A stretch of DNA of 64,000 nt from Octopus sinensis (GCF_006345805.1 NC_043022.1:24118001-24182000); one strand, 5' to 3'. Counted from the stretch's first letter, positions 1 to 64,000 are shown. Made by a program: numbers and translations. The notes: generated by a model not told the origin, from the sequence alone.

Positions 1-13970: not shown

Positions 13971-15049
13971 ACACTCGAACTAGTAACTCGACGCTAGTAA
14001 CTGCCATGCTATGTATTTTATATATATATAAAATATGCTTCTTTCAGTTTCCATCTACAAAATCCACTCACAAGTCTTTAGTCAGTTTGTGGCTATAGTA
14101 GAAGACATTTGCCCAAGTGCCACACAGTGGGAGTGAACCTGGAACCATGTGGTTGTGGAGCAAGCGTCTTATCACTCGGCCAAGCCTGTGCCTACAAAGG
14201 CGTTTCTATATGTCAGTGTGTCCGTGAATATATTCACACCCATAAATACATTCAACTGGTGCACACATGCATATTTATAAATACAACACAGCGACATTTG
14301 CACAAACAGTATGCGTATAGAATGTTCAGAGTTAAAAAGGAATGTGCAAATGTATGCATTAATTTGGGCCACTGTGTGTGTGTGTGTGTGTGTGTGTGTT
14401 GACAGGAATTTGAGGAGCAGTATTGCTATGTTAGTAATAGCTATACTATTTCATAGCTGACACACCAGTCTATAACAGTTGATGTGAACAAGATAGGTTG
14501 GCTAGAGACTAGGGAATGATTAGAATCAGTTAATTAATTTTAAGATTAAATTGATTATTAACATGGTGTTTATGATGTCCTAACACAGCGGCATAGTTTT
14601 TTTAAATGATTATATATAACATATATACACCCGCTATTTCATATGTATGTACACTGTTCAAAAAACAATCCGACTTAGTTGTTGTGTTAAGACTAATTAT
14701 ATACACGTGTGTGTATGTGTATATACATGCAAACATGTTTTTTTTTATTTATTATTCTTTTACTTGTTTCAGTCATTGTGGCCATGCTGGAATACTGCCT
14801 TGAATTTTAGGTTGAACAAATCAACTCCAGTAATTATCTTTATTTGTGTTTTTAGGTGTGGTCCTTATTGTATCAGTCTCTTTTGCTGAACTGCCAAGTT
14901 ATGGTGATGTAAAAACACCTGCACCACTGATGGTCAAGCAGTAATGGGAACAAACACAAACACAAAGATACATACACAGATCTATCTATCTATATATATA
15001 TATATATATTATATATATATATATATATACACATACACACATGAGCAAA

Positions 15050-15401
15050 ACGCCCCCTCATCCAATGGACGGTGCTGAGTCGTCAAACATTTAAACCAAA
15101 TTTTCTCAAAACAACTTGTCCGACCGTCTCATAGGCCTCCCCTTTGAGAAACACTGATTTAACCTAAATTTGAGACACCAGCAAAAGAAGAAATAAAGCT
15201 AGACTTTTTTTTCTATTCCAAAGAAAAACGATTTTACGGCTTTATTGATCGCATTCTCACCTGGAATTGATTTTTGTAATTTTTTCATGACTTATACACG
15301 CCCTGATACCGTCGGTATCTACATATAAATTTTAGTGCAATCGGATGAAGGATGCCCGAGATCCTAGAAGACACACACACACACACAGACAGACAGAATG
15401 G

Positions 15402-15410
<9 letters not shown>
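15050..15410 (-). mobile_element. Helitron-like element, longer fragment
   Basis: Reverse complement of 15260-15410 matches 399-550. Confidence 0.5.
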
Positions 15411-15449
<39 letters not shown>

Positions 15450-16274
15450 TGATAGGTTTCTTTCAGTTTCCCTCTGACAAATTCACTCATGTATGTTTGT
15501 GTGTGTATATATATATATGTGTGTTTCTGTATAAGTATAAATACATATATAAATTCGTCAAAGTATATGTATATAAATACGCATGCACATGTGTGTGTGT
15601 GTGTGAGTGAGTGTGTATATATATATATAGAAAGTGGAGTCGAGCCAGGTTGTCGAAGAGTAACAAAAATTCTGACAGCTCAAGAAATAAATATAAAAAA
15701 GCATAAATAGCAGTTTCTTCTGTGTTTGCAAAAGGCTACAATGGATGTTATGCAGCAAAAATCCCCACCACGACGACCACCACCACCAAACACACAGAGT
15801 TTAAGCCAACCTGATATTGTCGTCTCATGTTTAAACTGATTACATAGACTAATAAAGCATTCTGAATGACCCAACGATGTAAGAAATTCAAGCAGAACAA
15901 GCATTTAAACAGACAACATGTAACATAATGTATATCACAATGACACAGGGAAGTTATAATGTTACAAATACGGTCTTTAGATCAGCCTGTATGTTCATTT
16001 AATCTGTGGATTATACGACAAAAAGGTCAATTGAAACGCTGTATTTAGATGAACCAGATGTAATTGGTTAACAATATTGTGTTTAGGACTAACATGATAC
16101 CATGGTACAAGTGCTCAGGCCAACCACTTCTGCATACAAGTAGTGCCAAGATATAGAATGGCAAATGGCCTTCCCCCCGCCCTGCCGCCCACTTTTTTGT
16201 GTGTAAACGAGTGAATTACAAATCCAAGATACAACTGTGTTGAGACAAATAAGGAAGCTTGAATTTACAAAATC

Positions 16275-16324
<50 letters not shown>

Positions 16325-16362
16325 ACATACATACACACACACACTATATATACAACATACAT

Positions 16363-16407
<45 letters not shown>

Positions 16408-16735
16408 AACACATGTGGAGGCACATGACTAAGTGACTAGGCTTGATAGGAACTAGCAAGGCCAGGGCCCACACCAAGTGCCAATTTGGCTTGGTTTCTA
16501 CAGCCAGATGCCTTTCCTAATACCAACCACTCAGAATGTACTCATAAGGAATTACACACACACACACACTTCTACATGATGACCAAAATGAATAATAATA
16601 ATAATAGTTTCAAATTTTGGCACAAGGACAGCAATTTTGGGGTAGAGGATAAGTCAATTAACATGGAGCTCGGTACCCAACACATACTTATTTCACTGAA
16701 CCTGAAAGGATGAAAAGGCAAAGTTCACCACGGTG

Positions 16736-17137
16736 GTTAGTTAGTTAGTTAGTTAATTTTTGGCTCAAAAAGCAAGGCCATGTAGAGGGACATGGAGTTA
16801 TGTACAGGGTGGTGTTCATGTAAAGAGTTCAGGCCACTTGAGGTCAAGGGAGCTTTTGAACAAAGCGGTCGTCGGCATCTTGTTCCACGGATCCGCAACC
16901 CGGACGTAGAAAGCCCCTCTCCTTCGATTGAGATGAAATCGTCGCAGATATAACTTTTCGGAATGACCCTGCAGCCGACGCTCTGGAGCAGGAGTGAAGA
17001 ACAGCTCTTTCGAGAGGTTACACTTTCCGCTTATGATGTTATGAGCGAGAATGAGACCACCACAGCGGCGGCGTTTTTCTAGAGAATAAAGGTCGAGCGT
17101 CTTCAGCCTTTCTTCATAAGACAAATTCTTGATGTTT
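16736..17137 (-). mobile_element. CR1-clade LINE, 5'-truncated: ORF2 C-terminus plus 3' UTR and (TAAC)n tail
   Basis: ORF 16816..17124 reads SYEERLKTLDLYSLEKRR...GHSEKL...RV.DPWNK...FKSSLD, the typical CR1 ORF2 end; tandem-repeat tail; splits an older B-type SINE (16600-16735 and 17138-17215). Confidence 0.9.
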
Positions 17138-17384
17138 GGTGTTTGAACTCAGAACATAAAGACAAACAAAAAATACCAAGCATTTTGCCCATCATGTTAA
17201 TGATTCTGCCAGCTTAATAACGATGACATAATACAAATGAAATGTCGAAATGTTTTGGTGTGTAACTTTTGGCCCACCCAGTACAATATTTTTTTTTTTC
17301 CTGGAGAGAAAAAAAGATGGACGAACCAGTCTATAGTTTCTATGCATCACTGATTGCTATCTTCAATCAGCCATGGAGAAACTG

Positions 17385-17606
17385 CTTATAATAAACCCAA
17401 ACTGTTACTAAGTCTAGCTCATTCCTGCTTCTAGTTCACAAAGGCTCTGTGTAATTGATTTCCATCCAGCCATGCCTGTGCCTATGCATCCATAAACACA
17501 CACACACTCACATATATACAAATACATAAATGTGTGTGGTGTGTGTGTATACACACACACAAATGTGTGTATATATATATATATATATACGAATGCATAC
17601 ACACAA

Positions 17607-17645
<39 letters not shown>

Positions 17646-17830
17646 CACACATAAGCATAGATGTATATATACATACATAAACACACACACACACACATAA
17701 ATATACATGGTTGTGGGTTCAGTCTCACTGCATGGCACCTTGGGCAAGTGTCTTCTGCTATAGCCTTGGGTCAACCAAAGCCTTGTGAGTGGATTTGGTA
17801 GACAGAAACTGAAAGAAGCCTCTTGTAAAT
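17385..17830 (+). mobile_element. SINE family A fragments with embedded microsatellite
   Basis: GGGTTCAGTCTCACTGCATGGCACCTTGGGCAAGTGTC...GAAACTGAAAGAAGCC at 17715-17820. Confidence 0.75.
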
Positions 17831-18213
17831 ATGTGTGTATGTATGTGTGGTGTGTGTATATATATATATATACATACATACATACATAAATGTGTGTGTA
17901 TATATATACACACACACACAAACGTACATATATATATATATATATTATATATATATATATACAAACACACAAATGTATGTATATATACATATACAAACAC
18001 ATAAATGTATGTATACATACATATACACACATAAATATATATATACATACACATATATATATATACACACACACACATCCATATGTATATATATATACAT
18101 AAACACACACACATATATTCTGTAGTACTGTCTAGCACTGAAACAAAACAACGCATCAGAAATTTATTATTAATGTGTAGAGGAAGTTAATTCAGAGTTC
18201 TAACAAACCAAAC

Positions 18214-18245
<32 letters not shown>

Positions 18246-18600
18246 CTGCTGCATCAAATTATTAATATATAGTCAGGCTTGAGTAAATCTATTGAACAGA
18301 CTATTTAAATGACGAGGCAAATTCGTTAAGTGAATTACTAATCTCATTAGCAGAGAAAGTGTCACAAGGGAAAAATAGATATTAGAAGTATTGATGTTAA
18401 ACAGAGAAATCAGCAATTGCATAGCTAGCTAGTGATAGTGAAAATCTTGTTGAAGCCTTTTAGGCTAAAGTATTTTAATTACAGAGAATTTCTGTTTTAA
18501 TTAATCTAAGTTAACCCTTAACTGGTGGACACCAATTGATGTTTCAGAAATCTCACATGGCGATGGCTGGCCATCATTAATTGATACCTGAGTGTCTACT

Positions 18601-18910
18601 GTGTTGTTGTTTGTGCCTTCTCGAGCCATGCCTGGCTCATAAGGGCCGGCTTCCCGGTTTCTTGGCGTATAGGTTCCCCACTTGGATGGGACGCCGGTCC
18701 GTCGCAGGTGAGCTGTAAGATGCAGGAAGAAAGAGTGAGAGAAAGTTGTTGCGAAAGTATCAGCAGAAGTTTCGCCATTACCTTCTGCCGAGCATGTGGA
18801 GCTTAGGTGTTTTTGCTCATAAACACACACATCGCCCGGTCTGAGATTCGAACCCGCGATCTTTCGATCATGTGCATGCTGCTCTAACCACTAGGTCATG
18901 TGCCTCCACA
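18601..18910 (-). mobile_element. tRNA-derived SINE family D
   Basis: Head GTGGAGGCACATGACCTAGTGGTTAGAGCAGC...GGGTTCGAATC (A and B boxes); homologous to 63417-63721; (CAA)n-like tail. Confidence 0.88.
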
Positions 18911-19589
18911 ACTTTATGAGTCCAAGGAACTTGAGAAGGATTCTTTATCCTATTTCTAATTTTTGGCATTAAGGCCAGCAGTTTTGTTGATCAATTCAAC
19001 CCTGGAAGGCTAAAAGATAAAGTTGACTACAGTGGAATTTGAACTTAGGAATGTGAAGAGCAAGAAGAAATACTACTAAGCATTTTGTCCAACCATTATA
19101 TTTTCAGAAGCATGAAACTAATTATAGCACATATTCAAATGCTTTTCTTTATTATTAATATTATTATACATATATATATATGGAAATTAGAAAGAGGGTA
19201 GAGGGCAAGAAGGAAAGGGTGGTGGGAGGAGCAGCTGTTTCAGCAGTGTGTTGGTAGTGACTATTATAAACTATAATAATAAAACACACATACACCACAC
19301 ACACAAAAGAAAGAACTGGCTGAGTGCCAGCTGTGAATGTAAGTGATGGCAGTGAAGCTTTTCACTCAACAATACCTACATAACACTCAAGGATAGGCAG
19401 GAGATGGGGATGGGTGGGTGAAATGCAAGGAGGAGGGGGGGGGCTGGCGTATTTAAGTGGGGTTAGATCAACAGACATGAATGAGCCCACCACCCATCTC
19501 ACTTGTTGCCAGCTGTAAAATATTTCAGATTGTAATACCCTCCCACCCCAGTCTTGGTTGTTTTAATACTCACTTATAGACACAATAGC

Positions 19590-20060
19590 CATACACACCT
19601 ATATACACAAACATATATATATTATATATACATACAATATATACATAGAGATATATACATACAATATATACATAATATATATATATATATACATAATATC
19701 ATACTACCATACATATATATATACATATATATACATACATATATATACATATATATATACATATACATATACATCATAAAAGATATACATATACATATTA
19801 CATAGATATACATATATATATATATACATACACACATATATATACAGATATACATATACATATTTACATAGATACATACATATATATATACACACACACA
19901 TATATATATATATACACATATATATATATATACACACACACATATATATATACATACACACACACACATATATATATACTCAGTCACACATAAAAATATA
20001 CATGCACACATACACACAGATACATATTCAGATATAAACATACTCACAGATGTATAGACA
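19590..20060. repeat. (TA)n/(CA)n compound microsatellite
   Basis: Directly visible. Confidence 0.95.
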
Positions 20061-20594
20061 AACACAAGCACACGTATAACATCTACAGGGGTATACTTAT
20101 GGAAGTAAATGTAAGTAAACAGATTTCAACAATGAACACAGCAATTGTCCAATTGGCTCAACTACCTTGTCACTGAATAACTATATAAGTGGCTGAGTAT
20201 ACTACAAGCATTTGTACCTTTATTGTAATCTTCAACCAGAAAGAACCAGCATGGCAGGTTGTGACAAAGCTAGAATCACAGGTGTAGTCTATCTGATGGG
20301 ATTCCTCACAGTTTCCATCTATCCAGTGTTAATTGTAAGACCAGGTTCAACCCTAGATTTATGGTAAAACTTAACTGAAATTCTACACAGCGGGGATCAA
20401 ACTTAGGACCTTTATATTAGCAAAATGGAATTCATAACTATATAGCCGCACATATTTATGTATGTATACATGCATCTATTTATACACCCAAGATATGCTA
20501 TGCATGTGTGTATATATATACACAGGGCAACAATCATTTACAAATATGCAATGTCAAGATGAGAAGATACAAACACACATATACATATGCAGAG

Positions 20595-20925
20595 ACCCCC
20601 TTTGGTCATGACTGACAGTGGGATTGCACCTAGAAAGTTACCCTCCCAGGCACAAGTCCGGGCAAGGTTATTTATGGAAGACCAGCAGTCACCCATGCAT
20701 ACCGGCCTCTCCTCCCCACGCCACCGATGTCATCCAAGGGAAAGGCAAGGCCGATACAGCTTGGCACCTGTGACATCGCAACTCATTTCTACAGCTGAGT
20801 GAACTGGAGGAACGTGAAATAAAGTGTCTTGCTCAAGAACACAACACGCAACCTGGTCCAGGATTCAAACTCACAACCTCATGGTCGTAAGTTTGGCGCT
20901 CTAACCACTGAGCCATGTGCCTTCA
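20595..20925 (-). mobile_element. tRNA-derived CORE-like SINE family E
   Basis: Head TGGCTCAGTGGTTAGAGCG...GAGTTTGAATCC, then GTGTTCTTGAGCAAGACACTT (CORE-like); a related fragment lies at ~47240-47390. Confidence 0.75.
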
Positions 20926-21511
20926 CTGTAGAACAAATATTATATTTATTTTTTATTTTATATTATCTAGTTTCAGCTCACGAGCTGTGGCCATGCTGGG
21001 GCACTGCCATTCGCTGTTGCTACATAATTTTACTTCACGAATGCTTTTTAGCAATTGCCATTTGGTGCATGAGAGAGTTTGATGCAGCTGCCCTCATCTG
21101 CACCTCTTGCCGTGAAGTTGATGTAAGTATGTATGTATGTATACAAAAACGCACACATACAAACACACATGGACATTATATATAGACACACACATACATG
21201 GCAAGCTTCTTTCAAAACCTGCCAACCAAATCCACTCACAGGGCTTTGTTTGGCCCAGGGCCATAGTAGAAAACCAAGGTGCCACGCAGTGAGACTGAAA
21301 TCAAAATCATGTGGTTGGGAAGCAACCTTCTCGCAGGATGGCCACACATGCACCACAGATATTAAGTCGATAAGAACAGACACCACACTTTGATCTTAGC
21401 CGAAACAACATTATTTCAACAAAACAGCAGAAGGGAAATGTTTTGCTTGAAAATCTTTTATTAAGAATAGTTGAAGCTAACCCACAGTGAGGTGACGGTG
21501 TGGCGAGGACC

Positions 21512-21770
21512 ATGTGTAGAAAACTCTTTGTCTCTAACAGTAATTTAACAAGGCACAAAAGAATGGATAGTTGAGGGAAAACACCGTGGGAAGCCTTTCA
21601 TTAAATAATTTGAAACTCAATACACATAGTCACAGAGAAGAGAATCTTTCTTCCATTGTAATGAAATATATGAGAAAGCATTTTATGATGAACAATTGTA
21701 TAAAAGCCAAACAAAGGACTACATGCAGGAGGACAACTGTATCTGTGGGAAAGATATGGGAGATCTTTTG
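21512..21770 (+). pseudogene. Decayed C2H2 zinc-finger array fragment
   Basis: 21515-21571 reads CRKLFVSNSNLTRHKRMDS* = C-x3-F-x5-L-x2-H-x3-(H->D, CAT->GAT); further remnants GKPF, FHCNEIYEKAF and CICGK in shifted frames, with stops. Confidence 0.55.
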
Positions 21771-22066
21771 TTGATGAGAATAATTTAAACAGACATAAAT
21801 GAAGACAGATAGAAAAATAGAAAAAAAACCTAGTAGTGTTGTGAAGTATGTTGGGAAGTTATTTATTTATTTATTTAGTTGTTAATAAATTGAGTGACTG
21901 TCCAGTGGGGAAAATAATTGAGAAAAGCAATAGACAGAAAGATAAAATTTCTAGGGTCAGAAATGAGCAACTGACTAAAAAAGGGGAGATAATTTGAAGA
22001 CGTAAAGGAGAGGAAATGTGTTTGGCTCTACAACGGAATTACAGCTATTTTAAAACTATGTATGTA

Positions 22067-22460
22067 GGGAGTGGCTGTGTGGTAAGTAGCTTGCTAACCA
22101 ACCACATGGTTCCGGGTTCAGTCCCACTGCGTGGCATCTTGGGCAAGTGTCTTCTACTATAGCCACGGGCCAACCAAAGCCTTATGAGTGGAGTTGGCAG
22201 ACGGAAACTGAAAGAAGCCCGTCGTATATATGTATATATATAATATGTATGTGTGTGTTTGTGTGTCTGTGTTTGGCCCCCTAGTATTGCTTGACAACCG
22301 ATGCTAGTGTGTTTACGTCCGCCGTCACTTAGTGGTTCGGCAAAAGAGACCGATAGAATAAGTACTGGGCTTACAAAGAATAAGATCTGGGGTCGATTTG
22401 TTTGACTAAAGGCGGTGCTCCAGCATGGCCGCAGTCAAATGACTGAAACAAGTAAAAGAG
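22067..22460 (+). mobile_element. SINE family A, full-length reference copy
   Basis: A box TGGCTGTGTGG, B box GGTTCAGTCCC, CORE-like GCATCTTGGGCAAGTGTC, tail CAGCATGGCCGCAGTCAAATGACTGAAACAAGTAAAAGAG. Confidence 0.93.
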
Positions 22461-22976
22461 AAAAAGAGAGTATGTATGAATGAATGTATGCATGCCTTGC
22501 AGATAAATTGGTAGACATTGTGCAAAGCCTGTGTTTGTGTACATACATACATTTAATGTTTCAGGCAGAAGGGGAAAAAACGAAATTGCTGAGCCACGGA
22601 TTGCAACATTTGTGACATTTCTTTGGTCAACAAATAGTCTAGTAGCTGTGTCTGTGCTTTCAAGGATGAGTAGAATAGAAGCTGCCTTGAAAAACTGTTA
22701 AGGATTAGCTACTGGAAGAGCATCCAGTTGTAAAACAATATCTCAATAACATGTCTAACTATGCTAGCATGGAAAAGTAGATACAAAATGAATGACCAAA
22801 CCAATCAACTAACCAACACACGCATACACACAGAATGGGCTCTCCTATTGATCTTGAGGTAATACTTTTATAGAAAAAGTAATAATAATCTTGTATACGT
22901 GTTTCTTGTAAGAATGAGCTCTACAACAGCAGAACACTACCCAGCACAAATGGTATGAGTGTAATGATGAAGTCTT

Positions 22977-23129
22977 AAAATTAACCACCCAGGCAATGGT
23001 TGAAGTTGAAATCAGAAGGAACAAGTCTCACTGGAACTTGGGGTAATCGCATACAACTAATTAACTCACCTGTCCTGATTTAATTTAGGTTAATAAAACA
23101 TAAATGGCTTCTAGATATTCTCTCGCAAA
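22977..23129. repeat. ~150-bp segment duplicated at 25131-25305
   Basis: AAAATTAACCACCCAGGCAATGGTTGAAGTTGAAATCAGAAGGAAC...CTAGATATTCTCTC shared; the second copy has ~23 extra nt. Confidence 0.9.
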
Positions 23130-24289
23130 CACACAAAAGGGGTACAAACATATACAACAGTATGTTTCCAAGAAACTAATACAAAAAAAATGGTGAATTA
23201 TAAACAATCACATCACCAAAAGCTACAAGATAATACATAGGTAATTAAAAACAATTTGAATAAATAAGCATCAAATTTGACAATATAACCTGAATGCTTA
23301 GCGCTCAGGGTTAAGAGAACTAAGAGGTACAGCACTCTCAGTGGTCTCACAGAATTCTAGACTACAACCCAGGATTTCTAGGTCCTCGTGCTTTTTGGTC
23401 CTTCGGTGTGTTCATCCCTCTCTTTGACAGGATTTATTTTTGTCCTGCTAGATTTCCTGCAACCCTCACTCATCAGGCTAGCATGGTGGACGTGACAGCT
23501 AACAAGGGGTAACATAAACAATCTTTCTGGGTTTACATTTTATGTGTGACATGTCATGTGTTTTACGTACGTTTTTCCATGCCTGCATGGGTTAGATGAA
23601 TATATTACTGAGGCGTTGTTTTACAGATGGACACCTCTCCTATTAATGATCCTTACCTGCTTTACATATACGGGATCTCTTATTCTACATGACTATCAAG
23701 GCACAAAATGAGGGGATAATTTGTTGGCAAAAGAACTGATAACAGCAATATAGCACTGCCTGTACATCAGAACTTTTGCAGGGGGGGGGGAGAGAGAGAG
23801 CAAAATGTAAATAGACACAGACACACAGAACCGACATTCTAAAACCAAGGTGCCACATAAAAAGCACCTAGTATACTCTGTGAAGTGGTTGGAACTCTAC
23901 CAGCTGTAGAAGCCAAGCCAAAACAAACTATAGAACTTGGTGTGGCCCTAGGCTAGGCTATGCCAGCTCCAGTCGAGCTGTCCATTCCATGCCAGCACAG
24001 AAAATAGCAATGAATGGCTATAAGTGGTTTGTCATTGAGTGCGTAAATGAACAGGTGACCGACTGGAATCAGTTTAGATCATGAGGTTTTATACATTTAA
24101 ACAGCTAAGTGGTAGGAATAGAGTTACTGGAATAGAGTGTATTGTAAGAAATAATCCCTTATTTCTTAAAATACGCTGTTTTGTAACAACTCAGCAATTA
24201 TGTTTAAATATATAAATTCTATGCTCCAAAAAGATACCAGTGTTTGCCTGTTCAGTCTATCATTCTTCCTACTGTGTAAGTACATTTGG

Positions 24290-24313
24290 ATGTGTGTGTG
24301 TGTGTATGTATAT

Positions 24314-24367
<54 letters not shown>

Positions 24368-24636
24368 CATATACATACATATACATACATATACAATATA
24401 CATATATATATATAATATACATACATATATATACATAATATATATATAATATATATACATATAATATATATATACATACATATATATACATATACATACA
24501 TATATACATATATACATATATATATGTATATATATATATATATATATATACATATATAATATATATATATTATATATATATGTATATATATAATATATAT
24601 ATACATATATATTATATATATATATATATATATTAG

Positions 24637-24721
<85 letters not shown>

Positions 24722-24739
24722 CTATATATATATATATAC

Positions 24740-24776
<37 letters not shown>
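24290..24776. repeat. (TA)n-rich microsatellite
   Basis: Directly visible. Confidence 0.97.
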
Positions 24777-24780
<4 letters not shown>

Positions 24781-24904
24781 ATTCTGTAGAAGAGCGTAGG
24801 CTCAAAACGTAAAAGACTTTTTCTATTCCTGAGCGTTATACTAATACATTCGTTTGTTTTGTACACCACCTGTCTTCGTCTTTTGTTTTTTTCGTAAACT
24901 CTCC

Positions 24905-24905
<1 letters not shown>
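24777..24905 (+). mobile_element. Repeat family G, copy 2 (inside a TA microsatellite)
   Basis: Homologous to other G copies; ends ...CGTAAACTCTCCC then (TA)n. Confidence 0.65.
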
Positions 24906-24943
<38 letters not shown>

Positions 24944-25374
24944 ATCCATATATACAGACACACACATGTATATGCAGACTGAAACGTAAGGACAGAAGGG
25001 TGTGTAGATGAATGGGGTGTCCTTCTTCTCGCTCTCTCTCTCTACGTGTGTGGAGGAGACAGGCTCAAAGGATCAAAACCTACACATAATAAAAAATTTC
25101 AAAACTAGACAAGAGATGCAGGGATTTCATAAAATTAACCACCCAGGCAATGGTTGAAGTTGAAATCAGAAGGAACTGTACAAGCTGGCAACACTAGACA
25201 CGTCTCACTAGAACTTGGGGTAATCACATACAACTAATTAACTCACCTGTCCTGATTTAATTTAGGTTAATGAAACATAAATGGCATCTAGATATTCTCT
25301 CACAAATATAAGAAATAGGTACATATATATACAACAAAGGCACTAAACTTACAGAATATGCATCAGCTACATCT

Positions 25375-25715
25375 CTATCTTTTGTTTCAGTTATTAGACT
25401 GTGGCCATGCTGGGGCACCACCTTGAAGTTGAATGAATCAACTCCCAGGACTTTATTAGTCTCTTTTTTTTTCCAATTTGCTAAATTATGGGAACATAAG
25501 CACAAAGACACACACATACAGATATATTCATACACACACACACAGATATATTCATACACACACACATACATAATGGACTTCTTTCAGTTTCTGCTCACCA
25601 AATCCACTTACAATAGCCAGAAGGTATACAAGTCACTTGCCCAAGGTCCCATGAAGTAGGCCTGAACCTGGAACCATGTGATTGGATAGTAAATTTCTTA
25701 CCACACAGCCATGCC
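25375..25715 (-). mobile_element. SINE family A, diverged
   Basis: Family tail and head in reverse orientation. Confidence 0.78.
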
Positions 25716-25976
25716 ATACCACACTAAAATAAACACTTGATAAGTGCATATATACACTCATATATCACACACATGCACAACTACACACAAGCACTAAATA
25801 TTGATGCAAGAACTGAATCTTTGTAGAGCCATTTGACCGCCAGAAACAGCAGCTAAGTTTCCCTCAAATCACATCCTTAACATCGAGGGAAAGGATATAG
25901 CTGTCGACTGGAATGTCTTTGATTGTAGAGGTGTGCCTGATCAAAGATGAGTAAGGGGCTAAACATCAATTATATA

Positions 25977-26208
25977 TATTTCTTTACTACCCACAAGGGG
26001 CTAAACACAGAGGGGACAAACAAGGACAGACAAAGGGATTAAGTCGATTACATCGACCCCAGTGCGAAACTGGTACTTTATTTATCGACCCTGAAAGGAT
26101 GAAAGGCAAAGTCGACCTCGGTGGAATTTGAACCCAGAACATAACGGCAGATGAAATACGGCTACGCATTTCGCCCGGTGTGCTAATGTTTCTGCCAGCT
26201 CGCTGCCT
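25977..26208 (-). mobile_element. SINE family B, full length
   Basis: Near-identical to other B copies. Confidence 0.92.
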
Positions 26209-26443
26209 TATCAATTATATATATACACAAACAACATGAACAAATGCATACACTAAGTATACAGACATACACCCCAATGTATTACGCAGCAATTTAGCAT
26301 GTGTGAGCACGAAGACAATTCTTATGTATATGCTACATTTATAAGCATACTGTAATGCTTATGTACATATAACTTAGAATAACTTAGAAAGGTTTTGGCC
26401 AGTGTTGGCCCAGGTCATGTCTAACTTAATAGCACCACCTGGC

Positions 26444-26450
26444 AAAAAAA
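26444..26450 (-). terminator. Pol III terminator (T7)
   Basis: TTTTTTT on the minus strand, 7 nt downstream of the tRNA 3' end. Confidence 0.75.
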
Positions 26451-26457
26451 CTGCTTT

Positions 26458-26530
26458 CGCCCACAGGGGGACACGAACCCACGATCCTCAGATTAAAAGT
26501 CTGATGCTCTACCGACTGAGCTATGCGGGC
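26458..26530 (-). tRNA. tRNA-Lys(UUU), atypical T-arm
   Basis: GCCCGCA-TA-GCTC-AGTCGGTA-GAGC-A-TCAGA-CTTTTAA-TCTGA-GGATC-GTGGG-TTCGTGT-CCCCC-TGTGGGC-G: 73 nt, intact acceptor, D and anticodon stems, anticodon TTT; A58->T and a T50:C64 mismatch. Confidence 0.85.
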
Positions 26531-26599
26531 GCAGCTGATAGATTGAAACTCTAAGTAGGCACTAACAATTCTGTTATGTTTATGGACATATAAGATACT

Positions 26600-26748
26600 C
26601 AGGGCCAGTTCAAGGTACCTGCAACTTGGGCAGTCGCTCGGGACACCAAAGAGGCTGTGACAAAGACCAGGAAATTTCCATGACTGTTAGTTTGTACATG
26701 GCAAAGTTCAGGTTGCCTGGGGCTCCAGCAACCCTAGGGCAGGCCCTG
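26600..26748. mobile_element. Old hAT-type MITE
   Basis: Ends CAGGGCCAG... / ...CAGGCCCTG; degenerate 8-bp TSD AAGATACT / TAGATTCT (6/8). Confidence 0.6.
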
Positions 26749-26819
26749 TAGATTCTTTATGTAGACAGTAACAGCACTAGTGATTTTAGACACATGTGTG
26801 TATATATATATATATATAT

Positions 26820-27210
26820 CTCATCATCATCGTTTAACGTCTGCTTTCCATGCTAGCATGGGTTGGACGATTTTGACTGAGGGCAGGCGAGCCAGATAGC
26901 TGCACCAGGCTCCAGTCTTGATCTGGCAGAGTTTCTACAGCTGGCTGCCCTTCCTAATGCCAACCACTCCGAGAGTGTAGTGGGTGCTTTTTACGTGCCA
27001 CTGGCATGGGGGCCAGTCGGGCAGTACTGGCAATGACCTCACTCAAATCTTTTTACACGTGCCAGTGAAGCGACGTTGGTAATGATCACGCTCGAATGGT
27101 GCCCTTGTACGTGCCACGGGTACGGAAGCCTGTTGGCTGCTCTGGCAATGATCATGCTTGGATGGTGCTCTTGGCACCCTACTAGCACAGGCATGAGTGC
27201 CAGTAAGGCG
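26820..27210 (-). mobile_element. RTE-like LINE 3' end (family C)
   Basis: (CAT)n tail, CCTTCCTAATGCCAACCACTCC block, internal repeats. Confidence 0.8.
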
Positions 27211-39530: not shown

Positions 39531-41359
39531 GGGCCGCATGAGACATGGCTTATCGTCAAATGGGCCGCGTCGTGAGATGTAGATCATCTGACGGGCCGCA
39601 TGAGACATGGCTTATCGTCAATGGGCCGCGTCGTGAGATGTAGATCATCTGACGGGCCGCATGAGACATGGCTTATCGTCAGATGGCCGCGTGAGACGTA
39701 GATCATCTGACGGCCGCATGAGACATGGCTTATCGTCAAATGGGCCGCGTCGTGAGATTAGATCATCTGACGGGCCACATGAGACATGGCTTATCGTCAG
39801 ATGGGCCGCGTGACACGTAGATCATCTGACGGGCCGCATGAGACATGGCTTATCGTCAAATGGGCCGCGTCGTGAGATGTAGATCATCTGACGGGCCGCA
39901 TGAGACATGGCTTATCGTCAAATGGGCCGCGTCGTGAGATGTAGATCATCTGACGGGCCGCATGAGACATGGCTTATCGTCAGATGGGCGCGTCGTGAGA
40001 TGTAGATCATCTGACGGGCCGCATGAGACATGGCTTATCGTCAGATGGGCCGCGTCGTGAGATGTAGATCATCTGACGGGCCACATGAGACATGGCTTAT
40101 CGTCAGATGGGCCGCGTGACACGTAGATCATCTGACGGGCCGCATGAGACATGGCTTATCGTCAAATGGGCCGCGTCGTGAGATGTAGATCATCTGACGG
40201 GCCGCATGAGACATGGCTTATCGTCAATGGGCCGCGTCGTGAGATGTAGATCATCTGACGGCCGCATGAGACATGGCTTATCGTCAGATGGGCCGCGTGA
40301 CACGTAGATCATCTGACGGGCCGCATGAGACATGGCTTATCGTCAAATGGGCCGCGTCGTGAGATGTAGATCATCTGACGGGCCACATGAGACATGGCTT
40401 ATCGTCAGATGGGCCGCGTGACACGTAGATCATCTGACGGGCCGCATGAGACATGGCTTATCGTCAAATGGGCCGCGTCGTGAGATGTAGATCATCTGAC
40501 GGCCGCATGAGACATGGCTTATCGTCAATGGGCCGCGTCGTGAGATGTAGATCATCTGACGGGCCGCATGAGACATGGCTTATCGTCAGATGGGCCGCGT
40601 CGTGAGATGTAGATCATCTGACGGGCCGCATGAGACATGGCTTATCGTCAGATGGGCCGCGTGACACGTAGATCATCTGACGGGCCGCATGAGACATGGC
40701 TTATCGTCAAATGGGCCGCGTCGTGAGATGTAGATCATCTGACGGGCCACATGAGACATGGCTTATCGTCAGATGGGCCGCGTGACACGTAGATCATCTG
40801 ACGGGCCGCATGAGACATGGCTTATCGTCAAATGGGCCGCGTCGTGAGATGTAGATCATCTGACGGGCCGCATGAGACATGGCTTATCGTCAGATGGGCC
40901 GCGTCGTGAGATGTAGATCATCTGACGGGCCGCATGAGACATGGCTTATCGTCAGATGGGCCGCGTCGTGAGATGTAGATCATCTGACGGGCCGCATGAG
41001 ACATGGCTTATCGTCAAATGGGCCGCGTCGTGAGATGTAGATCATCTGACGGGCCGCATGAGACATGGCTTATCGTCAGATGGGCCGCGTCGTGAGATGT
41101 AGATCATCTGACGGGCCGCATGAGACATGGCTTATCGTCAGATGGGCCGCGTCGTGAGACGTAGATCATCTGACGGGCCGCATGAGACATGGCTTATCGT
41201 CAGATGGGCCGCGTGAGACGTAGATCATCTGACGGGCCGCATGAGACATGGCTTATCGTCAGATGGGCCGCGTGACACGTAGATCATCTGACGGGCCGCA
41301 TGAGACATGGCTTATCGTCAGATGGGCCGCGTGAGACGTAGATCATCTGACGGGCCGCA
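39531..41359. repeat. CpG-rich heterodimeric minisatellite, 30 units of ~62/59 bp
   Basis: Unit = A (GGGCCGCATGAGACATGGCTTATCGTCA(A/G)AT, 31 bp) + B (GGGCCGCGTCGTGAGATGTAGATCATCTGAC, 31 bp, or a ~28-bp short form); counted 20 long-B and 10 short-B units. Confidence 0.98.
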
Positions 41360-41451
41360 CAACTAAAAACGAAGATACAAAAAAAAAAGGTAATTTTTCG
41401 TTAGGCGCGCCATTCAGAAAGTTCCTAGGGCCGCGGCTTGCCCACGAACTG
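41360..41451. mobile_element. Possible hAT-type terminal sequence abutting the minisatellite
   Basis: GGGCCGCGGCTTGCCCACGAACTG resembles hAT MITE ends (GGGCCGC..TTGCCCACCCCTG); no matching left end found. Confidence 0.4.
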
Positions 41452-41746
41452 ACATAATGGTTCTCTCGCTGGTTCGTTGATGACAGTGGTGGCAATAGGA
41501 ATGGTGGTAGAAAGCGGTAATGGTGGTGTGGAAAGGGGCCCCACGTAGGTGGATGTGACGTGTGTGTGTGAGAGAAAGAAAGAGAAAGAGAGACGAGGAG
41601 AAAGCGGAGACACGATTGAAGTAGGTTGGATTTATTATACAATTTACAGGGGTGAAAGCCTTGCAACCGATTATTAGCTTAAGAAACAGATGTTTGCAAC
41701 CCCACCGCAACCTAACAGACCCATATATATATATATGTGTGTGTGG

Positions 41747-41787
<41 letters not shown>

Positions 41788-42084
41788 TACACTCGTACAT
41801 AAATCTATACATACGCTCAGTAGGGGACAGCAGTCAGCCAAAAGTGGACTAATTGAAAATGCTTAGTCGGTCGAAGTTAAGAGGGAGAGAGAGAAGTAAA
41901 AAGGCTTGGAGTTGCCGCCGGTTCGAAGCGAACACACAGACACACAACGATGAAGGAAAAAGCCTTACTCGACTTGCTAGAAATAGCAACCCAAATGACA
42001 AAAAGCGCCCTCATGCCGACTACACCAAAGATCGATAGCTATCACCATTAGATGTCAGTTATCTGTCTATCTATCTATCGTATC

Positions 42085-42545
42085 ATTTATCAATTTCAGT
42101 CATTGGATCACGGCCATGCTGGAGCACCGCCTTCAAAATCTTAGGCGAACATATCGACCCTAATAACATTTATATTTTCAAGCAGGCTACTTATTCTATC
42201 GATCTCGTCTTGCTGAACCATTAGAGAGTAAGGGGACATAAACACACCAACATCGGTTGTCGAGAGTGGTGGAAGTAAATACAAGCATAACACACAAATA
42301 TACACATAAATAGATACAAACACATGTGTTGTGTGTGTACACACACACAAACACTATATGAACACATACATATATATATATACATACACACATGTATATA
42401 CAAATATATATATATATACAAATATATATATATACACACACACATACGTATACATACATATATATATATACATATATACACATACATATACAGACATATA
42501 TAAACATATATACAAACATATATATATATGCATATATATATATGC

Positions 42546-42579
<34 letters not shown>

Positions 42580-42920
42580 CATATATACTCTTACTTGTTT
42601 CAGTCATTTGACTGCGGCTATGCTGGAGCACCGCCTTTAGTCGAGCTAATCGACCCCATGACTTGTCTTTTTTGCCGAACCGCTATCTTACGGGGACGTA
42701 AACACACCAGCATCGGTTGTCAAGTGATATTGGGAGGGGGGGACACAGACACAGACACACACACACATATATATATATACAACGGGCTTCTTCCAGTTTC
42801 CGCCTACGAAGCCCACTCGCAAGGCTTTGGTCGGCCCGAGGCTATAGTAGAATACACGGGACTGAACCCGGAACCATGTGGTTGGGAAGCAAGCTACTTA
42901 CCACACAGCCACATGCACAC
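42085..42920 (-). mobile_element. Two or more family A SINE segments with microsatellite
   Basis: Family tail (CATGCTGGAGCACCGCC) twice, plus a head. Confidence 0.82.
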
Positions 42921-43317
42921 ATATACATGTGTATGTGTGTGTGTATATATGACGGGCTTCTTTCTGTCTGCCATATCTACCGACGAGGCTTAGGGCTATA
43001 GTAGAAGGTACACGTTCAAAGAGCCGCGCACTAGGACTGAAACCGGAACCAAGTGTTTGGGTGGCAAACGTCTTACCCTCACAGCCACGCCTGCGCATTA
43101 CACACGCGCACACCTATACACGAAAACCAGCGTGAAAACAACTGAACATTCCAGCGCCTTACCAACGCAAAGTCCCTGGAGATATTTGTTTCATACTGAG
43201 TTACAGACACGCCCTCGTTACACTCACCGACAGAAATGCAACGAAGCAATATCTAACCAAGCTTGGTTATACACTGATATTGTGCATGTACATATAATAC
43301 CTCTTGTGATTTCATAA

Positions 43318-43365
43318 CATATATAATATATATATATATATATATATAATATATGTATGTATGTA

Positions 43366-43408
<43 letters not shown>

Positions 43409-43783
43409 ATGATTATATGTATATATATATATGTATGTATGTATATATATATATATATATGTATGTATATATATATATATATATGTATGTATTAATATAT
43501 ATATATATAATATATGTATATATATATATATATATGTATGTATATATATAATATATGTATGTATATATATATATATATATGTAGTATATATATATATAAT
43601 GTATGTATATATATATATATATGTATGTATATATATATATATATGTAGGTATATATATATATATGTATGTATAATATATATATATTGTATGTATATATAT
43701 ATATAGTATGTATAATATGTATGTTAATATATATATATATTATATATAATGTATGTTGTATGTATGTATATATATATATATAT
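43318..43783. repeat. (TA)n/(TATG)n microsatellite
   Basis: Directly visible. Confidence 0.97.
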
Positions 43784-44210
43784 GGAGTGTGTCCTCCTGG
43801 GGCTAAAAACTACAGTAGCATCCACCCTTAGGGGTTAGCCATATTGAAATGGCAAAAATATACGTCACGATGTGTTACCGCTACTGTATATAACTCACTT
43901 TGATATTTATCATGTTTGATTCACTTTTTCAATATCAGCGACAGTGGGCGCTGGAAAAAGTATAAGTATTGTGAAGGAAATCTAATTCTCGGCGACAACT
44001 ATGATTGTCACACGCTGACGAGAGGTCAATACCTCGAAACTCGAGTCCGTGTGTATCATAAGTTGAAGACGGGAAGGATGACTTCCCTTTGCAAATATGA
44101 CAGGACACAGAAAGTGTGTCTATGGCCAGCTGGAGGAGTGTGTCCTCCTGGGGCTAAAAACTACAGTACATCCACCCTTAGGGGTTAGCCATATTGAAAT
44201 GGCAAAAATA
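43784..44210 (+). mobile_element. Retrozyme-like element: ~350-nt monomer with 76-77-nt terminal redundancy
   Basis: Direct repeats 43784-43860 and 44135-44210 (identical except a 1-nt indel; period 351); central type I hammerhead; TA microsatellite on both sides; no RT coding capacity. Confidence 0.8.
43996..44065 (+). ncRNA. Type I hammerhead ribozyme
   Basis: Stem I CACACG(44009-14)/CGTGTG(44048-53); core CTGACGA (44015-21); stem II GAGG(T)/(A)CCTC; GAAA (44036-39); stem III within palindrome ACTCGAGT; GUC cleavage after 44047; distal stem I CAAC-TATGAT / ATCATA-A-GTTG beyond a UGU/U internal loop. Confidence 0.93.
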
Positions 44211-44251
<41 letters not shown>

Positions 44252-44252
44252 T

Positions 44253-44606
44253 AGGCGCAGGAGTGGCTGTGTGGTAAGTAGCTTGCTTACCAACCACATG
44301 GTTCCGGGTTCAGTCCCACTGCGGAGCATCTTGGGCAAGTGTCTTCTACTATAGTCTCGGGCCGACCTTGTGAGTATATTTGGTAGACGGAAACTGAAAG
44401 AAGCCCGTCGTGTATATATATATATGTGTGTCTGTGTTTGTCCCCCTAGCATTGCTTGACAACCGATGCTGGTGTGTTTGCGTCGGCAAAAGAGACCGAT
44501 AGAATAAGTACTGGGCTTACAAAGAATAAGTCCCGGTGTCGATTTGCTCGACTAAAAGCAGTGCTCTAGCATGGCCGCAGGCCAATGACTGAAACAAGTA
44601 AAAGAG
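44253..44606 (+). mobile_element. SINE family A, near full length
   Basis: As the reference copy. Confidence 0.92.
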
Positions 44607-44879
44607 TATATATATATATAGCATTTTCGAATTTGTTTTGCGAAAATGTTGATCTGAAACCGCGTGTTGAAGCCGAGAGTGCCGTAGTTTGGGAGGGTCA
44701 TACTGCCACTAAGCATACGTACTGATTGTAGTTACTTCGGCTTTAGTTATTCTTTTTATTTTTTTCCGCCTTGATGGGTTACAGCAAAAACATCTTCGAA
44801 GATAATCTCTCCTGACCTTACTTGGGTGCTCAATAACAACAACAATTACTACTACTTATAATATTAATAATAATAATAA

Positions 44880-45424
44880 TGGTTTCAAATTTTGGCACAA
44901 GGCTAGAAAATTCGCAGTAGGGTGCTAAGTCGAATATATCAACCCTAGTACTCAAACTGGTACTTATTTAATCGACCCCGAAAGGCAAAGTCGACTTCGG
45001 CAGAATTTGAACTCAGGACGTAGAAGCAGACGAAATACCTATTTCTTTACTACCCACAAGGGGCTAAACACAGAGAAGACAAACAAGGACAGACAAACGG
45101 ATTAAGTCGATTACATCGACCCCGAAAGGATGAAAGGCAAAGTCAACCACGGCGGAATTCGAACTCAGAATGTAGCGGCAGACGAAATACTTATTTCTTT
45201 ATTGCCCACAAGGGGCTAAACATAGAGGGGACAAACAAGGACAGACAAACGGATTAAGTCGATTATATCGACCCCAGTGCGTAACTGGTACTTAATTCAT
45301 CGACCTCGAAAGGATGAAAGGCAAAGTCGACCTCGGCGGAATTTGAACTTAGAACGTAACGGCAGACGAAATACGGCTACGCACTTCGCCCGGCGTGCTA
45401 ACGTTTCTGCCAGCTCGCCGCCTT
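44880..45424 (-). mobile_element. Head-to-tail trimer of B-type SINE units
   Basis: One full head followed by two headless units joined at AAAGAAATA|(G/A)GTATTTCGTC. Confidence 0.88.
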
Positions 45425-45439
45425 AATAATAACAACACA

Positions 45440-45482
<43 letters not shown>

Positions 45483-46067
45483 TGCTGGTGATATATATTT
45501 TTGAAGAATTAGGGCAAGGATGGGATTGAAATTCACTTTTAGCTCTTTCATGTTGCTGCTGCTGCTGCTACGGAAAGCAAGAACAACGAATCAGGAATGG
45601 TTTCACCATTATCCACGTTTCTAATTTAGAATTAAACCCAACGACCTGCGTATTCTTATTTGGCGCAGGCTGTGTCTCTTTTGAAGGGGTTTAGAAGACA
45701 GGAGGAGGAAGGGGAGAAACAGCCCGAATAACCCGAGACTCGCACGCACTCAAGGGATGTTTTAATCAGCTGGATTGACGCGTGTAAAATACACTTGAAC
45801 ATCATCATAATGGCGAATAGTTATGTTGCTTCAAATTGAAATAAACAAATAATTAAGTAAATAAAAACGCATTTACTGTAGCTTTTAGGGATCACTTGTA
45901 GATTTAAAGGGCCATTTTCTTTTTAGGGGTTTCGCTTGCTTGCTTTTCTTCTTTTCCAGAACAAGCCCCCGCCCTAACAGAGGACAGTTGTGAAAAACCT
46001 CCCGAGGGCGACGGTGGCGAACGATTATTCGTCGGACAGACTGAAGCAGCAATGGTATACATATATT

Positions 46068-46890
46068 ATTCTTTTACTTGTTTCAGTTATTTGATTGCGG
46101 CCATGCTGTAGCACCAACTTAAAGGGTTTTAGTCGAACAAATCGACCACAGAACTTATTGTTTGCAAGCCTGGAACTTAGGATCTTTTCGGTTTGAACGG
46201 CAGTTTTTTTTTCTAGCGGTGTCATACGAAATTGTCACCCATAATTATAACCATAGTATCGATCTATTGCATTTCAATCTCTTTTAGGGCTAGGGTTAGT
46301 TAAGGTTAGGGGTGCGGGAAGGGTATCTTTTTTCTTCACAAATGTAAATAAACCCAATCTGTTTCTTAAACGAGGGACATATTCATACGGCACAGAATGT
46401 TTTTTTTTACCTCAATGGACGTCATTGATTGGTTGAAATTGCAGATATTGAAGAAAAAAAAGCAACAAATATCTTACAAACTATAGAATTTTTTCAATAA
46501 AGCCAAGAGAAAAAGATGTTTTATAAACACATTCTACCAGTATACCAAGTTTTAAATTTTTTAGTTACCTAGAAATTGTTAAAAACTGCCGTTCAAACCG
46601 AGAAGATCCGGAACTTATTCTATCGGCCAGTTTATTCGAACCGCTACGTTAAGCGGACGTAAACACACCAGCATCAGTTGTGAAGCGATGGTGGTGGTAG
46701 TGGGCCAAACAGAGTCACAAATGCACAAATATCTACATTTCAGTTTCCGTCTACCAAATCCACTCACAAAGGCTTTTGATGGACTCGAGGCTAAAAGTGG
46801 AAGACACTTGCCCAAGGTGCCACGCAGTGGGACTAAATCCTGAACCATGTAATTGAGAAGCAAGCTTCGTACCACACAGACACGCCTGTG
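46068..46890 (-). mobile_element. SINE family A interrupted by MITE F
   Basis: The SINE sequence is continuous across the insertion once the TSD is removed. Confidence 0.85.
46180..46609 (+). mobile_element. MITE family F, complete (430 bp, ~29-bp TIRs, 8-bp TSD)
   Basis: GGATCTTTTCGGTTTGAACGGCAGTTTTT ... AAAAACTGCCGTTCAAACCGAGAAGATCC; TSD GGAACTTA at 46172-79 and 46610-17. Confidence 0.95.
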
Positions 46891-47390
46891 CCCATATATT
46901 TCATCCTTTCGGTGTCGGTAAACAAAGTACCTGTTGCGCACTGGGGTCGATGTAATCGACTTAATCCCTTAGTCTGTCCCCTCTATGTTTAGCCCCTTGT
47001 GGGCAATAAATAAATATATATTTTTAATTATCCTAAAAGCTAAATGTCAAATCTGAAGAAAAACAACGAAAAATGCCAATAATTTCACTGCAGCCTTGAT
47101 ACAATGTGACGATAAAACCAAAAACATATGGGACACACAGACACACATGGAAGGGGATATTACTTAGGGGTTATTCTAAAGGTCATATTTGTATAATAGA
47201 GAGAGGATTAACAACATGGCCGAGGGTAAAATATCCCCATTGGCCCTTTGAAATACAAGTACTACTCAGTTTTTGCCAGTTGTGTGAACGGGAGCAACAT
47301 GACATAAAATGTTTTGCTCAAGGACATAATGCACCACCAGAAATTGGGCTTACGATTGAAAATACCCCAATCACTAAGCCACACGCCTTT

Positions 47391-47600
47391 CTGGCAGAAA
47401 CGTTAGCACGCCGGGTGAAATTCGTAGCCGTATTTCGTCTGTCGTTGCGTTCCGAGTTCAAATTCCGCCGAGGTCGACTTTGCCTTTCATCCTTTCGGGG
47501 TCGATAAATTAAGTACCAGTTACGCACTGGGGTCGATGTAATCGACTTAATCCGTTTGTCCCTTCTATGTTTAGCCCCTTGTGGGTAATAAAGAAATATA
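47391..47600 (+). mobile_element. SINE family B (partial copy also at ~46900-47012)
   Basis: Near-identical to other B copies. Confidence 0.9.
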
Positions 47601-48159
47601 TATACATACATGTCTTTGTTTGACCCCTGACTACCGCTTGACAACCGGAGTTGGTATGTTTACGTCCCCCGTAAACTGTGCTCTCAGTTCAAATCCCACT
47701 GGGGTCAATGAACTTTGCCTTTCATTCTTTCGGAAGTCGATAGATAAAGTACCAAGTCAACCCAGGTCTGGGCTTTCTCCTTCTCCCCCCCCCCATGCCC
47801 GATATCCAAAGGCCCCACTCTCCTACCCCCTCCACGCGTACCCACTAGCCTGTCACATTGTGTCACGCTAGTCCAGCACGAGACAGCCCAAAGGTGTACA
47901 AAAGATGGATCTGTTGAAATTACGTTGCTCATACATTTTCATGCTCATCGTCGCCACCGGCGAAAGCTCACCGACCACCACGCGTACCTGTGTGTGCGCA
48001 TCCGCGTGTATGCGTGTCGTGGGGACGGCGTAGAGGAGCGAAGGAGTTCTAGTGGAGGTAGTAAGTGTTGTTGTTTTGGCGACAGGCGACACATTTCATT
48101 ATAACAGATTCATTAACAGCAGTCAAGCATGTAAATTGGTCTAAAACAAATACACACTT

Positions 48160-48192
<33 letters not shown>

Positions 48193-48967
48193 CACCGCCA
48201 TCAAGTAAGCAAGCAACCAACCACCAAGTGATAAACATAGCGTGATGAGACGAGAAGTAGTGGCGTCGGGGGGGAGGACGGGGCGGAGCGGAGAAGAAAG
48301 GGGCCCACCCTCCCCGTTTTAAATTAGGGGAACAGAACGACTGAAATCTATCCTTCTCCACCCAGGAGTGAAAAGGGATGTAGTAGTAGCGGTGGTAGCA
48401 GCAGCAGCAGCCACCCAACACCCCTAGAACTGTTCCCTGACAACTCCACTTTCAACACACCCTCCCGAACATCGACAGAAGGGAAGGAAACTATGTGACT
48501 ATATATATATAAATATATACACACACGTGTTATATTTGTATATGTGTGTGTGTATACACAAACACAAGACGTCAACTATATCCGTCGTTAAACACCCGCT
48601 CTTCATACGATCCGAAGTCCCTCTCGACTAAACCGCCCACCAGTGTGTGTGACCCACCGCTGTCTGCCAGCCAACCTACCTTACCACCTGCCCACCCATC
48701 TGCTCCACGAACGAGCAAAACTGTTTACAGTTCTTAAAGGGGCGCATCCCCAAACCTTCAAACCCCATAACAACCGACATGGCTTCAACAGAGAACTGTG
48801 ACGTGTCAACGGACACTGTGACCCTTGAATAGACACAGTAACCTGGTTCGTTCATATGTATAGCTTCAATGGCTAACCTGCTAGAAAAAGCAGCTAAATT
48901 CCCTCAAATCATAACCTCCAGTTCCAAAAAAAGAGTACAACATTATTGGGCTATGTAGTTTCCATGA

Positions 48968-49161
48968 CGCCATGATAGATCGTTAGCTCCTACACGCATT
49001 TTTTTCTCTCCTTGTTTTTTTCTGTGTATCTTTCTGTCGAAGAGCGTAGGCTCGAAACGTAAAAGACTTTTTCTATTTCTATTCCTGAGCGCTATACTAA
49101 TACATTTGTTTGTTTGTACACCACCTGCCTTCGTCTTTTGTTTATTTTCGTAAACTTTCCC
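48968..49161 (+). mobile_element. Repeat family G, copy 3 (best-preserved hammerhead-like fold)
   Basis: TCTTT-CTGTCGA-A-GAGC-GTAG-GCTC-GAAA-CGTA-AAAGA at 49029-49066. Confidence 0.65.
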
Positions 49162-49762
49162 TTTATATACCGTATATATCGACATGCTTTTTTATTCTTA
49201 AATGTATAAAAAAAACTGCAATACATCTAATGCGGACGTATTATGGACGGGGTACCGAGAGTATGAGAGTATGGTGAAACATTAAATTTGGTTCTTCCCA
49301 AGGATCTTGTCAAACTGATTCACAAAATATGCATTTTTTAAAAGAAAGTTAAAAAATCTGAAAATCGGCTATAATAATGTAGTTTTCCAGTCTTATTGCT
49401 ATGAAGGTATTAGGTTATAAAGAATAAAAATGGAGGAAAAATTACAGAGGTTTAAAAATCGAAAAAAACTGTATTTTTAGCCAATAGCGGGACAGAAATT
49501 TTCTGCGTTTGGCAGATCAGTGTCAACTTTAAGGTTGTACCCTGTGAAATTTATAGTACTAGGCTTACAAAGATTAAGTCCTGGGGTTGATTTGTTCGAC
49601 TAAAGGCGGTGCTCCAGCACGGCTGCAGTCAAATGACTGAAACAAATAAAAGGATATACATACACATATAAACATAGACATATACAGATATACATACATA
49701 TATATAAATACACACGTATACATATGCAAGTTTTATACACTTACATAAACACACACGTATAT

Positions 49763-50163
49763 AGGTGCAGGAGTGGCTGTGTGGTACGTAGCTTGCTTAC
49801 CAACCACATGGTTCCGGGTTCAGTCCCACTGCATGGCACCTTGTGCAAGTGTCTTCTACTATAGCCTCAGGCCGACCAAAGCCTTTGTGAGTGGATTTGG
49901 TAGATGGAAACTGAAAGAAGCCCATCGTATATATGTCTATATATATATGTGTGCGTGCATGTTTGTGTGTCTGTGTTTGTCCCCCTAGCATTGCTTGACA
50001 ACCGATGCTGGTGTGTTCATGTCCCTGTCACTTAGCGGTTCGGCAAAACAGACCGATAGAATAAGTACTGGGCTTACAAAGAATAAGTCCCGGGGTCGAG
50101 TTGCTCAACTAAAGGTGGTGCTCCAGCATGGCGGCAGTCAAATGACTGAAACATGTAAAAGAG
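49763..50163 (+). mobile_element. SINE family A, full length
   Basis: As the reference copy. Confidence 0.93.
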
Positions 50164-63299: not shown

Positions 63300-64000
63300 T
63301 ATCATCATCATCATCATCATCATTTAAAGTCCGTTGTCCATGCTGTCATTGTTTGAATGGTTTGACCACAGCTGGTAAGCTGGAAGGCTGCACCAGACTC
63401 CAGTCTGATTTGGCATTGTTTGTTCCTTCTCAAGCCATGCCTGGCTCATATGGGCCGGTTCCCCGGTTTCTTGGCATATAGGATTCCCCCCCTGGATGGG
63501 ACACCAGTCCATCACAGGTGAGCTGCATGATGCAGGAGGAAAGAGTGAGAGAAAGTTGTGGCAAAAGAGTCAGCAGAAGTTCGCCATTATTTTCTGCCGG
63601 AGCCATGTGGAGCTTAGGTGTTTTCGCTCATAAACACACATATCGCCGGGTCTGAGATTCGAACCCGCGATCTCTCGACCATGAGTCCGCTGCTCTAACC
63701 ACTAGGCCATGTACCTCCACATCTGATTTGACATGGATGGATGGATGCCCTTCTATGGATGGATGCCCTTCCTAACTCCAACCACTCCAAGAATATAATG
63801 GGTACATTTACGTGCCACTGGCATGGGTGCCATTTGCATGACACCAGTATCTGCGATTTTGTTTGGCTTCATGGGTCTTCTTCTCAAGCATGACATAATG
63901 CCAAAGGTCTTGGTTATTGACTCCGTGAGGCCCAACACTCGAAAGGAACTCAGACACCTTACCTCTGTGAGGTGACTGACCTGAAATTTTGCAAGGTGGG
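63300..64000 (-). mobile_element. RTE-like LINE 3' end including a decayed ORF2 C-terminus; interrupted by SINE D
   Basis: Minus strand reads LGLTES..(frameshift)..DLWHYVMLEKKTHEAK, like the RTE terminal DR..WR..V motif; continues into the family C 3' UTR. Confidence 0.62.
63417..63721 (-). mobile_element. SINE family D with 13-bp TSD
   Basis: TCTGATTTG(G/A)CAT at 63404-16 and 63722-34; A/B-box head. Confidence 0.9.

What the first reader, a model, noticed from the sequence alone, without database searches (positions are those of the whole stretch)
43996..44065. Canonical full-length type I hammerhead ribozyme in otherwise unannotated DNA
Every invariant core position is present (CUGACGA, GAAA, GUC) with correct pairings: 6-bp stem I, stem II GAGG/CCUC with loop UCAAUA, and a 2-bp stem III inside the 8-nt palindrome ACUCGAGU. 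Beyond a UGU/U internal loop, stem I continues for 10 more bp (UAUGAU/AUCAUA and CAAC/GUUG). This bulged-stem-I / loop-II geometry is the tertiary-contact layout of natural type I hammerheads such as the Schistosoma one (established). The palindromic stem III is the known signature of hammerheads that cleave as dimers. Activity is inferred, not shown.
Basis: partly seen in the sequence, partly recalled or inferred. Interest (0 to 1): 0.92.

Follow-up and report, generated by a model that had tools for sequence, protein, structure and literature searches.

The report
Hammerhead ribozyme in octopus retrozyme copy
The sequence is a genuine-looking self-cutting "hammerhead" RNA motif, but it is the ordinary animal type, sitting in a small mobile repeat (a retrozyme-like element) in an octopus-like genome, so it is a new example of a well-described kind.

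Summary
Window 43996-44065 (+) holds every invariant hammerhead core position: a 6-bp helix I, a 4-bp helix II with a 6-nt loop, a 2-bp helix III inside the palindrome ACUCGAGU, and a 10-bp distal extension of helix I. The cut site is 44047^44048. Rfam Hammerhead_1 scores 32.2 bits (E 4.6e-6 on 701 nt), 1.8 bits under the gathering score. A strict descriptor hits once in the window and never in 300 shuffles. This is the published "canonical metazoan type I" architecture.

The ribozyme lies in a 351-bp, 43% GC, non-coding unit present as 1.22 head-to-tail copies (43784-44210, 77-nt terminal direct repeat). The unit sits in a (TA)n microsatellite of a genome that shares SINE and LINE families with Octopus vulgaris.

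Unit size, GC content, a strongly self-paired predicted circle (z -4.7) and the partial tandem fit a metazoan non-LTR retrozyme, a non-autonomous element linked to Penelope-like elements. With only one ribozyme, this locus is probably a dead-end "monomer" copy.

No paralogues could be reached, so within-family covariation, copy number and activity remain untested. It is a known kind and of low interest.

The parts
43784..44210 (+). Whole element: 1.22 head-to-tail copies of a 351-bp non-coding unit (unit 1 is 43784-44134; the partial unit 2 is 44135-44210). The right boundary is uncertain by about 5 nt.
   Evidence: Self-BLAST and repeat finder and alignment of the two ends. There is no other copy in the window. 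GC is 42.7%.
43784..43860 (+). Left copy of the 77-nt terminal direct repeat
   Evidence: 98.7% identical to 44135-44210, differing by one 1-nt indel.
44135..44210 (+). Right copy of the terminal direct repeat (start of the second unit). It does not include the ribozyme.
43996..44065 (+). Full hammerhead domain, including the distal extension of helix I (6 + 4 bp beyond a UGU/U internal loop)
   Evidence: Sequence reading. The extended helix I forms in the MFE of the 86-nt region and in the predicted 351-nt circle.
44009..44053 (+). Type I hammerhead core with helices I, II and III, as matched by Rfam RF00163
   Evidence: 32.2 bits, E 4.6e-6, model positions 1-45 of 45. It is the single descriptor hit, against 0 in 300 shuffles.
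44015..44021 (+). Conserved core strand C3-A9 (CUGACGA)
44022..44035 (+). Helix II (GAGG/CCUC, with the G10.1-C11.1 pair) and 6-nt loop 2 (UCAAUA)
   Evidence: Loop letters AAUA match the Rfam consensus loop CAAAUA.
44036..44047 (+). G12-A13-A14, the 2-bp helix III with palindromic loop (ACUCGAGU, 44039-44046), and C17. The predicted self-cleavage is after 44047.
   Evidence: As a duplex the palindrome forms an 8-bp intermolecular helix (-12.1 kcal/mol) and the double hammerhead is the dimer MFE.
43320..43783 (.). Upstream (TA)n/(TATG)n microsatellite abutting the left end of the element (putative target)
44216..44249 (.). Downstream (TA)17 run that resumes directly after the element, followed by a SINE copy from about 44252

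Best explanation
This is a solo (1.22-unit) genomic copy of a small non-autonomous retroelement of the metazoan non-LTR retrozyme type, in an octopus-like genome. It carries one intact canonical metazoan type I hammerhead ribozyme.

How the family works (established for other animals, inferred here):
- Tandem copies are transcribed into oligomeric RNA.
- Hammerheads of neighbouring units pair through their palindromic helix III into a double hammerhead and cut after C17, here 44047^44048.
- These circles, or uncut multimers, are copied by the reverse transcriptase of an autonomous element, most likely a Penelope-like element. The resulting cDNA is longer than one unit and is inserted, often into microsatellites.

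For this locus, the insertion ends (43784 and 44210) do not coincide with the cleavage site, and together they span more than one unit. The template therefore had the cleavage junction intact: it was a circle or an uncleaved multimer (inferred).

The duplicated 77 nt does not include the ribozyme, so the locus has a single hammerhead. It cannot release a unit-length RNA on its own. At most it cuts a read-through transcript once, and efficiently only if paired with a second copy in trans. It is most likely a recent, non-propagating 'monomer' offspring copy.
For: Shown here:
- The hammerhead is real by sequence, covariance model and chance control.
- Its architecture equals the published canonical metazoan type: helix I 6 bp, helix II 4 bp, helix III 2 bp plus a 4-nt palindromic loop (PMC4209133).
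- The dimer co-fold gives the double hammerhead.
- The unit is 351 bp, 42.7% GC and non-coding. The ORFs over it have no homologue or Pfam hit.
- It is present as 1.22 direct copies with 98.7% identical ends.
- It is flanked on both sides by (TA)n.
- The predicted 351-nt circle is strongly self-paired, at -106.9 kcal/mol against -82.7 +/- 5.2 for shuffles (z -4.7). The extended helix I forms as a separate arm.
- The host is octopus-like. A LINE fragment is 82% identical in protein to an Octopus vulgaris entry, and many SINE copies are 85-91% identical to a 20-kb O. vulgaris stretch.

From papers:
- Non-LTR retrozymes are repeats of about 170-400 bp, low in GC, with type I hammerheads, and are expressed as self-paired circRNAs (PMC7229834).
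- Monomer derivatives are common, and retrozymes are related to the pseudo-LTRs of Penelope-like elements (bioRxiv 10.64898/2026.07.22.740005).
- Penelope-like elements insert as partial tandems and prefer microsatellites (bioRxiv 10.1101/2021.04.23.441226).
- Octopus vulgaris has recently active Penelope-like elements (PMC13282606).
- The giant squid genome has 235 Hammerhead_1 hits (PMC6962438).
Against: - Only one copy of the unit exists in the 64 kb, and none could be retrieved elsewhere. Scans of metagenome, viral and prokaryote-genome collections and a protein-space search found no homologue of the unit. Multicopy status, tandem arrays and within-family covariation are therefore untested.
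- The locus does not meet the tandem, two-ribozyme criterion of an active retrozyme.
- The Rfam score is 1.8 bits under the gathering score.
- The nearest-neighbour MFE of the isolated monomer is an alternative pairing of the core (-23.1) rather than the hammerhead fold (-16.3). Such models ignore the core and tertiary contacts.
- No target-site duplication can be read, because the target is a microsatellite.
- No Penelope-like ORF is in the window, although only ten selected ORFs were scanned.
- There are no expression or cleavage data.
Confidence: 0.7

Rival explanations
1. It is a remnant of an autonomous Penelope-like element: a solo pseudo-LTR, or a heavily deleted element. The hammerhead would be the pseudo-LTR ribozyme, not part of a dedicated non-autonomous retrozyme family.
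For: The pseudo-LTRs of Penelope-like elements carry hammerheads. These elements insert as partial tandems and favour microsatellites. Retrozymes and these pseudo-LTRs are phylogenetically intermingled in Xenopus. Octopus has such elements.
Against: The hammerheads of metazoan Penelope-like elements are described as minimal variants: helix II of 7-8 bp, helix I of 4-5 bp, no helix III and no loop-loop contacts. This one is the full canonical form. No RT or GIY-YIG coding remnant adjoins it, because (TA)n and a SINE abut it directly. The 351-bp unit folds as a compact self-paired circle.
Confidence: 0.13
2. It is a SINE-like retroposon of the Schistosoma Sm-alpha type, transcribed from an internal promoter and mobilised by a LINE rather than by a Penelope-like element. 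The partial duplication would come from template switching.
For: The insertion ends in an A-rich stretch (GGCAAAAATA, 44201-44210) and lies in AT-rich DNA. CR1-like LINE remnants and many SINEs are present in the window. The 2020 retrozyme paper leaves LINEs open as mobilisers.
Against: The A-rich stretch is internal to the unit, since it recurs at 43851-43860 and is followed there by unit sequence. It is therefore not a poly(A) tail. No tRNA-like or 5S-like head is detected in the unit. Sm-alpha itself is now counted among retrozyme-like elements, so this rival differs only in the mobilising enzyme.
Confidence: 0.1
3. It is a domesticated host ribozyme: a single-copy hammerhead kept for processing a host transcript, like the intronic or 3'-UTR hammerheads of amniotes.
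For: The core is intact and there is only one copy in 64 kb.
Against: No gene or exon is recognisable around it. The nearly identical 77-nt ends indicate a recent duplication or insertion, not an old conserved locus. It is embedded between a microsatellite and a SINE.
Confidence: 0.05
4. It is a chance match with no ribozyme activity.
For: The Rfam score is just under the gathering threshold. The monomer MFE is not the hammerhead fold.
Against: E is 4.6e-6 for 701 nt against 4227 families, which scales to about 4e-4 for the whole window and all families. There were 0 descriptor hits in 300 shuffled windows. The Rfam model does not score the 10 extra base pairs that extend helix I after a 3/1 internal loop, or the palindromic helix III.
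Confidence: 0.02

Closest known systems
Metazoan non-LTR retrozymes (Cervera & de la Pena 2020, PMC7229834), e.g. Mytilus galloprovincialis repeats of 350-390 bp, Acropora millepora 220-240 bp, axolotl Rtz_331 and Rtz_353
   Same: Type I hammerhead. Unit of a few hundred bp (351). GC below 45-50% (42.7%). No coding capacity, LTR, PBS or PPT. Head-to-tail arrangement. Predicted highly self-paired circle that leaves the hammerhead arm free.
   Different: There are only 1.22 units and one ribozyme at this locus, where described active loci run from dimers to large multimers. The unit has no sequence similarity to anything retrievable here. Copy number and circRNA expression are unknown. I found no paper in the library describing retrozymes in octopus.
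Newt/salamander satellite 2 hammerhead (Epstein & Gall 1987; Forster et al. 1988) and axolotl HHR_Amex2
   Same: Type I hammerhead with a very short helix III capped by a palindromic tetraloop. Repeat of about 330-350 bp. Dimer (double-hammerhead) cleavage mode. HHR_Amex2 has the same 2-bp helix III plus tetraloop.
   Different: The helix II base here is a regular G-C pair, not the U-U mismatch of Amex2. Different phylum and unrelated repeat sequence. Solo copy.
Schistosoma mansoni Sm-alpha hammerhead (structure by Martick & Scott 2006)
   Same: Six-bp proximal helix I followed by an internal loop and a distal stem. Four-bp helix II with a 6-nt loop ending in AAUA, as in the Rfam consensus CAAAUA. 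This is the layout that supports the loop-loop tertiary contact.
   Different: The loop and bulge letters differ: UCAAUA and UGU/U here. The specific non-canonical pairs cannot be verified from sequence. The comparison with the Schistosoma sequence itself rests on the Rfam consensus and on memory.
Minimal hammerheads in the pseudo-LTRs of Penelope-like elements (Cervera & de la Pena 2014, PMC4209133)
   Same: Type I topology, palindromic 15.2-16.2/loop 3, presumed dimer activity, partial-tandem insertion architecture, and microsatellite target bias of the mobilising elements.
   Different: Those motifs lack helix III and the loop contacts, and have a long helix II (7-8 bp) and a short helix I. 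They flank an RT-GIY-YIG ORF, which is absent here.
Environmental type I hammerheads with the identical GAAACUCGAGUC helix III (metagenome contigs Ga0126336_*, Ga0049110_10014201; loci L001-L025)
   Same: Identical core and helix III palindrome. Helix I, which the search pattern left free, pairs in 93% of cells, with double-sided changes at all six pairs between families. L001 has two copies 662 bp apart.
   Different: Helices I and II, loop 2 and all flanking sequence are different. There is no similarity to the 351-bp unit beyond the core.

Membership tests
Hammerhead ribozyme, type I (Rfam RF00163) | Invariant core: C3 U4 G5 A6 N7 G8 A9, G12 A13 A14, the A15.1-U16.1 pair, the G10.1-C11.1 pair, and H17 (not G) at the cut site | tested here: met
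   CUGACGA 44015-44021, G 44022 paired with C 44035, GAA 44036-44038, A 44039 paired with U 44046, C 44047.
Hammerhead ribozyme, type I (Rfam RF00163) | Three helices around the core, with helix I open (5' and 3' ends in helix I) and helices II and III capped by loops | tested here: met
   Helix I is 6 bp plus a 10-bp distal extension, helix II is 4 bp plus a 6-nt loop, and helix III is 2 bp plus a 4-nt loop.
Hammerhead ribozyme, type I (Rfam RF00163) | Statistically significant full-length match to the covariance model | tested here: met
   32.2 bits, model positions 1-45 of 45, E 4.6e-6. An independent descriptor gave 1 hit against 0 in 300 shuffles.
Hammerhead ribozyme, type I (Rfam RF00163) | Score at or above Rfam's curated gathering threshold of 34 bits. 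This is an annotation cut-off, not a property of the ribozyme. | tested here: not met
   32.2 against 34 bits. The hit is absent from the whole-window gathering scan. The shortfall comes from non-consensus helix II letters, and the model does not score the distal helix I.
Hammerhead ribozyme, type I (Rfam RF00163) | Loop 2 to helix I bulge tertiary contacts (reverse Hoogsteen pairs) of full natural hammerheads | tested here: inconclusive
   The geometry is right: a 6-bp proximal helix I, a 3/1 internal loop, and a 6-nt loop 2 ending in A. The contacts themselves cannot be read from one sequence.
Hammerhead ribozyme, type I (Rfam RF00163) | Mg2+-dependent site-specific self-cleavage | not testable with these tools
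   Needs in vitro transcription.
Hammerhead ribozyme, type I (Rfam RF00163) | Covariation of the helices among homologous copies | tested here: inconclusive
   No paralogue of this element could be obtained. Across unrelated families with the same helix III, helix I covaries at 6 of 6 pairs. That supports the class, not this copy specifically.
Metazoan non-LTR retrozyme | Short repeat unit (about 150-450 bp) of low GC carrying a type I hammerhead and lacking ORF, LTR, PBS and PPT | tested here: met
   351 bp, 42.7% GC. The ORFs over it have no homologue or domain.
Metazoan non-LTR retrozyme | Tandem arrangement with at least two hammerheads, so that a unit-length RNA can be excised | tested here: not met
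   1.22 units, with one hammerhead. The locus corresponds to the 'monomer derivative' category of Li et al. 2026, not to an active array.
Metazoan non-LTR retrozyme | Monomer RNA predicted to form a highly self-paired circle | tested here: met
   Circular MFE -106.9 kcal/mol, z -4.7 against 200 shuffles, 60% of bases paired.
Metazoan non-LTR retrozyme | Multicopy family in the host genome, with circRNA expression | not testable with these tools
   No cephalopod genome or transcriptome is searchable by DNA here. Only one 20-kb O. vulgaris stretch could be fetched, and it has no copy.
Metazoan non-LTR retrozyme | Co-occurrence with autonomous Penelope-like elements in the host | not tested
   Literature only: O. 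vulgaris has 31 recently active Penelope-like families (PMC13282606). None was identified in the window.
Penelope-like element (pseudo-LTR hammerhead) | Hammerhead located in terminal repeats that flank an RT plus GIY-YIG ORF | tested here: not met
   The repeated 77 nt does not contain the hammerhead. No RT or EN ORF is adjacent, since microsatellite and SINE flank the element.

The most novel reading that the evidence does not exclude
The locus is a fresh footprint of rolling-circle reverse transcription of a hammerhead-processed circular RNA in a cephalopod. It is a 1.22-unit insertion whose ends lie away from the ribozyme cut site and whose duplicated ends are 98.7% identical. That would mean an active retrozyme family, and abundant ribozyme-made circRNAs, in octopus. 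This host is noted for unusual RNA biology, and no retrozyme study was found for it in the paper library.
Probability: 0.3. Interest if true: 0.4.

Novelty: new member of a known kind. Interest (0 to 1): 0.2.

Why it matters
Taken alone, the finding matters little. Canonical type I hammerheads in short animal repeats have been known since 1987, and their role in retrozyme circRNA biogenesis was worked out in 2014-2020. Rfam-based annotation already reports hundreds of hits in a cephalopod genome.

It has modest value as a clean example, with an intact core and nearly identical duplicated ends, of a more-than-unit-length insertion into a microsatellite. That fits mobilisation by a Penelope-like element from a circular or multimeric template. 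It would extend retrozyme biology to octopus if genome-wide copies and circRNAs are confirmed.

Tried and rejected
- The whole-window Rfam gathering scan returned only a tRNA. The whole-window E-value scan returned about 200 spurious miRNA-family hits on microsatellites and palindromes and lost the hammerhead to the filters. The motif appears only in the 701-nt search.
- BLAST of the unit against the window found no second copy.
- To reach paralogues through protein space, I searched the 90-aa ORF spanning the element. It found nothing.
- A SINE-derived peptide, searched to identify the host, also found nothing.
- The third protein search, with a LINE ORF2 tail, identified an Octopus vulgaris relative.
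- Pattern scans for CTGANGAG...CGAAACTCGAGTC gave different results by collection. In metagenomes they found other hammerhead families with the same helix III but no relative of the unit. Viral contigs gave nothing. Prokaryote genomes gave two hits, which I did not examine and assume to be chance.
- A Pfam scan of ten higher-complexity ORFs, including the one over the element, gave no domain.
- A paper search for a SINE sequence string found nothing.
- I considered and dropped a viroid-like or two-strand ribozyme agent. No ribozyme is on the minus strand and the element is integrated in chromosomal repeats.
- I considered and dropped a prokaryotic or phage hammerhead. The window has a 100-N gap, microsatellites, SINEs and a LINE, and no bacterial-type genes.

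Full report
**Observation.**
The stretch 43996-44065 (+) reads CAAC UAUGAU UGU CACACG CUGACGA GAGG UCAAUA CCUC GAAA C UCGA G U C | CGUGUG U AUCAUA A GUUG.
- a 6-bp helix I (44009-14 with 44048-53);
- the core CUGACGA (44015-21);
- a 4-bp helix II with loop UCAAUA (44022-35);
- GAAA (44036-39);
- a 2-bp helix III (A-U, C-G) capped by UCGA inside the palindrome ACUCGAGU (44039-46);
- C17 at 44047;
- 6 + 4 further base pairs extending helix I beyond a UGU/U internal loop.

**Is it more than chance?**
- Rfam Hammerhead_1 (RF00163) matches 44009-44053 over the full model at 32.2 bits, E 4.6e-6, when 701 nt are searched.
- This is 1.8 bits under the curated gathering score of 34, so the whole-window gathering scan lists only a tRNA.
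- The whole-window E-value scan lost the hit to its speed filters.
- Scaled to the 64-kb window and all 4227 families, the E-value is still about 4e-4.
- A strict descriptor of my own finds this one site on both strands of the window and none in 300 dinucleotide-preserving shuffles.
- The 86-nt region folds better than all 200 shuffles (z -2.54), with the extended helix I formed.
- The distal helix I and the palindrome are not scored by the Rfam model, so they add independent support.

**Architecture compared with the literature.**
Cervera & de la Pena 2014 (PMC4209133) define the canonical metazoan hammerhead as type I. It has helix I of 6 bp and helix II of 4 bp interacting through loop nucleotides, and helix III of 1-2 bp capped by a 2-4 nt palindromic loop. 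Such motifs cut poorly as monomers and well as dimers, when a second copy supplies an extended helix III (Forster et al. 1988; also PMC6155905, and PMC7229834). The motif here fits that description exactly.

The folding predictions agree:
- The isolated monomer's nearest-neighbour MFE is an alternative pairing of the core (-23.1 kcal/mol), against -16.3 for the hammerhead fold.
- The homodimer MFE is the double hammerhead with an 8-bp intermolecular ACUCGAGU helix (-50.9 against 2 x -23.1).

- The ribozyme lies in a 351-bp unit present as 1.22 head-to-tail copies. The unit 43784-44134 is followed by 44135-44210, which repeats the first 77 nt at 98.7% identity with one 1-nt indel.
- The element is bounded on the left by a long (TA)n/(TATG)n microsatellite. 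On the right, after ATCAC, (TA)17 resumes and is followed by a SINE copy.
- The unit is 42.7% GC. Its ORFs have no homologues or domains, and it occurs once in the window.
- Joined at the cleavage site into a 351-nt circle, it is predicted to be strongly self-paired: -106.9 kcal/mol against -82.7 +/- 5.2 for shuffles, z -4.7, 60% of bases paired. The extended helix I closes a separate hammerhead arm.
- No ribozyme family matches the minus strand.

**Host.**
The window has a 100-N assembly gap, 141 (TA) runs of at least 6 units, abundant SINE-like repeats and no convincing long ORFs. A CR1-like LINE ORF2 tail at 16819-17148 (-) is 82% identical to a hypothetical protein of Octopus vulgaris, encoded on chromosome OX597823.1 of GCA_951406725.2. 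The 20-kb stretch fetched around that gene shares many SINE copies at 85-91% identity with the window, including the SINE next to the element. The window therefore comes from an octopus or a close relative.

**What it is.**
Most features match the metazoan non-LTR retrozymes of Cervera & de la Pena 2020 (PMC7229834). These features are unit size, low GC, lack of coding capacity, canonical type I hammerhead, head-to-tail arrangement and a self-paired circle with a free hammerhead arm.

In that model:
- tandem repeats are transcribed;
- a host ligase circularises the monomers;
- the circles serve as templates for the reverse transcriptase of an autonomous element, giving tandem cDNA copies.

Penelope-like elements are the favoured mobilisers. 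They co-occur with retrozymes, and their pseudo-LTRs are phylogenetically intermingled with retrozymes in Xenopus (bioRxiv 10.64898/2026.07.22.740005). They also insert as partial tandems and prefer microsatellites (bioRxiv 10.1101/2021.04.23.441226). O. vulgaris has recently active Penelope-like families (PMC13282606).

The present insertion is a more-than-unit-length partial tandem sitting in a (TA)n tract. Its ends lie far from the ribozyme cut site. This is what a copy made from a circular or uncleaved multimeric template would look like. That step is inferred, not shown.

**What this particular locus can do.**
The duplicated 77 nt does not include the ribozyme, so there is only one hammerhead. 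The locus fails the tandem, two-ribozyme criterion of an active retrozyme and cannot excise a unit-length RNA by itself. It corresponds to the 'monomer derivative' category that Li et al. 2026 regard as non-transposing offspring. If transcribed by read-through it would be cut once. The cut would be efficient only when paired with another copy in trans.

**Related sequences elsewhere.**
- A metagenome scan for the core plus the identical helix III (CTGANGAG...CGAAACTCGAGTC) returned 25 contigs.
- Most belong to one family from a single sample series (Ga0126336). One contig (L001) has two copies 662 bp apart. A few others do not form helices and look like chance matches.
- None resembles the 351-bp unit outside the core.
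- In an alignment of the window motif with nine of these, helix I pairs in 93% of cells, with double-sided changes at all six pairs. The search pattern had left helix I free. Shuffles rarely or never reached the observed values: 0/500 for three of the five measures, 2/500 and 3/500 for the other two. The slid controls gave 27-46% paired, against 95.6% for the whole structure.
- This shows that hammerheads with this exact helix III recur in unrelated repeats. It is not covariation within this element's own family.
- Viral contigs gave nothing. Prokaryote genomes gave two hits, which I did not examine and assume to be chance.

**Rivals.**
- A solo pseudo-LTR or deleted Penelope-like element is possible (0.13). 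However, the hammerheads of metazoan Penelope-like elements are minimal variants without helix III or loop contacts, and no RT/EN remnant is adjacent.
- A LINE-mobilised SINE-like element of the Sm-alpha type (0.10) differs only in the enzyme. The A-rich end is internal unit sequence, not a poly(A) tail.
- A domesticated host ribozyme (0.05) is unlikely given the recent duplication and the repeat-only surroundings.
- Chance (0.02) is excluded.

**Novelty and verdict.**
It is nevertheless the standard animal hammerhead in the standard kind of host element. Rfam-based annotation has already reported 235 Hammerhead_1 hits in the giant squid genome (PMC6962438). I found no paper in the library that describes retrozymes in octopus, so this counts as a new member of a known kind. 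Interest is low (0.2).

What remains open needs data the tools here do not hold: genome-wide copy number and arrays, covariation among paralogues, similarity to the pseudo-LTRs of octopus Penelope-like elements, circRNA expression and cleavage kinetics.

Noticed in passing
window 26458-26530 (-): tRNA-Lys (anticodon UUU), 66.7 bits. It is the only Rfam hit in the window above a gathering score. It could be a real tRNA gene or the head of a tRNA-derived SINE.
   Followed up: no
window 16740-17148 (-): CR1-like LINE ORF2 C-terminal remnant, frameshifted. It is 82% identical in protein to an Octopus vulgaris hypothetical protein (P0001, chromosome OX597823.1). This, with shared SINE copies at 85-91% identity, identifies the host as an octopus or close relative.
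   Followed up: partly
window 37235-37346: Near-perfect 112-nt palindrome (stem of about 50 bp, -86.7 kcal/mol). It gives spurious miRNA-family hits on both strands. MITE-like or a foldback; origin unknown.
   Followed up: no
window 57157-57301: Two SINE copies head to head form a 145-nt hairpin (-101.6 kcal/mol), which again gives miRNA-family hits on both strands.
   Followed up: no
window 55645-55744: Run of 100 N: an assembly gap, so the window comes from a scaffolded eukaryotic assembly.
   Followed up: no
window 44962-45374: Tandem repeat of about 152 bp (2-3 copies, 89-91% identical), 750 bp downstream of the element. It appears related to SINE tails seen elsewhere in the window.
   Followed up: no
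window 44252-44600 (-): SINE copy directly after the (TA)17 run that follows the element. It is 88% identical to a copy in the O. vulgaris stretch L028 (5735-5910).
   Followed up: partly
L002-L025 (metagenome Ga0126336 and others); L001 273-304 and 935-966: A different type I hammerhead family (helix I AGCAA/UUGCU, helix II GGUUC/GAACC) has the identical GAAACUCGAGUC helix III, on eukaryote-like contigs of one metagenome series. L001 has two identical hammerheads 662 bp apart, which looks like a tandem retrozyme.
   Followed up: partly
window, whole (Rfam scans): The hammerhead is reported only when a short stretch is searched. The 64-kb E-value scan dropped it through its speed filters, although its scaled E-value would pass. 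Sub-threshold hammerheads may be missed the same way in other windows.
   Followed up: partly
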